Source: Verrucomicrobiia bacterium
GTDB taxonomy: Bacteria; Verrucomicrobiota; Verrucomicrobiia; CAIQCK01
Direction: 5' to 3'
Assembly: GCA_041667205.1 (NCBI GenBank)
Contig: JBAYFL010000009.1
Coordinates: forward strand, 106,732 to 170,731
Length of the DNA stretch: 64,000 nt
Below are positions 1-64,000 of this stretch, one piece after another. Position 1 is the stretch's first letter; each line of letters begins with the position of its first letter. The notes beneath the pieces were generated by a model. That model saw only the letters and a list, made by a program, of their open reading frames with translations, ran no database searches and was not told the origin of the DNA. The translations under genes were made by a program, and so were the position numbers.

Positions 1-1277
1 CGGGCGAACGTTGCAAGGGCCACGCACCGGTCTATCGCGAGACGGACGGCAAGGTTTACGGCCACGCGCCCGACAACGTGACGGATGGCTGGTTTGAGTT
101 CTACAAAGGCGAGACGCGCATGATCGGTAAACACACACTGAAGCTGAAGCCGATCATTACGGGCGACCAAGGCTTGTGTCATCGCGAGTTTCCCAGCGGC
201 AGACATCTGACAGGCTGCGGCACTGTGCAGCGCCTGCTGATCGTGGCCGATCCGAAGACGAAGCAAGCCAAGACGCTGAAGTTCGATTACACCAGCGAAG
301 GCGCGCACACCATGGGCGTGGCCGCTGCGCCGGACGGGACGGTGTGTGGCGGCACGGCTTTTCCGATGCACTTCTTCAGCTTCAACCCGAAGAGCGACAC
401 ATGGATCAATCGCGAGGGATACGGCCAGTTCAACACCGTGACGCGGCAGGGCGACCACTTTTTCTTTGGTGGCTACGGCCACGGGTTTCTGCTCGATTGG
501 AACCCGGCGTGCGATTGGGCGAAGACGGTCAAGGCTGGCAAGAACTGCAATCCGCTCTGGCTCGCCGAGTGCGCGCCGACCATCAACCGCCCTCACAAGC
601 TGCTCGCGCATCCCGACGGCAAGACACTCGTGCTCGCCGGCACGCCCGGCTACGGCTACACCGGTGGCGGGTTGTTGTTCTGGGACCGCGAGACGAAGAC
701 GCGCGTGCTGCTGGAACACACCGACATCCTCCCGCAGCATTCGACGATGAGCCTCGTCGCATTGCCGGGCGGTAAACTGCTCGGCGGCACAACCACGGCG
801 GCGGGCACAGGCGGCGAGAAGAAGGCCGCCGAAGCTGAGCTTTACCTGATGGACATGGCGACGAAGAAGGTGGAATGGCACGCGCCGGTGTTTCCCGGCG
901 CGCAGGGCTACACCGACCTCTGTCTCGCGCCGAACGGTTTGGTGTGTGGCTTCGCAGATCAACGGCGGTTCTTCGTGTTCGACCCGGCGAAGCGGAAGCT
1001 CGTCCACAACGAAGAGACCGGCGCGAAGTTCGGACCGTGTGTTTCGCACCAAGGCCCGCGCGCATTTGTGCGGGGCAAGGGCGGCATAATCTACATCCTG
1101 TTTACGAAAGGCATCGCCAAGCTCGACGCGACCACGTTCGCGATCACCATGCTGGCCGCCTCACCGGTGCCGATTGCATGTGGCGGGGACTATCTTGGCG
1201 GGCGTATCTACTTCGCCAGCGGGTCGCACGTTTACAGTTGGGCAACACCGGAGCAACCAATGAGGAGCAGACATTAG
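1..1277 (+). CDS. hypothetical protein, 5' end probably outside window
   Basis: The frame is open from base 3 through the listed GTG at 78 to TAG at 1275-1277, so the start is probably upstream. Gly/Thr-rich stretches (GYGYTGGG, GGTTTAAGTGG) are present but I cannot name a family motif. Confidence 0.5.
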   Translation, partial: GERCKGHAPVYRETDGKVYGHAPDNVTDGWFEFYKGETRMIGKHTLKLKPIITGDQGLCHREFPSGRHLTGCGTVQRLLIVADPKTKQAKTLKFDYTSEGAHTMGVAAAPDGTVCGGTAFPMHFFSFNPKSDTWINREGYGQFNTVTRQGDHFFFGGYGHGFLLDWNPACDWAKTVKAGKNCNPLWLAECAPTINRPHKLLAHPDGKTLVLAGTPGYGYTGGGLLFWDRETKTRVLLEHTDILPQHSTMSLVALPGGKLLGGTTTAAGTGGEKKAAEAELYLMDMATKKVEWHAPVFPGAQGYTDLCLAPNGLVCGFADQRRFFVFDPAKRKLVHNEETGAKFGPCVSHQGPRAFVRGKGGIIYILFTKGIAKLDATTFAITMLAASPVPIACGGDYLGGRIYFASGSHVYSWATPEQPMRSRH

Positions 1278-1280
1278 CTG

Positions 1281-2993
1281 ATGAATCGCTGTATCCATGT
1301 CTTGTTGTGCTGTTGCGCCGCAATCGCGTGCGGGCATGTTGGCGTTGCGGCGGAAACTCCGAAGCGCGTTGAGGCGGACGTGTGCGTCTATGGCGGAACA
1401 TCAGGCGGCGTCGCGGCCGCGGTGCAGGCGGCGCGGATGGGCAAGCGGGTCGTCATTGCCGAGTCGGGCCGGCATTTGGGTGGGATGACGTCGGGCGGCC
1501 TGAGCGCGGTGGACATCGGCGACCCACGCTCGGTTGGCGGTATCTCGCGGGAGTATTTCACACGGCTCGCGGCGACGGTGGGCGCCAAGCTCGCGTGGGA
1601 CAAGCCGTTCACGAGCAAAGGCGGCGGCCCGGCCACGGGCGGCGCCTACGCCATCGAACCGCACAAGGCGGAGCAGGTCTTCAACGGGATGGCGAAGGAA
1701 GCTGGCGTCACGGTGCACTTCAACGCCCGTCTCGCCTCCGTTACGCATCACGCATTACGCATTACGGAACTCCGCACCGAGGACGGGACTATCTTCCGAG
1801 CCAAGATGTTCATTGACGCCACCTACGAAGGCGACCTGATGGCGAAGGCGGGCGTGAGCTGCACGCTGATGCGCGAGGGCAACGCGAAGTATGGCGAGAC
1901 CTACAACGGCATCCACTACGCCGACAAATACAAGCCGCGCACGAATCACTTGAAGCCCGGCCCGACCGGTCGCGTGCCCGGTGGCCAGGGCGTGTGGGAC
2001 CGCGACCTGCCGCTCGATCCCTACGTCGTGCCGGGCAATCCGAAAAGCGGTCTGTTGCCGCTCGTGCAAGCGGGCAAACGCGGCAAGCCTGGCGAGGCTG
2101 CGCCGGGCGTGCAGGCTTATTGCTTCCGACTTTGCCTGACGACCAACACGGCGAACCGTATTTCTATCGCGCCACCGCCGGATTACGATCCGAAGCGCTA
2201 CGAACTCGTGGCGCGCTTCATCGCTGCCTGTCTCACCATTGGTGACGACATGGACCTGCGCTGGTTCTCGAAACACGATCCGTTGCCAAACGGGAAATGG
2301 GACTTCAACACCGCCACCTTCGGCGGCAATATGCCCGGCGCGAGTTGGGAATGGCCGGAGGCCAGCTACTCCCGCCGCGAGCAGATCGCGAAGGAGCACG
2401 AGAACTATCACCGCGGCCTGTTGCACTTCCTCGCCACCGACCCGCGCGTGCCGGCGAAGGTGCGTGAAGAAATGAAGCGGTATGGTTTGCCGAAGGACGA
2501 GTTTACCGACAACGGAGGCTGGCCGCACCAGATTTACGTGCGCGAGGCACGACGCATGGTCAGCGATCTCGTGATAACCGAGCATCACACGTTTGGCCGG
2601 CAGGTAGCGCCGAACTCCGTCGGCCTCGGTTCCTACGGCACCGACACGCACGAAATCCGCCGCATCGTCAAGGACGGCGTCGTTTGCCGCGAAGGCAAGA
2701 CCGCCACCGGCCGTGACGGCGCGCCGCCGTATCCCATCGGTTACGGCGCCATCGTGCCGCGCGCGAGCGAGTGCGAGAACCTTTTCGTTACCTTCGCACT
2801 CTCCGCGAGCCACACCGCGTTCAGCAGCATCCGCATGGAGCCGGTGTTCATGGTCACAAGCCAAAGCGCGGCGACAGCAGCATGCATGGCTATTGAGGAT
2901 GGCACGACGGCGCAGAAGGTAGACTACGCGAAGTTGCGTGAGCGGTTACTCATGGACAAACAGGTTTTGGAAGGGCAAAACCGGAGGCCATGA
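1281..2993 (+). CDS. FAD-dependent oxidoreductase (FAD_oxidored-type), secreted
   Basis: N-terminal hydrophobic signal followed by a dinucleotide-binding motif VYGGTSGGVAAAVQAARMG..ESGRHLGGMTSGGL. A conserved IDATYEGDLMA block is shared with the next gene. Confidence 0.8.
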   Translation: MNRCIHVLLCCCAAIACGHVGVAAETPKRVEADVCVYGGTSGGVAAAVQAARMGKRVVIAESGRHLGGMTSGGLSAVDIGDPRSVGGISREYFTRLAATVGAKLAWDKPFTSKGGGPATGGAYAIEPHKAEQVFNGMAKEAGVTVHFNARLASVTHHALRITELRTEDGTIFRAKMFIDATYEGDLMAKAGVSCTLMREGNAKYGETYNGIHYADKYKPRTNHLKPGPTGRVPGGQGVWDRDLPLDPYVVPGNPKSGLLPLVQAGKRGKPGEAAPGVQAYCFRLCLTTNTANRISIAPPPDYDPKRYELVARFIAACLTIGDDMDLRWFSKHDPLPNGKWDFNTATFGGNMPGASWEWPEASYSRREQIAKEHENYHRGLLHFLATDPRVPAKVREEMKRYGLPKDEFTDNGGWPHQIYVREARRMVSDLVITEHHTFGRQVAPNSVGLGSYGTDTHEIRRIVKDGVVCREGKTATGRDGAPPYPIGYGAIVPRASECENLFVTFALSASHTAFSSIRMEPVFMVTSQSAATAACMAIEDGTTAQKVDYAKLRERLLMDKQVLEGQNRRP

Positions 2994-4648
2994 GAATCTT
3001 TCGATGGTTAGCCTTTCTGGTTCTTACCTCATTCGTTCATTTCACGACTTGTGCCGCCGAATATGACCTCGTCGTCTATGGTGGCACGTCGGCGGGCGTG
3101 ATTGCCGCGGTGCAGGCGAAGAAGATGGGCAAGTCGGTCATCATCGTCTGCCCGGACAAACATCTCGGCGGACTCTCCAGCGGCGGGCTGGGGTTCACCG
3201 ACACGGGCAACAAGGCCGTCATCGGCGGTCTGTCCCGCGACTTCTATCATCGCGTCTGGAAGCATTACGACACGGCTGCGGCGTGGAAATGGCAGAAGAA
3301 GGCGGAATACGGTAACAAGGGGCAGGGGACGCCCGCCATTGACGGCGAGCAACGGACGATGTGGATTTTTGAGCCGCACGTGGCCGAGCGGGTCTTCGAG
3401 GATTACATCCGCGAGTTCAAGATTCCCGTCCGCCGCAACGAATGGCTCGACCGCGCCAAGGGCGTGAAGAAGGACGGCGCGCGCATCGTTTCGATCACGA
3501 CGCTGGGCCGGAAGACTTACGCGGGGAGGATGTTCATTGACGCCACCTACGAGGGCGACCTGATGGCCGCGGCGGGCGTGGATTATCACGTCGGGCGCGA
3601 GGCGCAGAGCGTTTATGGCGAGCAATGGAACGGTGTGCAGACCGGCGTGCTGCATCACCGGCATCATTTCGGCGCGCTGAAGACTCCCATCAGTCCCTAC
3701 ATTGTGCCGGGCGATCCGAAGAGCGGCGTGCTAGCGCGCATCAGCATCGAGCCACCGGGCGAGTTCGGCGCGGGCGACAAACGCGTGCAGGCCTACTGTT
3801 TCCGCATGTGCCTTACCGACGATCCGCGCAACCGCATCCCTTTCCCGAAGCCGAAGGGCTACAACGCGAAGCAATACGAACTGTTGTTGCGCGTCTTCGC
3901 GGCGGGCTGGCGCGAGACGTTCGAGAAGTTCGACCCGATCCCGAACCACAAGACCGACACGAACAACCACGGGCCGTTCAGCACCGACAACATCGGCCGC
4001 AACTACGATTACCCCGACGCGAGCTACGAGCGCCGGCGCGAGATTCTCCGCGAGCACGAGACCTACCAGAAAGGCTGGCTCTGGTTCATCGCCAACGATC
4101 CGCGCGTGCCGAAGGACGTGCAGGACGCCATGCGCCGATGGGGCCTGCCGAAGGATGAGTTCAAGGACAACGGCGGCTGGTCGCACCAGATCTACGTGCG
4201 CGAAGCGCGCCGGATGATCGGCAGCTACGTGATGACCGAGAACGAGCTGACGAAGAAGCGCCCGACGCCGGAGTCGGTCGGCATGGGCAGCTACACAATA
4301 GACTCGCACAACGTGCAGCGTTACATCATGCCCGAGGGCCACGTGCAGAACGAGGGCGACATCGGCGTCTCCACCAAAGGCCCCTACGAGATCGCCTACG
4401 GCTCGCTCGTGCCGAAGCGCGGCCAAGCCGACAACCTTCTTGTGCCCGTGTGCGTCTCCAGTTCGCACATTGCGTTCGGCAGCATCCGCATGGAACCGGT
4501 GTTCATGATCCTCGGCCAATCCGCCGCGACCGCCGCGTGCATGGCGCTGGATGCCGGCGCGCCGGTGCAGCAGGTGGATTACGCCAAGCTGCGCGAGCGG
4601 CTGCTGAAGGAAGGGCAGGTGCTGGGATGGAAGAAGAGCGAAAAGTAA
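2990..4648 (+). CDS. FAD-dependent oxidoreductase, tandem paralog of 1281-2993
   Basis: ATGA start/stop overlap with the previous gene. VVYGGTSAGVIAAVQAKKMG..HLGGLSSGGLG and colinear blocks (IDATYEGDLMAAAGV, QAYCFRMCLT, GWSHQIYVREARRM, SIRMEPVFM) match the upstream paralog. Confidence 0.8.
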   Translation: MRIFRWLAFLVLTSFVHFTTCAAEYDLVVYGGTSAGVIAAVQAKKMGKSVIIVCPDKHLGGLSSGGLGFTDTGNKAVIGGLSRDFYHRVWKHYDTAAAWKWQKKAEYGNKGQGTPAIDGEQRTMWIFEPHVAERVFEDYIREFKIPVRRNEWLDRAKGVKKDGARIVSITTLGRKTYAGRMFIDATYEGDLMAAAGVDYHVGREAQSVYGEQWNGVQTGVLHHRHHFGALKTPISPYIVPGDPKSGVLARISIEPPGEFGAGDKRVQAYCFRMCLTDDPRNRIPFPKPKGYNAKQYELLLRVFAAGWRETFEKFDPIPNHKTDTNNHGPFSTDNIGRNYDYPDASYERRREILREHETYQKGWLWFIANDPRVPKDVQDAMRRWGLPKDEFKDNGGWSHQIYVREARRMIGSYVMTENELTKKRPTPESVGMGSYTIDSHNVQRYIMPEGHVQNEGDIGVSTKGPYEIAYGSLVPKRGQADNLLVPVCVSSSHIAFGSIRMEPVFMILGQSAATAACMALDAGAPVQQVDYAKLRERLLKEGQVLGWKKSEK

Positions 4649-4702
4649 TCCTCACGCTCCGCATGAGGATCGTCTTTGGAGCCATCACGCGGAGCGTGAT
4701 GA

Positions 4703-6760
4703 CTACTGTAGTTTGAGCGCGCGGAAGAGGTTGTTGTAGTCGTCCGTCCAAAGGAAGAGATTGGGTTGCGGTTTGATCACCTTGCCTCCCTCGCGGATTT
4801 GGGGAGCTGCCAGCAGTGCCTTGTTCGCGGTGACGATGATTTGGTCGGTGTTGTAGAACCACGTTTCCGAATCAGTGTCTTCAGCGTCCACGTCATCGGT
4901 GACCATCACGGCGGTCAGACCGACCTCTGCCGCCAGCGTCGCGACGACGGGGGCGATGTCCACGTAACGGTTGGTCGCCTGGAAGATGAGCGCGCCGCCG
5001 GGCTTCAGGTGTTTGAGGTAGATCGCCATCGCCTCGCGCGTGAGCAAATGCAACGGGATGGCGTCGCCGGAGAACGCATCGAGCGCCAGCACGTCAAACT
5101 GCTGCGACGGCTCGCGTTCGAGACTCAGCCGGCCATCGCCAAGCACCACCTCGGTTTTCGCCGGCCCCTCTGTCAGGAACGTGAACTCCGTGCGGGCCAG
5201 TTCCATCACCTGCGGGTTGATCTCGTAGAACCGGAACTCGTCGCCCTTGCGCGCGTAGGCGATGATCGAGCCTGCGCCGAGTCCGACCACTCCAACCTTG
5301 CGTGGAGCGGTCGGCAGGCTTGTGAACAGCCGCCCAAAGCCGCTCGTCGGTGCAAAGTAGGTGTTGGCCGCGAAGCGCATGTCCATGTCGAGGAACTGTC
5401 CCCCGTGCAGGATCTCGCCGTGCGTTAGTGACCGGAACGATTGTGGCGAGGAGGAATCACTCGTGCGAATGGCACCGTAAAAATTCCGTTTCATCACGCG
5501 CATGCCGGCAATCTGTTCCTGCACTGCCTTGGAGGCTTCGCTCGCCGTCAAACCGATCACCGCCACGCCGAGCGCCAGCGCCCACCAACCGACGCGCCGC
5601 GCAGAGAATGCAATCAACGCCGCGCAGGCCACGAGGCCGATGCTGATCTCGAAGAAACCTCGCAGCAGATACGGCGCGGCAAATCCCACCAGCAGCCCGC
5701 CGAGCGCGCCGCCGATGCTGATCATCAAGTAGAACGTCGTCAGGAACTGCGGCGACGGCTTGCTCCGCGCGAGTTCGCCGTGGCAGCACATGCAGCAGAT
5801 GAACAGCCCGGCGGCGAAAATCGCCACGACCTCTCGCAGGTCCAGAGAACTGGTGTGGTGTGCCATCATCGGCAGCGCCACGGCCACCAGCGGCAGGAAC
5901 ACGATGCGCCGATACCAGCGCGGATGGTCGAAGCAGAAGATGAAGCTTGCCAGGTAGATCGCGAGCGGTGCGATCCAGAGAAACGGCACGGAGGCGACGT
6001 TTTGGCAGAGGTGGTTGGTGACCGCCAGCAGCATGAACGACCCCATCGCGGCTAGCGCCATCCATTCGAGCCGCAGGCCGAGGCTGGGCTTCACGGCCGC
6101 GGGCGGATTGTTCGCAGCTTGCGCAGCCGGCATTGCACTGCCGGAGCGCGCGCCGCTCACGGCGGCCCAGATGCAGAGCACCGCGAACACCACGTAGCAA
6201 GCCGACCAGACGAACGACTGCATGTGCGCGCTCACCCAAGGCTCGATGGTAAACGGATACGCCAGCAGTGCCAGCAGCGACGCGAGATTGGAGAGCGCGA
6301 AGAGCCGGTAGGGCATCGCGTGTTGGTGCCGCCGCGCAAACCACGCCTGCACCAGCGGCGTCGTGGTTGAAAGAAGCAGATACGGCAGCCCGATCGTGAC
6401 AGCAAGCAGGCCGAGGATTTGCCAACTCGGATTCTCCGCGCCGGTCGGCTTCCACGCCGCGCTGGGGATGATCGGCAGCAACAACAGGCTCGCCGCGAGG
6501 AGGCCGACGTGGAGCATCGCCTGCCGCCGGGGCGCAAGCCGGCGAGTCGTCCAGTCGGCGTAGGCATAGCCCGCGAGCAGCGCCATTTGGAAAAACACCA
6601 TGCACGTCGCCCACACCGCCGCCGAGCCGCCGAACCACGGCAGGATTTGTTTGGCAATGATCGGCTGCACGAGGAAAAGCAGGAACGCGCTCAGGAAGAT
6701 CGTTCCGGCGTAGAGCGGCAGCGCGGATGATCGGGGAGGGGCGGCTTCAGCAGTAGTCAC
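4703..6760 (-). CDS. polytopic membrane protein fused to spermidine synthase-like methyltransferase domain
   Basis: GTG start. About 400 aa of hydrophobic helices are followed by VGVVGLGAGSIIAY...FDVLALDAFSGDAIPLHLLTREA...LKPGGALIF, the aminopropyltransferase/SAM-MTase signature. Confidence 0.65.
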   Translation of the reverse strand: MTTAEAAPPRSSALPLYAGTIFLSAFLLFLVQPIIAKQILPWFGGSAAVWATCMVFFQMALLAGYAYADWTTRRLAPRRQAMLHVGLLAASLLLLPIIPSAAWKPTGAENPSWQILGLLAVTIGLPYLLLSTTTPLVQAWFARRHQHAMPYRLFALSNLASLLALLAYPFTIEPWVSAHMQSFVWSACYVVFAVLCIWAAVSGARSGSAMPAAQAANNPPAAVKPSLGLRLEWMALAAMGSFMLLAVTNHLCQNVASVPFLWIAPLAIYLASFIFCFDHPRWYRRIVFLPLVAVALPMMAHHTSSLDLREVVAIFAAGLFICCMCCHGELARSKPSPQFLTTFYLMISIGGALGGLLVGFAAPYLLRGFFEISIGLVACAALIAFSARRVGWWALALGVAVIGLTASEASKAVQEQIAGMRVMKRNFYGAIRTSDSSSPQSFRSLTHGEILHGGQFLDMDMRFAANTYFAPTSGFGRLFTSLPTAPRKVGVVGLGAGSIIAYARKGDEFRFYEINPQVMELARTEFTFLTEGPAKTEVVLGDGRLSLEREPSQQFDVLALDAFSGDAIPLHLLTREAMAIYLKHLKPGGALIFQATNRYVDIAPVVATLAAEVGLTAVMVTDDVDAEDTDSETWFYNTDQIIVTANKALLAAPQIREGGKVIKPQPNLFLWTDDYNNLFRALKLQ

Positions 6761-6847
6761 GGCGGCGAGCGTATGGGTTTGCCGACAAGGAGCAAGCGCG
6801 AAATCAAACGCGGTGCCGCAAGAAAGAAATCAATCATGACGTGCGAG

Positions 6848-6933
6848 CACATAAGTGGGGCGAGTTTCCAAACTCGCCCGCGGGGTTGACGCGAGGCCGC
6901 TGCGTGAGCTTGGAAGCTCACGCCACTTATGTG
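6848..6933. repeat. REPIN-like nested-hairpin element (GTGG-headed)
   Basis: The terminal inverted repeats CACATAAGTGG (6848-6858) and CCACTTATGTG (6923-6933) are exact complements. Each arm has its own hairpin (GCGAGTTT/AAACTCGC and GTGAGCTT/AAGCTCAC). It lies between two minus-strand genes. Confidence 0.6.
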
Positions 6934-7022
6934 GATGAGTGGCGCCGTGTAAACGACAGGTTATGTCTCGCGACGCTCTGCTCCCCGGAAGTGGCGAGAG
7001 TTGCGGCGATATCGGGCGGCGG

Positions 7023-8573
7023 CTATCTCGTCGGAACGCCGTCCGCGGGCAGAAGCCAGACTTCCAACACGCCTTTGTAGCCGTCGAGCCTGACGGAGTT
7101 AACCTGCATGAAAAGGCGGCCGGAGCCGGGGCTGGTGAAGATGATGTCGCAGCCAAGCTGGAAGGGCCGGCCGCTCGCGCCAACGCGGCCGACGAGGGAT
7201 TGGTTGCGCAGCGACGCGCCAAGGGCGTTGTCGAGCGAGGGGGAGCCGTCGGCGGTGGATGGGCCGAAAAGCGGCGAGCTATTCCAATCGCCGCGAGCGA
7301 TGGCGCGGTAGCGCCGTCCTTGCTGCAAATCGAGTCCGCTGTCCTGCCACGGCTTGGCGCTGTCCATGCGCACGGGCTTGGGCAGTGGCGCGCTGCCGCG
7401 GAGCCATCGTTCGGTGGCGAGCCAGCCGGAGTCGAGCGTGGCGGTGATGCGGATGTCGTCGAAGACGGCTTTGGTATCGAGCCCACCGCGAAGGGTGATG
7501 AGCGACGGCGTGAGGCCGAGCGGGGTAGTGAGGGGCGAGGCGTCGTTGACGCGGGCGCGGAGTTGGCGAGTTTCGGTGGCGATGTTGACGACGAACGGTT
7601 CGGTGGCCCGCAGGATGTCAAGCTCGGCGGCCCACTCCGTGCCGTTGCGCAGCGCGAACTTGCGGTCGCTCTTGATGGCTGCTGATTGGCTGCGCAGGCC
7701 GTTGGGTGGTGCAGAGTCGGCCCATTGAGCGAGGCCGATGGAAGTGTAGCCCTGTTCGGGCACGTTGAGGCGGGCGCTGACTTCGACGGGGCCGGTGACG
7801 ACGGCACGCCACAGCATCGGGTCGGTAGCGAGCACGGTGGTGGCGAGGGCGCCGTTGGCAACCTTCCAGTCGTTGCTGGTGCCGCCAATGGCACGCCAGT
7901 CGCTGAGCTGTTCGGGCCGGGAAAAATCATAGCTGATCTCGATACGACCGCCGGCCAGCGGTCGGACACGGCCTTTGAAGAGCGCAGCCATTTGCGCGGC
8001 GGCGTTGAGCACGGCCTGTTGTCGGGCGTTGAGCGGCCGGCCGCTCCAGAAGGTGATGCGTGGCGCGAGCATGGGGTCGAGGTCGAACGCAGCGGTGAAG
8101 TGCGCCTGCGCCTGCGCGTCGAGGCGGAGAGATCGTGCGAGGATGCCGAGACCAAGCTGTTCGTCGGCGGAGCGCGGGTCGGCGGCGCTGACCAGCACGG
8201 CGTAGAGCGAGGCGGGCTTGAGGTCGCCCCACGGCACGCGGGCGGTGACGTTGCCGAGCTTGGTCACGGTCAAGTCCGCGGGGCTGGCGGCGGTGATGAC
8301 GCCTGCGACAACGACGTTGTTGCGCAGGAATAGAGTGACGGGGGCGGAGGGCGTTGCGGCGAGCGCGGTAAGCTGGCGGGTCTTGATCGCTGGCAGGGCA
8401 CGCAATTCAGGCGCGTCGAGCTGCGCGACTGCCTCGTCGAACTGGCCGACGGCAAGGAAACGCATGGCGTTGCTGGCGGAGTTGACGTTGGGGGTGCTAT
8501 TGTCCGCGGCAAAGCCGATGAGACTGGACGCAAGCGTGGCGATCAAGGCGGCGCAGAGTTTCATCGTGCTCAT
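7023..8573 (-). CDS. secreted hypothetical protein
   Basis: 516-aa ORF with signal-like N-terminus MSTMKLCAALIATLASSLIGFAADN (an alternative ATG is at 8564). I could read no confident family motif. The overlapping 441-aa ORF 6830-8155 is a low-complexity shadow ORF. Confidence 0.6.
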   Translation of the reverse strand: MSTMKLCAALIATLASSLIGFAADNSTPNVNSASNAMRFLAVGQFDEAVAQLDAPELRALPAIKTRQLTALAATPSAPVTLFLRNNVVVAGVITAASPADLTVTKLGNVTARVPWGDLKPASLYAVLVSAADPRSADEQLGLGILARSLRLDAQAQAHFTAAFDLDPMLAPRITFWSGRPLNARQQAVLNAAAQMAALFKGRVRPLAGGRIEISYDFSRPEQLSDWRAIGGTSNDWKVANGALATTVLATDPMLWRAVVTGPVEVSARLNVPEQGYTSIGLAQWADSAPPNGLRSQSAAIKSDRKFALRNGTEWAAELDILRATEPFVVNIATETRQLRARVNDASPLTTPLGLTPSLITLRGGLDTKAVFDDIRITATLDSGWLATERWLRGSAPLPKPVRMDSAKPWQDSGLDLQQGRRYRAIARGDWNSSPLFGPSTADGSPSLDNALGASLRNQSLVGRVGASGRPFQLGCDIIFTSPGSGRLFMQVNSVRLDGYKGVLEVWLLPADGVPTR

Positions 8574-8713
8574 GATGACGCCGCGGCTTCGTTCTGCAAG
8601 GGAGAAAACGCGCGGCCCGCCACGAAGGGCTTTACTACCCGCAGTTATTTCCGGCAGAGTCGGCGACGTGTCGTGTCGGACACGTTGGTATGCAACGTCG
8701 CCAAGCCAAAACC

Positions 8714-9904
8714 ATGAACATCTACCGCAAACTTCCGTTGAACCGTCTCATCGCGACCGTCACAGCCTGTCTTGTTTGTCTTGCCGCCTCCGCAGCGGAT
8801 TGGGAGAAGCAAGCTGTTGAGGACGCCAAGCAGGACCGCAGGACTATCGCCTACGACGGCAAGACGCCGGACAAGCTCGTTTGCGACACGACGCTGCGGG
8901 AGTTGTCTGACGGCTCGTGGGCGTTGTTCATGCTCGCGGGCGACGACTTCGAGCCATCGCCGAAGAACTACACCGGCCTGACGCGCAGCACCGACGGCGG
9001 CAAGACATGGTCGCCGCTGCAACCCGTGGACATCGGCTTTCTGCGCGAAGGCAAGACCAGCGGCCAAGGCCCGACGGAACTGATGGTGCGTGGCAACCGC
9101 TGCACGCTGTTCTTCTCGACGCATTCGCAGACGTGGGGACGCGACTGGAAGTCGTGGATGATGTTCAGCGACGATTGTTGCCGCACGTGGAGCAAGCCGC
9201 AGCCGATGCCCGGTCGGCTGGCGAACTTCACCTTTATTCGTAACCACATCGTCACGCGCGATGGGCGCATCCTGATTCCGTTCCAGCATTACCTCGGCCC
9301 GCTGGCCGGCACGCCGCCACCGCCGCCGGAGGAAAAGCCGTGGCACAAGACGCTGGCTCACTACGTCAGCAACCCACGCAACGGTGTGCTCATGAGCGGC
9401 GACGGCGGCAAGACCTGGACAGAACACGGCAACATCCGCCTCACCGACAACGACCATTATCACGGTTGGGCCGAGAACAACATCGTCGAGCTGAGCGACG
9501 GACGGATTGCGATGATCATCCGCGGCGACCGGCTCGGCGGTGTGCTTTACTACGCGGAGTCCAAGGACGGCGGTCGCACGTGGCCTGAATTCGCCGCGAA
9601 GACCGACATCCCGAATCCCGGATCGAAAGCGACGCTCTATCCGCTCGGTGGCGACAACGTTGCACTGCTGCACAATCCGAATCCGAAACACCGCAGCCCG
9701 ATGGCGCTTTGGATCAGCTTCGACGGCATGAAGACATGGCCTTACCGCCGCGTGCTCGTGCCGGAGTCGTGCGACGGTCCGAGAGGCGCAATGAATTACC
9801 CCGACGGTTTCGTCAGCAAGGACAAGCAATGGCTCCACTTCGCCTTCGACGATAACCGCCACTGCGCCGTCTACTACGGCGCAAAATTGCCACCACTACG
9901 ATGA
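8714..9904 (+). CDS. BNR/Asp-box repeat sialidase-family glycosidase
   Basis: Four Asp-box repeats: [36 protein letters not shown]. Signal peptide [20 protein letters not shown] from ATG 8714 (the listed ORF starts at 8690). Confidence 0.7.
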
Positions 9905-11166
9905 CCACACGACGCCAGTTCATTGCAGCCGTCACCACCGCGCTCGGCACTTCCGCTTTTGCCGCGCCCACGAAGCCGAAAACCATCCTGCTCCAGTCCG
10001 CTTGGGACACCGTCAATATTGGCGACATCGGCCACACGCCGGGGACGCTGCGGATCATCGAGCAGCATCTGCCGGATGTGTGCGTCGTCGTGTGGGCGAT
10101 GAAACTCGACGAACGCGTCGCCGCCATGCTGCGCCGCCGTTTCCCCAAGGTGGAGTTCCTGCAAGGCAGCCTTGCAGGCAAAGGCGAGCGGGACGAGAAA
10201 TTGCGCGGGGCCATCCGCCGCTGTGACCTGTTCATTCGAAACTCCGGCATGGGCCAGGACACGAGTTTTATGGAGTTCTGCCGGAAGCTTGGCAAACCCT
10301 ACGGCCTTTACGGCCAGTCCTACTTTGCCAGCATGGTCGAGGGCAAGGGCGCGGCCGAACGGATCGCGTTGCTCAACGGCGCCGCGTTCATCTACTGCCG
10401 GGAAACCAAGACGCTCGACATCCTTCGGAACGCTAGCGTAAAACCGCCTGTGCTGGAGTTCGGCCCCGATGGTTGCTTCGGCATTGACGTGCGCGACGAG
10501 GAGCGCGGGCTTGCCACGATGAAGAAGCTTGGGTTGGAAGACCGTAAGTTCATCACCATCCAGCTTCGCACCAACACCGCCAAGCTGCCCGGCGTGGACG
10601 ACACGCGGACGCCCAAGCTCAACCCGCTGCATCCCACGCCGGAACAAATCGCCGACGACGAGCGACGCGCTGCCGTGTATCGCGACCTCATCACGCGCTG
10701 GGTGAAACGAACCGGCTACAAAGTGCTCATCGCACCCGAAGTGAAGAAGGAGATGGAGCACAACAAGCGCCTCATCCATGACCCGTTGCCGGCGGACATC
10801 CGCAAGCACGTCGTGAACCTCGACACCTTCTGGAACTCTGACGAAGCCGCTTCGGTCTTCGCGCGTGCCCACACGGCCGTCTGCCACGAGCCGCACTCGC
10901 TCATCATTGCACTGGCCAACGGCACACCGGTCATCCACACCTATTCGGAGTTTCACAGCCCGAAATGTTGGATGTTCAAGGACATTGGCCTGCCGGAATG
11001 GTTGCTGGAGTTCGATTCCACGTCTGCGGCAAAAATGGCGGAGATACTGTTCACCATACACGACGACTATCTTGGCGCGCTGACGAAAGTGAAACGCGCA
11101 ATGGAGTTCGTGGAGCAGCGGCAGGCCGCAACGATGGTTGTCGTGAAACAGTTGCTCGGATCCTAA
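9901..11166 (+). CDS. polysaccharide pyruvyl transferase-family protein with twin-arginine signal
   Basis: ATGA overlap with the upstream gene. TAT-type N-terminus [21 protein letters not shown]. The N-terminal block [12 protein letters not shown] and the C-terminal block [20 protein letters not shown] resemble the PS_pyruv_trans family. Confidence 0.55.
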
Positions 11167-11319
11167 AGAAGAAAAATCATATGCCGACGTCGAATTGGCT
11201 CATGGCAACGGCATTCGCTGCCGTGCTGAGGACGAACACTCTTGCTACGACCGGCTCCATGTTTCGCAGTTCATCCTGGTTGAGTCGGCATGGTATCGTT
11301 TCCAGTAATTGCGACCATT

Positions 11320-13323
11320 ATGAAAATCAATTCTCTTTGCCGCTGGTTGTTTCTTTGTGCCATCGCCGCGCTGGTCCCGCTGCTCGCTGCGTCCATTGGA
11401 GCGGCGCAGCCATTCGTTGAGAAGATTAACCTGTTCGAGTCCGGCAAGGACGACTACGCGCTCTACCGCATCCCCGGCATCGTTGTGACGAAGAAAGGCA
11501 CCGTGCTCGCTTGGTGCGAGGCACGCAAGAACGCCAAGGGCGACTGGGGGCCGATTGACACAATGATGCGCCGCAGCACCGACGGCGGCAGGACTTGGTT
11601 GCCGCGCCATCGCATCGTCCACGTCGAGGGTGAACTGCCGGTTAATCCCGTTGCCGCCGCACAGAAGCTCGACAAGCCTGGCGACAACACAGCCAATAAT
11701 CCCGTCGCCATCGCCGACCGCGAGACGGGCGCGGTGCATTTCCTTTACTGCCTCGAATACTGCCGTTGCTTCTACATGCGCAGCGACGACGAGGGCGCGA
11801 CGTGGTCGAAGCCGGTCGAGATCACGGCGACGTTCGAGAAGTTCCGCAAGGATTACGATTGGAAAGTGATTGCCACCGGCCCTGACCACGGAATTCAACT
11901 GACGCACGGACCCTATAAGGGCCGCTTGGTCGTCCCGATTTGGATGTCGCTCGGCACGGGCAACCACGCGCACCGACCGTCGGTGAGCGCGACGATCTAC
12001 AGCAACGACCACGGGAAGACCTGGCGGCGCGGCGAGATCGCCATTCCTGACAAGGCACCGTATCGCTATCCGAACGAGACCGTCGTGGTGCAACTCACGA
12101 ATGGCAACGTGCTTCTCAACGCCCGCAGCGAGTCCGACGCTCACCGGCGCATCCAGACCAACAGCAAGGATGGCGCAACCGGCTGGACTAGGCCGGTCTT
12201 CAACGACCAGTTGCTCGAACCGATCTGCATGGGGAGCATCGTCCGTTTCAGCCGCAAGCCCGACAACGACAAGAACCGGATCATCTTCGCCAACCCGCAC
12301 AACCTTGATCGCCGCGACGGCAAGGCCAAGGAAGGCGTCAGCCGCGACCGCCGGAACCTCTCGATCAAACTCAGCTACGACGAGTGCAAGACATGGCCGG
12401 TGAACAAAGCTCTCGAACCCGGCTACAGCGCCTACAGCGACCTTGCTGTGTTGGCCGACGGCGCGATCCTTTGCTTCTACGAACGCGGGCGCGAGGCCGA
12501 CGCCGAGAGGAGGAAGCCCACGAGCTACGCCTATCTCACACTCGCTCGCTTCAACCTCGAATGGCTCACGGACGGCAAGGACGTGCCCGCGCTCGACCAG
12601 CGCAGCAACTACGGCGCCCAGCGGGACAGCTTCGAGGTCGGCGGCTGCGCGGCGTTCGTGATCCATCCGTTCAAGCCCGCGCCCGGCGGCGCGAAGCCGT
12701 GGGTTTGGTATGCGCCGACCATTGGCCATCATCCGAGCACGGTCAACACTTGGCTGTTATCGCGGTTGCTGACGAACGGCTTCTACGTCACCGGTATCTA
12801 CGTCGGCGAGACGTTCGCCAATCCGAAGAGCCGCGAGCAGTTTACCGCGTTCTATCGGCATGTCACGAAAGCCTACGGTCTCTCGTCGAAGGCGTGCCTG
12901 CTTGCCCAGAGTCGCGGAGGGTTGAATCACTACAACTTCGCCGCCGACCATCCCGATTGGGTCTGGTGTATCGCCGGCATCTTTCCTGTCGGCGACCTCC
13001 GCAGCTATCCCGGCCTCAAGCGCGCCGCGCCGGAGTATCACCTGAGCGAGGCTGAACTCGACGCCCAACTCGCGCGGCACAATCCCATCGAAAGGCTCGC
13101 GCCGATTGCGAAGGCGAAGATTCCGGTTCTTCACATCCACGGCGACGCTGACAAAGTGGTGCCGCTGGAGAAGAACAGCCAGGTCATCTATGACCGCTAC
13201 CGCGCGCTCGGCGGGCCGATGGAACTGACTGTCGTCCCCGGCAAAGGCCATCAGCACGACCCGGCTTTCTTTGAGTCGGAGGCGATGCTTGCCTTCATCC
13301 TCAGACACGGACTGGGCCGATGA
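11320..13323 (+). CDS. exo-alpha-sialidase fused to C-terminal alpha/beta hydrolase (esterase-like) domain
   Basis: Signal peptide, sialidase RIP motif (YRIPGIVVTKKGTVLAWCEARK) and Asp-boxes STDGGRTW, SDDEGATWS, SNDHGKTW, SKDGATGW, SYDECKTW. The C-terminal 230 aa or so has a nucleophile-elbow-like AQSRGG and IPVLHIHGDADKVVP...GKGHQH. Confidence 0.8.
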   Translation: MKINSLCRWLFLCAIAALVPLLAASIGAAQPFVEKINLFESGKDDYALYRIPGIVVTKKGTVLAWCEARKNAKGDWGPIDTMMRRSTDGGRTWLPRHRIVHVEGELPVNPVAAAQKLDKPGDNTANNPVAIADRETGAVHFLYCLEYCRCFYMRSDDEGATWSKPVEITATFEKFRKDYDWKVIATGPDHGIQLTHGPYKGRLVVPIWMSLGTGNHAHRPSVSATIYSNDHGKTWRRGEIAIPDKAPYRYPNETVVVQLTNGNVLLNARSESDAHRRIQTNSKDGATGWTRPVFNDQLLEPICMGSIVRFSRKPDNDKNRIIFANPHNLDRRDGKAKEGVSRDRRNLSIKLSYDECKTWPVNKALEPGYSAYSDLAVLADGAILCFYERGREADAERRKPTSYAYLTLARFNLEWLTDGKDVPALDQRSNYGAQRDSFEVGGCAAFVIHPFKPAPGGAKPWVWYAPTIGHHPSTVNTWLLSRLLTNGFYVTGIYVGETFANPKSREQFTAFYRHVTKAYGLSSKACLLAQSRGGLNHYNFAADHPDWVWCIAGIFPVGDLRSYPGLKRAAPEYHLSEAELDAQLARHNPIERLAPIAKAKIPVLHIHGDADKVVPLEKNSQVIYDRYRALGGPMELTVVPGKGHQHDPAFFESEAMLAFILRHGLGR

Positions 13324-13370
13324 GGATCGCTGAGCGATTGACGGACTGGTTTCGAGCGGCGCGGCGAATT

Positions 13371-13478
13371 GAAGCCGAAGGCTCTGGGACTGCGGTGATC
13401 CTTCACCGCTTTGTGTCCGCTGGCGTGGTGGCCGCCAGAGCTGCAAAGGATTGCAGCAGTCCCAGAGCCTTCGGCTTC
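13371..13478. repeat. 108-bp long-stem palindromic element
   Basis: A perfect 23-bp inverted repeat, GAAGCCGAAGGCTCTGGGACTGC (13371-13393) and GCAGTCCCAGAGCCTTCGGCTTC (13456-13478). The 62-nt spacer has further pairing (CTGGCG..CGCCAG, ATCCTT..AAGGAT). Confidence 0.7.
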
Positions 13479-13508
13479 AGTGGTCAGAGGTTTCACTCTG
13501 TAGTCTCT

Positions 13509-14702
13509 GTGGTCTGCACACTGGCTTTGTTCTTGGCGTTAATGGGTAGTCTGAATGCCGCCGAGCCACTATTTGAAACCACGTGCGTTTTTCCCGTCGC
13601 GCCGAAGAACAAGCCGAACTACCGCATCCCGGCGATCCTCCAAGCACCGAACGGCGAGCTGCTCATCTTCGCCGAGAAACGCAACGACGGGCCGGGAGAC
13701 GTTGGCAACACCGACATTGTCCTCAAACGCAGCCATGACAAGGGCCACACTTGGAGCGCGGAACAGGTCGTTCTCGACGACGGCGAGCGCGTCTGCGCCG
13801 ACATTACGGTCGGCCTCGACCGCGACACGAAGAAGTTTTGGCTCTTCTTTGTGCGCGACAAGAAACAGTTTGCTTGCATGACCAGCACGAACAGTGGCGA
13901 GACATGGCAGGGGCCGGTTTCGATTCAAGAGCAAGTCATCAGGCCCGAATGGGAGAAAATCGTTTCAGCGAAACCCGAACGTGCCAGTCCGTCCAGCAAG
14001 AGCCACGCGGCTGTGTGGGCGCGAGGGTGGCATCAACGCTACGGTGTCGGGCCGGGTAATGCGATGATCCAACTTCGCTCCGGCGCTAAGGCTGGCCGCC
14101 TCATCGTGCCGGCGCGTCATCGCGAGGACGCTGGCAAAGGGCGGCTGCGCAGCTTCGCGCACAGCTTTTACAGCGACGACCACGGTGCGACGTGGAAACT
14201 CGGCGGCACGGTGGGCGTGAACACGAGCGAATGCCAGTTGGTTGAGCAAGCCAACAGCGACGTGATGTTCATCAGTCGCGATGAAAGCTCCGAAGACTCG
14301 CCGGCCAACCTCCGCCATCGCGTAGCCGTCAGCCGCGATGGCGGCGAGACGTGGGGATCTCTCCGCCGAGCGGAGGAACTCATTACACCGCGCTGCCACG
14401 GTGCGGTTGAGCGCTACGACAAGAGTCGGCTCTTGTTCTCCAGCCCGGCGTCGAATCTCCGCCGGGAAGAGCATCCCTACGGTCGCACCAACCTCACCGT
14501 CCGCGTGAGTGTGAACGAAGGCGCAACGTGGAACGCGGGCCGGACCGTCTGGCCGCATCCGTCATCCTATTCCGACATCGGCGTGCTCGATGATGGGACG
14601 ATCGGTTTGGTTTACGAGCGCGGGCCGAAAGGCAGCACGCACTATTGGGATGAAATCCACTTCGCCCGCTTTAACCTCGAATGGCTTGGTGGCGGAAAGT
14701 AG
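13509..14702 (+). CDS. exo-alpha-sialidase (BNR repeat); start uncertain
   Basis: YRIPAILQAPNGELLIFAEKRND plus Asp-boxes SHDKGHTWS, STNSGETWQ, SDDHGATW, SRDGGETW, SVNEGATWN. Candidate starts are ATG 13320 (ATGA overlap, reads through the palindrome), GTG 13509 (gives VVCTLALFLALMGSLNA signal) and ATG 13542. Confidence 0.75.
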   Translation: MVCTLALFLALMGSLNAAEPLFETTCVFPVAPKNKPNYRIPAILQAPNGELLIFAEKRNDGPGDVGNTDIVLKRSHDKGHTWSAEQVVLDDGERVCADITVGLDRDTKKFWLFFVRDKKQFACMTSTNSGETWQGPVSIQEQVIRPEWEKIVSAKPERASPSSKSHAAVWARGWHQRYGVGPGNAMIQLRSGAKAGRLIVPARHREDAGKGRLRSFAHSFYSDDHGATWKLGGTVGVNTSECQLVEQANSDVMFISRDESSEDSPANLRHRVAVSRDGGETWGSLRRAEELITPRCHGAVERYDKSRLLFSSPASNLRREEHPYGRTNLTVRVSVNEGATWNAGRTVWPHPSSYSDIGVLDDGTIGLVYERGPKGSTHYWDEIHFARFNLEWLGGGK

Positions 14703-14732
14703 AATCGGGCCGATGCAAAGGAGACTCCTGCT

Positions 14733-15911
14733 ATGAACCGTCGTGAATTTCTTGCTGCCTCGATTGCTTCCGGTGTTGCGCTTGCGTCCGGCGCGGCCGA
14801 GCCGGCGCGCAAACTCCGCGTCGTCGTCATCGGGCACACGGGGCGGGGCAACTACGGGCACGGGCTGGACACGATGTGGCTGCGGCTGCCGGAAACGGAG
14901 ATTGTTGCCGTTGCGGACGCCGATGAGAAGGGACTGGCGGCGGCGGTGAAGAAGCTCAAGCTCGCCAAGGGTTTCGCCGACTACCGCGCCATGCTCTCGG
15001 AGACGAAGCCGGATATCGTGGCGATTGCGCCGCGATACGTTGACGAGCATCGCGACATGGCGCTCGCGGCGGTCGAGTCGGGTGCGCGCGGCATCTACAG
15101 CGAGAAGCCGTTCTGCCGCACGCCGGCGGAGGCGGATGAAATCGTGGCGGCGTGCGAGCGGCGACAGGTGAAGATGGCGTTGGCGCATGTGGGGCGCTAT
15201 CACCCGGTGTTGCCGGTGGTGGAGCGACTGGTGAAGGAGGGTGGCATCGGGCGGTTGCTGGAGATGCGCGCCCGTGGAAAGGAAGACTCGCGTGGCGGCG
15301 CGCTCGACTTGTGGGTGTTGGGATCGCATGTGTTGAATCTCGCGACCTATTTCGGAGGCAAACCGCTCGCTTGTTCGGCGACGCTCTTGCAGGGCGGGCG
15401 GCCGGTTGTGCGCGGCGACGTGAAGGATGGCGATGAGGGAGTCGGGCTGCTGGCGGGCAACGAAGTCCATGCGCGCTTCGAGATGGAGCGGGGCGTGCCG
15501 TTGTTCTTTGATTCGGTTCAAGGCGCAGGGGAGAAGGGCGCGGGGTTTGGTTTGCAGCTCATCGGCACGAAGGGAATCGTGGACGTGCGCTCGGACAAGG
15601 AGCCGTTGGTGCAGCTTCTGGCAGACAGTCCGTTCCTGCCGGGCGGGCCGCGCACCTGGGTGCCGATCAGCTCCGCCGGCCTTGGGAAACCGGAGCCGCT
15701 GGCCGAGGTGAAGGACACGGGAAGCCGGAATCTGTTTGGCGCGCGTGATCTCATCGCCGCGATGCGCGATAACCGCCAGCCGCTTTGCAGCGCTCACGAT
15801 GGCCGCGTGGTCGTGGAAATGATCTGCGCCGTCTTCGAGTCGCACCGGCTCAACGGCCAGCGCGTGACGTTTCCCCTGAAGACTCGGCAGAACCCGCTGG
15901 CGATTTGGTAG
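14733..15911 (+). CDS. Gfo/Idh/MocA family oxidoreductase, TAT signal
   Basis: AAAGGAG SD upstream. MNRREFLAASIASGVALASG, then the Rossmann start LRVVVIGHTGRGNYG and an EKP motif (YSEKPF). Confidence 0.8.
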   Translation: MNRREFLAASIASGVALASGAAEPARKLRVVVIGHTGRGNYGHGLDTMWLRLPETEIVAVADADEKGLAAAVKKLKLAKGFADYRAMLSETKPDIVAIAPRYVDEHRDMALAAVESGARGIYSEKPFCRTPAEADEIVAACERRQVKMALAHVGRYHPVLPVVERLVKEGGIGRLLEMRARGKEDSRGGALDLWVLGSHVLNLATYFGGKPLACSATLLQGGRPVVRGDVKDGDEGVGLLAGNEVHARFEMERGVPLFFDSVQGAGEKGAGFGLQLIGTKGIVDVRSDKEPLVQLLADSPFLPGGPRTWVPISSAGLGKPEPLAEVKDTGSRNLFGARDLIAAMRDNRQPLCSAHDGRVVVEMICAVFESHRLNGQRVTFPLKTRQNPLAIW

Positions 15912-15967
15912 CCCGCGACTCCGTCGCGGGACATCATGATTATTCCCGCCACGGAGTGGCGGGCTAC
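15908..15967. repeat. REPIN-like element (GTAG-headed inverted REP doublet)
   Basis: GTAGCCCGCGACTCCGTCGCGGGA-12 nt-TCCCGCCACGGAGTGGCGGGCTAC. The arms are reverse complements with 2 mismatches and each arm is itself a hairpin. The TAG stop of the upstream gene (15909-15911) lies inside the GTAG head. Confidence 0.7.
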
Positions 15968-16021
15968 TAAGTGATTGAATCCGCCCGCCGCTCCGCTAAT
16001 GCTTCCTCAAACTTCGCCATC

Positions 16022-17383
16022 ATGAACAACCAGAACCACTCCCCCATCCACACCGCTTCCTCCATCTCCCGCCGCAGCTTCCTCCGCTGCGCGACGGTCG
16101 CGACCTTCGCCTTCCAGATCGTGCCGCGCTCCGTCCTCGGCCGGGGCGTCATCCCGCCGAGCGAGAAGCTCAACGTCGCGGGCATCGGCATCGGCGGGCA
16201 GGGTGGGGGAGTGTTGCGCGACCCGGCCGTCTCCAGCCAGAACATCGTCGCCCTCTGCGACGTGGATTGGAAATACGCCGAGCGCACCGCCAAGACCTTT
16301 CCCAACGCCGAGCGCTTCACCGACTACCGTGTCATGCTGGAGAAGCTCAAGAGCGTGGACGCTGTCGTCATCGGCACGCCCGACCACATGCACGCGCCCA
16401 TCACCATGGCGGCGTTGCGCGCCGGCAAACACGTCTATGTCGAGAAACCGATGGCCCACTCCATCGAGGAGGCGCGCGTCATGACCCGCATGGCCAGGAA
16501 GACCGGCCTCGTCACCCAGATGGGCAACAACGGCCACGCCAGCGAGGGCCTGCGCCTCACCTACGAATGGATTCATGCCGGCGCCATCGGCACCGTCAAG
16601 GAAGTCCATTGCTGGAGCGACCGTCCCGGCAAGTTCTGGACGCAAGACCTCGACCGCCCCACCGACACGCCGCCCGTTCCCGAGAAGCTCGACTGGAACC
16701 TCTGGCTCGGCGCAGCCCCGGAGCGGCCGTATCATCCCTGTTACCTTCCGAGGACCTGGCGCGGCTGGTTCGACTTCGGCACCGGCGCAATGGGCGACAT
16801 GGCCATCCACAACATGGATCCTGCCTTCTTCGCCCTCGACCTCGGCGCGCCCGTCGCCGCCGAATGCCAGAGCAGCCCGCTCAAGAAGGAATCTTATCCC
16901 TTGTGGCAGATCATCACCTACGAGTTTGCCGCCAAGAGCCGGCGTCCCGCCCTCAAGCTCTACTGGTATGACGGCGGCAAGAAACCCGCCCGCCCCGCCG
17001 ACCTCGAAGCCGGCCGCGAGCTGGACGACAACGGCATCCTCTTCATCGGCGACAAAGGCTCCATGCTCTGCGGCGGCTGGTGCGGCGCGCCGCGGTTGCT
17101 GCCGGAGAGCCGGATGCAGGACTTCAAGCGTCCGCCCAAGACCCTCCCGCGCTCCGTCGGCCATCGCGCCGAATGGGTCGAGGCCTGCAAAGCCCGCAAG
17201 CCCCAGAACGCCAAGGCCGGCTTTGCCTACTCCGGTCCCTACACCGAGGCGCTGCTCGTGGGCAACCTCGCCACGCGCCTTCAGAAGCGGATCGAATGGG
17301 ACACCGCCAAGATGCGCGCCAAGAATTGCCCCGAAGCCGACGCCCTCATCCGCAAACATTACCGCGACGGGTTTGGGATTTAG
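16022..17383 (+). CDS. Gfo/Idh/MocA family oxidoreductase, TAT signal
   Basis: ATG 16022 is preferred because the listed GTG 15971 abuts the REPIN. SISRRSFLRCATVATFA, NVAGIGIGGQGG, VYVEKPMAHS. It is a paralog of 55286-56695. Confidence 0.8.
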   Translation: MNNQNHSPIHTASSISRRSFLRCATVATFAFQIVPRSVLGRGVIPPSEKLNVAGIGIGGQGGGVLRDPAVSSQNIVALCDVDWKYAERTAKTFPNAERFTDYRVMLEKLKSVDAVVIGTPDHMHAPITMAALRAGKHVYVEKPMAHSIEEARVMTRMARKTGLVTQMGNNGHASEGLRLTYEWIHAGAIGTVKEVHCWSDRPGKFWTQDLDRPTDTPPVPEKLDWNLWLGAAPERPYHPCYLPRTWRGWFDFGTGAMGDMAIHNMDPAFFALDLGAPVAAECQSSPLKKESYPLWQIITYEFAAKSRRPALKLYWYDGGKKPARPADLEAGRELDDNGILFIGDKGSMLCGGWCGAPRLLPESRMQDFKRPPKTLPRSVGHRAEWVEACKARKPQNAKAGFAYSGPYTEALLVGNLATRLQKRIEWDTAKMRAKNCPEADALIRKHYRDGFGI

Positions 17384-17431
17384 TGGAAGCGTTCCGCCGC
17401 GATTTAGCGTTTTCGTATTGGCTGAGGTTTT

Positions 17432-18205
17432 ATGAATAGATTGCTCTGGACGCAAACGATAAGCAAAAAATCTTCGCCTCCATGGCCATGTTCTTCTTGC
17501 CGAGAGGGCACATTCAGACTTGTGCCTGGATCCTTGATCTATCAGGAAACCGTCTGGTCGAAGCGCGCAAGGAATCATGAGGAGTGGGATCCGGATTGGA
17601 TCACCTTTTCCTTCACAGCTTGGGTCAAGTGCGACAATTCAGCTTGTGGTGAAGAAGTTGCGGTAGCTGGAGACGGAGGAATCGAGACAGATTACGATGA
17701 TGAGGGTGCGGGATCATTTCATGCAGAATATTGTTCCCCGCGATTCTGTTCGCCAATGCCTGACATTATCGAAATACCTGGGAATTGTCCGCCTAAAGTA
17801 GCTTCTGAGTTGCGCGTAGCTTTCGCATTATTCTGGTCTGACCCGTCAGGGGCTGCAAACCACATTCGCGTTGCATTGGAGGCTCTAATGAGTCATTTGC
17901 GAATTCGAGAACGTCGCAAGACCGACAAAGGCAAGTTTGTGAAGCTCAACCTTCATCAGCGCATTGAGTTGTTTCGCGAGGCCGACCTGATTATTGGTAA
18001 TCAACTTATGGCCCTCAAGTGGTTGGGCAATACGGGTAGTCATGATGGGGGCGTGATTCAAAACGACGTTCTAGCCGCGTTCGAGATAATCGAGCACGCT
18101 CTTCTTGAGCTAATTGAGCAGCGATCGAAGAGACTCGCGGCCTTAGCCTCCGGACTTGAGAAGAAGCACCGTCCCGGCGCAAAAAAGCACAAACTGCCTT
18201 TCTAA
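17432..18205 (+). CDS. zinc-ribbon + DUF4145-like domain protein (AT-rich islet)
   Basis: Visibly lower GC than the flanks. N-terminal CSSC...CDNSAC four-Cys pattern. The C-terminal block IRVALEALMSHL...LHQRIELF...LMALKWLGNTGSHDG resembles the DUF4145 signature (..R..E..l....L...I..L......lR..GN...H). Confidence 0.6.
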   Translation: MNRLLWTQTISKKSSPPWPCSSCREGTFRLVPGSLIYQETVWSKRARNHEEWDPDWITFSFTAWVKCDNSACGEEVAVAGDGGIETDYDDEGAGSFHAEYCSPRFCSPMPDIIEIPGNCPPKVASELRVAFALFWSDPSGAANHIRVALEALMSHLRIRERRKTDKGKFVKLNLHQRIELFREADLIIGNQLMALKWLGNTGSHDGGVIQNDVLAAFEIIEHALLELIEQRSKRLAALASGLEKKHRPGAKKHKLPF

Positions 18206-18434
18206 GTGTGGGGCAGAGCAAATAACCCTATGCTCTCGCTCCTCCTGTCCATGGAATCGAGACAACCTCATTAAGCAAAGGGGCGAAGACGCGAAGGGGG
18301 CATGTGACGCCAACGATGAGCAGGGCGCAACGAAAACGAAAGGCTGGTGTTTGCATCTGGCGGTGTGGTAGTAAACAACCGAGCTGCAAGATGTGGTGCG
18401 CGGCTGGACAAGGACGTGTCAGGAGCTAAACGAG

Positions 18435-18794
18435 ATGGCTGAGACAAATCCAGGACGTGGAAAGAGCCGGGTAGGGTTGCCGGCGGTGGGAGTAACGCCG
18501 ATGGCTGGCACGAACCCGGCACGAGGTAAAAGCAGGGTGGGACTGCCGGCATTGGGCGTAACGCAGGCGGCTGACTCAACCGCAGGACGTGGCAAGAGCA
18601 GGGTGGGATTGCCGGCGGTGGGGACTTTTCCAGGATCGAAGAGCTGCCGCGCCCGACGTTACGGAAAAGGGACTCATGTGGAATGTCTCGCGCCTCCCGC
18701 CGAAGGCTGCGATTTCGCGGCGCCCACCGGCACGGGCATCCTGTGCATTCATCCGAAGCGTCTGGACATCGTGACGCGTTCTGAAGCGGGTTGA
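18435..18794 (+). CDS. small protein with three tandem 22-aa modules (core RGKSRVGLPAxG) and Cys-containing tail
   Basis: ATG at 18435 lies 9 nt after AGGAG (18421-18425). The differences between modules are overwhelmingly synonymous in this frame only (see findings). I recognise no family. Confidence 0.55.
   Translation: MAETNPGRGKSRVGLPAVGVTPMAGTNPARGKSRVGLPALGVTQAADSTAGRGKSRVGLPAVGTFPGSKSCRARRYGKGTHVECLAPPAEGCDFAAPTGTGILCIHPKRLDIVTRSEAG
18447..18623 (+). repeat. three 66-bp tandem repeats (coding)
   Basis: The repeat period is exactly 66 nt, with module cores starting at 18453, 18519 and 18585. Copies are roughly 76-87% identical at DNA level over the stretches I aligned by eye but nearly identical as peptide. 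Confidence 0.8.
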
Positions 18795-18887
18795 GGCGGC
18801 GGGGCGCAGGTCTGAAGATGCGGTTCTGCGTGCTGGCGTAAAGAAGTTGTTTCTTCGCGGGCCGGTTCCTGACAGAATCCGGTCACC

Positions 18888-20543
18888 ATGAAGACAAGAG
18901 CCGCCATCATCCTGTGCGCGTGCCTCGCCTGGGCCGCGCTCTTCACTGCCTCCACCGCTAACGCCGCCGCGCCGAAGCCGAACATCGTCTATGTCCTTTG
19001 CGATGACCTCGGCTACGGCGACCTGCATTGTCTCAACCCCAAGGGCAAGATCGCCACGCCGCACGCCGACAAGCTGGCGTCGCAAGGCATGATCTTCACC
19101 GACGCGCACAGCAGTTCGTCGGTTTGCTCGCCGACGCGCTACGGCGTCATGACCGGCCGCTACAACTGGCGCTCGCGGCTTCAGACCGGCGTCCTTGGCG
19201 GCCTCTCGCCGCGGCTCATTGAGCCGGGCCGGCTCACGGTGCCTGCGCTGCTCAAGAAGAGCGGCTACTACACCGCGTGCGTCGGCAAGTGGCACCTCGG
19301 CATGGATTGGGTGAAGAAGGAAGGCAAGGATGTCTCGGAACTGAACATCGAGAAAGCCGAGCAGGTCTGGAACGTGGACTACTCCAAGCCGGTCACCAAC
19401 GGCCCGAACAGCGTTGGCTTCGACTACTACTATGGCATCAGCGCCTCGCTCGACATGGTGCCCTATACGTTCATCGAGAACGACCGCGTCACCGTCGTGC
19501 CGACGGTGGACAAAGACTGGCCGTTGATGCCTGGTCGAGAGAAGAGCCGCTGCCGCAAAGGTCCCGCCACGCCGGAGTTTGAGGTCGAGCACGTCCTGCC
19601 GGCCTTCACGCGCAAGGCGGTGGAGATCATCGGTGTGCGCGCGGCTGACGCGAAGGCGTGCAAACCGTTCTTCCTTTACCTGCCGCTGAACGCGCCGCAC
19701 ACGCCGATCGCGCCGACAAAAGAGTGGCAGGGCAAGAGCGGTCTGAATCCCTATGCTGATTTCGTGATGCAGACGGACGCAACGCTCGGTGCGGTGATGG
19801 AGGCGTTGGAAAAGAACGGTCTCACAGAGAATACGCTGCTCATCTTCACCAGCGACAACGGCTGCTCGCCACAGGCGGATTTTTCCGCGTTGCTCGAGAA
19901 GGGGCACAACCCCAGCTACCAGTTCCGCGGCCACAAGGCGGACATCTGGGACGGCGGCCACCGCATCCCGTTCATCGCGCGCTGGCCCGGGAAAGTCCAG
20001 CCCGGCACTTCGAGCGAACAACTCGTCTGTCTCACTGACCTGATGGCCACGTGCGCGGCGATTCTCGGCGTAAAGCTGCCCGACAACGCGGGCGAGGACA
20101 GCGTGAGCATGATGATGGCGCTGCAGGGCACGCCAACGGACTTGTATACCGCGATGATCGGCACGCGCTCGACAGGTTGGCGCGAAACGGCGGTGCATCA
20201 CTCCATCAGCGGGAAGTTCTCCATTCGTGAGGGCCGGTGGAAACTGGAACTCTGCCCCGGTTCCGGCGGCTGGAGCACGCCGCGCGACCCGCAGGCGGTT
20301 CAGCAGGGGTTGCCGCAGGTGCAACTCTACGACATGGCTGGTGACGTCGGCGAGAAGGTGAACTTGGCGGACAAACGTCCCGACGTGGTCGGGCGGCTGA
20401 CGAAGTTGTTGGAGAAATACGTCGCCGACGGCCGCAGCACGCCCGGTGCTCCGCAGAAGAATACCGTGGAGGTGGAAATACGGAAGACCGACAAAGCGCA
20501 GCCCCCGGCGAAGAAGCAGGGAAAGCGGAAGGTCGTCAAGTAA
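18888..20543 (+). CDS. arylsulfatase-family sulfatase (Cys-type)
   Basis: Signal peptide, LCDDLGYGD, formylglycine motif CSPTRYGVMTGR, GKWHLG, PLNAPHTP, FTSDNG. Confidence 0.9.
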   Translation: MKTRAAIILCACLAWAALFTASTANAAAPKPNIVYVLCDDLGYGDLHCLNPKGKIATPHADKLASQGMIFTDAHSSSSVCSPTRYGVMTGRYNWRSRLQTGVLGGLSPRLIEPGRLTVPALLKKSGYYTACVGKWHLGMDWVKKEGKDVSELNIEKAEQVWNVDYSKPVTNGPNSVGFDYYYGISASLDMVPYTFIENDRVTVVPTVDKDWPLMPGREKSRCRKGPATPEFEVEHVLPAFTRKAVEIIGVRAADAKACKPFFLYLPLNAPHTPIAPTKEWQGKSGLNPYADFVMQTDATLGAVMEALEKNGLTENTLLIFTSDNGCSPQADFSALLEKGHNPSYQFRGHKADIWDGGHRIPFIARWPGKVQPGTSSEQLVCLTDLMATCAAILGVKLPDNAGEDSVSMMMALQGTPTDLYTAMIGTRSTGWRETAVHHSISGKFSIREGRWKLELCPGSGGWSTPRDPQAVQQGLPQVQLYDMAGDVGEKVNLADKRPDVVGRLTKLLEKYVADGRSTPGAPQKNTVEVEIRKTDKAQPPAKKQGKRKVVK

Positions 20544-20570
20544 TTGCGAGACGGCAACCAAGGCTTAACA

Positions 20571-22115
20571 ATGAAACTCCGACTTCAAACAATGGCGTTT
20601 GTGGCGCTGGCTGTGGTATTCGCCGGTGTCTGCGGTGGCGAGACTGCGTTCTCCTCGAAGCCGAACATCATCTTCATCCTCACCGACGACCAGGGCTACG
20701 GCGACGTGTCGGCGAACGGCAACCCGGTGCTCAAGACGCCGAACCTCGACCGGCTCCACAATGAAGGCGTGCGGTTTAGCGACTTCCACGTCAGTCCAAC
20801 CTGTTCGCCGACGCGCTCGGCGCTGCTGACCGGCCGGCACGAGTTTCGCAACGGCATCACGCATACCATCCTCGAACGCGAGCGGATGACATTGAAAGCA
20901 ACGACACTCGCGCAGGTGCTCAAGTCGGCGGGTTACACCACCGGCATCTTCGGCAAGTGGCACCTCGGCGACGAGGATGAGTATCAGCCAGACCGGCGTG
21001 GCTTCGACGAGGTCTTCATTCATGGCGGCGGCGGCATCGGGAACACCTATCCGGGCAGTTGCGGTGACGCGCCGGGCAACATGTATTTCAGCCCGGCCAT
21101 CAAGCACAACGGCAAGTTCGAGAAGACAAACGGCTATTGCACCGACGTGTTCTTTGGACAGGCGGCGAAGTGGATCGCGTCGGTGAAGGGCAGAAAGCCG
21201 TTCTACGCCTATATCCCGACCAACGCACCGCACGCGCCGCTTCAGGTCCGGCCGGAGGATGAGGCGCGATACGCCGGCAAGGTGCCGGAGAGCGCCGCGA
21301 AGTTCTTCGGCATGATCGCCAACATTGACGACAACGTTGGCAAGCTGCTCGCGAAGCTGGCCGAGTGGGGCATCGAGCGCGACACGCTCGTCGTCTTCAT
21401 GAACGACAACGGCGGCACCGGCGGCTGCAAGGTGTTCAACGCCGGGATGCGCGGCCAGAAAGGCACCGCATGGCTCGGCGGCACGCGCGCCTCCTCGTTC
21501 TGGCGCTGGCCCGGCACGTTCAAGCCCGCCACGGTGGACAAGCTCTGCGCGCACATTGACTTCTTCCCGACCATCGCCGAGATCGTGGGCGCGAAACTCA
21601 GCGACGACGTGAAGGCGCAGGTCGAGGGCCGCAGCCTCGTGCCGCTTCTGAAGGACGCCAGCGCGGTGTGGCCTGATCGTGTTCTCTTTACGCATCTCGG
21701 CCGCTGGCCAAAGGGAGCCGCGCCCGCCACCGGCAAATACTCCGTGTGCAGCGTCCGCAACACCCGCTGGCATCTCGTCTCCGCCGGCAAGGGTGGCGAG
21801 AAGAACTGGCAGCTTTTTGACGTGAAGGCTGACATCGGCGAGACGGCCGACGTGGCCGCGCATCAGCCCGATGTGATCAAGGAACTTGATGCGGCCTACG
21901 AGAAGTGGTGGAACTCGGTTCAACCGCAGCTCGTCAATGAGAACGCGACCGGCCCAAAGATCAATCCGTTCAAGGAGCAATACTGGAAACAATTCGGCGG
22001 TGGCCCCGACGAGGCGATGCTCAAGGAGATGGACCCCGCCGCCAATTCGTGGCGAGCCGGAGCAACCAAAGGTGGCAAGAAGGGCAAACGAGGCAAGACC
22101 GCGGAGGCGAAGTGA
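20571..22115 (+). CDS. sulfatase (Cys-type)
   Basis: ATG 20571 gives the signal MKLRLQTMAFVALAVVFAGV. LTDDQGYGD, CSPTRSALLTGR, GKWHLG, NAPHAP, MNDNGG. Confidence 0.9.
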   Translation: MKLRLQTMAFVALAVVFAGVCGGETAFSSKPNIIFILTDDQGYGDVSANGNPVLKTPNLDRLHNEGVRFSDFHVSPTCSPTRSALLTGRHEFRNGITHTILERERMTLKATTLAQVLKSAGYTTGIFGKWHLGDEDEYQPDRRGFDEVFIHGGGGIGNTYPGSCGDAPGNMYFSPAIKHNGKFEKTNGYCTDVFFGQAAKWIASVKGRKPFYAYIPTNAPHAPLQVRPEDEARYAGKVPESAAKFFGMIANIDDNVGKLLAKLAEWGIERDTLVVFMNDNGGTGGCKVFNAGMRGQKGTAWLGGTRASSFWRWPGTFKPATVDKLCAHIDFFPTIAEIVGAKLSDDVKAQVEGRSLVPLLKDASAVWPDRVLFTHLGRWPKGAAPATGKYSVCSVRNTRWHLVSAGKGGEKNWQLFDVKADIGETADVAAHQPDVIKELDAAYEKWWNSVQPQLVNENATGPKINPFKEQYWKQFGGGPDEAMLKEMDPAANSWRAGATKGGKKGKRGKTAEAK

Positions 22116-23968
22116 AACTGGCTTGCCTGTTCCTGTGCGCCGCGCTCGCTGCCGGCGCGTGTCATGCCGCGACGGCAAAGCCGAACGTCATCGTCATCCT
22201 GACGGACGACCAGGGCTACGGCGACTTTTCCTGTCACGACAATCCGGTGCTCAAAACGCCGCACCTCGACCGGCTCCATGACGAGAGCATCCGGTTCACG
22301 GACTTCCACTCCTCGCCGATGTGCACGCCGACGCGCGGGCAACTCATGACCGGCCGCGATGCGCTGGCCAATGGCGCAAGTTGCGTCTGCTCCGGGCGGA
22401 CGTTTGTGCGGCGCGAGGTGCCGACGATGGCGGAGTTGTTCGCAGCGGGCGGATACCAAACCGGGTTGTTTGGCAAGTGGCACCTCGGCGATAACTACCC
22501 GCACCGGCCCAACGACCGCGGATTTCACGAGGCGGTCTATCATCTTGGCTGGGGCATTACCTCCACACCGGATCATTGGGACAACGATTACTTCGACGAC
22601 TTCTTCCGCCACAACGGTCGCGTGGGGCAGTTCAATGGCTACTGCACGGACGTGTTTTTCGCCGAGGCGCAGCGGTGGATGAAGTCGTGCGCCGCCGAGG
22701 GCAAGCCGTTCCTCTGCTATCTCGCGCCGAACGCGCCGCACGGGCCGTTTTACGTCGCCGACAAATACAAGCGGCCCTACAAGCACCTTTCGCCCGATGT
22801 CGCCGGATTCTTCGGCATGATCGCCAACCTCGACGAGAACATTGGCCGGCTCGAAGCGATGCTGCGCGAGGCCGGCCTGCGCGAGAACACCATCCTCGTC
22901 TTCATGACCGACAACGGTGGCACGGGCGGCATCTCGGTATTCAACGCCGGGATGCGTGGCGCGAAGGCCAGCCTCTACGACGGCGGTCATCGGGTGCCGT
23001 GTTTCTTCCGCTGGCCTGCCGGTGGACTGCGGCCCGCCGGAGACGTGGCGGAGTTGGCGCAGGTGCAGGACATGCTGCCGACGTTGTTGGAGTTGTGTGA
23101 GGTAAACGTAGCCCACGACTCTGTCGCGGGATCGAAGATAAAAGATTCCCGCCACGGAGTGGCGAGCTACCGAGGCTTCGATGGTCTCAGTCTCGTGCCG
23201 GTGTTGCGTAGGAAGGAGCCGTCGGCGCTCGCGGAGCGGACGCTGGTGGTGCAATACAGCGGCCTGACGCAGAGCGATCCGGCGAAGTGGGACTCGGCTG
23301 TGCTTCGTGGCAACTGGCGCTTGGTCAAGGGCGAGAAGCTCTACGACATCAAGAGCGATCCGGCACAGAAGAGCGACGTGGCTGCCCAACATCCGGAGCT
23401 GGTGAAGGCGATGCGTGCTCACTACGAGAAGTGGTGGGCCGCTGTGCAATCGGGACTGCGCAAGTTCGAAACACTCGATGTTGGCTCGGATAGTGAGAAC
23501 CCCACCTGCCTGACTTCGATGGATTGGCTCGCGCCTCAGTTGACGCCTTGCTCCCAGCCGTTCGACGTGCGGCTGGCGGGCGAGACGTTGGTGAAGGAAG
23601 GTTCGCTGCCCGGCGGTCGGCCACAGCCGGTGATGAACGGTCCGTGGAACCTCCGCGTCACGCGCGACGGCGTCTATCGCATCAGTTTGTGGCGCTGGCC
23701 GCGTGAGGCGGATGCACGGCTGGCGGGCAGCGTGCCGGCTTACAAGGGCGTGGACGGCTCGTTTCCCGCAGGCAAGGCTTTGCCCATCGCCAAGGCGCGG
23801 CTGCGCATCGGTGGCTTCGACGCCACGACGCCGGTGAGCGCGTTGGACAAGGAGGCCGTGTTCGAGACGCGCCTGAAGACGGGAAAGACGCAATTGCAGA
23901 CATGGTTTTACGACGCGCAAGGTCGAGAGTTGTGCGGCGCTTTCTACGTCGAGGTGCTGCGAAAGTAA
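22112..23968 (+). CDS. sulfatase (Cys-type) with C-terminal extension and in-frame palindromic insert
   Basis: GTG 22112 overlaps the upstream stop (GTGA) and gives the signal VKLACLFLCAALAAGACHA. LTDDQGYGD, CTPTRGQLMTGR, GKWHLG, MTDNGG. An extra domain of about 200 aa follows the sulfatase core. Confidence 0.85.
   Translation: MKLACLFLCAALAAGACHAATAKPNVIVILTDDQGYGDFSCHDNPVLKTPHLDRLHDESIRFTDFHSSPMCTPTRGQLMTGRDALANGASCVCSGRTFVRREVPTMAELFAAGGYQTGLFGKWHLGDNYPHRPNDRGFHEAVYHLGWGITSTPDHWDNDYFDDFFRHNGRVGQFNGYCTDVFFAEAQRWMKSCAAEGKPFLCYLAPNAPHGPFYVADKYKRPYKHLSPDVAGFFGMIANLDENIGRLEAMLREAGLRENTILVFMTDNGGTGGISVFNAGMRGAKASLYDGGHRVPCFFRWPAGGLRPAGDVAELAQVQDMLPTLLELCEVNVAHDSVAGSKIKDSRHGVASYRGFDGLSLVPVLRRKEPSALAERTLVVQYSGLTQSDPAKWDSAVLRGNWRLVKGEKLYDIKSDPAQKSDVAAQHPELVKAMRAHYEKWWAAVQSGLRKFETLDVGSDSENPTCLTSMDWLAPQLTPCSQPFDVRLAGETLVKEGSLPGGRPQPVMNGPWNLRVTRDGVYRISLWRWPREADARLAGSVPAYKGVDGSFPAGKALPIAKARLRIGGFDATTPVSALDKEAVFETRLKTGKTQLQTWFYDAQGRELCGAFYVEVLRK
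23108..23170. repeat. REPIN-like element inside sulfatase CDS, in frame
   Basis: GTAGCCCACGACTCTGTCGCGGGA-15 nt-TCCCGCCACGGAGTGGCGAGCTAC belongs to the same family as 15908-15967. It is 63 bp (21 codons) and is read as VAHDSVAGSKIKDSRHGVASY. Confidence 0.7.
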
Positions 23969-23985
23969 CGACAAAGGACCCAGTT

Positions 23986-25716
23986 ATGAAACGACATCGT
24001 CAGCGCTTGGTGATGGCGGGTTTCTGTGGTGCCTTACTGTTCTCGCATGCGGCGAGTTCTCGTGTGTCGGCTGCCGACACAATCTTGGTCGGCGGCAGGA
24101 TTGTCACGCTTGACGCGCAGGAGCGTGTGGCCGAGGCGCTGGCGATCCGCGATGGGCGGATCATAGCGGTCGGGTCGAGCGCGGAGGTGCTCAAGCTCGC
24201 GGGCGACCGCACGGAGGTCATCAAGCTGGACGGCAAGACGGTGCTGCCAGGCTTTGTGGAGTCGCACGTCCACGCCATCGGCGCGGCGCGGGCGTCGGTG
24301 ACGGAGACCTACGCGGAGTTGTCGAGCATCGCGGAGATTCAGGATTGGATTCGGCGGCGAGCGAAGGAACTGCCCGCCGGCCAGTGGATCGAAGTGCCGC
24401 GGAACGAGATCACGCGACTGAAGGAACGCCGCCATCCCACGCCGTCGGAACTGGACGCGGCGACGACGGAGCATCCGGTGCTCTACACATCGGCGATGAA
24501 GCACGCGCTAAACAGCGCCGGCTTTCGTGCGCTCGGTATCGTGGCCGCCGACAGCAAACTGCCTGACGGCGAGATTGTGCGGGACGAACAAGGCCGGCCT
24601 GCTCTTATCCGTGGCGGAAATCAGTCGCTTCGCAAGCTCATGCCGCGGCCGACAGTGACGCGCGAACAGACGCTGGCGGCGCTGGCCAAGCTTCTGCGCT
24701 GCTACAATGAAGTCGGCATCACTACGATTTTCGAGCGCGCGACAGACCACGAGGGTGTCCGCATGTATAGGGAACTTCGCGAGCAAGGCCGCCTCACGAC
24801 GCGGATGCGGGGAACGTTCCGCTTCTCCGCACGCACGGCCGAGGGTGTCGAGAAATACGTGAAGGCGCTCGGTTTCAAGCCGGGCGAAGGCGATGACTGG
24901 GTCCGCGCCGTCAGCATGAAGACGACGCTCGACGGCGGCATCCACTGGGGCACAACGCGGTTGACTGAGCCTTACGGCGAGCGGCGCATGCGGTTCTACC
25001 GGCTCACAGACCCGAATTATCGCGGCGAGATGTTTCTGAAGCCGGAGGATCTGAAGACGGTGTTTGCGACGGTCAACCGCCTCGGCTGGCCGATGAGTGT
25101 GCATGTTACCGGCGACGGCGGCACGGAAGCGGTGCTCGACGCCATCGCGGCGGTGGCCGCGACCGATCCGAGCATCAAGCAGCGGCGGTTCAACCTGCTG
25201 CACACTTACTTTCCGACGCCGGCCATCGCGCGGAGGGCGAAGGAACTCGGCGTTGGCGTGGACACGCAAGGCTATCTCTATTACCGCGACGCCGAGGCGA
25301 TGGCGGAGGTTTACGGGAAGCCGTGGGCGGAGCGCTTTATCGGCTTGGGCGAGTGGGCGCGCGCGGGCGTGCCGGTGGCGGTGAACAGCGACCACATGAT
25401 CGGCTTCGACCCCGACCACGCGATGAACTCGTTCAATCCCGCGCTGATGCTCTGGATCGCCATAGCGCGGCAGAGCGACCGCGGCAACGTCTATGGCGCA
25501 GCGCAGAAGCTCTCGCGGCTCGACGCACTGCGGGCGGTGACGCTCTGGGCCGCATGGTTGAGTTTCGACGAAGACAAGCTCGGCTCGCTTGAACTGGGCA
25601 AGCTCGCTGACCTCGTCGTGATAGATCGCGACTATCTGGCTTGTCCGATCAAGGAACTGCGCGAGATCAAGGTGCTGCGGACGATGGTTGGCGGCAAGAC
25701 TGTGTTTCAGCGTTGA
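23986..25716 (+). CDS. amidohydrolase-family metal-dependent hydrolase (Amidohydro_3-like), secreted
   Basis: ATG 23986 gives the signal-like MKRHRQRLVMAGFCGALLFSHAASS. HxH metal motif FVESHVHA, later VHVTGDGG and NSDHM. Confidence 0.75.
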   Translation: MKRHRQRLVMAGFCGALLFSHAASSRVSAADTILVGGRIVTLDAQERVAEALAIRDGRIIAVGSSAEVLKLAGDRTEVIKLDGKTVLPGFVESHVHAIGAARASVTETYAELSSIAEIQDWIRRRAKELPAGQWIEVPRNEITRLKERRHPTPSELDAATTEHPVLYTSAMKHALNSAGFRALGIVAADSKLPDGEIVRDEQGRPALIRGGNQSLRKLMPRPTVTREQTLAALAKLLRCYNEVGITTIFERATDHEGVRMYRELREQGRLTTRMRGTFRFSARTAEGVEKYVKALGFKPGEGDDWVRAVSMKTTLDGGIHWGTTRLTEPYGERRMRFYRLTDPNYRGEMFLKPEDLKTVFATVNRLGWPMSVHVTGDGGTEAVLDAIAAVAATDPSIKQRRFNLLHTYFPTPAIARRAKELGVGVDTQGYLYYRDAEAMAEVYGKPWAERFIGLGEWARAGVPVAVNSDHMIGFDPDHAMNSFNPALMLWIAIARQSDRGNVYGAAQKLSRLDALRAVTLWAAWLSFDEDKLGSLELGKLADLVVIDRDYLACPIKELREIKVLRTMVGGKTVFQR

Positions 25717-25762
25717 TGTAGTGTGATCGAGTTGACAGAAGGGAACAAACGTTCGGAGATAT

Positions 25763-27322
25763 ATGATGAATCACGTGCTTGCTGTTCTTTGTGCGTTCGC
25801 CTCCTACGGTGGTTTGTCGGTAACGGCCGGCGATCAGGCAAAGCCCAACATTGTCCTCATCCTCGCTGACGATATCGGCTACGGCGACCTCTCCTGCTAC
25901 GGGGCGAAGATGGTGCAGACGCCGAACCTCGACCGGCTTGCGCGCGACGGGCGGCGGTTCAGCGACGCGCATTCGCCCGCGTCCACCTGCACGCCGACGC
26001 GGCGGGCGTTGCTCACGGGGAAGTATTCGTGGCGGCAGCCGGAAGGCTCGGCCATCGCGCCGGGCGACGCGGCCATCACCATCCAGCCCGGCTCGGTGAC
26101 GCTGCCCTCGATGCTGAAGCAGGCCGGTTACACCACCGGCCTTGTTGGCAAGTGGCACCTTGGCCTCGGTCCCGACGGTGGCCCGGACTGGAACGGCGAC
26201 ATCAAGCCCGGCCCGCTAGAGGTCGGCTTCGACTACGCGTTTTTCTTTCCCGCGACGGGCGACCGTGTGCCGACGGTGTTCATCGAAAACCGCCGTGTCG
26301 TCGGCCTCGACGTGCATGACCCGATCAAGGTCAGTTACAAGGAGAAGATCGGCAACGACCCGACCGGCAGGGAAAACCCTGAACTGCTGAAGCTCAAGGC
26401 CACGCACGGCCACGACAACACCATCGTCAGCGGCGTCGGCCGCATCGGCTGGATGAGTGGCGGCAAAGCGGCGCGTTGGAAGGACGAGGAGATCGCCGAC
26501 ACGTTCCGGCAGAAAGCGTGCGGGTTCATCGAACGCAGCAAGGACAAACCGTTCTTCCTCTACTTCGCCACGCACAACATCCACGTGCCGCGCGTGCCGA
26601 ATCCGTGCCACCACGGCAAGAGCCAGTGCGGCACCCGCGGCGACGCGATCGTGGAACTCGACGTGGCCATCGGCGAGGTGCTCGCGACGCTGGACCGGCT
26701 GAAGCTGGCCGACAACACGCTCGTGGTCTTCACCAGCGACAACGGTGGCGTGATGGACGACGGCTACGAGGACGTCGGCAACTTCGAGCATCCGTGCAAC
26801 GGCGCGTTGCGCGGCTACAAGGGCAGCTTGTTCGAGGGCGGCCATCGCGTGCCGTTCATCGCCCGCTGGCCGGGCAAGATCAAAGCCGGCAGCGAGTGCG
26901 GCGAACTGATGGCGCACCTCGACATGCTGGCGACGTTCGCGGCGCTGACCGGCCAGACGCTGGCCTCCGATGCCGCGCTGGACAGCTTTAACGTCCTGCC
27001 CGCGCTGCTCGGCCAGCCGCACAACAAGGCGGGCCGCGAGAACTTCGTCGCGCACGTTGGCGGCACGAAAGGGCCGTTCGCCATCCGGCAAAGCACGTGG
27101 AAGCTCATCCAAGCCGGCGGTGCGCGGGAGAGCTACAAGGACGCCGGCAAGACTGCGAGGGTAGGGAAGGGCAAGGGCAAAGCCGCCATCCCACCGTTTC
27201 TAGTCAACCTCACCGACGACCCTAGCGAGAAGAAAAACATCGCGGCAGAGCATCCGGACAAGGTCAAGGAGTTGCAGGCGCTGTTTGAGAAACTGCGCGA
27301 CGCGGGGCGCAGCCGGCCGTGA
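25763..27322 (+). CDS. sulfatase (Cys-type)
   Basis: LADDIGYGD, CTPTRRALLTGK, GKWHLG, ATHNIHVP, FTSDNGG. Confidence 0.9.
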   Translation: MMNHVLAVLCAFASYGGLSVTAGDQAKPNIVLILADDIGYGDLSCYGAKMVQTPNLDRLARDGRRFSDAHSPASTCTPTRRALLTGKYSWRQPEGSAIAPGDAAITIQPGSVTLPSMLKQAGYTTGLVGKWHLGLGPDGGPDWNGDIKPGPLEVGFDYAFFFPATGDRVPTVFIENRRVVGLDVHDPIKVSYKEKIGNDPTGRENPELLKLKATHGHDNTIVSGVGRIGWMSGGKAARWKDEEIADTFRQKACGFIERSKDKPFFLYFATHNIHVPRVPNPCHHGKSQCGTRGDAIVELDVAIGEVLATLDRLKLADNTLVVFTSDNGGVMDDGYEDVGNFEHPCNGALRGYKGSLFEGGHRVPFIARWPGKIKAGSECGELMAHLDMLATFAALTGQTLASDAALDSFNVLPALLGQPHNKAGRENFVAHVGGTKGPFAIRQSTWKLIQAGGARESYKDAGKTARVGKGKGKAAIPPFLVNLTDDPSEKKNIAAEHPDKVKELQALFEKLRDAGRSRP

Positions 27323-27335
27323 GAGGATTGGTTCA

Positions 27336-29909
27336 ATGAAGAAACACTGGTTCACTTTGGTGATCTTTATTGCCTCTGCTCTCAGCATGTCGCTTCACGC
27401 GGCGGAATTGAGAGCAGTTGGGAAGGGCAGGTTCCTGGATAACGGTGTCATGGCGCATCGCGGAAATTCGGGAGACTGTCCTGAGAATACGCTGGCGGCG
27501 TTCCAGAGTGGCATCGCGGCAGGAGCAGACTGGATCGAACTTGACGTGCATCGCACTCGGGACGGCAAGTTGGTGGTGAGCCACGACCGGATCACGTGGC
27601 GTGTCGGCAGCCGGAGTCTCGTCGTGCCAGAGTCCACTTACGAACAGTTGCGGAAGGTGGACGTGGCGGCGGATTTCCGGCGACGGCACGGGAAGTCGCT
27701 GGCGCAATGCCCGCCGCAGCGGATGCCGCTGATGGAAGATGTGCTGCGGCTTGTGATGGCGCAGCATCAGACACGCGCGTCCATTCAGCCGAAGACGAAT
27801 TGTGTGGCCGAAGTGGTGGCGGTGGTGCGGCATCTCGGCGCGGAAGCATGGGTGGGGTTCAACGATGGCAACGTGAACTACATGGCCGAAGCAAAGCGAC
27901 TCGCGCCCACGATTCCTGTGTTCTGGGACCGCGGCGAATCAGACATCGCGGCGGACATTCGCACTGCGAAGCAGCACGGTTTCGAGACGCTGGTGCTGAA
28001 CGAGCGCGCCGTCACACCGCAGAAAGTTGCTCAACTCAAACAGGCGGGCCTCGGCGTCGGCGTGTGGACCGTCAACGACCCGGCTGCGTGGGAACAGTTC
28101 CTCGCGATGGGCGTCGAGCGGATCTATACCGACCATCCGCGCCGGCTGCTTGCGCACAAGGCGGGCCGGGCGTTTCGGGATGCGGCGTGCGAGGGAGGTT
28201 ATAGGTGTCATCTCCAAGGCATCTGCACGGACGGGCGCGGCGTGATTTATTGGAGTTGGACCGACGCGTTGGTGAAGACCGATCTACAGGGGCGTGTGCT
28301 CAAGCGACTGCCGGCGGTCCGTCATTACGGCGACCTGTGTTTCCATGACGGAAAGGTTTTTGTAGCGGTAAACCTCGGCGAGTTCAACAAGCCGACGGGC
28401 AGCGCGGATTCGTGGGTCTATGTCTTTGACGGAGACAGTCTCACTGAATTGGCGCGGCATCCGGTGCGCGAGGTCGTGCACGGCGCGGGCGGCATCGCGT
28501 ATCGTGATAGCCGGTTCATCGTGGTCGGCGGCCTACCGCCGAGCGTGGACCGAAATTACCTCTACGAATACGACGAGCGGTTCAGGTTCCGCAAACGTCA
28601 CGTGTTCGACAGCGGTTACACGTTGATGGGCATCCAGACGGCCGCATGGGCGAATGGCTCGTGGTGGTTTGGCTGCTACGGCAACCCGCGTATGTTGTTG
28701 CGCGCGAACACGGCGTTCCGGCTCACGGGCAAATGGGACTTCGACGCGTCGATGGGCATCGTCGGCTTGCCGGACGGGCGCTTTCTCATTGGTCAGAGCA
28801 CGCCAATCAAAGGCGTCGGGCACAAAGGACGTGTGTTTATTGCTCGCGAGGACAACGAAAAGGGGATGACGCCGGTATTGCCGCGCGTTTCGGAAAGCGC
28901 TGCGCTTGCGGGCGCTGGCCCGCGACCGGTCATCATCGCTCATCGCGGCGCGAGCGGTTATTTGCCAGAGCACACGCTGGAAGCGAAAGCCGGCGCCCAC
29001 GCAATGGGTGCTGACTATCTCGAACAGGATGTCGTGCTGAGCAAAGATGGCGTGCCGGTTGTGTTGCACGACGTGCAGATAGACACAGTCACCGACGTGG
29101 CGCGGCGTTTTCCCGGCCGCAAACGCAAGAACGGACGTTACTACGCGATTGATTTCACGCTGGCGGAACTCAAACAGCTTCGAGTAACCGAGCGGTTCAA
29201 CCCGAAGACTGGCCAGCCGGTCTTCAAGGGCCGATTCCCACTCTGGCAGTCGTCGTTCCAGATTCCCACGCTGGAGGAGGAGTTGCAGTTTATCCAAGGG
29301 CTGAACAAGAGCACCGGCAGGAACGTTGGCATCTACCCGGAGATCAAAGCGCCGGGTTGGCATCGCCAACAGGGGCGGGACATCAGCAGGATCGTTCTTC
29401 AGGTCCTCGACCGCTACGGCTACAAAACCAAGGCCGACAACGTGTGGGTCCAGTGCTTCGAGTTCGACGAAGTAAAGCGCATCCGCCGCGAGCTCGGCTA
29501 CCAAGGCAAGCTCTTGCAACTCTTCGGGAGATACAGCGCGCGCGAGGGAGCCGACGGCAAACCCGAACCTCCAACGGACAACAGTCACCTCCAAACCCGT
29601 CAGGGATTGGAAGAAGTGGCGAAGGTGGCCGACGGCATCGGTCCGGCGTTGAGCCATGTCGTGACCGGCAGGACGAACGGCGTGCTCCAGATCACTGACG
29701 TGGTAAAAAACGCCCACGCCCTGAAGCTCGTCGTGCATCCTTACACTTTGCGAGTCGATGAACTGCCCAAGTATGTCTCGTCATTCGAAGAACTCTGCCG
29801 CATCTTCTTCGTCGAAGCTGGCGTGGACGGTGCGTTCACGGATTTTCCCGACCGCACCAGTGCGTGGAAGCGGTCGTCGTCAGAAAACAACCCAACGGTG
29901 ATCCAATGA
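27336..29909 (+). CDS. secreted protein with two glycerophosphodiester phosphodiesterase (GDPD) domains flanking a central domain
   Basis: Signal MKKHWFTLVIFIASALSMSLHA. GDPD-1 is MAHRGNSGDCPENTLAAFQSGIAAGADWIELDVHRTRDGKLVVSHD. An unassigned region of about 250 aa follows. GDPD-2 (GlpQ-like) is IIAHRGASGYLPEHTLEAKAGAHAMGADYLEQDVVLSKDGVPVVLHD. Confidence 0.75.
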   Translation: MKKHWFTLVIFIASALSMSLHAAELRAVGKGRFLDNGVMAHRGNSGDCPENTLAAFQSGIAAGADWIELDVHRTRDGKLVVSHDRITWRVGSRSLVVPESTYEQLRKVDVAADFRRRHGKSLAQCPPQRMPLMEDVLRLVMAQHQTRASIQPKTNCVAEVVAVVRHLGAEAWVGFNDGNVNYMAEAKRLAPTIPVFWDRGESDIAADIRTAKQHGFETLVLNERAVTPQKVAQLKQAGLGVGVWTVNDPAAWEQFLAMGVERIYTDHPRRLLAHKAGRAFRDAACEGGYRCHLQGICTDGRGVIYWSWTDALVKTDLQGRVLKRLPAVRHYGDLCFHDGKVFVAVNLGEFNKPTGSADSWVYVFDGDSLTELARHPVREVVHGAGGIAYRDSRFIVVGGLPPSVDRNYLYEYDERFRFRKRHVFDSGYTLMGIQTAAWANGSWWFGCYGNPRMLLRANTAFRLTGKWDFDASMGIVGLPDGRFLIGQSTPIKGVGHKGRVFIAREDNEKGMTPVLPRVSESAALAGAGPRPVIIAHRGASGYLPEHTLEAKAGAHAMGADYLEQDVVLSKDGVPVVLHDVQIDTVTDVARRFPGRKRKNGRYYAIDFTLAELKQLRVTERFNPKTGQPVFKGRFPLWQSSFQIPTLEEELQFIQGLNKSTGRNVGIYPEIKAPGWHRQQGRDISRIVLQVLDRYGYKTKADNVWVQCFEFDEVKRIRRELGYQGKLLQLFGRYSAREGADGKPEPPTDNSHLQTRQGLEEVAKVADGIGPALSHVVTGRTNGVLQITDVVKNAHALKLVVHPYTLRVDELPKYVSSFEELCRIFFVEAGVDGAFTDFPDRTSAWKRSSSENNPTVIQ

Positions 29910-31312
29910 AACGATACATAGCCTTCCTGATCTTGCTTTCGGCCATGTTCCTTTGCTTCTCTGGCAGTGGACTGCTCGCGGCCAACGCGAAGAAGCCCAA
30001 CATCCTCCTCGTCACCGCCGATGACCTCGGTCTGCTGCTCTCATGCTACGGCGAGAAGCGCATCGCCACGCCGAAACTCGATGCGCTGGCGGCGAGGGGC
30101 GTGCGGTTCCAGAACGCCTATGTCGCGCAGTCGTCGTGCAGTTCGTCGCGCGCGGCCTTGCTCACGGGACGCTGGCCGCACCAGAACGGCCAGATTGGCC
30201 TTGCGCATCTTGGCTTTCGCATGCAACCCGGACAGCCAACGATGCCGGCGCTGCTGAAGGCGGCGGGCTACCGCACGGGCATCATCGGCAAGCTTCACGT
30301 CGAGCCGGCGGCTGATTTCCCGTTCGATTGGATGCCCAAGGAGAAGACGGCCCCGCTGCCGACGCGCAATGTGCGCTGGGTGGCGGAGCAGAGCCGCGAG
30401 TTCTTCGCTTCGGCGAAGAAGTTGGGTCAACCGTTCTTTTACTACGTAAACTACTTCGACCCGCACGGCCCGCTGAACAAGGAGACAGACCAGGTCGCCG
30501 GCCTGCCGGAGAAACCGCTAACCACCGCCGATATCAAGGAGCCGTTGGCGCTTAACGCGGCAGACGCATCGAAGAACCCCATGGCCACGGCACGACTGCT
30601 GAATACGGTGATGCGGATTGATGCCGGCATGGGCCTATTGCTCGACGAATTGAAAGCAGCGGGTTTAGCCGACAATACGATGGTCATTTTCGTCGGTGAC
30701 AACGGCACGGTCGTGCCGCGCGGCAAAACCACTTGTTACGAAACCGGCGTCCGGGTGCCGATGCTTATGCGCTGGCCTGGAGGCGCCAAGGCTGGCCAGG
30801 TCCGCGCCGAAACCGTCTCGTTGTTGGACCTGATGCCGACGGTGCTGGCGGCTTGCGGCGTTAAGGCGCCCGACAATCTCGTTGGCGCTCAGCTCCAGCC
30901 GTTGCTGCGGGGCGACCCGTGCAAGGATTGGCGCGAGTTCCTGTTCACGGAGATGAACTTCCACGAACCGCAGATCTTCCGCGGCCAGCGCACCGTGCGC
31001 GACCGGCGCTACAAACTGGTGTTGAACCTCGTGACCGTCGCAGACCAGCCGACGGTGGAGTTATTTGATCTACAGAACGACCCCGATGAAAACAAGAACC
31101 TTGCGGACGACCCTGCGCACGCCGACGCGCGAAAGAAACTTGAAGCGGTGATGCAAAGCTGGCGTGAGAAGCGGGCCGACCCGTTGCTCGATCCGGCGCG
31201 TTTGCAGCGATGGAAGGATGTGGCGGCACGTTGGGGCAAGCTCCCACGGGTCAAGACCGGCCCGCACATGGTCGTGCGGATCCCGGAAGGAGAACTGGAG
31301 TTATTGAAGTAG
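29906..31312 (+). CDS. sulfatase with non-canonical CSSSR active-site motif
   Basis: ATGA overlap with the upstream stop. VTADDLG, SSCSSSRAALLTGR (Ser where CxPxR has Pro), GKLHV, VGDNG. Confidence 0.85.
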   Translation: MKRYIAFLILLSAMFLCFSGSGLLAANAKKPNILLVTADDLGLLLSCYGEKRIATPKLDALAARGVRFQNAYVAQSSCSSSRAALLTGRWPHQNGQIGLAHLGFRMQPGQPTMPALLKAAGYRTGIIGKLHVEPAADFPFDWMPKEKTAPLPTRNVRWVAEQSREFFASAKKLGQPFFYYVNYFDPHGPLNKETDQVAGLPEKPLTTADIKEPLALNAADASKNPMATARLLNTVMRIDAGMGLLLDELKAAGLADNTMVIFVGDNGTVVPRGKTTCYETGVRVPMLMRWPGGAKAGQVRAETVSLLDLMPTVLAACGVKAPDNLVGAQLQPLLRGDPCKDWREFLFTEMNFHEPQIFRGQRTVRDRRYKLVLNLVTVADQPTVELFDLQNDPDENKNLADDPAHADARKKLEAVMQSWREKRADPLLDPARLQRWKDVAARWGKLPRVKTGPHMVVRIPEGELELLK

Positions 31313-31321
31313 GAGACTTGA

Positions 31322-33226
31322 ATGAAACACCATCTTGTTTCGATCCTGTTGGTCGCTATGGCTGTTGGCGCGTTCGCAGACGGTCCACGGCAGCCGAATG
31401 TTGTTTTCATCCTCGCCGACGACCTTGGTTGGCGCGACACGTCGCTCTATGGCAGCAAGCTTTACCAGACACCGAACATTGAACGGCTGGCCGCGCGGGG
31501 CATGATGTTCACGCAGGCTTACGCTGCCAGTCCGCTTTGTTCGCCGACGCGCTCCAGTATCATGACCGGTCTTTGGCCCGCACGCATCGGCATCACGACG
31601 CCGTCGTGCCATGTGCAAGAGGAACTGTTTGAGGAGAAGCTCGTGCCCAGCGGTCCGCGAGCCAGCCGTGCGTTGCAGGCCGTCAGCGCCACACGGTTGA
31701 AGCAGGATTACTTCACGCTGGCCGAGGCGCTCAAGGCTGCGGGCTATGTCACCGGACACTTTGGCAAATGGCACCTTGGCCCGGAGCCGTATGATCCGCT
31801 TCATCAGGGTTTCGATGTGGACGTGCCGCACACTTCCGGTCCCGGCCCGGCGGGCGGCTACATTGCGCCGTGGAAGTGGCCGCCGCAGCTCAACTTCCAA
31901 GGCCAGCCCGGCGAGCACATCGAGGATCGCATGGCTGCGGAGGCGGTGAAGTTCCTGCGCGCAAACAAGGACCGCCGGTTCTTCCTGAACTATTGGGCGT
32001 TCTCCGTCCACTCGCCGTGGGACGCGAAGCAGAAGTTGATTGAGAAGTATCTCAAACTTGTTGATCCAAAGAACCCGCAGCACAACCCCCTCTACGCGGC
32101 GATGGTGGAGAGTCTCGACGCCGCCGTCGGCACGTTGCTCAAGACGCTCGATGAGCTGGGGCTGGCGGAAAACACGATCATCGTCTTCTTCTCCGATAAC
32201 GGCGGCGTGACTTTCCCCGCCGCGAACGAAAGCAAGCGGACGCCGTTGCGGCCGGAGTTTGGCAGCATCCCGATCACCAGCAACGCGCCGTTGCGCGGCG
32301 GCAAGGCCACCATCTATGAAGGTGGCACGCGCGAGCCGTGTGTCGTCGTCTGGCCGGGCGTGGCGCGCGCGGGGGCGAAGAGCGATGCGATCATTCAGAG
32401 CGTGGACTTCTACCCGACGCTGTTGGAGATGGCCGGGCTGAAGCCACGTGAGGGACAGACGTTCGATGGCATCAGCTTCGTGCCGGCGTTGCGCGGGCGG
32501 GCGCTCAGCCGCGAGGCGATCTTCTGTCATTTTCCGCACTACGTTCCCGTCGTTAGCACCGTCCCGTCGGCCTACGTCCGCAAAGGCGATTGGAAACTCA
32601 TCCGCAACTTTTGCGACAACGACGACCAGAGCGATCGGCTGGAACTCTATAACCTCGCCGACGATGTTGGCGAAACCAACGACCTCGCCGCGAAGATGCC
32701 GGAAAAGGCGAAGGAGTTGAACGCGTTGCTCGGCAAGTTCCTCGCCGATAGCCACGCCGTCGTGCCAAAACCGAATCCAAACTATCGGCCGTTGCCGCCC
32801 GGCGCTCGGCCCGCTGAGGGCTGGATCGTCAGTAAGGACGCCGACGCGATGATTATGGACAACCTTCTCGCAATCACGTCCACCGGCGGCGATGCGTTTG
32901 TCTATACCGGCGATGTCCCGGCGGGGAAGGGGCCGTTCACGCTGGAACTGCGGATGAAGTCCGACAGCAAAGGCAAGGGCCATCTCCTGTGGTCTGTGGC
33001 TCCGCAGCCGCAGTTCGCGCGCGTCCGCTCCGTGTTCTTCGACGTGAACCACGACGGCCAGTGGCACGACTACACTCTCAAGCTGCCCGTCCAGCAAGCC
33101 ATCAAGCACGTCCGCCTCGACCCGTGCGCCGCGCCCGGCGAGATTCGCGTCGAGTGGTTGCGGCTGAAAGACAACGCCGGAGGTATTGTGGCGGAGTGGA
33201 AGTTCGACGGCAGGAAAGCCAAGTAA
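31322..33226 (+). CDS. sulfatase (Cys-type) with C-terminal extension
   Basis: AGGAG SD at 31311-31315. LADDLGWRD, CSPTRSSIMTGL, GKWHLG, FSDNGG. A C-terminal domain of about 170 aa follows. Confidence 0.9.
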   Translation: MKHHLVSILLVAMAVGAFADGPRQPNVVFILADDLGWRDTSLYGSKLYQTPNIERLAARGMMFTQAYAASPLCSPTRSSIMTGLWPARIGITTPSCHVQEELFEEKLVPSGPRASRALQAVSATRLKQDYFTLAEALKAAGYVTGHFGKWHLGPEPYDPLHQGFDVDVPHTSGPGPAGGYIAPWKWPPQLNFQGQPGEHIEDRMAAEAVKFLRANKDRRFFLNYWAFSVHSPWDAKQKLIEKYLKLVDPKNPQHNPLYAAMVESLDAAVGTLLKTLDELGLAENTIIVFFSDNGGVTFPAANESKRTPLRPEFGSIPITSNAPLRGGKATIYEGGTREPCVVVWPGVARAGAKSDAIIQSVDFYPTLLEMAGLKPREGQTFDGISFVPALRGRALSREAIFCHFPHYVPVVSTVPSAYVRKGDWKLIRNFCDNDDQSDRLELYNLADDVGETNDLAAKMPEKAKELNALLGKFLADSHAVVPKPNPNYRPLPPGARPAEGWIVSKDADAMIMDNLLAITSTGGDAFVYTGDVPAGKGPFTLELRMKSDSKGKGHLLWSVAPQPQFARVRSVFFDVNHDGQWHDYTLKLPVQQAIKHVRLDPCAAPGEIRVEWLRLKDNAGGIVAEWKFDGRKAK

Positions 33227-33333
33227 GACCGGCTGAAGTGGGCGGTGGTTATTTTTGCAAAATTCGCCAGCGTGCGATTGTGCAAGATTTGCGCTGGCCA
33301 TTTCGATAGAGTTGACGCACAAAGACGCGAAGG

Positions 33334-33358
33334 CTGTAGCCGCCTGATGCGGCGACAG
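33334..33358. repeat. single REP-like hairpin (GTAG-headed)
   Basis: CTGTAGCCGC-CTGAT-GCGGCGACAG pairs in 9 of 10 stem positions. It ends 7 nt upstream of ATG 33365. Confidence 0.5.
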
Positions 33359-33364
33359 CGCGAC

Positions 33365-34729
33365 ATGGAAAACCTAACAACCGGAACGGCCATGAACCAG
33401 GACAAGAACTCCCAACACTTCACCTTCCTCACTTCCCGCCGCCAATTCCTCAAGACCTCCGCCACCGTCGTCGCAGGCGCTGCGCTGGCGCGGCCCGGCT
33501 ACGCAGAAAGCAGCGACACGATCAAGATCGCGCTCGTCGGTTGCGGTGGGCGCGGCACGGGCGCCGCGGCGCAGGCGTTGGCCACTAATGGCACGAAGAT
33601 GCTCTGCGCGATGGCCGATGTGTTTGAGCACCGGCTCAACACCAGCTTTAAGACCCTTTCCACGAAACACGACGTGAGCGTGGACGTGCCGCCCGACCGG
33701 CGGTTCATCGGTTTCGACGCCTACAAGAAAGCGATTGACACCGTCGGCAAGGGTGGCGTTGTGCTGCTGACGACGCCGCCGGCGTTCCGGCCGTTGCACG
33801 TGCAGTATGCTGTCGAGAAGGGCGTGCATGTGTTCATGGAGAAGTCGTTCGGTGCGGATGTGCCGGGCGCGTTGCGGATCAAGAAGGCCGGTGAGGAAGC
33901 CACGAGGAAGAATCTCAAGGTGGCGGGCGGTTTGATGAGCCGCCACTACAAGCCGCTGGAGGAGGCGGTGGAGAATATCCACAAAGGCATGATCGGCGAG
34001 GTGATCACGGCGTGGGCGTATCGTGAGCACGGGCCGGTCGGTTATCACCCGCGCAAGCCCGGCGTTACGGAGATGGGGCACCAGATTTCAAACTACAGCG
34101 CCTTCACGTGGCTCAACGGCACGTTCCTTCTGGACTGGCTGATCCACAACCTCGACATTTGCTGCTGGGTCAAAGACGCGTGGCCGGTTTCCTGCCAAGG
34201 CATGGGCGGCCGGCAGGTGCGCACGGACGCGGACCAGCTTTTCGATCACTACGGCGCGGAATACACGTTCCCGGACGGCACGCGGCTCTTCGCGCAAGGG
34301 CGGCATCAGGCGAAGTGCTGGGGTTTCTTTGGCGACATCATTCAGGGCGCGAAAGGCTCGGCGGTCCTCGGCGAGGGGATTTCGCAGCCGCGTATTTTCA
34401 AGGACCACAATCAGACGAACCAGATTTGGGAATACAAAGGCGAGCCGTGCAATCACTATCAGGTGGAGCACGATTTGTTCTTCGACGCCATCCGCAACGA
34501 CAAGCCGTATAACGAAGCGGATCGTTGTGTGAAGGCTACGCTGGTTGGCATCATGGGACGCATGGCGTGTGAGTCCGGGCAGTTGATCAAGTGGGACGAC
34601 ATGCTGGCCTGCACGACGGAGCTCGCGCCGGGGTTGGAGAACTTTACGATGGACGCTAAGCCGCCGGTGGTGCCGGACGAGAAGGGCAACTATCCGGTCG
34701 CCATGCCCGGTCGGACGCTGCCCGCGTGA
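33365..34729 (+). CDS. Gfo/Idh/MocA family oxidoreductase, TAT signal
   Basis: TSRRQFLKTSATVVAGAALARPGYA, IALVGCGGRG, VFMEKSF. The alternative start ATG 33392 is also compatible. Confidence 0.8.
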   Translation: MENLTTGTAMNQDKNSQHFTFLTSRRQFLKTSATVVAGAALARPGYAESSDTIKIALVGCGGRGTGAAAQALATNGTKMLCAMADVFEHRLNTSFKTLSTKHDVSVDVPPDRRFIGFDAYKKAIDTVGKGGVVLLTTPPAFRPLHVQYAVEKGVHVFMEKSFGADVPGALRIKKAGEEATRKNLKVAGGLMSRHYKPLEEAVENIHKGMIGEVITAWAYREHGPVGYHPRKPGVTEMGHQISNYSAFTWLNGTFLLDWLIHNLDICCWVKDAWPVSCQGMGGRQVRTDADQLFDHYGAEYTFPDGTRLFAQGRHQAKCWGFFGDIIQGAKGSAVLGEGISQPRIFKDHNQTNQIWEYKGEPCNHYQVEHDLFFDAIRNDKPYNEADRCVKATLVGIMGRMACESGQLIKWDDMLACTTELAPGLENFTMDAKPPVVPDEKGNYPVAMPGRTLPA

Positions 34730-34761
34730 GCCGTGCGCTGAACGAGCGGTTCTTCTGCGTC

Positions 34762-35688
34762 ATGAAACCGATATCCTGGCTCGCAGCGGCATTGGCGGCA
34801 GTCTGCGCTTTCGCTGGTGGCAGTGTGGCCGCCGAGCCGCTCGCTGTCTCGAAGGACACCACCACGATCAAGTTCAGCCGCGGCACGAAACCGGTGCTCG
34901 AATACCGCTTCGCTTCGGTGCCGTTCAAGCCTTACGTCTCGCAGATGTGGACGCCGGGCGGCGTTCAGGTGTTGCGCGACTCACCGCACGACCACAAGCA
35001 TCACCATGCGCTAATGTTCGCCATTGAGGCCGACAAGGTGGACTTCTGGGGCGAAAGGCCTGTGAACGGCAGGCAACTTTCCACCTCGCTCGACGGACCG
35101 GCAACGGCGGCGGGCGGCGCGCGGTTCGCGCAGCGGCTTGATTGCGTCGCGACCAACGGGACGGTGATCTTGTGTGAGCAGCGCCGGATATTCCTGCACG
35201 ACACGCAGGAGGGCGGTGCGACGCTGTTAACGTGGCGGAGCCGGCTCGCAACCGGGCCGAACCGCGAGGTTGTGATCCTGACGGGTCATCATTACTTCGG
35301 TCTTGGCGCGCGGTTCCTGCAAATGATGGACAAGGTTGGCGAGTTTACCAACGCCAGCGGACAGCCGGGCGAGACGGTTCGCGGCGACGAGCGGCTCGTG
35401 AGTGCGAAGTGGTGCGCCTACAGCGCGCCCGCGGATGGCAAGCCGGTCACGATTGCAATGTTCGACGACCCGAAGAACTCGCGTCATCCGGCGCGGATGT
35501 TCACGATGGGCAAGCCGTTCGCCTATCTCTCGGCGACGTTGAATTTGTGGAAGGAGCCGATGGAGCTGAAGTGCGGCGCGGAACTGGATTTGTGCTACGG
35601 CGTGGCCGTGTGCGACGGCAAGCTTGGCGCAGCCGGCATCGAAAAGCTTTACCAGCGGTGGTTGACTTTGCGCAACGCAAGTAAGTAA
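34762..35688 (+). CDS. PmoA-like (DUF6807-type) secreted protein
   Basis: Signal MKPISWLAAALAAVCAFAGGSVAA. The His-rich block DSPHDHKHHHALMFAIEADKVDFWGE resembles the DUF6807/PmoA-family signature. This family commonly lies next to Gfo/Idh/MocA genes in PVC genomes. Confidence 0.5.
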   Translation: MKPISWLAAALAAVCAFAGGSVAAEPLAVSKDTTTIKFSRGTKPVLEYRFASVPFKPYVSQMWTPGGVQVLRDSPHDHKHHHALMFAIEADKVDFWGERPVNGRQLSTSLDGPATAAGGARFAQRLDCVATNGTVILCEQRRIFLHDTQEGGATLLTWRSRLATGPNREVVILTGHHYFGLGARFLQMMDKVGEFTNASGQPGETVRGDERLVSAKWCAYSAPADGKPVTIAMFDDPKNSRHPARMFTMGKPFAYLSATLNLWKEPMELKCGAELDLCYGVAVCDGKLGAAGIEKLYQRWLTLRNASK

Positions 35689-35711
35689 ACAAACATCAAC
35701 CGGAAAACCTT

Positions 35712-36566
35712 ATGGCGAAGATCAAAATCGGCATCAACATGGAGTTTGTGCGGCACGCGGACAAGTCGTTCGAGTGGGGCGCGAAGAAAGCGGCGGAACT
35801 CGGCTACCGCTACATCGAGCCGTGCTTTCTGATGGGCTGCTGCCTGCTTAGCAACGCCGGCTATTGCCACCTCCAATCGCTCGACACCGACCCGGAATAC
35901 TTCAAGGACTTTTGCCGCGAGCAAAAGCTGAAGATTTCCGGCGTCAGTTCCCACTCCGACCTGCTTGACACGCGCATCGGCGTTGAGTATGCCCGCAAGG
36001 GCATCATGTATGCCCGTGCGCTGGCCGACCGCGGTTTGTTCGATACCGTGCCGGTGGTGCAAATCTGCGAGACAATGTTCCCGCCGAAATGGATGAGGGC
36101 GAAGGAAGCCTATGAGGTGATGAAGATGAACCTCCGCCCGATCATGGAGTGCTGCGAGGACAACGGTGTTTATCTGGGCGTGGAGCCGCACGGGCCTTAC
36201 ACGGCGCACGCGAAGAGCATGTTGCGCATCCTGGAATTGAACGAATCGCCGTGGCTGCGGGTGAACTTCGACACGGGCAACTCCTACCTCGCCGGCGAAG
36301 ACCCGTATGAATTCCTGAAGGCGGTAAAGGATAAGCTGGTTCATCTCCACGCCAAGGACATCAGTGTATCCCAGAGCGACGCCGAGCGCGGCAAGGTAGC
36401 GGGCACGGCCGTTGGCTGCGCGTGCGGCGACGGCGTGATTGACTGGGCGAAGATCGCAAAGATTTGCCGGCCGCTGAAACGCGACCTCGTCTTCTCCGTC
36501 GAGTGCGGCACCGTCGAGCAGGCGGAGCGTTCGCTCAAGCATCTGCAAGGCGTGCTGAAAGCGTGA
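35712..36566 (+). CDS. sugar phosphate isomerase/epimerase (xylose isomerase-like TIM barrel)
   Basis: Length and blocks typical of the family: GYRYIEP, LGVEPHGP, NFDTGNSYLAGEDP, HLHAKD. Confidence 0.7.
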   Translation: MAKIKIGINMEFVRHADKSFEWGAKKAAELGYRYIEPCFLMGCCLLSNAGYCHLQSLDTDPEYFKDFCREQKLKISGVSSHSDLLDTRIGVEYARKGIMYARALADRGLFDTVPVVQICETMFPPKWMRAKEAYEVMKMNLRPIMECCEDNGVYLGVEPHGPYTAHAKSMLRILELNESPWLRVNFDTGNSYLAGEDPYEFLKAVKDKLVHLHAKDISVSQSDAERGKVAGTAVGCACGDGVIDWAKIAKICRPLKRDLVFSVECGTVEQAERSLKHLQGVLKA

Positions 36567-36587
36567 CGAAAGAGTTTACGGCGCAAC

Positions 36588-36863
36588 ATGGATGAAGGTT
36601 CTCAATTCCTTGCCGTGGAGTTGGACCGCTTAATGAAAGTGCCGCTTGGCAACAAGAGCGATGTTGCTGCGTGGTATCAAGATGCCGGGAGAGTGCAGCG
36701 CAGTTTGGTGGAGCGCTTTCCAACTTTGGAGTTTCCACACGAGGTATGGCATTTCTTTGCGGACGCTGACATCCGGGCGCGCGATGCTGAGTATCGTCTG
36801 CGTCAAGAACAGGTGATTGCGGACTACATCAAGAAAGTTCGAGGTGTAAATCATAGTGTCTAA
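36588..36863 (+). CDS. hypothetical small protein (AT-richer)
   Basis: 91-aa ORF with lower GC than its neighbours. Its end overlaps the start of the next gene by 8 nt. No motif recognised. Confidence 0.35.
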   Translation: MDEGSQFLAVELDRLMKVPLGNKSDVAAWYQDAGRVQRSLVERFPTLEFPHEVWHFFADADIRARDAEYRLRQEQVIADYIKKVRGVNHSV

Positions 36864-37335
36864 AGCCGCACCCAAGCCTACGACCTCAACCATTCGTTAT
36901 GCGCACACCAGCCTCGTTGTCAACGACTGGCGGAGGATGGTGAGGTTTTATTGCGAGGTGTTTGGCTGCGTTCCTGTTGGCGGCGAGCGCGACCGAAAAG
37001 GTCCGGAGCTGGATGCGCTTACAGGCGTAAAAGACAACGGCGTTCAGGGTCGTCATCTGCGCCTGCCCGGTCACGATGAGAACGGTCCCACGCTTGAAAT
37101 CTTCCAATTCAAGAAGAACGACTCCGCACAGCCGCCGTCACTGATGCGAGTGGGCTTCTCGCATCTGGCGTTTGAGGTGCCGGACATCGAGGCGAAGCGG
37201 AAAGAGATTCAGAAGTGGGGCGGCAAAGACTACGCCCAGCTTGTGACTCTTGATGTTCCCGGCGAGGGGAAGCTGACGGTGATCTACGTCTGCGACCCGG
37301 AGGGGAATATCATCGAGTTGCAGGAGTGGCACTAA
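36856..37335 (+). CDS. VOC/glyoxalase-family protein
   Basis: HTSLVVNDWRRMVRFYCEVFG ... GFSHLAFEVPDIEA ... DPEGNIIELQEW, the typical paired beta-alpha-beta-beta-beta module signature. Confidence 0.75.
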   Translation: MSKAAPKPTTSTIRYAHTSLVVNDWRRMVRFYCEVFGCVPVGGERDRKGPELDALTGVKDNGVQGRHLRLPGHDENGPTLEIFQFKKNDSAQPPSLMRVGFSHLAFEVPDIEAKRKEIQKWGGKDYAQLVTLDVPGEGKLTVIYVCDPEGNIIELQEWH

Positions 37336-37361
37336 GACTTGGCTCGAAACCGAGATTGGCG

Positions 37362-37443
37362 CTGTAGCGGCGGTCTCTGACCGCCGAAATTCTCCGCGAG
37401 ATAACAGTCGGCGGTCGGAGACCGCCGCTACAGTTTCGTCCGT
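37362..37443. repeat. REPIN-like element between convergent genes (possible bidirectional terminator)
   Basis: CTGTAGCGGCGGTCTCTGACCGCCGA ... TCGGCGGTCGGAGACCGCCGCTACAG. The arms are complementary with 1 mismatch and each arm is itself a hairpin (CGGCGGTC/GACCGCCG). Confidence 0.7.
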
Positions 37444-37476
37444 GTTAAAACCGTTTCCGCTTTGAACAACTGCGGT

Positions 37477-38499
37477 TCAAAACTGTCGCGACCGCAACGC
37501 CATCTCCAACTGCCGAAGATCCTTCGGCAGTTCCGCGGTCCAACTCATGCGTTTGCCGGGATGGGCCGGGTGTTCAAGACTGAGGACTTCGGCGTGCAAC
37601 GCCTGCCGGGGGAATTCAATGGGCGTCCTTGCGCCCTCCCGTCCGCGATAGGCCGGGTTATACATCCGGTCACCGATCAACGGGAGTCCGGCGAAGGCGG
37701 CTTGCACCCGGATTTGATGCTTCCGGCCGGTCTCCAGCCGTAGCCGTAGCTTCGTGACGAACCCTTTGCCGCCGCGGAGCGGATACTCGGCGATGACTTT
37801 GTAGTGCGTGATGGCTTCCTGCGCCCCGGAGTCGGGAGCTTTAGCCACCGTTTCGGACAGGACCTGCTGGCGCAGTTCGTCCTCGCTCAACTTTAGCCAT
37901 TGCCCCCAGGTGCCTTCGGGTGCGCGCGCGCGTCCCTCCACAAAGGCCACGTATTCCCGCTTCATCGTGTGAGCCTTGAGCTGCTCAATGAGGTGGTGGC
38001 GGGCGGGGGGACTTGTCGCAATGCAAAAAACGCCGCTCGTATGCTGGTCGAGGCGGTGAACGGGCAGGGGTTCCAGCTTGCGATAGGCAGGCGGCAATGT
38101 TCTTCCCGCGACGCCGCGGTCCTGCGCTCTTAGTTTCCCCACCAGAAAGTCGGCGAGAATGCTTAGCGCGGAGATATCGCAGTTCGGCGCGGGCACGGAG
38201 ATGAGGCCCGGCCCTTTGTTGACGATGGCGAGCGCGGTGTCCAGAAAGAGCAGCGAAACGCGCGGATGAATCTGCCACCCGGAACCGCAGTCCAACGTGC
38301 TGGCGCGGCGGCCGCCCAGTTCCAGCGTTTCGCCCGGATCCGGGATGACCTGATGCGGTTTGCGGATGATGACGCCGTTCACGCTGACCCGTCCTGCGGC
38401 GATCCATTGCTTGGCGCGGGTCTTTGGCGTGTCGGGAAAACCCCGCAGCAGCCAATTCAACAACGGGGCGGTTTTAGTTTCCGTTATGTTTTCGCTCAT
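37477..38499 (-). CDS. RluA-family pseudouridine synthase with S4 domain
   Basis: S4-like [19 protein letters not shown], catalytic motif [17 protein letters not shown]-terminal GRKHQIRVQ and LHA. Confidence 0.85.
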
Positions 38500-38773
38500 T
38501 AGATGCCTTAGCCGCTTCCCGGCGCCGCTTCATTTCTCCTGCGACGAACATTTCCTCCACCTTCTGGCGCGCCCAGGGATTCTTCCGCAGAAACTTGAGG
38601 CTGGAATTCACGGTCGGCTCGAACATGAAACAGCGGATCGGGATGCGATCCGCCATCCTGCCCCAACCATACCACGCCACCAGTTGCTTGATGATGCTCT
38701 CCAGCGTCACCCCGTGCAAAGGATCGCGCGAAGGCGGACGAGGCGATGGCGGCTGGGAATTCTCAGTGCTCAT
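38474..38773 (-). CDS. DUF2132/VF530-family small protein
   Basis: [60 protein letters not shown] matches my memory of the DUF2132 consensus. ATG 38773 is preferred over TTG 38794. The 3' end overlaps the pseudouridine synthase start by 26 nt. Confidence 0.7.
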
Positions 38774-38790
38774 TTGGAGGCAACAAACAC

Positions 38791-39054
38791 TCAACCGAAA
38801 AGATTATCGAACTCGTTATGTGTGCCTACCCAGACCCAGGTGATGCTGTCGCCGTGACGTTCGCCGATGGCGCGGTATTGCTCGTTGATGCGGACAGACC
38901 AGACGTGGTCGTAACCGCCGAGTTTCTTGAAACGGAGCGAAGGGTGGTCGGGGTTTTGCGCGAAGAGCGCGTAAGCACGACGCGCAGCCTTGCGGTTGGT
39001 TTCGTTCAACCCCGCATAAGCCCGCCAGAAACTCGGCCGCGTGCGCGAGTTCAC
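38791..39054 (-). CDS. RelE/ParE-superfamily type II toxin
   Basis: 87 aa. The GTG start overlaps the antitoxin stop (GTGA). Block [47 protein letters not shown] is typical of this toxin fold. Confidence 0.65.
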
Positions 39055-39269
39055 AGGCGCTTCGGGTCGAGAGGTTCGTCACCCTCGGCGGCGGATTCGC
39101 GAAGGAAACTGTCCAGCTTCGGTCGCGACTGCGGATAGGCAAGCCGGCGCTCCCACGCTTCATCATCCTGACGGGCGAGGAGAAACCGGGCGAAGTCAAC
39201 CACCTCGGACTGCTTGTCCGCCGGCAGGGCTTCGCAAACCCGGATGATTTCCTCGGTGGTTCTGCTCAT
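39051..39269 (-). CDS. antitoxin (DUF2281-like)
   Basis: 72 aa, directly upstream of the toxin and overlapping it. ALPADKQSEVVDFARFLLARQ resembles the DUF2281 antitoxin motif. Confidence 0.55.
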   Translation of the reverse strand: MSRTTEEIIRVCEALPADKQSEVVDFARFLLARQDDEAWERRLAYPQSRPKLDSFLRESAAEGDEPLDPKRL

Positions 39270-39331
39270 GACAATTTAATAACGTCAAATCGTGGGAAAC
39301 TCAAGCCGGTTTGGTTCCATCTCCGTCCCGA

Positions 39332-39730
39332 TCACTTCTCAATGCCGAGCAATTCCACCTCGAAGATCAACGGGCTGTTCGCGGGGATATCCGGGCTGGG
39401 GCTTCGCTCGCCGTAGGCCAGATTGGCCGGGATGAACAACGTCCACTTGTCGCCCACCTTCATCAACTGCAATGCCTCCACCCATCCCTTGATCACGCGA
39501 TTGACCGGGAACGAGATGGATTGGCCGCGCTCGACCGAACTGTCAAAGACCGTCCCGTTCGTCAACGTGCCGTGGTAATGCACCTTCACCGTATCCGTCG
39601 GTTTTGGCGTCGCGCCCGTGCCGGACTTGATGACCTTGTATTGCAGACCGCTGGCGGTGGTCTTCACGCCTTCCTTTTTGGCGTTCTCCACGAGGAAGGC
39701 TTCGGCGGCCAGGATGGATGCTGGTTTCAT
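39332..39730 (-). CDS. FKBP-type peptidyl-prolyl isomerase, no signal peptide
   Basis: ATG at 39730 ([12 protein letters not shown]..). [62 protein letters not shown]. Confidence 0.85.
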
Positions 39731-39831
39731 AGTGTTGTCAGATTGATATGGATGTTGTTTGATGCGCGGAAAATCAGCGGAGTCAGCCGCCCCGGACAGC
39801 TTGTCCGCCGGCAGGGCATTCTCCGTCCCGA

Positions 39832-40326
39832 TCACTTCTCGATGCCGAGCAGTTCCACTTCGAAGAGCAGGATGCTGTTCGGCGGAATCTGCGGGCTGGG
39901 GCTTTGCTCGCCGTAGGCCAGCTTGGCTGGGATGAACAACTTCCACTTGTCGCCCACCTTCATCAGTTGCAGCGCCTCGGTCCATCCCGCGATCACGCCG
40001 CTGACCGGAAACGAGATCGGTTCACCGCGCTCCACCGAACTGTCAAAGACCGTCCCGTTGGTCAACGTGCCGTGGTAATGAACCTTCACCCCGTCCGTCA
40101 GCTTCGGCGTCGCGCCCGTGCCGGACTTGATCACCTTGTATTGCAGGCCGCTGGCCGTCGTCTTCACGCCTTCCTTCTTGGCGTTCTCCGCGAGGAAATC
40201 GCCGCCGGTGGCGAGCTTTGTGTCGGGCGCCGCATCGGATTTCTTTTCCGCAACCGCCGGTTCTTCTTTCACGCCGCAACCTGCGACCAAGCCGAGAGCG
40301 AGTGTCAGGATCAAAATGTGTTTCAT
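39832..40326 (-). CDS. FKBP-type peptidyl-prolyl isomerase, lipoprotein
   Basis: ATG at 40326 gives the lipobox signal [17 protein letters not shown]. The FKBP core is near-identical to the 39332-39730 copy. Confidence 0.85.
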
Positions 40327-40517
40327 AGATTTGTTCGACTGCATTGATTGTTTTTCGGTGCGCGGAGAATCAGCCAAGCCGGCCACAAGGTCAAGCTGGG
40401 AACGCGAGGGCAGATGGCAGCTTCCCTCTTGCCCCTCGCGGACTCCCGCCATACACTCCGCACCACGATATTCACCAACAGCTGGGACTATGCCAACGGC
40501 TTCACCGGACGAACAAA

Positions 40518-42284
40518 ATGAGCACAACGGCAAACTTCAGAGTTGATCCACGGCTTGCTTCGATTCTTGGGGAAAGCTACCGCAGCAGTGAATACGCGCT
40601 GAAGGAACTGATTGATAATGCTTGGGACGCAGAGGCGACTGAAGTTCGCGTCACGCTGCCAATAATTCTATCTGATGATCCAATTACTTTGGAAGACAAC
40701 GGCAGCGGGATGAAGCCAACCGAAGTGCGCAATGAATATCTCAACATCGCCAACCCGCGATGGACCAGGAAAGGCGAAAAGACACCTAACAAACAACGTT
40801 TGGTTAAGGGCAGACGCGGTGTCGGGAAATTTGCCGGTTTGATCTTGGCTTCGCGAATGGATTTGGAAACCACGGCGTTTGGCACCATGACCAGTATCAC
40901 CGTGGACAAGGAACAATTGCTGCATGCAACTAAGGACTTGGAGCAAGTTCAGCTCCCTTTTTCAACGCAGACAGCCAGCTCATCAAAGAGCGGGACAAAG
41001 ATCGTGTTGTCAAAGCTGAACGCAAACCTAAACCTTCCACAGCCAGATCGGTTGAAACAAGTTTTGGCCCAAGACTACGGACGCGAAACCGACTTCGCTA
41101 TTTTTGTCAATGGAGAGCGCGTATTCGCTTTTGATGTGCCGGGCTCAAAATTTGAGTGTGACGTAAAACTGCCCAACGGCCAGACAGCAAAAGCAACTTA
41201 TACAGTCGCCGACAAACCATTACCGGCAAAGCAAGCGGGTGTTGTTCTGCGACAAGGCGGAAAGACGATCGGCAAAGCACACTTTTTCGGTCTGGAAAAT
41301 AAAGATGAGTTGTCCGACCGCCTGCGCCGCAGAATCGTGGGTGAAGTTAATGTGCCTCCAGACACTATTGAATTAACAGCCGCTGGTGGTGACGTAATCG
41401 AGAGCGATAAGTCCTTTGAGCATCTCGTCAATGAACTGAGCAAACAGTTTGAGGGCAGTCTCACCCAGACGCACACGCGTGAGGTAAATCTTGCGAAGGG
41501 ACGATGGAAACAGCAAATGGAGCGTCGCTTGCTGAATGTTCCGGAACATAGGCGAGGCATCATCGAACAAAGGATGAACCGCCTCATTTCGCGTGCGTAT
41601 CAAGAAGGGGAAAAGGAGGAGCGCATCAGCACGCTCGTGGACTTGGTGTTGGATGCATTGGAGCACGACGAGTATTGGACTGTATGCAATGAGCTTCACG
41701 ACACTGACCGTGCCGATGTTATGCACTTGGCGGATGCCCTTTTGGAGTTTGGTCTCTGCGACTTGGCGTTTATGGGGCGGCAAGCTAAGAGTCGTCTCGA
41801 TTTTCTGAAGTCTTTGGATTTGCTAGCTCGCAACCCGGGCACGCTTGAAAAGCAAATGCACAAAGCGATTGAGAAGAATCTCTGGGTCTTCGGTCCGCAA
41901 TACAGCTTGATGTCCAGCAATCAGCAATTGGAAACGATAGCTCAAGAGTGTGGGAAGAAAGTGACACCTGATGCAAGCAACCGAACTCGACCGGATTTGT
42001 TGCTATCTCAAGACGGTTTTCAAAGCCGGCTCTTAGTCGAGTTCAAGCGCCCAGACTATGAAGTGGGGCGTGACGACGAGACGCAGGCAAAGAAATATGC
42101 AGATTGGTTAAAGTCGCGGCTTCAATTGTCCGTTGATATTGTTGTCATAGGCGGAACGACCGACCCGTCGTTATGTGAGGAATACACAGGCAAGAGGACG
42201 CAGTTCAGCAGTTATGCCAAAGTGATTGCTGATGCGCAGGCGGCATTGGATTGGATGCTTACTCAATTGGCTTCTCGGAAATAA
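40518..42284 (+). CDS. GHKL-type ATPase fused to Shedu-like (DUF4263-type) PD-(D/E)xK nuclease domain
   Basis: AT-richer than the flanks. The GHKL N-box is [10 protein letters not shown]1 is EDNGSGM and G2 is [10 protein letters not shown]. The C-terminus reads [13 protein letters not shown]...[26 protein letters not shown]...[11 protein letters not shown] (D...ExK plus Q..Y). ATG 40518 is preferred over the listed start at 40344. Confidence 0.75.
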
Positions 42285-42527
42285 TACTAGATGTCCCGCC
42301 ACTGAAGGTTTTGGAAGAGTAGGGAGGGGACGTCGAGGAACGGGCGTAGAATGAAGAGTTTATGGCAGAACGTAAGGTTCCTCGGGGCCAGTGTAACGAG
42401 TCTCTGGCCGGAGGCGCGCATCGCCGACTGTAGCGGCAGCCTCGTGCGGGCGGTTGTGCGGTGAAGGGGGATGGTTATTTGCACAGTCCCAACGGGATTC
42501 TCTTCGCTGCGGCGGGCGGGATGGTTG

Positions 42528-42821
42528 CTACCTTATCTCGTAAACAGGCTGCGATGATTTCGAGTATTCGTAGATATACTTTCCACGGATGTCATACTTG
42601 GGCTGGTTGCCGTTGGGGTAGTCGTAAATGATACTCCCTTTGATCTCATAGCTGGCCTGCGCGCCGCTGGGGTAGGCATAGATCAGGTTTCCACGGATTT
42701 CGTATTTCGGCTGTGAGCCGTTGGGAAACGCGTAGATTCGACCTCCGCTGGCCTGGCCTTCAGCCAACAGCGGCAGGACAAGGAGGAGAGACATGAGCAG
42801 GCGGCTGATGAATGTTTTCAT
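42528..42821 (-). CDS. secreted miniprotein of four 18-aa repeats
   Basis: Signal MKTFISRLLMSLLLVLPLLAEGQA followed by GGRIYAFPNGSQPKYEIR / GNLIYAYPSGAQASYEIK / GSIIYDYPNGNQPKYDIR / GKYIYEYSKSSQPVYEIR. AT-richer than the flanks. Confidence 0.6.
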   Translation of the reverse strand: MKTFISRLLMSLLLVLPLLAEGQASGGRIYAFPNGSQPKYEIRGNLIYAYPSGAQASYEIKGSIIYDYPNGNQPKYDIRGKYIYEYSKSSQPVYEIR

Positions 42822-42977
42822 GGGTGTGCATCCGGTGACGTGGATGGAATGAGGCCAGCAAGTAAGGTTCAATTCATTACGTTCGCACTGCTGCGCAAAA
42901 CACTCCAAACCGACAGTGGTATTATCGCCCCACATGGGAGGCTTAGCAAGGCGGGGCGACCGGGAGCCGCCGCGCGA

Positions 42978-43076
42978 AGCGTTGTAGTGGCGGCCGTCTC
43001 GGCCGCAACGCTGAAGTGGTTTACTGGATTGCGCAGACGAAAAGGCGGTCGGCCGAGACGGCCGACTCTACAACGC
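42978..43076. repeat. REPIN-like element downstream of radical SAM gene
   Basis: GCGTTGTAGTGGCGGCCGTCTCGGCCGC ... GGTCGGCCGAGACGGCCGACTCTACAACGC. It has GTAG/CTAC heads and each arm is a hairpin (GGCCGTCTCGGCC, GGCCGAGACGGCC). Confidence 0.65.
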
Positions 43077-43084
43077 GCGCGCTG

Positions 43085-44506
43085 TCAGATCGTGCTGGCG
43101 TCGAACGCGGTCTTCGTGCCCTTGTCCCAGCCGTCCCAGAGGAAGGCGGAGTCCTTGCCATCGGCGATGAGGCGGAGGGCGTAACGGACCTGCTCCTCGT
43201 AGAACTCGCAGAACGCGCCGAGCTGTTTCATGCCGCCGTTCATCTCGTGGGCTTCGGCGGGGCAGGGGGAGCCACAGAAATGGCGGATGGCGCAACGGTC
43301 GCACGGCTCGATGTCTTCCACCTTCCGGCCGGTGACCATCGCGAACGGTTCGGTGGTAAGCACCTGCGGGATGGAGTCCTTGAAGAGGTTGCCGCCCTTG
43401 AATTGGGGCAGGCCAATGAACTCGCTGCACGGGAAGAGATCGCCGTTCGGCGCGACGGCGAAGAAGCAACGGCCGCCGCCGCAGGGAGAGATGTCGCACA
43501 TGAGCCGGCGCGCGGTGGGCGCGATGATGCCGACGAGGATGTTGGCGAAGTTGGCGACGATGAGCTTGCGGCCCGTGCGCTTGTAAAGTTCGTAGGTCCG
43601 GTCGAGCGCGGCGGTGAAGTATTTGGCGGCGTCGGCGTCGCGGGGTTTCACCTTGCGCGAGGAGGGCAGGGTGCAGCGGAGGATGTTCAACATGCACGCC
43701 GGCACCTCCTGCTTGTGGAAGAAGTCCACGATCTTGACGAGATGCCGCATGTTCTCCGTCGTGACGGTGCAGATGACGTTGTAGCCGTGGTAGCCGCGCA
43801 GTTTGTCCATCGCGCGGGTGACGTGTTCGAACGCGCCGCGACCTTCCCATGTCTTGCGCGTGCGGTTGGCGATGGAGGCTTCATGGCCGTCGAGCGAGAG
43901 GCCGATGCCGACGCCGCGAGACGTCAGGAACTCAATCGCGCTGTCGTCGAGGAACGTGGCGTTGGTCTGAACGCCGAAGCGGAAGTCTTTGCCGAACTTC
44001 TCGATGCCGGCGAAGACGGCTTCGCGGGCCAGGAGCGGCTCGGAGCCGTGGAAAACGATCTGCGGCAGACGGCCCTTGGGAACGGTGGTCTTGAAATAGG
44101 CCTTCAACCGCGCGAGCGCGTCGAGCAACTGTGCGGTGGTCATCTGCGGACCGCTGCGGCGCATCGGTTCCGGGATGTAACAGTAGGTGCAGTTGAGGTT
44201 GCAGCGGGCGGTCGGATTGAAATAGACGGCGGAAGGTTTCAGGCCGAAACGAAGCATCCGCATCTCCTCGGCGAACGTCTTGGACTTCTTCCTGTAGGCG
44301 CGGAGCAGGGGACTGTCGTTCAACGCGTCGCCAAGCTGGTCGCGGCGGACCAGCGACCAAAACGCGGTGTCGGGATCCACCAGCGCGACATGGGTCGCGT
44401 GGCCGATCTCGACGGGCTGAATTGTGGGACCGTTGCCCGTGTTGACAAAGCGGCCCCGGGATGGAGCCGCTTTGTCAACAGCCTTGGGAATTCTGTCGTT
44501 CTTCAT
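43085..44506 (-). CDS. radical SAM/SPASM domain peptide-maturase-like enzyme
   Basis: The radical SAM cluster motif is CNLNCTYC. The full SPASM pattern is present: CFFAVAPNGDLFPC, then CDRCAIRHFCGSPC (Cx2Cx5Cx3C), then a later FCEFY. An N-terminal extension of about 95 aa precedes the cluster motif. The ATG at 44506 shares one base with the stop of the upstream small ORF. Confidence 0.85.
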   Translation of the reverse strand: MKNDRIPKAVDKAAPSRGRFVNTGNGPTIQPVEIGHATHVALVDPDTAFWSLVRRDQLGDALNDSPLLRAYRKKSKTFAEEMRMLRFGLKPSAVYFNPTARCNLNCTYCYIPEPMRRSGPQMTTAQLLDALARLKAYFKTTVPKGRLPQIVFHGSEPLLAREAVFAGIEKFGKDFRFGVQTNATFLDDSAIEFLTSRGVGIGLSLDGHEASIANRTRKTWEGRGAFEHVTRAMDKLRGYHGYNVICTVTTENMRHLVKIVDFFHKQEVPACMLNILRCTLPSSRKVKPRDADAAKYFTAALDRTYELYKRTGRKLIVANFANILVGIIAPTARRLMCDISPCGGGRCFFAVAPNGDLFPCSEFIGLPQFKGGNLFKDSIPQVLTTEPFAMVTGRKVEDIEPCDRCAIRHFCGSPCPAEAHEMNGGMKQLGAFCEFYEEQVRYALRLIADGKDSAFLWDGWDKGTKTAFDASTI

Positions 44507-44619
44507 TACTTGGACTTCTTGTCCATCAGGATGTAGTGCGACAGGCCCGTGCCTTCGGCTTGGCAGCACTTCCGGCGGGCGATCACGTTCTTCAGTTGTT
44601 TCTTCGCTACTTTCTTCAT
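44506..44619 (-). CDS. putative 37-aa precursor peptide MKKVAKKQLKNVIARRKCCQAEGTGLSHYILMDKKSK
   Basis: ATG 44619 is preceded by GAAAGGAAC (8-nt spacer after AAGGA). The stop TAA overlaps the radical SAM ATG (TAATG). It has a basic N-terminal half, then a CC pair. It is below the size most gene callers keep. Confidence 0.45.
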   Translation of the reverse strand: MKKVAKKQLKNVIARRKCCQAEGTGLSHYILMDKKSK

Positions 44620-45016
44620 CGTGCGTTCCTTTCGTTGTTCCACTGAAACAAAAAGGCTCCGACAGACCACGCGGGTCCATCGGAACCTTTTTCCATCAGA
44701 TTCCATTTTGTTTCGGCCGTAACAGCAGGTCTTCTGGCTTTCGGATCAACCGCTCGGTCACTGCCTTCCCGTCCTTTTCGGACAGTGGCTGGCTTTTCGC
44801 CCAGTGACCGGCGTCCCCGATTACAGCGGCGGGACCGCCACGGCATCAAACCGTGTTCCGGGATGCTGAACTTCGGGGATGTATTTACCAGCGATGGCGG
44901 GCGGATGGAAGAAAAAACTCATGGGTTCGCGAAAGAGGTTTGCGGAAAAGGATTGTTCCACGCCGGGGTTTCTCCTAGTTTTTGGGCCACTCGTTTTCAT
45001 CGACAGAAAGGAACGC

Positions 45017-46978
45017 ATGTCACACATTCAACTTGGCGGAATTGATTATGCCATCATGGCAATCTATGTGGCCGCCATCCTTGGCATCGGCTGGACGCTT
45101 GCGCGCTACATGAAGACGTCGTCGGACTTCCTCACGTCCGCGCGTTCCATCCCGACGTGGGTGACCGGTCTGGCGTTCATCTCCGCCAACCTCGGCGCGT
45201 TGGAACTCGTTGGCATGGCGGCCAGTGGCGCCAAATACGGCATCGCCACGAGCCACTTCTATTGGGTCGGCGCGATCCCCGCGATGATCTTCCTAGCGGT
45301 GTTCATGATGCCGTTTTACTACGGCTCCAAGGCGCGCTCGGTGCCGGAGTATCTGAAGATGCGCTTCGACGAGCGCGTGCGCGCGCTGAACTCGGTGGCG
45401 TTCGCGGTGATGACCATCTTTGCCTCCGGCATCTCGATGAACGCGCTGGCGAAGTTGCTGAACCAGCTCCTCGGCTGGAACTATCACATGGCGCTGTGGA
45501 TATGCTCCGGCGTCGTGCTGCTATACGTTCTGAAGGGCGGGCTGACCTCGGCGATTTACACGGAGGTGTTGCAGTTCTTCATGATCGTCCTCGGTTTCGC
45601 GCCGGTCGTGTATCTCGGACTCAAAGATGTTGGCGGCTGGAGCGCGATGAACCAGTCGCTGCAAACCGTCGCCACCAATCCCGCTGCGCTGAACCTGAAG
45701 GAAGGAAGCACGCACTACGCCGCCAACGCCTGGACGAGCGCATGGCAGCCGTTACTCGCCGGCCCGCAGAACAATCCGATGGGCGTGGACTGGTTCGCGA
45801 TGGTCTTTGGCCTCGGCTTCGTCCTGAGCTTCGGCTACTGGTGCACCAACTTCCTCGTCGTCCAGCGCGCGATGGCCGCGAAGAACATGACCGCCGCCCG
45901 CAACACCCCACTCGTCGCCGCGGTGCCGAAGATGCTCTTCCCGTTTCTTGTCATCGTGCCCGGCATGATCGCCGTCGCGTTGACCTCGATGCCCGACAAG
46001 GACTACCGCATCCCGCCACCGATTGTTTCGCAGGAGAACTACACGAAGGCCGTCGAAGTGGTGAAGAAAGCGAATCCGACGGAGTCCGCAGCCGCGGTCA
46101 CGGCCGTCGCCGAAGCACTGGGCGTCAAAGTGAGCGGCGAGAAGGTCGCTGCGCTGGTTGCCGATAATGCGAAGACCAAACTGGCTGACGAAAAAATCCA
46201 GAACGGCATCTACAACAGCATCGCCGAATACGATTACGACGGTGTCATTCTTTCGCTGGTGAAGAAGTATTGCCCGCCGGGCCTGCTCGGTCTCGCGCTC
46301 ACGGCGTTGCTCGCGTCGTTCATGTCGGGCATGGCCGGCAACGTCACCGCGTTCAACACCGTCTGGACCTACGACTTGTATCAGGCGTATTTCATGCCGG
46401 ACAAGAGCGATAAGCATTACTTTTGGGCGGGCAAGGTGACCACTGTCGTTGGCATCTTGTTGAGCATCGGCGCGGCCTACTTCGCGGCGATGTATAACAA
46501 CGCGATGGACATCATCCAGCTCGTCTTCGGTTTCGTGAACGCTCCGCTGTTCGCCACGTTCCTGCTTGGCATGTTCTGGAAGCGCGCCACCGGCACCGGC
46601 GCGTTCCTGGGTCTGTTTGGTGGCATTGGCGGCTCGGCGGTGTTCCACGCGCTGACGACGACGAGCAGCAATGTGGACGCTGCTGGCCGCGTCATCAACG
46701 GCATGAAAGGCGGCTACCTCGCCGTGGTTTCAACGTTCCCCAGCGAGATGGCGCAGAATTTCTGGCTGGCAGCCTTCGCCTTCATCGCGTGCTTCGTGCT
46801 GACATTGGGCATCTCGCTGGCGACGCAGCGGACGAAGACGGACGAGGAACTCAAAGGGTTGGTCTATTCGCTGACGCCGAAGGTCGTGGACCATTCGCAG
46901 GCGTGGTATGGGCGGCCGGCTTTCCTCGGCTGCGTGTTGCTGGTCGGTTGCGTCATCCTCAACATCATCTTTTGGTAA
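45017..46978 (+). CDS. sodium:solute symporter (SSS) family transporter
   Basis: ATG 45017 follows GAAAGGAAC. It has 13 or more hydrophobic helices and the typical N-terminus DYAIMAIYVAAILGIGW...DFLTSARSIP. A hydrophilic insert of about 95 aa (PDKDYRIPPP...DYDGVILS) is present. Confidence 0.85.
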   Translation: MSHIQLGGIDYAIMAIYVAAILGIGWTLARYMKTSSDFLTSARSIPTWVTGLAFISANLGALELVGMAASGAKYGIATSHFYWVGAIPAMIFLAVFMMPFYYGSKARSVPEYLKMRFDERVRALNSVAFAVMTIFASGISMNALAKLLNQLLGWNYHMALWICSGVVLLYVLKGGLTSAIYTEVLQFFMIVLGFAPVVYLGLKDVGGWSAMNQSLQTVATNPAALNLKEGSTHYAANAWTSAWQPLLAGPQNNPMGVDWFAMVFGLGFVLSFGYWCTNFLVVQRAMAAKNMTAARNTPLVAAVPKMLFPFLVIVPGMIAVALTSMPDKDYRIPPPIVSQENYTKAVEVVKKANPTESAAAVTAVAEALGVKVSGEKVAALVADNAKTKLADEKIQNGIYNSIAEYDYDGVILSLVKKYCPPGLLGLALTALLASFMSGMAGNVTAFNTVWTYDLYQAYFMPDKSDKHYFWAGKVTTVVGILLSIGAAYFAAMYNNAMDIIQLVFGFVNAPLFATFLLGMFWKRATGTGAFLGLFGGIGGSAVFHALTTTSSNVDAAGRVINGMKGGYLAVVSTFPSEMAQNFWLAAFAFIACFVLTLGISLATQRTKTDEELKGLVYSLTPKVVDHSQAWYGRPAFLGCVLLVGCVILNIIFW

Positions 46979-46993
46979 GAAAGGAACCGGTTT

Positions 46994-47197
46994 ATGGGAC
47001 TCGATATTCGCTGGCCGATCGGCCTCATGTTCACCGTCGTGGGCGCGCTGCTTGCGCTCCAAGGCTTGCTGGCCGGGCCGGACGCCAACAAACTGTCGCT
47101 CGGCATCAACATCAACTTTGGCTGGGGCTGCGTGCTGCTGGTGTTCGGCCTGTTGATGGTGTTCTTCGCCTGGCGCGGCAAGCAGAGCACGAAGTGA
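46994..47197 (+). CDS. small two-helix membrane protein downstream of symporter
   Basis: 67 aa with two hydrophobic segments. ATG follows AAAGGAACC. It starts 15 nt after the symporter stop. Confidence 0.55.
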   Translation: MGLDIRWPIGLMFTVVGALLALQGLLAGPDANKLSLGININFGWGCVLLVFGLLMVFFAWRGKQSTK

Positions 47198-47276
47198 TAT
47201 CAGGACGCTGTGAACGCTCCAGTTGTCGCGGCGACCGAGGCACAGGGACTGCATAAAGGTTATCACGATTAGGATC

Positions 47277-47849
47277 ATGGCATCGCAAGGGAACATTCGA
47301 GACGCGAGAGCAGGCTTTCAGACGGCAGCGTTACCCACAGCCCTTGCTGGGCTTTGTGCAGTTGCGCTGGCCGCCGCAGCCACGGCTTTGGCGCTCTGGC
47401 AGCCGGGCCAGCCGGGCACCTACATTACCTTGGTGCAGCAGAAGCTCGCGCCGATGCCCGGGACCATTGGATCGGACGCGATTCCGCTGGATGAGGCCGA
47501 CCGCGCGTTACGGCGGGGCAACGCGTTGCTGACCGCGCGCAATCCCGGCGAGGCAATCAAGGAATTTGAGCGCGCGGTGGCCTTGCAGCCGGCGTATGCG
47601 CTGGCATGGATCAACTTGGGCGTGGTGTATTACAATCTCAATCGCACCAAGGAAGCCAATCGCGCGTTTCTGCATGGCTACACGCTTGATCCTTACAACT
47701 TCCTGGCCGCGCACAATCTGGCTTTGTTGAACGAGATTGAGGGCCACCTCCATGTGGCGCGTGATTTTTATCAGCAGGCGGCGCGATTGGACCCGAAGAA
47801 TGCGGAGGTCGCGAAGCGGTTGAAAAGCCTGAAGTCGCTTGACCGCTGA
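47277..47849 (+). CDS. TPR repeat protein with N-terminal membrane anchor
   Basis: Hydrophobic ALAGLCAVALAAAATALALW followed by TPR units (EAIKEFERAVALQPAYALAWINLGVVYYNLNRTKEANRAF...). The listed ORF starts at TTG 47223. Confidence 0.7.
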   Translation: MASQGNIRDARAGFQTAALPTALAGLCAVALAAAATALALWQPGQPGTYITLVQQKLAPMPGTIGSDAIPLDEADRALRRGNALLTARNPGEAIKEFERAVALQPAYALAWINLGVVYYNLNRTKEANRAFLHGYTLDPYNFLAAHNLALLNEIEGHLHVARDFYQQAARLDPKNAEVAKRLKSLKSLDR

Positions 47850-47891
47850 GCAAACTGGCTCACGCCCGCCGCCCGCTGACAGGTATCCATT

Positions 47892-50441
47892 ATGAACAGA
47901 ACTCGGAAGGTTAAATGGTGTCGCTGGGTCTTTGTGACCTTGGGCATTGGCGTGTGCACTGCGCTCAGCACGGCCCAGGACATCAACCCATATCCACGGC
48001 AGTTGCTTCGGACGGAACCGCTGCACCAGTGGCTCTTCCGTGCCGGCGCGGCGGGCTGGACCGCGCTGCACCACTGCACAGTCGCGGCGGTTGACGGCGT
48101 GCTGAAGATTCAAAGCAGCGGCAACGATCCTTATCTGATCAGCGGGCCGATTCGGATCGAAGGGCCGCTCGCGGTGCGGCTTCGCGTGAAGTGCGCCACC
48201 GGAGGTTCCGGGGAGTTCTTCTGGACGACGATCGAATCACCGCACACCAATCCTGAACACAGCCAACAGTTCAAGCTTATCCACGACGGCCAATGGCATG
48301 ATTACACCGTGCGGTTGGACGCGCGCGGCACGGTCACGCGGTTGCGCCTTGACCCGGGTGGCACGCCGGGCGCGATTGAGGTGGAGAAGATTGAACTCAT
48401 TCGCGAAATCCTGTATCCGCTCGAAATCCAATCAGTGCGTGTCGAGGGGCGTCAGATCGCTCTCTCTCTGACGAACCACGCGGACAAGGCGATTAGCTGC
48501 ACAGTGGATGGGCGCCAAATCACGATGGCGGGTAACGCAGTGCAGACGGTCTCGTTCACCGCCGGTGGAAGATCGCCATTTGAGGCGCGCGAAATCGCTG
48601 TCCTGTCCGATGGTTTACCGCCGCTTCGCCGGACTATCTTTATTGCCGACGCCGGAGCTGCTGGCGATTGGATTGCGCGCACATCGCACGACATCACGCT
48701 GAAGGTTGCGCGCGACGGTTCGGGGGCGCGCGTCGAGTGTGGCGGGAAACTTGTCGGCTTCATTGCGCCGCTCGTTTGGAGTGACGGTGTTGTGCCGAAG
48801 CTTAAGCTGGTTGGCGAAAGCGGCTCGCTGCGCTTTGCCGCCGATGGCGTCGGCGTCACTCTCTCGCTGAGCGGCGAGGAAATCTCAATTGCCGTCCAGA
48901 GCGACACGGTATGCGAAGGGCCGGTGTTGCGTGCGCTGGGGTCGTTAAAACAGGGCGTGTTTGCCGGGCTGGAGTATCTCGGCAAAGGGGAGAAATCGTC
49001 ATCAACGCTCGATATCGAGACGGAAGAGCACATCCGTTTCGCGCCCGATCCGCTGAAGGTCACGATGCCGCTGATGGCGTTTGTCACGGACCGGGCGTCA
49101 GTGGCGATGACGTGGCGGGACATGTCGCTGCAGCCGGTCTTCGCCACGCCGAACTTCCTCGATGGCGTAGAGGGCCACCGCGCTGCGTTACGGGGAAAGA
49201 AGATTGAAGCGACGATTCTGGTGCGAAAGCCAGCGCCGCTCGAGGATTCGATCTTGTGGGCGGTAAAGGAGCGCGGCCTGCCGGCACTGCCAAAGCCGCT
49301 GCGCAGTCGTGAAGCTCAGACGGTGCTTTCGTTGAAAGCACTGACCGGCCCGCCGCTGAAGACGGAGGCGGGTTGGGGACACTGCGCCGAGCCACATTGG
49401 CAGCGTCATCCATTCGCCGACTGCGCCTCAACAATCTGGCGGCTTACCGGCGAAGCGCCGCAACTTCCGAAGTTGGTGATGGGCGGTTCCCATGTTCGCA
49501 ACGAAGCGATCTACTTTGTTACCGGCCGCGCGAAGGAATGGCTGACGGTGAAGTCATCGCAGGTTCGCGGCATCATCGGCGCCCAGAAAGCGGACGGCTC
49601 GTTCCGCTACAACGGCAAATACCAGCGCGGCCACTTTGAGGACACGGCCAGCGGCTACTGTGCCCAACACGCTGTCACGTTGTTGGAGCATGCGCGCGCC
49701 ACGGGCGACAAGGTAGCGTTGGACGCGGGCGTGAAGACTCTCGAGTTCATGAAACGGTTCCGCACGCCGCGCGGCGCGCAGACTTGGGAGTGCGCGCTCC
49801 ATACGCCGGATATTCTCGGTTCGGCACATCTGGTCCACGCCTACGTGCGCGGCTACGAACTGACCGGCAAACGCGAGTATCTCGACCTCGCGCGGAAGTG
49901 GGCGATCACGGGGCTGCCATTCGTCTATCAGTGGAGCTGCCAGCCAGTGATGCTCTACGCGACGACGCCGGTCTTGGGCGCAACAAACTGGCGAGCGCCA
50001 AATTGGATTGGCCTGCCGGTGCAATGGTGCGGCTACGATTACGCCTACGCGCTGACGATGCTCGTGCCTTACGACAAGACGCTCAACTGGCGGCACCTGG
50101 CCGAGGGTGTTCTCATCGCCGCTGAGCAGATGCAGTATCCCGACGGCGAGTTTGCCGGTTGTGTGCCGGATTCATTCGAACTCGCGACGCAAACGCGACG
50201 GCCGTGGAACATCAACCCGTGTGCGGTTGTTAGCCTGCGGCTCGCGTTGGAAGGAAAACTGGATGCGCTCGCCGTCGCCGCTGCTGAGGGTCACAGGGTG
50301 GTCGCACCGTTCCCGGTGACGATTCGCAGCGCCAAGGCGCGCATTCGGGCGAAGGAAGGCGTCAGTTACCAGGTGCTCGTGGACGGCCAGCGGGTCGTGG
50401 ACGTGCGCTCGCAAGGTGAGGACGTGGTGTCGCTCGACTAA
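47892..50441 (+). CDS. large secreted hypothetical protein (possible alpha/alpha-toroid glycan-active C-terminal domain)
   Basis: 849-aa ORF with the signal VFVTLGIGVCTALSTAQD. The C-terminal region has helical-repeat character (DTASGYCAQHAVTLLEHARATGDKVALDAGV...). The family is not identified. Confidence 0.6.
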   Translation: MNRTRKVKWCRWVFVTLGIGVCTALSTAQDINPYPRQLLRTEPLHQWLFRAGAAGWTALHHCTVAAVDGVLKIQSSGNDPYLISGPIRIEGPLAVRLRVKCATGGSGEFFWTTIESPHTNPEHSQQFKLIHDGQWHDYTVRLDARGTVTRLRLDPGGTPGAIEVEKIELIREILYPLEIQSVRVEGRQIALSLTNHADKAISCTVDGRQITMAGNAVQTVSFTAGGRSPFEAREIAVLSDGLPPLRRTIFIADAGAAGDWIARTSHDITLKVARDGSGARVECGGKLVGFIAPLVWSDGVVPKLKLVGESGSLRFAADGVGVTLSLSGEEISIAVQSDTVCEGPVLRALGSLKQGVFAGLEYLGKGEKSSSTLDIETEEHIRFAPDPLKVTMPLMAFVTDRASVAMTWRDMSLQPVFATPNFLDGVEGHRAALRGKKIEATILVRKPAPLEDSILWAVKERGLPALPKPLRSREAQTVLSLKALTGPPLKTEAGWGHCAEPHWQRHPFADCASTIWRLTGEAPQLPKLVMGGSHVRNEAIYFVTGRAKEWLTVKSSQVRGIIGAQKADGSFRYNGKYQRGHFEDTASGYCAQHAVTLLEHARATGDKVALDAGVKTLEFMKRFRTPRGAQTWECALHTPDILGSAHLVHAYVRGYELTGKREYLDLARKWAITGLPFVYQWSCQPVMLYATTPVLGATNWRAPNWIGLPVQWCGYDYAYALTMLVPYDKTLNWRHLAEGVLIAAEQMQYPDGEFAGCVPDSFELATQTRRPWNINPCAVVSLRLALEGKLDALAVAAAEGHRVVAPFPVTIRSAKARIRAKEGVSYQVLVDGQRVVDVRSQGEDVVSLD

Positions 50442-50508
50442 TCGGTTTTGATTTTGCGCGGCCTCTGGTCCAGAATCCGCGCCGTCGTCGTCAAGGATTC
50501 GGAAGCCT

Positions 50509-51357
50509 ATGAAGATCAAGAAAGCTGTTGTCACCGCCGCTGGCCGGAATCAACGCGGCTTGCCCCTGCAGACGTTGGTGGATCGTGACCGTGTCCAGAA
50601 GACCGCGCTGCGGATCATCGTCGAGGAGGCGTTGAATGCGGGCATCGAGGAGGTTTGCGTCGTCATTCATCCGGGTGACCGCGATGCCTACACGACGGCT
50701 GCCGGTGAACATGCGCGGCGACTGCGTTTCGTCGAGCAGGCCGCGGCACGAGGCTACGGGCACGCAGTGTTCTGCGCACGCGAGTTCGTCGGCAACGACC
50801 CGTTCCTGCATCTCGTCGGCGACCATCTCTACCTGAGCCGCGATGAGCAGGGCAAGCCATGCGCCCGGCAGCTCGTCGAGATCGCGGAGGCGGAACAATG
50901 TGCTGTCTCAGCGGTGCAAGCGACGCGCGAGACGATGCTGACCAACTACGGCACCGTCGGTGGCAAGCGCGTGCCGGTAAAGCCTCGTCTTTACACCATC
51001 GAACACGTCCTGGAGAAGCCGACACCCACCGAAGCCGAGCAGAGCCTGATCGTGCCGGGTCTGCGCGCGGGCTATTACCTTTGCTTTTTCGGCATCCATG
51101 TTCTCACTCCTGCGGTGATGGGAATTCTAGAGCGACAGATCAAGAGTGATGCGCCGAATGTCCACCTTTCGCCGGCATTGGCCGAACTGGCCGAAGCCGG
51201 ACGTTATCTGGCGTATGAATTGAAAGGTCGGCGCTACGACATCGGTGTCCAATACGGCTTGCTTGTGGCACAGCTCGCGTTGGCGCTGGCCGGCAAGGAT
51301 CGCGCCGAGGTGCTCGCGCAACTGGTCGAACTGCTTGCTACGGGCCGCGATCTGTGA
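50509..51357 (+). CDS. sugar nucleotidyltransferase (GalU/UTP-glucose-1-phosphate uridylyltransferase-like)
   Basis: N-terminus [23 protein letters not shown]...[17 protein letters not shown] resembles the GalU-type fold, although the GxGTR loop is divergent (GRNQRG). Confidence 0.65.
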
Positions 51358-54300
51358 CGAAACCAAACGGCACCTCCATGTCTGAACTCACGAAGATCAT
51401 CACCTCCGCTGACCCGGCGGTTCGCGATCAATCACTCGACGCCTTCTGTCGGCGGGCGACGCTGGCGGAGCTTCTGACTGAATGCGACGCGCTCGATGCC
51501 TTCCGCCGCTCCAGCGATAACCTTTACGAGCGGGTGCGCGCGCTGTTCTTCCTCTACGCGATCCATCGCTTCCATCTGCTGACGAAGCCGGGGATGAAGC
51601 CGAGCGGGTTGGTGCCGTTCGTCGGCTACGAGCACCTGTTACAGCGGCGGTTCGAGGAGGCGATCAGTTCCTTCCTGCGCGCGCAGCGAGAGCAGGGGCC
51701 GAACGAGACCGTGAGCAGCGCGCTGGCGGAGGCGTATCACAGCCTCGGCTTCCAGACGCTGGCGGATCAGGTGCGGCGCAGCGTGCGCACGGTGCGCGGC
51801 AACCAATGGATGTTCCGCATGGGCCATCCCTCAGACCAGCCGTTGCGCGTGCGGCCGGAGTTGCTCAGCCGAAGCGCGGCGTCCGGCGGCATGGATGGGG
51901 AAAGAGGCTTTCCTATTTTGCGCGAGCGGACGCCGGTGCGCATGGACCTCTCGCACAGCGCGTGGAGCGACATCTTTTTCCTCGGCATGGATTTTCCTGA
52001 GGGTGCGCGCGTGCTCAACGTCTCCATTGACCTCGCTGTGCGCGGGCGCGACGCGGAGCCCCGGCCGCCGGTGGAGAGTTACTTTCGCGTCATTGACGAG
52101 CCGGTGCTGCGACTGACGAGCGTGGACCTCGGCGCGACGGCGGAAATAACGGAGCTGCGCGACGTGTTCGACTTCGCAAAGGATTACCTCGGCCTGCTCA
52201 AGGCGGCGATCATTGCGTCGGGTATCCTGCCGCCGGGCATCGAAGGCTCCGGCCAGAGTCTTACCGATCTGCTCACGCGACTGGTGGGGCCGGGCCTCGG
52301 CATCGAACTGGTCAGCAGCGTCAACGACATCCCGAAAGGTTCGCGCCTGGCCGTTTCCACAAACTTGCTAGCGTGTCTCATCTCCGTCTGCATGAGAGCG
52401 ACCGGCCAGGCGAAGTCGCTGACGGGCCAGCTTCAGGAATCCGAGCGCCGGCTCGTCGCGGCGCGCGCCATTCTGGGCGAATGGCTCGCCGGCTCAGGCG
52501 GCGGATGGCAGGACTCGGGTGGTGTATGGCCCGGCATGAAGCTGATTCAGGGCGTGCTCGCGGGCGAAGGCGACCCGGAGTTTGGCGTCAGCCGTGGGCG
52601 GTTGCTGCCGTCGCACAAGATTCTCGATGAGCGCGACGCGCCGCCGGCAGTGCGGGAGCAGCTCTGCAACAGCCTCATCCTCGTCCACGGCGGCATGGCG
52701 CAGAACGTCGGGCCGATTCTGGAGATGGTGACGGAGAAATACCTCCTCCGTTCCGAAGCTGAGTGGCAGGGGCGCAAGCAGGCGATGGGCGTGCTCGATG
52801 ACATCGTTGCCGCGTTGCGGGGCGGCGGCAACCCGCGCGAGGCGGTCAGCCGCATCGGGGCGACGACCACGCGGAACTTCTTCGGGCCAATCCAGGCGAT
52901 TATTCCGTGGGCGAGCAACTTCTACACCGAGACGCTCATCGAGCGGGCGAAGGCGGCGTTCGGCAAGGACTTCTGGGGCTTCTGGATGCTCGGCGGCATG
53001 TCGGGCGGCGGCATGGGCTTCATCGTTGCGCCGGAGATCAAGCGGCAGGCGCAGGACCGGTTGCAGGAGGTCATGCTGACAACGAAGGGCGAGCTGCAAC
53101 ACGCGCTCCCGTTCGCAATGGACCCGGTTGTATATGACTTCGGTATCAATCCGCGCGGCACGTTCGCGGATGTGCTGAGCCGCGATGAGGCGCTGATGCC
53201 GATGGGCTACTACGCGCTGCACATGCCGCAATGGCTGCGGATGGAGCAACGGACGCTCTCGCCGATGCGGCGCGCGGAACTTCAGCGGTTTGGCGTGGCG
53301 TGCCGGACGCGGCCAGAGCTTGGTGGCATGACGCGGACGCTCTTTGACCGGCTGTTGCCGCAGATCAAGCGCGACACGTCGCGACGCGGCGGGGCGACGT
53401 TGGTGGAACTGTTGGAGCGGTTCGGTTTCGACAGCGCGCAGCACGAGCAGATTCGGGCCGATCTTAAGAGCGGACGCATCGGCTTGGCGCAAAACCGCCT
53501 TCCCGCCAACACAACGATTGAAGATGTGCGGCGAGAAGACGTTTTCAACGCGACAGAGGGGCGCTCTCTCGAAGCGTATCGCGAGCATGGCATCGAGGCG
53601 CTCAGAGCAGGGGAGGTGGGCGTCGTGTCGCTGGCGGCGGGCGCAGGTAGCCGTTGGACACAGGGCGCGGGTGTCGTGAAGGCACTGAATCCATTCGCGC
53701 GGTTTGCCGGCAAGCACCGGACATTCATGGAGCTGCATTTTGCCAAGAGCCGGCGCATCAGCCGCCTGCACGGCGGCGTGATCCCGCACGTTGTCACAAC
53801 GAGCTACTTGACGCACGAGCCGATCGAGGAATACCTGGCCTCGCCGGGCAAAGGCATCGCGTCCGGTTCTGGCGTAAAGGCGTTCCTGTCGCCGGGCCGC
53901 TCGGTGGGCCTGCGGATGATTCCGATGGCGCGCGACCTGCGCTTCGCGTGGGAGGAAATGCCGCAGCAGTTGCTCGATGAACAGGCGCAGAAGGTGCGCG
54001 AGAGCCTGCACGCCGCGCTCATCGGCTGGGCGCAGCAAGCGGGCGAGGGGAGCGATTACACCGACAACCTGCCGATGCAGTGTCTCCATCCAGTGGGTCA
54101 TTGGTTCGAGGTGTCGAACATGTTGCGCAACGGTCTGCTGGCGCAACTGCTGCGTGACTACCCGCGCCTGAAATACCTGATGCTACACAACATTGACACG
54201 CTCGGCGCTGATCTCGACCCGGCGATGGTCGGCCTGAACATGTCTCTCGGCGCGTGCCTGACGTTCGAGGTCATCACGCGTCACGTGCATGATCGTGGCG

Positions 54301-54749
54301 GCGGCCTCGCGCGTGTGGGCGGCCACGTGCGGCTCGTTGAGGGTTTGGCGATGCCGCGCGAGGAGGCGGAGTTTGCGCTCTCCTACTACAACACGCTGAC
54401 GACGTGGATAGACGTGCAGCAATTGCTGAACGCCTTTGGTCTGACCCGAGACGACCTGACGAACGAGGCGGCTGTCTCGGCGGCGATTCGCAAGGTCAGC
54501 GCGCGCATCCCGACCTACATCACATTGAAGGACGTGAAGAAGCGCTGGGGCCACGGTCAGGAAGACGTTTTCCCGGTCGCGCAGTTCGAGAAACTCTGGG
54601 GCGACATGACATGGCTGCCCGACGTGTCCTGCAAGTTCGTCGTCGTCCCACGGATGCGCGGCCAACAGCTTAAAGACGCAGCCCAGCTCGATGGCTGGCT
54701 CCGCGACGGCTCGCCCGCGTATATCGAGACGCTGTGTGAGTGGGAGTGA
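51354..54749 (+). CDS. fusion protein: N-terminal unknown region + GHMP (fucokinase-like) kinase domain + UDPGP-type pyrophosphorylase domain
   Basis: GTGA overlap with the upstream gene. GHMP-like blocks are [20 protein letters not shown] (degenerate motif II), [11 protein letters not shown] and [16 protein letters not shown] (motif III). UDPGP blocks are [24 protein letters not shown] and [14 protein letters not shown]. Confidence 0.7.
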
Positions 54750-54789
54750 AAGTTGACAGCGACGCCATAGCACGACAAAGGGAACTCAA

Positions 54790-55158
54790 GTGGGTCAACA
54801 GCATCCATCGGATTGTCAGACGAATGAGGGTTCTGCCTCTGCCCCGAAGAAAAAAGCGTGGTATTCGCTTTGTTTGGCCGGAATTGCGTGGTCATTTATG
54901 GTTTTTGCGGTGGTGTATTTTGTTCTAGCCATGCCTCGCGGGTCTGTGTCAGGTGAAGTATTTGATGCCACACTGCAACACGTAGAGAAAGTCATAGCCG
55001 TCTTCGGCTTCTGCTGCAACCTGACGAGCTTGGCCGGCATTGGTTTTGCCATCTTGGGCACAGTCAAACGGGAATGGGGATTTGTCCTGGTGTTGGCGTG
55101 GATGCTTAACCTCATCGGGTTGCTTGCTGCACCATTTACGTTCATGTTTTTCGAGTAG
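54790..55158 (+). CDS. hypothetical small membrane protein (AT-richer)
   Basis: GTG start, 122 aa, three or four hydrophobic segments, lower GC than the flanks. No motif recognised. Confidence 0.4.
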   Translation: MGQQHPSDCQTNEGSASAPKKKAWYSLCLAGIAWSFMVFAVVYFVLAMPRGSVSGEVFDATLQHVEKVIAVFGFCCNLTSLAGIGFAILGTVKREWGFVLVLAWMLNLIGLLAAPFTFMFFE

Positions 55159-55285
55159 AAGCCATTCTACGGTGATGAAGTCTGTGTGTTTTTGACTTTC
55201 GATTCCGACAAGGGACGATAGACTGCGTATCCAACGTGCTGATGTGCCGCGAGGCACAGCGTGTTAGCAGACAAGAGACAGCTTT

Positions 55286-56695
55286 ATGAAACGAGAATCT
55301 TCCTACATCACCCGCCGCCGTTTCCTCACCGGTGCGACCACAGCTGCGGCGTTCTCCATCCTGCCGGGCGTGCGCGGCCAGACGACGCCGAACAATAAGC
55401 TCAACATCGCCGGCATTGGCATCGGCGGACAGGGTTCCACCGACCTTCGGAGCATTGATGAGCAGAGTCCGGGCGAGAACATTGTTGCGCTTTGCGACGT
55501 GAACGCGGCTCACGCGGCGCACACGTTCAAGAAGTATCCGAAGGCAAAGGTGTTCAAGGATTATCGGAAGATGCTCGACGAGATGAAGGAGATTGACGCC
55601 ATCGTCGTTGGCACGCCGGACCATCATCACGCCTTTGCCTCGATGGAGGGGTTGCGGCGCGGCAAACACGTCTATTGCGAGAAGCCGCTCACACATTCGG
55701 TCTGGGAGGCGCGTCAGGTGGCCGAGGCGGCGCGCAAGGCGAAGGTGGCGACGCAGATGGGCAACCAAGGCGCAGGCTCGGAGGAGACGCGCCGGCTCTG
55801 CGAGTTGATCTGGGCCGGCGCCATCGGCAAGGTGCGCGAGGCGCACATCTGGACCGACCGCCCGTCGCGCGGTCTTATGCACGAGTATTGGCCACAGGGT
55901 GTGGAGCGGCCCAAGGAGACGCCGCCGGTGCCGGAGACGCTCGATTGGGACCTTTGGCTCGGCCCGGCGCCGGAGCGGCCTTACAATCCCGCCTACCTGC
56001 CGTTCAAATGGCGCGGGTGGTGGGACTTTGGCACCGGCGCGCTCGGCGACATCGGCTGCCATGCGATGGACCCGGTCTTCCGCGCGCTCAAGCTCGGCGC
56101 GCCCACGAGCGTCGAGGCCGTGTCCACGCGCGTGAACAAGGAGACTTACCCGCTCGGCTCTATCGTCACCTATCATTTCCCCGCCCGCAGCGCGGAGATC
56201 CAGAAGCACAACCCGCACGTGGCCGGCCTCAGCGGCAAGAGCGCGGGCGCGGTGGAGATGCCGCCGTTGAAACTGGTGTGGTATGACGGCGGCCTGCGCC
56301 CGGCGCGGTTCGACGGCGTGCCGGACGGTATCGAGATGGGCACCAACGGCCGGCTGCTCATCGGCGATGCCGGCATCATGCTCGGCAGCTACATCTACCC
56401 CGAATCCCGCCGTCACGACTTCCACAAGACGCCGCAAACCATCCCGCGCGTCAAAGGCCACGCCGCCGACTGGATTGAGGCGTGCAAGACAGGCAAGAAG
56501 TCCGGCGCAAACTTCGACTGGGCCGGCCCGCTGGCGGAGGCCGTGCTGCTCGGCAACGTCCCCTTGCGCGTTGAACTCCGCCAGAAGCTGACCCTGCATT
56601 GCCTCCAGTGGGACTCCGCCAACCTGCGCTTCACCAACATGGACGAGGCCAACCAGTTCATCCGCCGCGAGTATCGCGCCGGTTGGACGCTCTGA
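55286..56695 (+). CDS. Gfo/Idh/MocA family oxidoreductase, TAT signal
   Basis: ITRRRFLTGATTAAAFSILPG, NIAGIGIGGQGS, VYCEKPLTHS. It is colinear with 16022-17383. Confidence 0.85.
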   Translation: MKRESSYITRRRFLTGATTAAAFSILPGVRGQTTPNNKLNIAGIGIGGQGSTDLRSIDEQSPGENIVALCDVNAAHAAHTFKKYPKAKVFKDYRKMLDEMKEIDAIVVGTPDHHHAFASMEGLRRGKHVYCEKPLTHSVWEARQVAEAARKAKVATQMGNQGAGSEETRRLCELIWAGAIGKVREAHIWTDRPSRGLMHEYWPQGVERPKETPPVPETLDWDLWLGPAPERPYNPAYLPFKWRGWWDFGTGALGDIGCHAMDPVFRALKLGAPTSVEAVSTRVNKETYPLGSIVTYHFPARSAEIQKHNPHVAGLSGKSAGAVEMPPLKLVWYDGGLRPARFDGVPDGIEMGTNGRLLIGDAGIMLGSYIYPESRRHDFHKTPQTIPRVKGHAADWIEACKTGKKSGANFDWAGPLAEAVLLGNVPLRVELRQKLTLHCLQWDSANLRFTNMDEANQFIRREYRAGWTL

Positions 56696-56808
56696 GGTCT
56701 GAGTGGTCGGTTTCGCGGCGTGCGCTGGTATTGCTGCGCTTGCATGTTTCTTCCGGTTTGGATAAGAACTGAAGCCGTCAGGGAAGGTCAGCGACGGGAG
56801 AAAGCATC

Positions 56809-58947
56809 ATGCGCGAACTCATTGGTCAGCGAATCGGCGACTACGAGATTCTTTCCGAGATTGGTCGCGGCGCGATGGGCGTCGTCTATAAGGCGCGCCA
56901 GTATTCTCTGGACCGTCCGGCGGCGGTGAAGGTTCTCTCGCCGTTGTTCGCGGCCGATGAGGGCTTCATTGAGCGGTTTAAGCGCGAGGGGATGATCATG
57001 GCCTCGATCACCCACACCAACATCGTCTCGGTTTACGAGGCTGGCTCTCATCTCAACCTCGAAACCGGCGAGCGGCTCCATTACTTCGCCATGGAATACG
57101 TCGAGGGCGAGTCGGTGCAGAGCCGCCTTAAGCGCCAGGGCCGCATCACTCCCGACGAGGCCGTGGCCATTGCGGTGCATGTGGCGCAGGGCCTGGAGTG
57201 TGCGTGGAACAAGGCGCGGCTGATCCACCGTGACATCAAGCCCAGCAACATCTTCCTTTCCAGCCAAGGTGACGTGAAACTCGGCGATCTGGGTCTGGCC
57301 CGTTGCGCGGGCGACATGCAAGCCGGCAAGAGCCTGACGGAGACGGGCGGCATGATCGGCACCGCTTACTACATGAGTCCGGAGCAGGCGCGTGGCGAGC
57401 GCGACATTGATTTCCGCAGCGACATCTACAGCCTCGGCTGCACGCTCTACCGGATGCTGTGCGACAGGCATGTCTATGAAGGCGCGTTCGCCAGCGTCGT
57501 CGTCCAGCACTTGACCGAGCCGCCGCCGAACCTTCGGATGCAGTTGCCGGACTGCCCGGTGGAGCTGGCGAAGTTGATCGAAAAGATGCTGGCGAAGCAT
57601 CCGAGCGGACGCCACCAGAACTATGACGAACTGATCACGGAACTTCGTCGCGTCCACAAGTTGCTGACCCAGCCTAAAGCCGCGCCGACGCTGCGTCCGC
57701 GAGTGAAGAGGACGCAGACGCCGTTGACTTACGGCGTCGTGGCGCTCGCGGCGGCCGCGATTACTGCCGGTGTGTTTGTGTGGGCTCCGTGGAAGGCCGA
57801 GCCTGAAGCGTCGGAGCGCGGAGCATTGAGCGTGCGGCCGGCCCCGCGTGCAGCAGAGCTGGCGCCGAAAGAGGCGGTTCCTGCGGAAGCGACAAAGCCT
57901 GCCACACCCGCCGTCGTCCCAATGGCGGCGACTCCCCAGGCCAACGCCGCCGTGGCTGTCGTCGCTTCACCTGCCACACCCGACGTTCCGCGTCCCGCGC
58001 CTCCTGCCGAAGCTTCTGCAAAACCCGAAGCAAAGGCTGTTGTTGTGACGCCTGCGACCATTGCGCTTGTGAAAGCCGGTCAACCGCTGCTGACCTCCAT
58101 CGGCATGGAGTTGGTTCCCATCGCGGAGGGCGAGTTCATGCTGGGCAGCACGCGCGAGGAACGGGAGTGGGCGGCGGGTATGACGGGCGGTCGTCCAAAT
58201 CCAATGTCGCTGCAAGGCGAAGGCGAAGAGCCGCGTAAGACTGTTATCCGCCAGCCGTTCTGGCTCGGACGGACGGAGGTGACGGTGGGGCAGTGGAAAC
58301 AGTTCGTGGTGGCGACCAAGTATGTGACGGAGGCGGAGAAAGACGGGCCATGCTGGGCGCCGAGTGATGAGCACACGTGGCGGCGCGTGGAGGGCGCGAG
58401 TTGGAAGGATCCGCATTTCGCCGACCCGCCGAAGGACAACGAGCCGGTGTGCTGCGTCAGTTGGAACGACGCCGTGGCGTTCTGCGCGTGGTTGAACGAA
58501 CGGGAGAAGAGCAAGGGGAAGTTACCGGCCGGTTGCAAGTTTCGGCTGCCGACGGAGGCGGAGTGGGAATACGCGTGCCGCGCCGGCAAACAGACGAAGT
58601 TCTGGTGGGGCGACGCGCAGGAGGAGGGCGAGGGCCGGCTCAACTGGAGCCGGACGCGGCGGGAGCAGCCGGCCATAACGCCGGTGGATTACCGCGGCGC
58701 GCAGGGCCGGAACGGATTCGGGCTGGCGGACATGCTAGGCAATGTCTGGGAATGGTGTCTGGACGACTTCGATACCAAGGGTGCGCATGAGGAACTTTGG
58801 ACCGGTCATGATTCCCTGCGAGTGATAAGGGGAGGTGCGTTCGGAGGCGGCCCCGGTCTGCCCCGTTGTGCGTTTCGTGAGTCCCGCCAGGCGGGGGAGT
58901 CGGCGGCCAATTGCGGGTTCCGGGTTTGTTGCGGCGTGGCGCGCTGA
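56809..58947 (+). CDS. Ser/Thr protein kinase - TM - FGE-sulfatase (SUMF1-like) domain fusion
   Basis: Kinase motifs are GRGAMGVVYKA, HRDIKPSNIF, DLGLAR and YMSPEQ. A TM helix (YGVVALAAAAITAGVFVWAPW) and an Ala/Pro linker follow. FGE-like blocks are PVCCVSWNDAVAFCAWLN, RLPTEAEWEYACRAG, GNVWEWC and RGGAF. Confidence 0.85.
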   Translation: MRELIGQRIGDYEILSEIGRGAMGVVYKARQYSLDRPAAVKVLSPLFAADEGFIERFKREGMIMASITHTNIVSVYEAGSHLNLETGERLHYFAMEYVEGESVQSRLKRQGRITPDEAVAIAVHVAQGLECAWNKARLIHRDIKPSNIFLSSQGDVKLGDLGLARCAGDMQAGKSLTETGGMIGTAYYMSPEQARGERDIDFRSDIYSLGCTLYRMLCDRHVYEGAFASVVVQHLTEPPPNLRMQLPDCPVELAKLIEKMLAKHPSGRHQNYDELITELRRVHKLLTQPKAAPTLRPRVKRTQTPLTYGVVALAAAAITAGVFVWAPWKAEPEASERGALSVRPAPRAAELAPKEAVPAEATKPATPAVVPMAATPQANAAVAVVASPATPDVPRPAPPAEASAKPEAKAVVVTPATIALVKAGQPLLTSIGMELVPIAEGEFMLGSTREEREWAAGMTGGRPNPMSLQGEGEEPRKTVIRQPFWLGRTEVTVGQWKQFVVATKYVTEAEKDGPCWAPSDEHTWRRVEGASWKDPHFADPPKDNEPVCCVSWNDAVAFCAWLNEREKSKGKLPAGCKFRLPTEAEWEYACRAGKQTKFWWGDAQEEGEGRLNWSRTRREQPAITPVDYRGAQGRNGFGLADMLGNVWEWCLDDFDTKGAHEELWTGHDSLRVIRGGAFGGGPGLPRCAFRESRQAGESAANCGFRVCCGVAR

Positions 58948-59145
58948 GTGGGGAAGTGGGCTTGGAGCGGCTCGGACGCGCTGGCGGAGGCCGTGCTGTT
59001 CGGCAATGCCCCGTTGCGCGTCCAGCTCCGCGAGAAGCTGACCCTGCATCGCCTCGCGTGGGACTCCGCCAACCTGCGCTTCACCAACCTCGAAGAGGCC
59101 AACCAGTTCATCCGCCGCGAGTATCGCGCTGGATGGTCGCTCTGA
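58948..59145 (+). pseudogene. 3'-terminal fragment of a Gfo/Idh/MocA paralog
   Basis: It encodes ..DALAEAVLFGNAPLRVQLREKLTLHRLAWDSANLRFTNLEEANQFIRREYRAGWSL, colinear with the last 60 aa or so of 55286-56695. DNA identity is about 85-90% by eye. No upstream remainder of the gene is present. Confidence 0.65.
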
Positions 59146-59250
59146 GGTTCGGGCGGCGGCTGACGACACGGCTGGGGTTGGGACGGTGCGGAGTGATGGA
59201 GCAGCTCGTGCGTTGCAGTCCCAAGCCGTCGGGTGCTACACTCCACGCCC

Positions 59251-60081
59251 ATGAGCCGAGAGCCTCTCTCCGTCATCTCCAATCTCCCAGTCCTTCTCGT
59301 CATCGGCTGCTTGACCACGACCCTTGCCGCCGCCGAACCCAACCCCGCGCCGGCGTTGCCTCCGGTCATAGCCGAGAGACTCAAGGGCAAGGACCCCGCA
59401 AAGGTCACCGACTTGGCCTTGAGGAACTCGGAAATCCGCGATGAAGACCTTGCTGCCCTCAAGCCGCTGACGCAGTTGGAGTGGCTTGACCTCTCCCGCA
59501 CGCAGGTCGGCGACGCGGGGCTGGAGCATCTGACGCCGCTGTCCCAGTTGAAATTGCTTGATCTTGAGAGCACGCAGGTCAGCGATGCGGGGCTGGAGCA
59601 TCTGAAGCCGTTGACGCAGTTGATGTCGCTTAACCTCGCCTACACGAAGGTTAGCGACGCGGGGCTGGAGCATCTGAAGCCGCTGTCCCAGTTGAAATCG
59701 CTTGACCTCACCGGCACGAAGGTCAGTGACGCGGGGCTGGAGCGTCTGAAGACGCGGACGCAGTTGAAGTCGCTTTTCCTCTCCGGCACGAAGGTTAGCG
59801 ACGCGGGGTTGGAGCATCTGAAACCGCTGACGCAGTTGAAGTCGCTTTTCCTCATCGGCACGAAGGTCAGCAACGCGGGGCTGGAGCATCTGAAGACGCT
59901 GACGCAGTTGGAGTGGCTTGCTCTCTCCCGCACGCAGGTCAGCGACGCGGGGTTGGAGCATCTGAAACCGCTGACGCAGTTGAAGGAGCTTTGGCTCAAC
60001 GGCAGGCAGGTGACGAAAGCGGGAATGGATGCGCTTCGGAAACATCTGCCGAAGTGCGAGATTAACTGGTGGCCCCGCTAA
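59251..60081 (+). CDS. leucine-rich repeat protein, secreted
   Basis: Signal-like N-terminus, then nine 24-aa LRR units (LxLxxTxVSDAGLEHLKPLTQLKS) encoded by 72-bp tandem DNA repeats. Confidence 0.8.
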   Translation: MSREPLSVISNLPVLLVIGCLTTTLAAAEPNPAPALPPVIAERLKGKDPAKVTDLALRNSEIRDEDLAALKPLTQLEWLDLSRTQVGDAGLEHLTPLSQLKLLDLESTQVSDAGLEHLKPLTQLMSLNLAYTKVSDAGLEHLKPLSQLKSLDLTGTKVSDAGLERLKTRTQLKSLFLSGTKVSDAGLEHLKPLTQLKSLFLIGTKVSNAGLEHLKTLTQLEWLALSRTQVSDAGLEHLKPLTQLKELWLNGRQVTKAGMDALRKHLPKCEINWWPR

Positions 60082-60388
60082 GCGACCGGCGGAGGAGGAG
60101 GGGGGGGGCTGCGGGGGTGTATCGGGGCGTTGGCACCACCCAACCCTAGCGGCGCTACCACCCACCCCTAGAACTTCCATGCCGGAGTCGGTGGCGGGTT
60201 CATTGGGGTTGAATGTGGGCGTATCTCGGCAGCTCCTGGTTGAGGGTTGGCTCTTCTTAGCCAGTTATGGCCCGAAAGGTGAAGCTGGCATATCAGGACG
60301 TTGGTTTCAGACCGTAATCCACTGAAAAACAGTGACTTCGGGCGCTGGGGACGTGTCGGGGCGGTGCTCGGCGAGTTGTCGGGGATTG

Positions 60389-60520
60389 CACGCACCCTAT
60401 AGGGTGTGTGCGTCCGACGTATAAGGTGTGTGCACCCTACCTATCGTGTTCTCGCGTCCTACCTATGGTTGCGCGCGCATCCTATAGGGTGCGTGCATCC
60501 TACGTATAAGGTGCGCGCGT
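60389..60520. repeat. array of six CCTA-N-(A/G)GGTG-type motifs including two 45-bp direct repeats
   Basis: The CCTA-like cores start at 60395, 60413, 60435, 60457, 60480 and 60498 (spacing 18-23 bp). The motif starting at 60395 is a near-palindrome, CACGCACCCTATAGGGTGTGTG. The array lies between convergent 3' ends. Confidence 0.55.
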
Positions 60521-60527
60521 TCTCCAG

Positions 60528-62498
60528 CTACCGCACGCGGACGAGGACGACGCCGTGCCGGGGGACGGTGGCTTTGAACTGTCCGTCGAACTTGCCGAGG
60601 TCGCGCTGACGCCAGAGGTCGCGGACGGTCTTCTTGCCGGTGAGGCCGAGGTCGCTCCACTTGGCGGTGATGGTGGCGGGCAGTTCGCCGCGGTTGCAGA
60701 GGCCGACGGCGCGGGAGCCGTCTTCCATGCGCTTGACCATGAGGAAGGTGTCGTCGGTGAGCTTGACGACGGCGGCGCTGTCGCCGAGCGGGTCCTGGTT
60801 GACCTCGATGACTTCGGGGTTGCAGAGAACGTTGAGGGTGAAGGGGTCGAGCTGGCTCATGTCGCCGCTGTAGAAGAGCGGGGCGGCCATGAGGCTCCAG
60901 AGGGACATGAAGGAATACTGCTCGGTGGGCGTGAGGGGGCAGGGTTTGGGCATTCCTTCGCCGCGCGCGTCGCCGACGTAGCCGATCTGGATGTAGTCGG
61001 GGTCGTTCCACGCGCCGGGCTTGGACCATGCGCGGTGTTCGGCGTTCTTGAGGGCGACGGCGAAGATGCGGTTCAGCTCCGCGCCGAGGTCGCCCGCGGT
61101 GCGCCAGCAATGGCCGCCGATTTCCGCGCCCCATTCCCAGACGTCACCCATGCCGTATTGGCAGAGGTTGAAGACGACGTCGCGCGGGAGGCGCTTGAGG
61201 ATGCCGCCCATGAGAATGTAGGGCTTCTTCATCATGTCGAGGCTCTTGTCGGCGGCGGCGACCTTGCTGTAGGAGCACCAATCGTATTTCAGGAAATCAA
61301 AGCCCCACTCGGCGAAGAGCCGCGCGTCCTGTTCCTCGTGCTGGTAGGCGCCGCAGTAGCCGCCGCAGGTGAGCGGCCCGGGGGAGGTGTAGATGCCGGC
61401 TTTGAGGCCCTTGGCGTGGATGTAGTCGGTGAGGGCGCGCATGTTGGGGAAGTGTTTGTTGGGGAGGATGTTCCCGGCGGCGTCGCGGAACGGGCCGACG
61501 CGGAGCGGGTCGGGCGGTCTCCGGAGATCCGCGCTCGGTGCGTTCATCCAGCAGTCGTCAATGTTCACGAAACTGTAGCCCACGTCGGCCATGCCGGTGC
61601 GCACCATCACATCGGCGGCCTCGCGCATCATGACGTCGGTGACGCGGTTGTAGTGGGCATACCAGTGGTTCCAGCCCATCGGCGGCGTGAGGGCGAGCGT
61701 GTCGCCGCTGACGATCTTGAACGCGCGCGTGACGGAGCCGTGGCGGTTCTTGGCGTGGAATGTCACGGTATGCTCGCCGCGGGCGGGGGCATTGCCGGTG
61801 ATGATACCGGTCTCGGCGTTGAGACGGAGGCGCGACGGCAAACCATCGGCAGCGAACTGGATGGGCCGCTCGCCAGTGGTCGGAATGCGGTAGATGAAGG
61901 GATGATCGGGGCGGCAACCATAGACCTTGGGGCTGTTGATGCGCGGCGCGCGGGGGGGCTTCGGCGTGAGGATGACTTTCTTCTCCGCGGGGGCGTTGAC
62001 GGTGCGGGGCTTCGCGCCGGCGACGATGAACCGCGGCTCGGCCCAGTCGGCGTGATCGAAGTTGTTGCTCTCGCCGACGTGATCCACCTTCAGCAGCAGC
62101 GAGCGAACGCCTTTGAGGTTGAGGTCCACGGCTTTCGCCGCCTCGCCACGCTTCATTGCGCCGGAGGTCCAGAGCTTCTTGCCGTCACCAATGATGATGA
62201 AGCAGGCGGAAGCGGTTTCGTTCGGTGCGCCGTCGTCCACGCCGACGGAGGCGAGAAACTTCTGTGCTCGGCCGTCGAGTTCCAACCAGAGCGTGCTGAG
62301 CGCGCGCGTGCCGATGCCGTTCTGGAACTTTTGGCCGGCGATGGAGAGTGGCTTGCCGTTGAAGGCTTTGTCCACCTTTGGCTTGCTCCAGCCCTCGAAG
62401 TGCAGGTTGGCGAGGTCGAGAGAGGTAAGGGGAACGGTTTCCGCCGCCAGACACGCCGAGGCAACGCCGAGAGTGATCGCGAAGAGGATGCGCTTCAT
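60528..62498 (-). CDS. GH27 alpha-galactosidase/alpha-N-acetylgalactosaminidase with N-terminal NPCBM module
   Basis: Signal peptide. NPCBM-like LSIAGQKFQNGIGTRALSTLWLELDG..FLASVGVDDG. GH27 core PPMGWNHWY...GYSFVNIDDCW...LKYDWC. Confidence 0.8.
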   Translation of the reverse strand: MKRILFAITLGVASACLAAETVPLTSLDLANLHFEGWSKPKVDKAFNGKPLSIAGQKFQNGIGTRALSTLWLELDGRAQKFLASVGVDDGAPNETASACFIIIGDGKKLWTSGAMKRGEAAKAVDLNLKGVRSLLLKVDHVGESNNFDHADWAEPRFIVAGAKPRTVNAPAEKKVILTPKPPRAPRINSPKVYGCRPDHPFIYRIPTTGERPIQFAADGLPSRLRLNAETGIITGNAPARGEHTVTFHAKNRHGSVTRAFKIVSGDTLALTPPMGWNHWYAHYNRVTDVMMREAADVMVRTGMADVGYSFVNIDDCWMNAPSADLRRPPDPLRVGPFRDAAGNILPNKHFPNMRALTDYIHAKGLKAGIYTSPGPLTCGGYCGAYQHEEQDARLFAEWGFDFLKYDWCSYSKVAAADKSLDMMKKPYILMGGILKRLPRDVVFNLCQYGMGDVWEWGAEIGGHCWRTAGDLGAELNRIFAVALKNAEHRAWSKPGAWNDPDYIQIGYVGDARGEGMPKPCPLTPTEQYSFMSLWSLMAAPLFYSGDMSQLDPFTLNVLCNPEVIEVNQDPLGDSAAVVKLTDDTFLMVKRMEDGSRAVGLCNRGELPATITAKWSDLGLTGKKTVRDLWRQRDLGKFDGQFKATVPRHGVVLVRVR

Positions 62499-62549
62499 GC
62501 GCGCATTCTATGCGGTGAGCCGGCAAATGGCACCAGAAAACCTGTCGCG

Positions 62550-64000
62550 CTACTTCTTCTGCACCGCGTAGAGGTGGCTCTGCGTCGCGATGTAAATGGT
62601 GCCATTGGCGATGGCGGGCGTCGCGACGATGCCGGAGCCGAGATTGATGGTGTTGATGATCTTCTTCTCCTTGCTGGCGGCAAAGATGAGGAAGTCGCCG
62701 TCGTCGGTGCCGATATACATCTTGCCGTTGGCGATGACGGGCGAGCAGCAGATTGGCGTCTGCATGTCATGCATCCAGTGTTGCTTGCCGGTGTCAGGGT
62801 CGAGACAGAAGATGCGGCCGCTGTTGTCGGCAGTGAAGAGCAGGCCGTCCGCGATGGCGACGGTGGAGAGACTGCGGTCAATCTCGTCGAAGAGCCAGAC
62901 CTTGCCCGACTCGGTGATGTCGCCGGTCTTGGTGGCGTCAATGCATACCAACTCGCCGCGTCCGCGGCCGTGCTTCGGGTCTTGGCCAACGGAGGCGTAG
63001 ATGCGGTTCTTGTAGAAGACGGGCGTGGCGATGCACTCGCTGGGGCCGGTCTTGTTGCGGTATTTGCCCTCACGATGTGCGGCGGCATTGAGGTCGAACT
63101 TCCAGACGGTCTTCAGACGGCCGAGTTTCTCGCCGGGCGCGGGCGGTTCCGGCTTGGCGTCGAACGCATAGCAGCAGCCGTCGCCGGCACCGAAGAAGAT
63201 CATTTGGCGGCCGTTGACGACGGCGGACGAAGGCGAACACCACTCGCCGTGGAGTATCTTCGGACCGACCTTCGCGTCATCGCGGGCGATGATCTTGCCG
63301 GTCTTTTTCTCTATCACGATGAGCGACGGGCAGTTCGGGCGCGGGATGACCTTGTGGGTCCGGTTCACGCCGTTGGACGGACAGACGTAGAGGTAATCGC
63401 CGACGATGAGGATGGAGCAATCGTTGGCGTCCTGCGGCCAGCATTCCACGTCGGGGTGTGTGAGCATGTCCACTCGCCAGATGATGTCGCCATCGGTGGG
63501 GCAGAGCGGCGTGACCGGCTTCTCTCCTTCGGTTGCCATGAACTCGGCTTCCTTCCTAAAAGGCCCGTCGTTGCCTTTTGCTTGGCCTTTGATGTCCATG
63601 CAGAGCACTTCGTCGCGATTGGAGCAGAAGTAGAGGCGGTTACCTTCTACGACGGCGGTGGAGCAGACGCCTAGGTTGAGACAGTCGTAATTGAACAGCG
63701 GGTCTTTCTTGACGACGCCAGCGGCCGGGATGAGCAACTGCCAGAGCAGTTTGCCAGTAGCCGCGTCGAAGCAGAGTTCCGCGCCGCCGCCCTTGGTCGA
63801 GTGACGGTCGTCGTAGCGTGTGTCGCTGTTGGTGCCAACGAACACCTTGCCGCCAGTAACGACGGGACTGCCATAGCAGTGCGTCGCCATACGCGCGATC
63901 CAGCGCACGTTCTTGGTGGTGCTGAGGTCAACCTCTGGCACCTTTGGCGACGTGCCCCACTGCGGGCCGGCGAGGTTGGCGTCGGGATTCTTGATGCCAC
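62550..64000 (-). CDS. PQQ-like beta-propeller repeat protein, 5' end outside window
   Basis: The frame stays open from the listed GTG (63941) to base 63998, so the gene is probably longer. It has repeated blades with GK.LW, TGKIIARDD, DPDTGKQHWMHDM and NGTIYIAT. Confidence 0.7.
   Translation of the reverse strand, partial: GIKNPDANLAGPQWGTSPKVPEVDLSTTKNVRWIARMATHCYGSPVVTGGKVFVGTNSDTRYDDRHSTKGGGAELCFDAATGKLLWQLLIPAAGVVKKDPLFNYDCLNLGVCSTAVVEGNRLYFCSNRDEVLCMDIKGQAKGNDGPFRKEAEFMATEGEKPVTPLCPTDGDIIWRVDMLTHPDVECWPQDANDCSILIVGDYLYVCPSNGVNRTHKVIPRPNCPSLIVIEKKTGKIIARDDAKVGPKILHGEWCSPSSAVVNGRQMIFFGAGDGCCYAFDAKPEPPAPGEKLGRLKTVWKFDLNAAAHREGKYRNKTGPSECIATPVFYKNRIYASVGQDPKHGRGRGELVCIDATKTGDITESGKVWLFDEIDRSLSTVAIADGLLFTADNSGRIFCLDPDTGKQHWMHDMQTPICCSPVIANGKMYIGTDDGDFLIFAASKEKKIINTINLGSGIVATPAIANGTIYIATQSHLYAVQKK

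Follow-up and report, generated by a model that had tools for sequence, protein, structure and literature searches.

A small verrucomicrobial gene that joins tandem copies of a basic motif to an uncharacterised four-cysteine domain

Introduction

Can a short, unannotated-looking open reading frame (ORF) with a tandem repeat inside it be a real gene, and what might a protein do with three copies of one short basic motif? Both questions are raised by a locus in the stretch of DNA analysed here (64 kb in full, hereafter the window). A first-pass annotation had described an ORF of 119 codons in which three 22-residue modules precede a tail containing four cysteines, and had suggested that the product might be either a multi-core precursor-like peptide or a multivalent ligand. 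We are highly confident that the gene is real and that its anatomy is as described below. Regarding its role, the reading that we favour is a composite, to which we assign a probability of roughly 0.5: a real two-part gene whose product would be a metal-stabilised adaptor or regulator with a multivalent arm.

Results

A translated repeat shaped by purifying selection

The three-copy, 66-nt periodicity reported at first pass was recovered by two programs. Tandem Repeats Finder returned a single array at 18429–18622 (period 66, 3.0 copies, 73% matches), and a repeat search placed three 66-nt copies in register at 18434–18631 with 73–74% identity. A pattern for the motif core matched three times in the 64-kb window, exactly at the modules, and never in 100 shuffles. 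Recounting the differences between copies gave precisely the earlier figures: modules 1 and 3 differ at five positions over 13 codons, all five of them synonymous, and modules 1 and 2 show 11 synonymous and two replacement differences (G to A and V to L) over 17 codons.

A formal frame test was carried out on codons 5–19, with the three module pairs summed and all six frames compared. The ORF frame accumulated 22 synonymous and 10 replacement differences, against 0–9 synonymous and 18–28 replacement differences in the remaining five frames. When an equal number of differences was placed randomly in 20,000 trials, the synonymous count observed for pair 1–2 was reached in none of them, and the corresponding probabilities were P = 0.016 for pair 1–3 and P = 0.009 for pair 2–3. 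Overall, the inter-copy pattern is well beyond chance. Two smaller details of the first description also held, namely a TAG in another forward frame and a reverse-strand ORF (18271–18579) whose peptide does not repeat. Because the synonymous excess is frame-specific, relatives keep the ORF intact and dN/dS is low (0.08–0.20; see below), we conclude, as had been proposed, that the repeat is translated and subject to purifying selection.

Anatomy of the gene

The ORF itself, with its ATG at 18435, an AGGAG 9 nt upstream and 119 residues, stands as first drawn (Table 1), and the AGGAG occupies the same place in 8 of 8 aligned orthologous upstream regions. An alternative GTG start at 18393 was rejected on account of a 1-nt indel that separates the conserved upstream block from the ATG in orthologue L001 and others; the indel indicates that the stretch 5′ of the ATG is non-coding and that translation starts at 18435. 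The encoded protein is basic, with a pI of 10.4 and a net charge of about +9.6, and its modules carry about +6.5. The motif reads P-G-R-G-K-S-R-V-G-L-P. Module 2 opens with Met-Ala-Gly and thus retains a copy of the ATG, which implies that the duplicated unit included the start codon. The four-cysteine tail of the earlier description resolves into C71, C84, C92 and C104. The 119-aa protein has no signal peptide, no leader and no double-glycine site.

Codon-by-codon comparison showed that the stop codon TGA replaces an ancestral Trp codon, TGG, with loss of a 7-residue tail. Orthologues L001, L004, L090 and L086 read TGG followed by G(D/G)GAQ(V/A/T) and a stop, and in L009, L011, L012 and L013 the tail has been lost via different stops. 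These losses in other lineages indicate that the tail is dispensable.

Table 1. Features of the small gene and its upstream region, in window coordinates
Feature	Position	Strand	Description
Conserved 26-nt element	18327–18352	+	GCAACGAAAACGAAAGGCTGGTGTTT; holds the direct hexamer repeat ACGAAA-ACGAAA
Shine-Dalgarno sequence	18421–18425	+	AGGAG; 9-nt spacer to ATG
Coding sequence	18435–18794	+	119 aa plus stop; TGA at 18792–18794
Module 1	18435–18500	+	Residues 1–22, MAETNPGRGKSRVGLPAVGVTP
Motif core of module 1	18447–18485	+	NPGRGKSRVGLPA; 13 residues, one per module
Module 2	18501–18566	+	Residues 23–44, MAGTNPARGKSRVGLPALGVTQ
Module 3	18567–18632	+	Residues 45–66, AADSTAGRGKSRVGLPAVGTFP
Tryptic peptide across a module junction (example)			VGLPAVGVTPMAGTNPAR
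C-terminal Cys4 domain	18633–18791	+	Residues 67–119, SCRARRYGKGTHVECLAPPAEGCDFAAPTGTGILCIHPKRLDIV...
Cys71	18645–18647	+	
Cys84	18684–18686	+	
Cys92	18708–18710	+	
Cys104	18744–18746	+	
His106	18750–18752	+	
Stop TGA and tail relic	18792–18815	+	GGGAQV, then the old stop at 18813–18815

Orthologues and the age of the modules

Homologous proteins fall into 12 clusters with 68–90% identity. They are unnamed or called 'hypothetical', and the named ones come from Verrucomicrobia metagenome-assembled genomes (MAGs). In a scan of 185,579 species with one genome per species, only five genomes carried the clade, all of them Verrucomicrobia MAGs obtained from groundwater or lakes. The window derives from an organism of a groundwater metagenome. 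The DNA runs that contain the sequence are groundwater and lake metagenomes, and an RNA-seq look-up returned no RNA run containing it. The reading frame stays open at nine distinct orthologous DNA loci, free of the frameshifts and premature stops that the first-pass annotation had named as counting against it, and the start M-[AS]-E-[TA]-N-P-G-R-G is retained. Pairwise dN/dS among orthologues is 0.08–0.20, with dS ranging up to saturation. Partitioning the gene gave values of 0.09–0.38 for the motif cores and 0.03–0.13 for the C-terminal domain, revealing that this domain, not the repeat, is the best-conserved part; within the clade it is nearly invariant.

The number of modules varies from one to three. 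One-module relatives are represented by protein clusters P0011–P0012, two-module relatives by clusters P0006–P0010 and loci L011–L013 and L035, and the three-module set by the window, clusters P0001–P0005 and locus L009. All length differences among orthologues are in frame and come in whole-module steps. At the DNA level, module 1 of the window shares 85–88% identity with module 1 of L001 and L009 but only 71–74% with its own sister modules, and the same-position values for modules 2 and 3 are 82–89% and 82–88%, respectively. Taken together, same-position modules of different three-module genomes are 82–89% identical, versus 64–74% for sister modules of one genome. This positional matching argues that the triplication is older than these species and that the copies have persisted without concerted evolution. 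Sister modules have a dS of 0.6–2, near saturation, with a dN of 0–0.2, and the R-G-K-S of the domain-proximal module (module 3) is invariant in 13 of 13 aligned proteins. The triplication is thus ancient, and selection has maintained every one of its copies. Modules 2 and 3 of orthologue L089 are nevertheless drifting (NPARSKSRVGLTA and GSSRGKSRTGLPA, respectively), from which it follows that three copies are not strictly required.

The C-terminal domain belongs to a broader Cys4 family

The domain follows the pattern C-x12-C-x7-C-x11-C-x-H-P, which in the window protein reads C71-x12-C84-x7-C92-x11-C104-I-H106-P107. A profile search of 1.84 billion representative proteins (E<1e-3) yielded 139 family clusters at 50% identity, every one of them labelled 'hypothetical' and nearly all with members of 60–110 aa that match the clade profile via their C-terminal part only. 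A second search with a broad profile added 113 clusters at 90% identity, in which every named protein is 'hypothetical' and none has a Pfam domain. Membership of the window protein was assessed with an independent family HMM built from 98 members, from which the window's RGKS clade had been excluded. This HMM matched residues 64–117 of the window protein with 44.3 bits (E=7.8e-7 at Z=1.84e9), so the assignment is not circular. The four Cys are invariant, and the spacing 12/7/11 followed by x-H is found in 106 of 109 members. Judged by these profile matches, the window gene is one lineage's repeat-bearing variant within an uncharacterised Cys4 family that domain databases leave unannotated.

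A structural prediction for the domain was obtained with AlphaFold from an alignment of 110 sequences. The model shows two beta-hairpins, each bracketed by two Cys, and then a C-terminal helix, at moderate confidence (domain pLDDT 70–79, mean pLDDT 65); a shallow alignment of 13 sequences was uninformative (pLDDT 47). The modules are predicted to be disordered, with AlphaFold pLDDT below 50. Family members such as the Verrucomicrobia MAG proteins NT105_16295 and HZA90_20100 share the Cys residues, their spacing and the predicted hairpin-hairpin-helix arrangement. In contrast to the window clade, which adds one to three basic modules, a typical member is about 75 aa long and acidic, with an unrelated N-terminus, and where the family has a PFGYAF hairpin the window clade has PTGTG. 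The difference in charge is pronounced: the window clade has a median pI of 9.8 and an N-terminal charge of +5.5, versus 5.5 and -2.5 for the rest of the family. By this comparison the basic arm is a clade-specific addition, and the acidity of most members implies that nucleic-acid binding cannot characterise the family as a whole.

The N-terminal regions of different family members are unrelated. A REC receiver domain precedes the Cys4 domain in a single cluster (P0024, Pfam 4.9e-18), as does a PilZ domain in another (P0103, 5.3e-10), and the Cys4 domain is itself tandemly repeated, in two or three copies, in P0016, P0033 and P0048. The variable N-termini, the REC and PilZ fusions and the tandem domains together suggest that Cys4 is a constant effector or docking module and that the N-terminus is a variable input or specificity part.

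Searches for relatives of known function returned little. The small protein matched nothing in Pfam (E<=1), NCBIfam, PHROGs or PADLOC, and a Pfam scan of 115 family members gave scattered single sub-threshold matches only, among them PF24623 (Phage_zn_bind_8) in one of the 115 at E=0.019 and 15 bits, against a cut-off of 24. Searches of PDB sequences with two profiles gave no match at E<=10, and Foldseek comparison of the domain model with PDB and BFVD produced noise (best E 1.7–3.6, TM about 0.2). Viral contigs scanned with the family alignment held no match, and the six-frame translation of the window no Cys4 paralogue. Since no characterised protein or fold is similar, the function proposed below is drawn from architecture and composition.

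Comparison with known small Cys4 and basic-arm proteins

Several known systems share part of this design. Small zinc-ribbon and treble-clef proteins are, like the window protein, small and equipped with four Cys, and combine beta-hairpins with a helix (the latter arrangement being predicted here). A classical zinc ribbon, with its two CxxC or CxxH knuckles, was rejected on the grounds that no CxxC pair is present, each Cys standing alone, and that no PDB sequence or fold matches.

WhiB-like (Wbl) proteins of Actinobacteria are small and cytoplasmic, have four invariant Cys as well as a basic tail that contacts nucleic acid, and are encoded by stand-alone regulatory genes; they conform to the pattern C-x14-22-C-x2-C-x5-C with a G[VI]WGG turn. 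The window protein likewise has four invariant Cys, a basic tail and a stand-alone gene, nucleic-acid contact being known for Wbl, but its tail is N-terminal and repeated, and it comes from a different phylum. WhiB-like identity was rejected given the spacing of 12/7/11, the missing GVWGG turn and the lack of sequence similarity.

For the arm, the closest analogues are AT-hooks (PF02178), RGG-type motifs and the SGRGK N-termini of histones H4 and H2A, all short basic arms that bind the minor groove or RNA. AT-hooks are defined by an R-G-R-P core (the GRP tripeptide) flanked by basic residues. Such arms and the window motif are alike in being short, disordered and rich in Gly, Pro, Arg and Lys, and in both cases tandem repeats could sum weak contacts. 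In contrast to AT-hooks, the window motif lacks GRP and has G-R-G-K-S-R instead, and its hydrophobic half, VGLPA, has no counterpart there. With no GRP core and no Pfam match at E<=1, AT-hook identity was rejected.

The small gene stands apart from its DUF4145 neighbour

The first-pass annotation had placed the small ORF in an islet of about 1.5 kb together with a DUF4145-like gene, and had raised the prospect of conserved synteny between the two. Neither idea survived. The low-GC stretch (49–54%, against 62–68% in the flanks) spans only the DUF4145 gene at 17432–18205, and the small ORF, at 61–64% GC, matches its surroundings. Furthermore, the DUF4145 gene is absent from the orthologous loci inspected and is a variable insertion. 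Its product consists of a Cys-rich N-terminal region and DUF4145 (Pfam 1.5e-15), and matches phrog_1305 over its full length (5e-18) and PADLOC PD-T7-4 weakly (9.5e-4). PD-T7-4 is RAZR, a single-gene abortive-infection RNase with zinc-finger and DUF4145/HEPN domains (PMC13017515). By these matches, the DUF4145 gene, a separate low-GC insertion, resembles a RAZR/PD-T7-4 defence gene.

Both in the window and in relatives, a gene for a GFO/IDH/MocA oxidoreductase is found 5′ of the small gene, with differing cargo in the interval. The distance is 1.05 kb in the window and grows through L009 (2.2 kb) and L011 (3.5 kb) to L001 (4.7 kb), where four genes occupy it. On the other side, a convergent gene for a UvrD-like helicase directly follows the small gene in L009 and in the distant L004; in the window, sulfatase genes intervene downstream, and weak helicase-like matches occur near 23.7–24.3 kb. 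The conserved oxidoreductase and helicase flanks, together with the differing cargo, indicate that the small gene holds a conserved chromosomal position amid variable insertions. Over about ten contexts the neighbours differ and include genes for an oxidoreductase, an esterase, an aminotransferase, a UvrD-like helicase, a sulfatase, a luciferase-like monooxygenase, an amidohydrolase, a histidine kinase and a ceramidase. Other members of the Cys4 family are likewise stand-alone small genes. Judged from gene order, the small gene is monocistronic and forms no functional unit with the DUF4145 gene.

A conserved element lies upstream of the start codon

The intergenic region 5′ of the gene is long, and within it conservation extends to a 26-nt element (Table 1). 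Each of 13 family loci has a single match to the pattern GCAAC-N3-AACG-N4-GCTGGTGTTT, always 78–107 nt 5′ of the ATG, and L035 carries a close variant. The element exceeds the gene's synonymous sites in conservation and persists even in L004, where those sites have reached saturation compared with the window. Located 13 nt after it is a conserved TG-N-TA-N3-A that resembles an extended -10. The 64-kb window contains no second copy. A sigma-54 or standard sigma-70 promoter was rejected, as spacing and hexamers do not fit, and a sigma-70 scan found no site on this strand. A conserved RNA structure in the 5′-UTR was likewise rejected, the orthologous 5′ regions giving -5.6 kcal/mol and no covarying pair. 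We refer to the element as a candidate promoter or operator; an ECF-type promoter, read as GCAAC-N17-GTTT, is possible.

Discussion

Of the two roles suggested at first pass, we prefer the multivalent ligand, understood as a putative short binding motif repeated along a disordered arm. The product would be a small cytoplasmic adaptor or regulator whose Cys4 domain holds a structural metal ion. Zinc is the default guess, and zinc stabilisation is probable given the invariance of all four Cys and the cytoplasmic location of the protein. The Cys4 domain would dock on a conserved cellular partner, and the disordered basic N-terminal arm would supply lineage-specific binding. One to three copies of the NPGRGKSRVGLPA motif could then give multivalent, avidity-based binding to a polyanionic or oligomeric target, be it nucleic acid or a protein surface that is acidic or repeated, and module copy number would tune binding strength. 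Taken by itself, the mechanism of a docking Cys4 domain with a multivalent arm is offered tentatively, as a possibility that may well prove wrong. The fusions to REC and PilZ are a hint that Cys4 could serve as an effector module in signalling pathways. A bolder and distinctly unlikely extension would make Cys4 an unrecognised signalling-output or docking domain that acts behind REC or PilZ or alone and that, in this clade, has gained histone-tail- or AT-hook-like arms whose R-G-K-S motifs bind DNA or RNA multivalently, which would amount to a new class of small nucleoid- or RNA-associated regulators. Within that extension, the invariant Ser or Lys of R-G-K-S might be switched by modification.

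The alternatives differ in which part of the gene they take to be functional. That the Cys residues hold an Fe-S cluster or form reversible disulfides, and that the protein is a stress-responsive regulator of WhiB-like logic whose basic arm contacts DNA, is unlikely but deserves to be taken seriously. Four invariant Cys in a small cytoplasmic protein without CxxC zinc knuckles would suit such a sensor, as would the basic tail, and the strongly conserved, two-block upstream element is unlike a sigma-70 promoter, which could mean an alternative sigma factor or a dedicated regulator. However, the Cys spacing is unlike that of Wbl, no sequence or fold similarity was found, redox genes are not consistently adjacent, and the evidence is equally compatible with zinc. 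It is also conceivable that the gene is real and the repeat neutral, the disordered N-terminus having tolerated extra copies that do nothing by themselves. The variation in copy number from one to three, the decay of modules 2 and 3 in L089 and the repeated loss of the 7-residue C-terminal tail, which shows the termini to be plastic, would fit this idea. We nonetheless consider it quite improbable: a neutral disordered segment would have diverged in protein sequence, whereas R-G-K-S is invariant, sister modules keep nearly the same 13 residues despite near-saturated synonymous sites, and the motif cores show dN/dS of 0.09–0.38 between orthologues.

The first-pass alternative of a precursor peptide fares worse. 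Here the modules would be cut out, perhaps modified, and released as RiPP-like or signalling peptides, with the Cys tail as a follower or recognition domain. Multi-core RiPP precursors of the cyanobactin or microviridin type do carry tandem copies of a short peptide, variable in number, in one small ORF, and the near-identical tandem modules, variable linkers and differing copy number seen among the relatives recall them. Yet no modifying enzyme, protease or transporter, and no maturation or export gene, is conserved beside the small gene in about ten contexts, and the protein lacks a signal peptide, a leader and a double-glycine site, module 1 beginning at Met1 and leaving no room for a leader. 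Moreover, the predicted C-terminal domain is autonomous: it is the most constrained part and exists free of modules in more than 100 clusters as well as behind REC and PilZ. A precursor is thus very improbable. We give practically no credence to a non-coding repeat, that is, a degenerate CRISPR-like array or a ToxI-like RNA antitoxin for the HEPN-type DUF4145 RNase, with a fortuitous ORF. The 66-nt tandem array does lie directly 3′ of a predicted HEPN-family RNase gene, but a type III toxin-antitoxin repeat of the ToxIN kind was rejected, since the window repeat is coding and lies downstream of the HEPN-like gene, not upstream, the array occurs in relatives without that gene, and its RNA folding is unremarkable (no better than shuffles on either strand; z = -0.6 and -0.9). 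Inter-copy differences fall at third codon positions in one frame only, the array is fused in frame to the Cys4 domain in nine orthologous loci, and the DUF4145 gene stands beside it in none of the orthologous loci inspected. The region 17300–19000 has no Rfam match at E<=10 apart from a chance match inside the DUF4145 gene, and RAZR-type proteins work as single-gene systems (PMC13017515). Dispersal of the repeat through non-coding DNA, an outcome that the first-pass annotation had named as counting against a translated repeat, was looked for in metagenome contigs, and no such scattering of the motif DNA was seen. The degenerate pattern written for RGKSRVGLP was too loose: of the 68 metagenome loci that it hit, 66 were single chance matches, which in many cases fell out of frame in the same conserved gene, and only L035 and L086 were family members.

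Against these alternatives we retain the reading of a two-part gene with a probably metal-stabilised Cys4 domain and a multivalent arm. As long as neither a partner nor a phenotype has been found, its practical significance stays modest. What the analysis brings to light is a real gene in a short, repeat-containing ORF that looks unannotated, and behind it a sizeable family of small four-Cys proteins that appears in no domain database. This family comprises at least 139 clusters (50% identity), most of which come from environmental genomes of the Verrucomicrobia type. The relatives with one, two and three copies of the 13-residue motif form a natural series, a ready-made experiment on valency versus binding.

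Association of the Cys4 domain with signalling modules

The C-terminal Cys4 domain of the small protein (C-x12-C-x7-C-x11-C-x-H-P) recurs in larger architectures among the wider-family clusters that we recovered by a profile search of 1.84 billion representative proteins. Cluster P0024 places the domain C-terminal to a REC receiver domain, cluster P0103 C-terminal to a PilZ domain, and clusters P0016, P0033 and P0048 carry two or three tandem copies per protein. These arrangements suggest that the domain acts in signalling as an effector or output module. One Cys4 subfamily of ~74-75-aa proteins (loci L015, L018, L019 and L020) is encoded at a conserved position, with a divergent luciferase-like monooxygenase gene on one side and a convergent amidohydrolase gene on the other; beyond the latter comes a gene for a large Fer4/Pyr_redox_2 oxidoreductase. 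A canonical promoter sequence (TTGAGC-N17-TATACT) is found ~60 nt upstream of this subfamily's gene.

Signals and boundaries of the small gene

Features in and around the small gene
Feature	Window position	Strand	Remark
26-nt element GCAACGAAAACGAAAGGCTGGTGTTT	18327-18352	+	Kept upstream of every orthologue
In-frame ATG with upstream GGGAG	18488-18503	+	ATG at 18501, in module 2
Stop codon TGA and relic tail	18792-18815	+	Compared with L001, L004, L090 and L086
DUF4145 gene	17432-18205	+	257-aa product; low GC, 49-54%
Sulfatase genes	18888-20543 and 20544-22115		Between small gene and UvrD-like helicase

Conservation of the upstream 26-nt element exceeds that of synonymous sites in the small gene. 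The element contains a perfect direct repeat (ACGAAA-ACGAAA) and is followed, 13 nt downstream, by a conserved TGGTA(G/A)NAA stretch. Readings as a sigma-70 or sigma-54 signal were rejected for misfit spacing; possibly, the element is ECF-like (GCAAC-N17-GTTT).

Initiation at the internal ATG of module 2 would yield a two-module isoform. Its GGGAG, 8-9 nt upstream, comes from the codons GTG GGA GTA, and the ATG itself is probably a mere relic of duplication, since it is not conserved in relatives L089 and L090. At the other end of the gene, the four relatives compared have a Trp codon (TGG) at the position of the TGA stop, and the lost tail is still legible in frame beyond it as GGGAQV before the old stop. 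Different mutations removed this tail in four other lineages as well, so these final 7 residues are dispensable.

Variable genomic surroundings

Insertion hot spots flank the small gene on both sides (window 17384-18434 and 18795-23700; loci L001, L009 and L011). The GFO/IDH/MocA oxidoreductase gene is conserved, and the cargo between it and the small gene differs in each relative. In L009 and L004 a convergent UvrD-like helicase gene directly adjoins the small gene, whereas in the window the two are separated by the sulfatase genes.

The DUF4145 gene is probably a single-gene defence insertion. Its product combines an N-terminal Cys-rich region with a C-terminal DUF4145 domain, and shows a full-length match to phrog_1305 (5e-18) and a weak one to PADLOC PD-T7-4. 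The latter is RAZR, a ring-activated zinc-finger HEPN RNase whose mode of defence is abortive infection (PMC13017515). Around the catalytic motif the DUF4145 protein has ALKWLGNTGSH, giving K-x7-H in place of the R146-x7-H154 of RAZR.

Elsewhere in the window, two near-identical 26-mers, GCAGCATCCGCATGGA[G/A]CCGGTGTTC, lie 1.65 kb apart on the forward strand (2824-2849 and 4479-4504). They surfaced as chance near-matches during a motif search, and their similarity suggests adjacent paralogous genes or a duplicated segment.

Follow-up and report, generated by a model that had tools for sequence, protein, structure and literature searches.

The closest described systems join a GHKL ATPase to a C-terminal nuclease within one protein. 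The paraMORC3 proteins, described computationally by Iyer, Abhiman and Aravind (Biol Direct 2008, PMC2292703), consist of a GHKL and S5 module followed by a RecB-like domain of the restriction-endonuclease fold with an E-D-ExK motif. They are spread widely but sporadically, and a subset is stand-alone without a conserved neighbourhood. Shedu type 1D, as defined by Gu et al. (bioRxiv 10.1101/2023.08.10.552793; Mol Cell 2025), carries HATPase_c_3 with a linked N24 middle domain. The only experimentally validated GHKL-Shedu example is VcSduA from the WASA lineage of V. cholerae, whose defence is lost in the E27A and K557A mutants (Adams et al., Nat Microbiol 2025, PMC12137116).

The 64-kb stretch of DNA analysed here (the window) contains a gene that encodes a predicted GHKL ATPase and a Shedu-type nuclease core in a single polypeptide. 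Its product is probably a DNA endonuclease of the paraMORC3 or Shedu type 1D kind that works as a single protein under the control of ATP, was horizontally acquired and serves as a defence factor against phages or mobile DNA.

The fusion gene and its locus

The coordinates of the gene, its domains and its motifs are collected in Table 1. The start codon is the ATG of the open reading frame list; a longer frame from a TTG at 40344 was rejected, since it would overlap with the divergent FKBP gene and the homologues also begin at the ATG. The identical 588-aa protein is called on four independent contigs. The gene differs from its surroundings in composition, with a GC content of 0.501 and a GC3 of 0.548 as against 0.72–0.87 for the GC3 of its neighbours. 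It is the GC minimum among all 1767-bp stretches in the 64-kb window (mean 0.620, sd 0.028), lying about 4 sd below the mean. An earlier sequence-only reading had put the gene at about 50% GC between flanks of more than 60%, and the count bears this out.

The low-GC islet lies between an FKBP gene and genes for a small repeat protein and a radical-SAM protein. The gene on either side lies on the opposite strand, and the fusion gene therefore has no co-oriented partner, as had been noted before. The toxin-antitoxin (TA) pair that had been assigned to RelE/ParE and placed about 1.2 kb away is made up of a ParE_like toxin and a DUF2281-like antitoxin; it ends 1,249 bp upstream of the fusion gene, from which two FKBP genes separate it. 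The window copy is surrounded by housekeeping genes and not by a multi-system defence island. In two sister genomes (loci L102 and L103) the flanking synteny is kept and the neighbours are 92–95% identical, but the fusion gene is absent. This comparison indicates that the gene is a horizontally acquired, strain-specific insertion. A search for integration signatures found no tRNA in the 64-kb window and no direct repeats flanking the gene, and promoter and terminator scans were no better than shuffles.

Table 1. Features of the fusion gene and its surroundings (window positions)
Feature	Position	Strand	Basis or remark
ParE_like toxin	38791-39054		upstream of fusion gene
DUF2281-like antitoxin	39051-39269		upstream of fusion gene
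Low-GC islet coinciding with fusion gene, GC ~0.50	40453..42284	.	composition, sister-locus comparison
Complete GHKL ATPase / PD-(D/E)xK nuclease fusion gene (predicted), stop codon included	40518..42284	+	ORF list; 588 aa
Predicted GHKL (Bergerat-fold) ATPase domain, residues 23-160	40584..40997	+	Pfam HATPase_c_3, motifs, Foldseek
N-box E30/N34/D37	40605-40628	+	within GHKL domain
DxGxG box	40695-40709	+	within GHKL domain
Glycine-rich ATP lid	40809-40838	+	within GHKL domain
Predicted beta-rich middle (transducer, S5-like / 'N24'-type) domain, residues ~175-297	41040..41408	+	AF2, Foldseek
Predicted long helical linker/coupling region, residues 298-438	41409..41831	+	AF2 helices
Predicted Shedu-type (DUF4263-related) PD-(D/E)xK nuclease core, residues 439-588	41832..42281	+	domain model, hhalign, PDB sequence match
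D493	41994-41996	+	nuclease core
E508-x-K510	42039-42047	+	nuclease core
Q523xxxY527	42084-42098	+	nuclease core

The ATPase, middle domain and linker

Proteins of the GHKL superfamily are recognised by motif I (ExxxNxxD), motif II (DxGxG), the glycine-rich ATP lid of motif III and the GT of motif IV. The window protein carries E30-LID-N34-AW-D37 (ELIDNAWDA), D60-N-G62-S-G64-M (EDNGSGM) and G98-RR-G101-V-G103-KFA-G107, so that the three ATP-binding boxes previously placed in the N-terminal 110 residues all fall within the first 107. None of these motifs, nor G159-T160 as motif IV, varies among 34 homologues with identities down to 55%. The match to Pfam HATPase_c_3 reaches 85.6 bits, where the cut-off is 25 (E 4.2e-24), and in Foldseek the GHKL and middle domains of the model align with TRAP1 and MORC2/3/4 over about 390 columns at E ~1e-15. 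By profile, motifs and modelled fold, the N-terminal part is a GHKL-superfamily ATPase, in agreement with the earlier assignment, and is predicted to bind and hydrolyse ATP.

The middle domain (residues 175–297) is beta-rich in the AF2 model, with a pLDDT of 80–90. The linker that follows is modelled partly at low confidence (residues 385–412). It carries an invariant LDALExDEYW motif and is specific to the GHKL-fused lineage; in relatives fused to Roc-COR and receiver modules the profile match begins only at the nuclease core. Searched against the PDB, the full-length model retrieves GHKL and middle-domain proteins only, and the C-terminal domain was therefore modelled separately.

The nuclease core and its relation to Shedu

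The C-terminal motifs, invariant or nearly so in the alignment of 34 homologues, are W456..G459 (NLWVFG), R491-P-D493-L, E508-F-K510 and Q523-AKK-Y527 (QxxxY), and E444 is also conserved. The columns of the catalytic residues D493, E508, K510 and Q523 are conserved in 33–34 of the 34 homologues. The layout that had been read from the letters as D...ExK followed by Q..Y is thereby confirmed.

Kinship with Shedu emerges from profile-profile comparison. For this comparison, canonical SduA genes were recovered by tblastn from plasmids; a protein-database search seeded with an 82-residue SduA fragment found nothing. Aligned with canonical SduA by hhalign, the nuclease core reaches 96.9% (E 2e-10, 150 columns), with reversed controls at 0.1%; with a narrower alignment the values are 77% and E 2e-5. 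The best sequence match among solved structures is SduA 8ti8 (E 0.003) with the D/ExK in register, and D493, E508, K510 and Q523 each pair with the corresponding D, E, K or Q of SduA. By these alignments the core is homologous to canonical Shedu SduA, with the catalytic residues conserved, and the earlier proposal of a Shedu-like nuclease holds.

The profile searches suggested by the sequence-only reading gave a divided result: HATPase_c_3 was positive, as described above, but the DUF4263 side fell below threshold, with Pfam SduA_C (PF14082) at 22.8 bits against a cut-off of 27 over profile positions 4–65 of 159. SduA_C is also sub-threshold in 23 of the 34 homologues, and three relatives of the same clade (P0220, P0223 and P0239) pass the cut-off at 27.5–33.3 bits. 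PADLOC, likewise suggested as a check, does not recognise the window protein, its SduA models giving 14.7–16.4 bits (E 0.001–0.004) against 548 bits for the canonical control. No NCBIfam model matches even canonical SduA, and NCBIfam is thus uninformative for Shedu membership.

The nuclease domain modelled alone has a pLDDT of 92.3. Its best Foldseek match is NucS/EndoMS at E ~0.03, with none at E <= 0.001 and no SduA chain in the top 50; further fold matches are Can2 and restriction enzymes, which like NucS/EndoMS are PD-(D/E)xK nucleases. The Shedu link is for this reason based on profile-profile comparison and not on the fold. Elsewhere the same nuclease core (E 1e-38 to 1e-57) follows other sensor domains, namely Roc-COR, SIR2, LRR, receiver and GGDEF. 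A shared core behind N-terminal sensors that vary is characteristic of Shedu.

Spread and genomic context of the relatives

At 90% identity the lineage forms more than 921 clusters of full-length homologues, annotated as nothing more specific than 'ATP-binding protein'. Its 328 species-representative relatives are distributed patchily across at least 10 phyla, and copies occur on rhizobial plasmids. One relative lies in an island with TIR, AbiE, HEPN and integrase genes and another in an island with MmeI, Fic and Schlafen genes, while some adjoin TA or RES toxins. Once hsd and type IIG methylase genes are set aside, every neighbour cluster is confined to 3 or fewer of the 79 loci, and a conserved partner gene was rejected on this count. 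Relatives thus lie in these TIR/AbiE and MmeI islands, in type I restriction-modification (R-M) operons, beside TA pairs and on plasmids; with the empty site in the sister genomes, this context supports the defence role claimed earlier. Since PADLOC and the SduA_C threshold both miss members, a large lineage has been overlooked by these tools and under-counted in defence censuses.

Relation to restriction-modification and repair

The protein could be a GHKL-nuclease restriction endonuclease like BbrUII and HgiDII, cutting specific unmodified or modified sites with a methyltransferase encoded elsewhere, or acting in a modification-dependent (type IV-like) manner. We regard this as rather unlikely. 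The BbrUII/HgiDII type II enzymes (NCBIfam NF050001) are collinear with the window protein from GHKL to PD-(D/E)xK, and the model matches it at both ends, in the ATPase (27–204) and in the nuclease (profile 463–580); the PADLOC REase_II models also match its N-terminus. The NF050001 score of 132.8 bits is, however, far below the curated family cut-off of 550, and the C-terminal domain alone scores 23.7 bits. A further link is a full-length alignment (E 8e-22) to a protein of a P. aeruginosa plasmid (pY89), which matches the BbrUII model end to end and is encoded tail-to-tail with a DNA cytosine methyltransferase. BbrUII/HgiDII-type enzymes are paired with a DNA methyltransferase, whereas the window gene has none within 10 kb (Pfam) and no homologue of HsdM, type IIG or C5 methyltransferases in the 64-kb window, and a C5 methyltransferase is nearby in just 1 of 80 relatives. 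A sequence-specific cutter without its cognate methylase would be self-toxic. The occurrence of about 20% of the relatives inside type I R-M operons also speaks for a restriction enzyme.

In a second alternative the protein is an accessory or guard of type I R-M, and the window copy is an orphan that has become separated from the hsd genes it partnered. Of 79 relatives, 16 have HsdM/HsdS genes in their loci and 7 have HsdR; these genes are in every case co-directional with the relative's gene and often 3–25 bp from it, and a homologue with 86% identity lies between hsdR and hsdM on at least 18 contigs. A comparable logic is that of the PrrC anticodon nuclease, whose gene sits within the EcoprrI hsd locus. 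About 80% of the relatives, the window copy included, are nevertheless without nearby hsd genes. Type I R-M loci are, moreover, known landing sites for unrelated defence genes, and nesting need not imply functional coupling for that reason. An accessory or guard role for the window protein is accordingly improbable. For the HATPase_c_3-type lineage as a whole, functional coupling to type I R-M is a speculative idea that we think doubtful; it is prompted by the close, translational packing of about one fifth of the members inside hsd operons. The protein would then be an ATP-driven back-up or alternative nuclease, set off by a block of the R-M complex in the manner of a PrrC-like guard, or an extra restriction subunit, and stand-alone copies such as that in the window would be autonomous orphans.

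A housekeeping role in DNA repair or chromosome organisation, of the MutL/MORC kind, agrees with weak MutL N-terminal matches, with the repair function of GHKL-nuclease fusions such as MutL and with the housekeeping genes immediately beside the window copy, but it is highly improbable given the absence of the gene from the sister genomes, its foreign composition, its patchy spread over phyla and plasmids and the recurrence of its relatives in R-M and defence contexts.

Proposed function

The preferred reading, an ATP-regulated defence nuclease acting as a single protein, can be given a mechanism by analogy with the MutL, MORC, Hsp90 and type II topoisomerase ATPases and with VcSduA of V. cholerae. 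Binding of ATP would lead the N-terminal GHKL domains to dimerise into a clamp, the state of which would be passed on by the middle domains and the linker. The paired C-terminal nuclease domains would cut DNA only in the ATP-bound or substrate-engaged conformation, so that both the ATPase and the nuclease activity would be needed for defence. Dimerisation, ATP gating and the DNA substrate are all inferred for the window protein from these analogies.

Comparison with known systems

The window protein shares with paraMORC3 a GHKL domain followed by a predicted S5-like middle domain, the conserved E444, D493 and E508-x-K510 and C-terminal PD-(D/E)xK fold matches, the likeness being one of architecture. 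As with paraMORC3, its lineage is scattered across phyla and mostly without conserved neighbours. A phage gene annotated 'ParaMORC3' is similar to the window protein at the N-terminus only.

In canonical Shedu SduA (B. cereus 8ti8 and E. coli SduA) the nuclease core carries TxEK…W, D, ExK and Q in register with the window protein. The N-terminal domain of canonical SduA is a non-enzymatic clamp or sensor, and the protein assembles into tetramers, whereas the window protein has a predicted ATPase at its N-terminus and would, by analogy, be expected to form dimers.

VcSduA likewise combines a GHKL ATPase at the N-terminus, a middle domain and a DUF4263 PD-(D/E)xK nuclease at the C-terminus in one chain, and E30 and K510 of the window protein are the motif equivalents of its E27 and K557. 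It is longer, however (673 aa against 588 aa). Residues 1–399 of VcSduA (AWB73059.1) give no significant BLASTP match to the window protein and 0.7% in hhalign, and the VcSduA N-terminus has no HATPase_c_3 match. The invariant family motifs DNAWDA and VKGR[RK]G occur in none of the 543 VcSduA homologues listed as hits of the published VcSduA model, in which N-boxes of the VcSduA type are present. Judged by residues 1–399 and by these motifs, the window-protein family and VcSduA belong to different sequence lineages. In the lack of detectable similarity over these residues, functional transfer rests on architecture and not on orthology. As the lineage is distinct in sequence from the only validated GHKL-Shedu, it would allow the generality of ATP gating among GHKL-nuclease defence proteins to be tested independently. 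Its full-length homology to methyltransferase-linked BbrUII/HgiDII-like enzymes, together with its nesting in type I R-M operons, also makes it a tractable case for the kinship of restriction enzymes and methylase-free Shedu-type effectors.

Shedu type 1D of Gu et al. has the same domain order in a single gene, with HATPase_c_3 GHKL, an Hsp90/MORC-like middle domain and a C-terminal DUF4263-type nuclease. That class has been catalogued only, and since the window protein lies below the SduA_C threshold, a survey seeded with PF14082 may have missed much of its lineage. The architecture is already known from paraMORC3 (2008), from Shedu type 1D with GHKL and N24 (2023/25) and from VcSduA, validated in 2025. 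The window gene belongs to a kind already known, of which it represents a new and uncharacterised lineage, and is not a new system; it fills in the known picture of Shedu and paraMORC3 without changing it.

The gene and its surroundings

The ORF begins at an ATG and encodes a protein of 588 aa. A longer reading from a TTG at 40344 was rejected: it runs into the divergent FKBP gene at that gene's 5′ end, and homologues start at the ATG position. The three N-terminal GHKL boxes picked out by the sequence-only reading are E30-LID-N34-AW-D37, D60-N-G62-S-G64 and G98-RR-G101-V-G103-KFA-G107, and their key residues are invariant in 34 of 34 full-length homologues with identities down to 55%. The C-terminal motifs W456..G459, R491-P-D493-L, E508-F-K510 and Q523-x-x-x-Y527, which include the D...ExK and Q..Y layout also described there, are equally invariant in the same set. 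The strongly conserved residues of both the ATPase and the nuclease active site are intact in the window protein.

The gene is the lowest-GC stretch of 1767 bp in the window (0.501, judged by eye before at roughly 50%, against a 64-kb mean of 0.620, sd 0.028); its GC3 is 0.548, that of neighbouring genes 0.72-0.87. The genes on both sides lie on the opposite strand, leaving it, as noted earlier, with no co-oriented partner. The toxin-antitoxin pair placed about 1.2 kb away is a ParE_like/DUF2281-like pair ending 1,249 bp upstream, with two tandem FKBP genes in between. The FKBP-type peptidyl-prolyl isomerase gene is apparently single-copy in the sister locus L102. The small repeat-protein gene encodes a signal peptide and four repeats of approximately IYxYPxGxQPxYEIRG, has a weak sub-threshold DUF7359 match and a GC of 0.52, below its flanks, and is found in the sister locus L103 and not in L102. 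An inverted repeat lies between it and the radical-SAM gene.

Features of the window and of related loci
Feature	Sequence	Position	Strand	Remarks
GHKL-nuclease ORF	window	40518-42284	+	
ParE_like/DUF2281-like pair	window	38791-39269	-	
FKBP gene, tandem duplicate	window	39320-39619; 39820-40119		300 nt, 86% identity
Repeat-protein gene	window	42528-42821	-	97 aa
Inverted repeat	window	42979-43005 / 43050-43076		27 nt, 93% complementary, 44 nt apart
Slot cassette	L103	6027-6910	-	two overlapping small ORFs, 122 + 171 aa; GC 0.47
Two conserved small ORFs	L085 (also L086-L090)	6819-7983		168 + 222 aa
'ParaMORC3' gene, Escherichia phage PhiR44_1	PV340563.1	8473-9054		

The ATPase module

Pfam HATPase_c_3 matches residues 23-160 (E 4.2e-24, 85.6 bits, cut-off 25). 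The AlphaFold2 model, built on the alignment of 34 homologues (mean pLDDT 75.7), consists of an alpha/beta ATPase domain, a beta-rich middle domain (residues ~175-297), a long helical region (298-438) of partly low confidence and a compact alpha/beta domain at the C-terminus, giving the order GHKL, middle domain, linker and nuclease. Foldseek against the PDB returns the ATPase modules of TRAP1/Hsp90 and MORC2/3/4 (E ~1e-15) in alignments of ~390 columns spanning the GHKL and transducer domains. The N-terminal two thirds are a GHKL and middle-domain module of the MutL/MORC/Hsp90 class.

The nuclease domain

Unlike HATPase_c_3, the DUF4263 profile expected by the sequence-only reading stays below its cut-off: Pfam SduA_C (PF14082) scores 22.8 bits against 27, its alignment confined to profile positions 4-65 of 159, and 23 of the 34 homologues have similarly sub-threshold matches. 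PADLOC likewise fails to call the protein, its SduA models giving 14.7-16.4 bits compared with 548 bits for a canonical SduA control. A confident model of the C-terminal domain alone (pLDDT 92.3, pTM 0.87) has no Foldseek match at E <= 0.001. The best are the PD-(D/E)xK nucleases NucS/EndoMS (probability 0.99-1.0; rmsd 2.2 A over 68 columns), followed by Can2 and several restriction enzymes, and no SduA chain is among the top 50. The fold class proposed earlier is therefore supported, but the specific link to Shedu is not shown by fold.

That link comes from profile comparisons. Among all solved structures the best match of the domain profile is Shedu SduA 8ti8 (E 0.003), in an alignment that pairs RPDLLL with LVDFLY and EFKRP with EIKTP. 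Run exhaustively with this profile, HMMER retrieved 1,715 cluster representatives, and in some of them the same core (E 1e-38 to 1e-57) follows N-terminal modules of quite another kind: a Roc-COR GTPase combined with SIR2 or LRR, a receiver domain, or a receiver joined to GGDEF. Three of these proteins pass the SduA_C cut-off. Shedu is defined by just such a shared nuclease core behind varied sensor domains (Gu et al., 10.1101/2023.08.10.552793). Canonical SduA, represented by six plasmid genes annotated 'Shedu immune nuclease family protein', aligned by hhalign to the narrow family at 77% (E 2e-5, 128 columns) and to a diverse 34-sequence core alignment at 96.9% (E 2e-10) over 150 columns, the whole domain; reversed-sequence controls gave 0.1%. 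The columns of W456, D493, E508, K510, Q523 and Y527 are kept in 33-34 of the 34 core sequences, in every architecture. Because of the 8ti8 match, these architectures, the hhalign results and the conserved catalytic columns, we conclude that the domain belongs, by sequence comparison, to the DUF4263/Shedu nuclease clade, as first proposed, and is divergent within it.

Several homologues (P0219, P0220, P0222, P0224 and P0239) join a Shedu-type core to a Roc-COR GTPase (with SIR2_2 or LRR repeats) or to a response-regulator receiver, in some cases accompanied by GGDEF; those with Roc-COR are in effect bacterial ROCO-nuclease proteins. Proteins of 189-200 aa called on long contigs (P0124, P0126 and at locus L028) are 77-84% identical to the C-terminal domain, which suggests truncated or frameshifted gene remnants in some genomes.

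Insertion into a variable slot

Close relatives of the neighbouring radical-SAM gene in metagenome contigs led to two sister loci, with neighbours 95% and 92% identical. Both keep the order SSF transporter, radical-SAM, FKBP, VF530, pseudouridine synthase and glyoxalase, and both lack the GHKL-nuclease gene, whose exact slot in L103 is filled by a different AT-rich cassette. The gene is thus a strain-specific insertion in a variable slot, acquired horizontally; no tRNA or flanking repeat was found around it. The L103 cassette ORFs match nothing in Pfam or PADLOC and form a candidate accessory or defence pair. The ParE_like/DUF2281-like pair is also absent from both loci despite the kept synteny and is a second, independently variable accessory element.

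Distribution and genomic contexts

The family exceeds 921 clusters at 90% identity. GTDB species representatives hold 328 relatives (40-84% identity) scattered across Verrucomicrobiota, Planctomycetota, Rhizobiales, Bacteroidota, Spirochaetota, Nitrospirota and others, and full-length copies occur on rhizobial, Azospirillum and Caballeronia plasmids.

Individual contexts, read from homologues with precomputed Pfam annotation, include several of defence type. An 86%-identical homologue lies between type I R-M hsdR and hsdM, adjoining an Mrr nuclease, on at least 18 contigs; another occupies a TIR/AbiEi-AbiEii/HEPN-DUF499/SNF2/integrase island and a third an MmeI/IS481/Fic/Schlafen-like island. 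Others adjoin DUF2281-PIN, DUF433-DUF5615 or HEPN-RES toxin genes in otherwise housekeeping surroundings. A housekeeping repair factor is a very improbable reading of the gene.

When all ORFs within 4 kb were clustered for 79 reference loci, 16 of them had HsdM/HsdS, 7 had HsdR and 5 had an Eco57I/TaqI_C type IIG methyltransferase, in every case co-directional with the GHKL-nuclease gene and often 3-25 bp away. No other cluster appeared in more than three loci, so the gene has no obligate partner. In ~20% of loci, however, it is nested in a type I R-M operon. Two conserved small ORFs between hsdR and the GHKL-nuclease gene in one such locus, L085, have no Pfam match and could be further components of it.

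Function

The preferred reading is an ATP-gated defence nuclease, as the sequence-only reading had it, with the gating drawn by analogy from MutL/MORC/Hsp90/topoisomerase enzymology and the VcSduA mutants. The GHKL domains would dimerise with ATP into a clamp, whose state would be passed on by the middle domain and the helical linker to the nuclease domains; the paired PD-(D/E)xK domains may thereby be licensed to cut DNA.

An unlikely alternative, with full-length relatives in its favour, is a restriction enzyme whose methylase is unlinked or which depends on modification. A P. aeruginosa plasmid protein, encoded tail-to-tail with a DNA cytosine methyltransferase and matched end to end by the NCBIfam BbrUII/HgiDII restriction-enzyme model, aligns collinearly with residues 28-555 (24% identity, E 8e-22), every domain and the W…PD…ExK…Q..Y motifs included. 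The same model also matches the window protein at both ends, with a score (133 bits) far under its 550-bit cut-off. The family is homologous over its full length to methyltransferase-linked enzymes, but the 64-kb window lacks homologues of hsd, type IIG and C5 methyltransferase genes. That absence also bears on a type I R-M accessory or guard, now orphaned, for which the operon nesting speaks and which we consider less likely still.

Comparison with known systems

The architecture, left open by the sequence-only reading, has already been described, and validated in another protein. Iyer, Abhiman and Aravind (2008, PMC2292703) defined paraMORC3 as GHKL and S5 with a C-terminal RecB-like E-D-ExK nuclease, a subset being stand-alone genes without conserved neighbours. 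The phage PhiR44_1 gene annotated with that name shares only the N-terminal GHKL region with the window protein (27% identity, residues 7-199). Enzymatic N-termini of type 1D Shedu include GHKL (HATPase_c_3) with an 'N24' middle domain (Gu et al., 2023 preprint 10.1101/2023.08.10.552793; Mol Cell 2025). V. cholerae VcSduA (GHKL-DUF4263), a predicted dimer and not a tetramer, protects against T1-like coliphages and vibriophage X29, and protection is lost with E27A (ATPase) or K557A (nuclease) (Adams et al. 2025, PMC12137116).

For residues 1-399 of the 673 of VcSduA, neither BLASTP nor profile comparison gives a significant match to the window protein or to its family, and HATPase_c_3 does not match them either; none of 543 published VcSduA-model hits carries the family's invariant DNAWDA or VKGR[RK]G. 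Judged by these differences, the gene is not a VcSduA orthologue. The lineage for which it stands is large, unannotated, distinct in sequence and missed by current defence finders. Its gene neighbourhoods point to an association with type I R-M operons that recurs, and the gene connects Shedu-type effectors with GHKL restriction enzymes.

Follow-up and report, generated by a model that had tools for sequence, protein, structure and literature searches.

What is the role of a 37-residue peptide whose gene overlaps that of a radical SAM/SPASM enzyme, when both genes lie behind a riboswitch for cobalamin? The locus that raises this question is part of a 64-kb stretch of DNA (the window, by which we mean the whole stretch analyzed here). 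The earlier note on this DNA had taken the two genes for an unannotated candidate RiPP pair. Our own reading, to which we assign a probability of roughly 60%, is that the locus is a self-contained operon repressed by B12, and that its modified peptide acts inside the cell as an accessory factor in cobamide biosynthesis or salvage. The features on which the analysis is built are as follows.

44729..44859, minus strand: aptamer core of a cobalamin (B12) riboswitch, including the B12-box GCCACUG (Rfam RF00174)
44646..44692, minus strand: expression platform, a candidate intrinsic terminator hairpin with U-tract (RNA fold)
44625..44633, minus strand: Shine-Dalgarno-like site GAAAGGAAC of cbpA (sequence reading)
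44506..44619, minus strand: cbpA, gene for a predicted 37-aa precursor peptide (NCBIfam TIGR04164)
43085..44506, minus strand: cbpB, gene for a 473-aa radical SAM/SPASM enzyme (NCBIfam TIGR04163; Pfam Radical_SAM and SPASM)
43038..43066, minus strand: possible operon-end terminator, tentatively assigned, GUCGGCCG-UCU-CGGCCGAC and then CGCCUUUUCG (sequence reading)

Read along the minus strand, the order is riboswitch, terminator hairpin, cbpA and cbpB. The AGGA of the cbpA ribosome binding site lies 7 nt from the ATG at 44619, and the A at 44506 belongs both to the cbpA stop codon TAA (44508-44506) and to the cbpB start codon ATG (44506-44504), giving TAATG. The small ORF upstream of the enzyme gene, its ribosome binding site and the overlap were all described earlier, and each is present on the minus strand. 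The TAATG junction indicates that cbpB is translationally coupled to cbpA, and stop and start codons overlap by 1 or 4 nt at 52 of the 80 related cbpAB loci that form our comparison set, which carries a dozen or so phylum-level taxon labels. The candidate hairpin at the operon end was not flagged by a simple terminator scan.

Both gene products are recognized by curated protein models. CbpB matches NCBIfam TIGR04163 (rSAM_cobopep) at 715.8 bits against a cutoff of 375 (E=1.6e-215), covering model positions 2-428 of 428, and also matches the Pfam families Radical_SAM and SPASM. CbpA, encoded from 44619 to 44506 as MKKVAKKQLKNVIARRKCCQAEGTGLSHYILMDKKSK followed by the stop codon, matches TIGR04164 (cobo_pep) at 52.7 bits (cutoff 35, E=2e-14) over residues 12-35. 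A cbpA gene lies directly upstream of cbpB at 80 of 80 related loci, and conservation of the small ORF next to orthologous enzymes had been set beforehand as a test of the RiPP proposal. As judged by the model matches and this pairing, CbpA and CbpB are a RiPP-type precursor peptide and its radical SAM/SPASM maturase, as the earlier note had proposed, and CbpB presumably modifies CbpA. That the small ORF is far beyond chance is indicated by the CbpA model match, the co-occurrence at all 80 loci, the overlaps at 52 of them and the comparison with L001, a 95%-identical relative, from which the 114-nt ORF differs at five nucleotides, all synonymous third-position changes. We consider cbpA, on the strength of these synonymous differences, to be under purifying selection.

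The description of the pair as unannotated did not hold. The two genes belong, by sequence, to the NCBIfam CbpA/CbpB family, which has so far been defined bioinformatically only, and gene callers report the cbpA ORF on metagenome contigs with an identical CbpB enzyme. Homologues of the enzyme are listed at NCBI as 'peptide-modifying radical SAM enzyme CbpB', and the peptide family is named 'modified peptide precursor CbpA'. The enzyme keeps 65-72% identity over a dozen or so phylum-level labels, and its main family forms one cluster at 50% identity. The instance in the window is one more ordinary representative of a curated family, so the proposal of an unannotated candidate RiPP pair is to be downgraded.

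CbpA consists of a variable Lys-rich N-terminus, a conserved VIAxRK segment, the core C19-x3-G-T-G-L-S-H28-Y-I-L and a Lys-rich tail, and the related loci share the motif R-K-x-C-x-A-x-G-T-G-L-S-H-Y-I-L. Seven positions are invariant across the 80 loci (R-3, C0, G+4, G+6, L+7, S+8 and H+9), and the core in the window, R16-K-x-C19-x3-G23-T-G-L-S-H28-Y-I-L, holds all seven. A conserved Cys-Cys motif had previously been proposed for the peptide. Of the 79 informative sequences, however, 77 have S, G, K, A or T at position -1, and only the window and L001 have Cys there; the second Cys alone is invariant, and we reject CC as a conserved core motif and regard it as a lineage accident. At Thr+5 the deep relatives have Asn, and five canonical loci have Ala or Ile. 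The peptide contains one H-Y-I-L stretch and no repeats. As a separate observation, its C-x-A/P-x-G core is loosely similar to the sulfatase motif C-x-P/A-x-R.

The radical SAM motif of CbpB is C102-N-L-N-C106-T-Y-C109, and the SPASM cysteines are C347-x7-G-x4-C360, C402-x2-C405-x5-C411-x3-C415 and C433, plus C337 and C342. The motif and the SPASM cysteines are invariant in 22 homologues, with the exception of C347, which is nearly invariant. An AF2 model of CbpB (pTM 0.80) finds CteB and anSME as its best Foldseek matches (E about 3e-17), and by profile and fold together the enzyme is nearest to the thioether synthase CteB and to anSME. An N-terminal extension of ~95-100 aa with a predicted beta3-alpha2 topology, which the earlier note suggested as a candidate for peptide recognition, precedes the cluster motif. 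Residue 95 of CbpB aligns with residue 101 of CteB, and the N-terminal domain equals the CteB RRE in size and position. A profile search leaves the domain unaligned to the CteB RRE, CbpB has no PqqD match in Pfam, and an AF2 model of the isolated domain (pLDDT 67.6) has no significant fold match in the PDB, the best E being 0.88, with the RRE TbiB1 at E=1.0.

Given these matches, CbpB might simply be an anSME preceded by a fortuitous ORF. An anSME is a top structural and sequence match in the PDB, one database source names the homologue P0052 'anaerobic sulfatase-maturating enzyme', and the loose likeness of the CbpA core to the sulfatase motif would fit as well. However, the anSME model TIGR03942 scores 126.3 bits on CbpB against a cutoff of 349, compared with 716 for the CbpB model, and where the sulfatase motif has Arg at +4, CbpA has an invariant Gly. 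The N-terminal domain is absent from the aligned anSME chain, with the alignment starting at its residue 12 and at CbpB residue 98, and the fortuitous ORF would have to accompany the enzyme at 80 of 80 loci. A sulfatase-like neighbour family, judged by eye, occurs at only 4 of the 80 loci, and the Pfam scan of 15 window ORFs shows no sulfatase-like neighbour. CbpB does not group with anSME, and on this point the earlier reading stands. HMM score and context effectively refute an anSME identity, an explanation that we find scarcely credible.

Upstream of the two genes, RF00174 is the sole Rfam match in the 64-kb window, scoring 77.5 bits (gathering 31.5, E=2.3e-17). The alignment covers model positions 47-167 of 189, with GCCACUG and AGCCAG.AGAC aligned, and the complete aptamer probably spans about 44700-44900. 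At 20-70 nt ahead of the cbpA start, the leader contains a hairpin of ~19 bp, AAAAAGGUUCCGAUGGACC-CGCGU-GGUCUGUCGGAGCCUUUUU, which is followed by a U-tract. The hairpin folds with z = -2.9, a stability matched by 0 of 200 shuffles, and is retained when the whole leader RNA is folded; it was missed by a simple promoter/terminator scan but is clear in RNA folding. It looks like an intrinsic terminator, implying an OFF switch, and we infer the OFF logic from the position of this terminator-like hairpin and U-tract behind the aptamer. The arrangement recurs in the family: a riboswitch lies upstream of cbpA at 16 of 20 loci by Rfam and at 68 of 80 by an nhmmer profile, and 66 of the 68 riboswitch-bearing loci have an equivalent hairpin and T-run. 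Neither the cobalamin riboswitch nor the terminator hairpin appears in the earlier note.

The carriers of cbpAB are mostly anaerobic bacteria from many phyla, among them Blastochloris sulfoviridis DSM 729 (L079) and MAGs labelled Anaeromyxobacteraceae, Desulfomonile tiedjei or Humidesulfovibrio, and 37 of the 80 loci have cobalamin genes within 7 kb. Verified neighbours include CobT, CobQ/CobD, CobU, CbiB, CobS, CbiF, CbiD, CbiC and a CbiO-type ATPase. At most loci without a riboswitch, cbpAB is found in a cob operon on the same strand (cbiC-cbpAB-cbiX or cbiB-cbpAB); some riboswitch-less loci adjoin the corrinoid activase RACo, and cbpAB-cobT units also occur. A 41%-identical relative has a cobT-cobS-cbiB-cobD-...-btuFCD-btuB operon in which a CbpA-like core is fused to an adenylating enzyme. 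The fused variant is represented by L084-L086; at L084 the fusion partner is an ATP-dependent Asn-synthetase-like adenylating enzyme, followed by a Dph6-like ATP pyrophosphatase. These extra enzymes are limited to one deep clade. The window, like about half of the loci, has no cob gene nearby, and the B12 link there is the riboswitch alone. A Pfam scan of 15 window ORFs (34726-54749) found no B12 genes near cbpAB, whose neighbours are an SSF symporter, an HATPase_c_3 protein, a GH127-like protein, FKBPs and a ParE toxin pair. Three loci (L058, L064 and L073) show no B12 link in the available sequence, and the deep relative L089 has neither riboswitch nor cob neighbours. Because a B12 riboswitch and B12-synthesis genes travel with cbpAB across many anaerobic phyla, the pair resembles a B12-related helper more than it does an antibiotic.

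A link to B12 does not by itself imply a part in making corrinoids. Transporters and B12-independent substitute enzymes are under B12 riboswitches too, and riboswitches of the OFF type control B12-independent isozymes, as for metE and nrdDG. The modified peptide could similarly spare or back up B12, substituting for or regulating a B12-dependent process when B12 is scarce, and the stand-alone riboswitch units with unrelated neighbours at about half of the loci, including the window, are what such a role would lead one to expect. We nevertheless judge it unlikely, since cob operons repeatedly contain cbpAB in the same orientation, either flanked by cbiC and cbiX or following cbiB. The cbpAB-cobT units and the fusion of core and enzyme in a cob/btu operon also speak against it, and a 37-aa peptide is no plausible replacement for any known B12-dependent reaction.

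The earlier note placed the pair among the sactipeptide, ranthipeptide and triceptide natural products, a framing that the near-invariant one-Cys peptide, the cobalamin riboswitch and the cob-operon linkage do not sustain. On such a view CbpA would be a conventional secreted bioactive RiPP, exported and processed by distant genes. Its architecture of precursor peptide and radical SAM/SPASM maturase agrees with this, as do the nearest characterized relatives, DynA, PapB and CteB, which make bioactive or crosslinked RiPPs. All RiPP-class models, however, score far below their cutoffs on CbpB, both those for sacti- and ranthipeptide maturases (PapB, 129.3 vs 340; SCIFF, 100.4 vs 425; StsB, 56.6 vs 625) and those for triceptides and cyclophanes (AmcB, 100.6 vs 425; YhhB, 95.9 vs 445; FxsB, 88.8 vs 370; GrrM, 83.9 vs 310). 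CbpA lacks the repeated aromatic-X-X motifs of triceptide precursors; its sequence hardly varies over the dozen or so phylum-level labels, and only one Cys in it is conserved. Neighbourhood clustering of the 80 loci found no conserved protease or transporter family beside cbpAB and a protease or exporter in no locus; the absence of an adjacent protease or exporter, already reported for this locus, is thus a general trait of the family. Because protease and exporter are lacking and the sequence has changed so little from phylum to phylum, the product is probably intracellular. An antibiotic role for CbpA is unlikely, and we hold a secreted RiPP, under B12-riboswitch control and linked to cob operons, to be highly improbable.

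An intracellular product could also be a small molecule. In this explanation CbpA would serve as scaffold or precursor in the manner of PQQ, mycofactocin or the pearlins. Its core would first be crosslinked and would then either be cut out or act as a carrier, yielding a low-molecular-weight cofactor or ligand for corrinoid metabolism. The extreme cross-phylum conservation of a short core recalls PqqA and MftA, cbpAB is regulated along with a cofactor pathway, and at L084 the core is fused to an adenylating enzyme, with the Dph6-like ATP pyrophosphatase behind it. Those extra enzymes are confined to one deep clade, however, and no peptidase or further tailoring enzyme is conserved beside canonical cbpAB in the 80 loci, where no accessory gene beyond the cobalamin genes recurs. 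With the MftC model at 59 bits against a cutoff of 265 as well, we regard this explanation as quite improbable.

An intracellular accessory factor encoded by a B12-repressed operon is therefore the reading that we prefer, and it can be laid out as a series of steps. When corrinoid is plentiful, the riboswitch would bind it, the terminator would form and cbpAB would be off; when corrinoid is scarce, the transcript would read through and CbpA and CbpB would be made in coupled fashion. CbpB may then recognize the conserved VIAxRK segment of CbpA and use a 5'-deoxyadenosyl radical and its auxiliary Fe-S clusters on the invariant core C-x3-G-x-G-L-S-H-[Y/F]. The likeliest product would be a peptide with one internal crosslink that starts from its only invariant Cys, a thioether of the kind formed by CteB and PapB. 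Modified CbpA would most likely remain intracellular, a small accessory factor with Cys and His that takes part in anaerobic cobamide biosynthesis or salvage, for example as a handler of cobalt or of incomplete corrinoids without a lower ligand. As to the crosslink partner, we take Thr+5 to be the position equivalent to the CteA acceptor (Cys-x4-Thr link); its candidacy as a universal acceptor is weakened by the Asn, Ala or Ile found there in some relatives.

A more specific version of this role is one we put forward tentatively, as possible rather than likely. CbpAB would be a widely conserved, unrecognized accessory module whose crosslinked basic peptide binds cobalt or incomplete corrinoids (cobyric acid, cobinamide) and hands them on to CbiB, CobU, CobS, CobT or the amidating enzymes. 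The crosslink would shape the invariant Cys...G-L-S-His loop, and the peptide would ligate the cobalt of anionic incomplete corrinoids. Such a module would explain the B12-riboswitch control, the preferential linkage to nucleotide-loop genes and the fusion of the core to an Asn-synthetase-like enzyme. Counting against any B12 accessory role, the anaerobic cobalamin pathway is, to our knowledge, regarded as enzymatically complete without such a factor.

We found no paper or experiment in the literature on the chemistry, function or riboswitch control of the CbpA/CbpB family. In one riboswitch paper (PMC9600662), by term search, 'radical SAM' occurs in the reference list only and 'peptide' is absent. 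The family merits attention as a peptide and radical SAM enzyme frozen across a dozen or so phylum-level groups, linked to cobalamin operons and, by inference, repressed by B12. If the peptide serves cobamide metabolism as a cofactor, chaperone or scaffold, a biosynthetic pathway that is among the best studied would gain a new component, and a rare RiPP-type system would be seen in housekeeping work. Should the accessory module prove true, the B12 pathway would have in CbpA its first component that is a ribosomal peptide.

Compared with known systems, the locus is closest to the NCBIfam pair TIGR04163/TIGR04164 itself. Both proteins exceed the equivalog cutoffs; gene order, coupling and core motif are alike, and there is no difference. 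The model name 'cobo', as we read it, is consistent with an association with cob operons. CbpB shares the radical SAM and two-auxiliary-cluster SPASM fold with the CteB/CteA (thermocellin) and PapB/PapA systems, and CteB is its best full-length structural match (E 2.5e-17, 457-471 aligned columns) at 18-19% identity. Substrates of the CteA/PapA type depend on essential Cys, as CbpA appears to, but CbpA has one conserved Cys rather than several. In contrast to the CteB and PapB systems, CbpA shows the cross-phylum conservation of a housekeeping component, is under B12 regulation and comes without export or processing genes. The core fold and all SPASM Cys are also common to anSME (PDB 4K36-4K39), which acts on Cys in a short C-x-A/P-x motif similar to that of CbpA except for Gly in place of Arg at +4. 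CbpB differs from anSME in its extra N-terminal domain and in its dedicated 37-aa peptide partner, which takes the place of a sulfatase.

PqqA/PqqE and MftA/MftC resemble CbpAB in combining a tiny, highly conserved precursor with an adjacent radical SAM/SPASM enzyme, inside the cell and without an exporter. PQQ and mycofactocin are tied to primary and cofactor metabolism and not to antibiosis, as we suggest for CbpAB. However, none of PqqB/C/D/F or MftB/D/E/F lies beside cbpAB, and the conserved residues differ, being Cys...GLSH in CbpA as opposed to Glu/Tyr in PqqA or the C-terminal Val-Tyr in MftA. For the B12 regulon, we found no description in the literature of a peptide/maturase class in published surveys. 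The cbpAB leader follows the pattern of the RF00174 cob/cbi/btu regulon, with a B12-box aptamer and a terminator-type OFF platform before the first gene; where the locus differs from that regulon is in the genes placed under control, here a RiPP-like peptide and its maturase.

The earlier note proposed that the window holds a candidate RiPP pair, a Cys-Cys peptide with a radical SAM/SPASM enzyme. At this site we located:

44729-44859, minus strand: cobalamin riboswitch (RF00174, 77.5 bits, gathering threshold 31.5, E=2e-17), directly 5' of cbpA
44646-44692, minus strand: ~19-bp hairpin followed by UUUUUGUUU, between aptamer and RBS
44633-44625, minus strand: GAAAGGAAC, preceding cbpA
44619 to 44506, minus strand: cbpA, a 37-codon ORF encoding MKKVAKKQLKNVIARRKCCQAEGTGLSHYILMDKKSK
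44506 to 43085, minus strand: cbpB, a 473-aa ORF

All features listed in the note are found in the sequence: the small ORF; the overlap, in which base 44506 is common to the cbpA TAA stop and the cbpB ATG; the radical SAM motif (C102-NLN-C106-TY-C109); the SPASM cysteines (C347-x7-G-x4-C360, C402-x2-C405-x5-C411-x3-C415 and C433); and the N-terminal extension, as the first cluster Cys is residue 102 and ~95-100 residues thus lie ahead of the motif. 3' of the cbpB stop, GC-rich inverted repeats with GGCCGAGACGGCC/GGCCGTCTCGGCC lie between CGTTGTAG and CTACAACG (42990-43075); a bidirectional terminator and a REP-like element are both possible readings.

Both proteins belong to curated NCBIfam equivalog families. 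CbpB matched TIGR04163 ('peptide-modifying radical SAM enzyme CbpB') at 715.8 bits vs a cutoff of 375, and CbpA matched TIGR04164 ('modified peptide precursor CbpA') at 52.7 bits vs a cutoff of 35. The Pfam matches of CbpB were Radical_SAM and SPASM only. Models for DynA, PapB, anSME, HxsB, QhpD, AmcB and SCIFF each scored ~100-130 bits, far under their cutoffs; CbpB is therefore not an anSME, the alternative named in the note, and falls in no characterised RiPP class. Database homologues already bear the name CbpB, and the cbpA ORF is already gene-called on metagenome contigs encoding an identical enzyme. Literature searches, together with term searches in a B12-riboswitch paper and a cobalt/B12 review, yielded no description of the family. 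The window pair is a new member of a family that is already known, curated and experimentally uncharacterised. We read the model name 'cobopep' as a hint that its curators had seen the association with cob operons. The proposed kind of system stands; its motif, novelty and likely biology do not.

From the more than 558 relatives found in a genome scan, the best 80 (64-95% identical to the window enzyme) were retained. Record titles of these 80 name Planctomycetota (several classes), Chloroflexota/Dehalococcoidia, Anaeromyxobacteraceae, Syntrophales/Smithella, other Deltaproteobacteria, Kiritimatiellia, Verrucomicrobiota, Lentisphaerae, Bacillota MAGs, Nitrospinales, Elusimicrobia, Omnitrophica, Armatimonadia and Alphaproteobacteria, including Blastochloris sulfoviridis DSM 729. 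The peptide lies 5' of the enzyme on the same strand at 80/80 of these best loci. The stop and start overlap by 1 nt at 35 loci and by 4 nt at 17 and are 2 nt apart at 8, which at the sequence level shows conserved translational coupling. Clustering 1.8 billion representatives at 50% identity placed the main CbpB family in one full-length cluster, a tightness that is unusual for a RiPP maturase.

Across 81 CbpA sequences, numbered from the invariant Cys (C19, position 0), R-3, C0, G+4, G+6, L+7, S+8 and H+9 are invariant. V/I-7, I-6, A-5, K-2, A+2, T+5, Y/F+10, I+11, L+12, K+16 and K+18 are nearly so. Position -1, the first of the two Cys, is Cys only in the window and in L001 (95% identical); elsewhere it is S/G/K/A/T. 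The Cys-Cys motif is consequently no family feature; the second Cys alone is invariant. The window and L001 ORFs differ at five sites, all synonymous third-position changes, and this computation shows purifying selection on cbpA as judged from sequence. In another locus, L051, one upstream ORF (7792-7989) contains two tandem CbpA modules (…VIAYRSKCDAKGTGLSHYILPEDKKEVVAFRRKCDSKGTGLSHYILPEDKVKPS), which suggests that a ~25-aa unit contains recognition and modification sites alike.

The earlier note had left out B12 control. The riboswitch is the sole Rfam match in the entire 64-kb window, and the hairpin behind it looks like an intrinsic terminator. Rfam detected a riboswitch 5' of cbpA at 16/20 loci tested, and an nhmmer profile built from these matches found one at 68/80 loci, 200-420 nt 5' of cbpB in 67 and 831 nt in L070. 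A strong hairpin and T-run precede cbpA at 66/68 of these. Cobalamin riboswitches typically terminate transcription on corrinoid binding, and corrinoid binding would do the same here. CbpB has no B12-binding domain, so it would be B12-repressed, not B12-dependent. Of the 12 loci lacking a nearby riboswitch, two lie on truncated contigs, six are on the same strand within cob operons (cbiC-cbpA-cbpB-cbiX-... or cbiB-cbpA-cbpB), and in one (L006) cbpA directly follows a RACo corrinoid reductive activase gene (3287-5524; Fer2, RACo_middle, RACo_C_ter and CBS domains); three have no B12 link in the sequence around the locus. In L070 a 414-nt gap separates cbpA from cbpB without overlap (2557-3106), and holds an opposite-strand match to the Acido-Lenti-1 sRNA (RF01687, 46.2 bits, 2920-2964).

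Clustering all ORFs within 7 kb of the 80 loci returned cobalamin genes as the only recurrent neighbours. NCBIfam confirmed CobT, CobQ and CobD, CobU, CbiB, CobS, CbiF, CbiD, CbiC, a CobC-like phosphatase and a CbiO-type ECF ATPase, with at least one confirmed gene at 37/80 loci. Planctomycete loci typically have a divergent cobC-cobU-cobT-cobS-cobD/Q-cbiB operon that is preceded by a riboswitch of its own; the arrangement in Syntrophales and Kiritimatiellia is cbpAB-cobT. In eight Planctomycetota loci (L002, L004, L012, L020, L023, L034, L035 and L068) that second riboswitch lies on the opposite strand ~500-700 nt 5' of cbpA, so that two B12 riboswitches stand back to back in one intergenic region. 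No protease or exporter family recurs within 7 kb of the 80 loci, extending family-wide the absence that the note had reported beside the window pair.

Window neighbours are unrelated to cobalamin (among them an SSF symporter, an HATPase_c_3 protein, a GH127-like protein, FKBPs and a ParE/antitoxin pair), and cbpAB is here a stand-alone unit under riboswitch control. Just 3' of cbpB, 42528-42821 (minus) encodes a small secreted protein with a signal peptide, four tandem ~17-aa repeats (Y-x-[FY]-P-x-G-x-Q-[PA]-x-Y-[ED]-I-[RK]-G) and apparently its own promoter-like site; Pfam gives no match for it, and conservation next to cbpAB does not extend to other loci. Two tandem paralogous FKBP-type peptidyl-prolyl isomerase genes (39332-40533, minus; each FKBP_N plus FKBP_C) have highly similar C-terminal halves, indicating recent duplication. 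A ParE-like toxin gene (38474-39269, minus; PF24732, 44 bits) overlaps an upstream DUF2281-type antitoxin candidate and adjoins a VF530 DNA-binding protein gene.

The CbpB cutoff is still exceeded by deeper full-length relatives, which are 38-46% identical and score 476-495 bits. Among them, L087 has the canonical layout of riboswitch plus peptide. Two others have divergent peptides under the CbpA cutoff, ...VISYRLKCAESGNGLSHYIMYGD... and MSVMMCRMECKVDGNGLSHYIIYDEQGELPF, which shrinks the universal core to C-x5-G-L-S-H-[Y/F]. The locus encoding MSVMMCRMECKVDGNGLSHYIIYDEQGELPF as a 31-aa peptide (L089, 4864-6675, 38% identity) has a 2x[4Fe-4S] ferredoxin gene just 3' of the enzyme; it lacks a riboswitch, and cob neighbours are absent within 5 kb. 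A fourth relative (L084-L086, 2911-6033; 41% identity, 21 contigs) lacks a separate peptide gene. There, a CbpA-like core (...KVTSYRLKCPKTANGLSHFVMYGD..., …YRLKCPKTANGLSHFVMYGD…) is the C-terminal tail on a 374-aa Asn-synthetase-like PP-loop enzyme, to which a Lys-rich linker and a Zn-ribbon-like CxxC…CxxC stretch connect it. The fused gene is followed directly by the CbpB-like gene and then a Dph6-like ATP pyrophosphatase gene, all within a cobT-cobS-cbiB-cobD-...-btuF-btuC-btuD-btuB operon. Read at the level of gene architecture, such a naturally occurring fusion provides independent evidence for joint action of the modified motif and corrinoid-metabolism enzymes.

CbpB would bind the VIAxRK segment of CbpA and then modify the C...GLSH[Y/F] core, and the product would work intracellularly, in the biosynthesis or salvage of cobamides. 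That the peptide handles cobalt or corrinoids is speculation, prompted by its invariant Cys and His, by flanks that are strongly basic, and by gene linkage that favours steps acting on corrinoids without a lower ligand.

The AF2 model of CbpB (pLDDT 75.5, pTM 0.80) aligned at full length with the sactipeptide thioether synthase CteB (E 2.5e-17, 457-471 columns) and over the core only with anSME (E 3e-17), followed by ChlB, TigE, SuiB and SkfB. By analogy with these nearest structural relatives, the modification is most likely a single crosslink from the lone Cys. An anSME-like Cys oxidation or a His/Tyr-centred crosslink would be a less likely alternative. In a family profile ranking, anSME (101.1 bits) comes just below CteB (102.9 bits). 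The N-terminal ~95 aa are predicted to form three strands and two helices; modelled in isolation, this domain gave no significant PDB match and no PqqD match. It sits where CteB has its RRE, and a peptide-recognition element is a plausible reading of the modelled extension.
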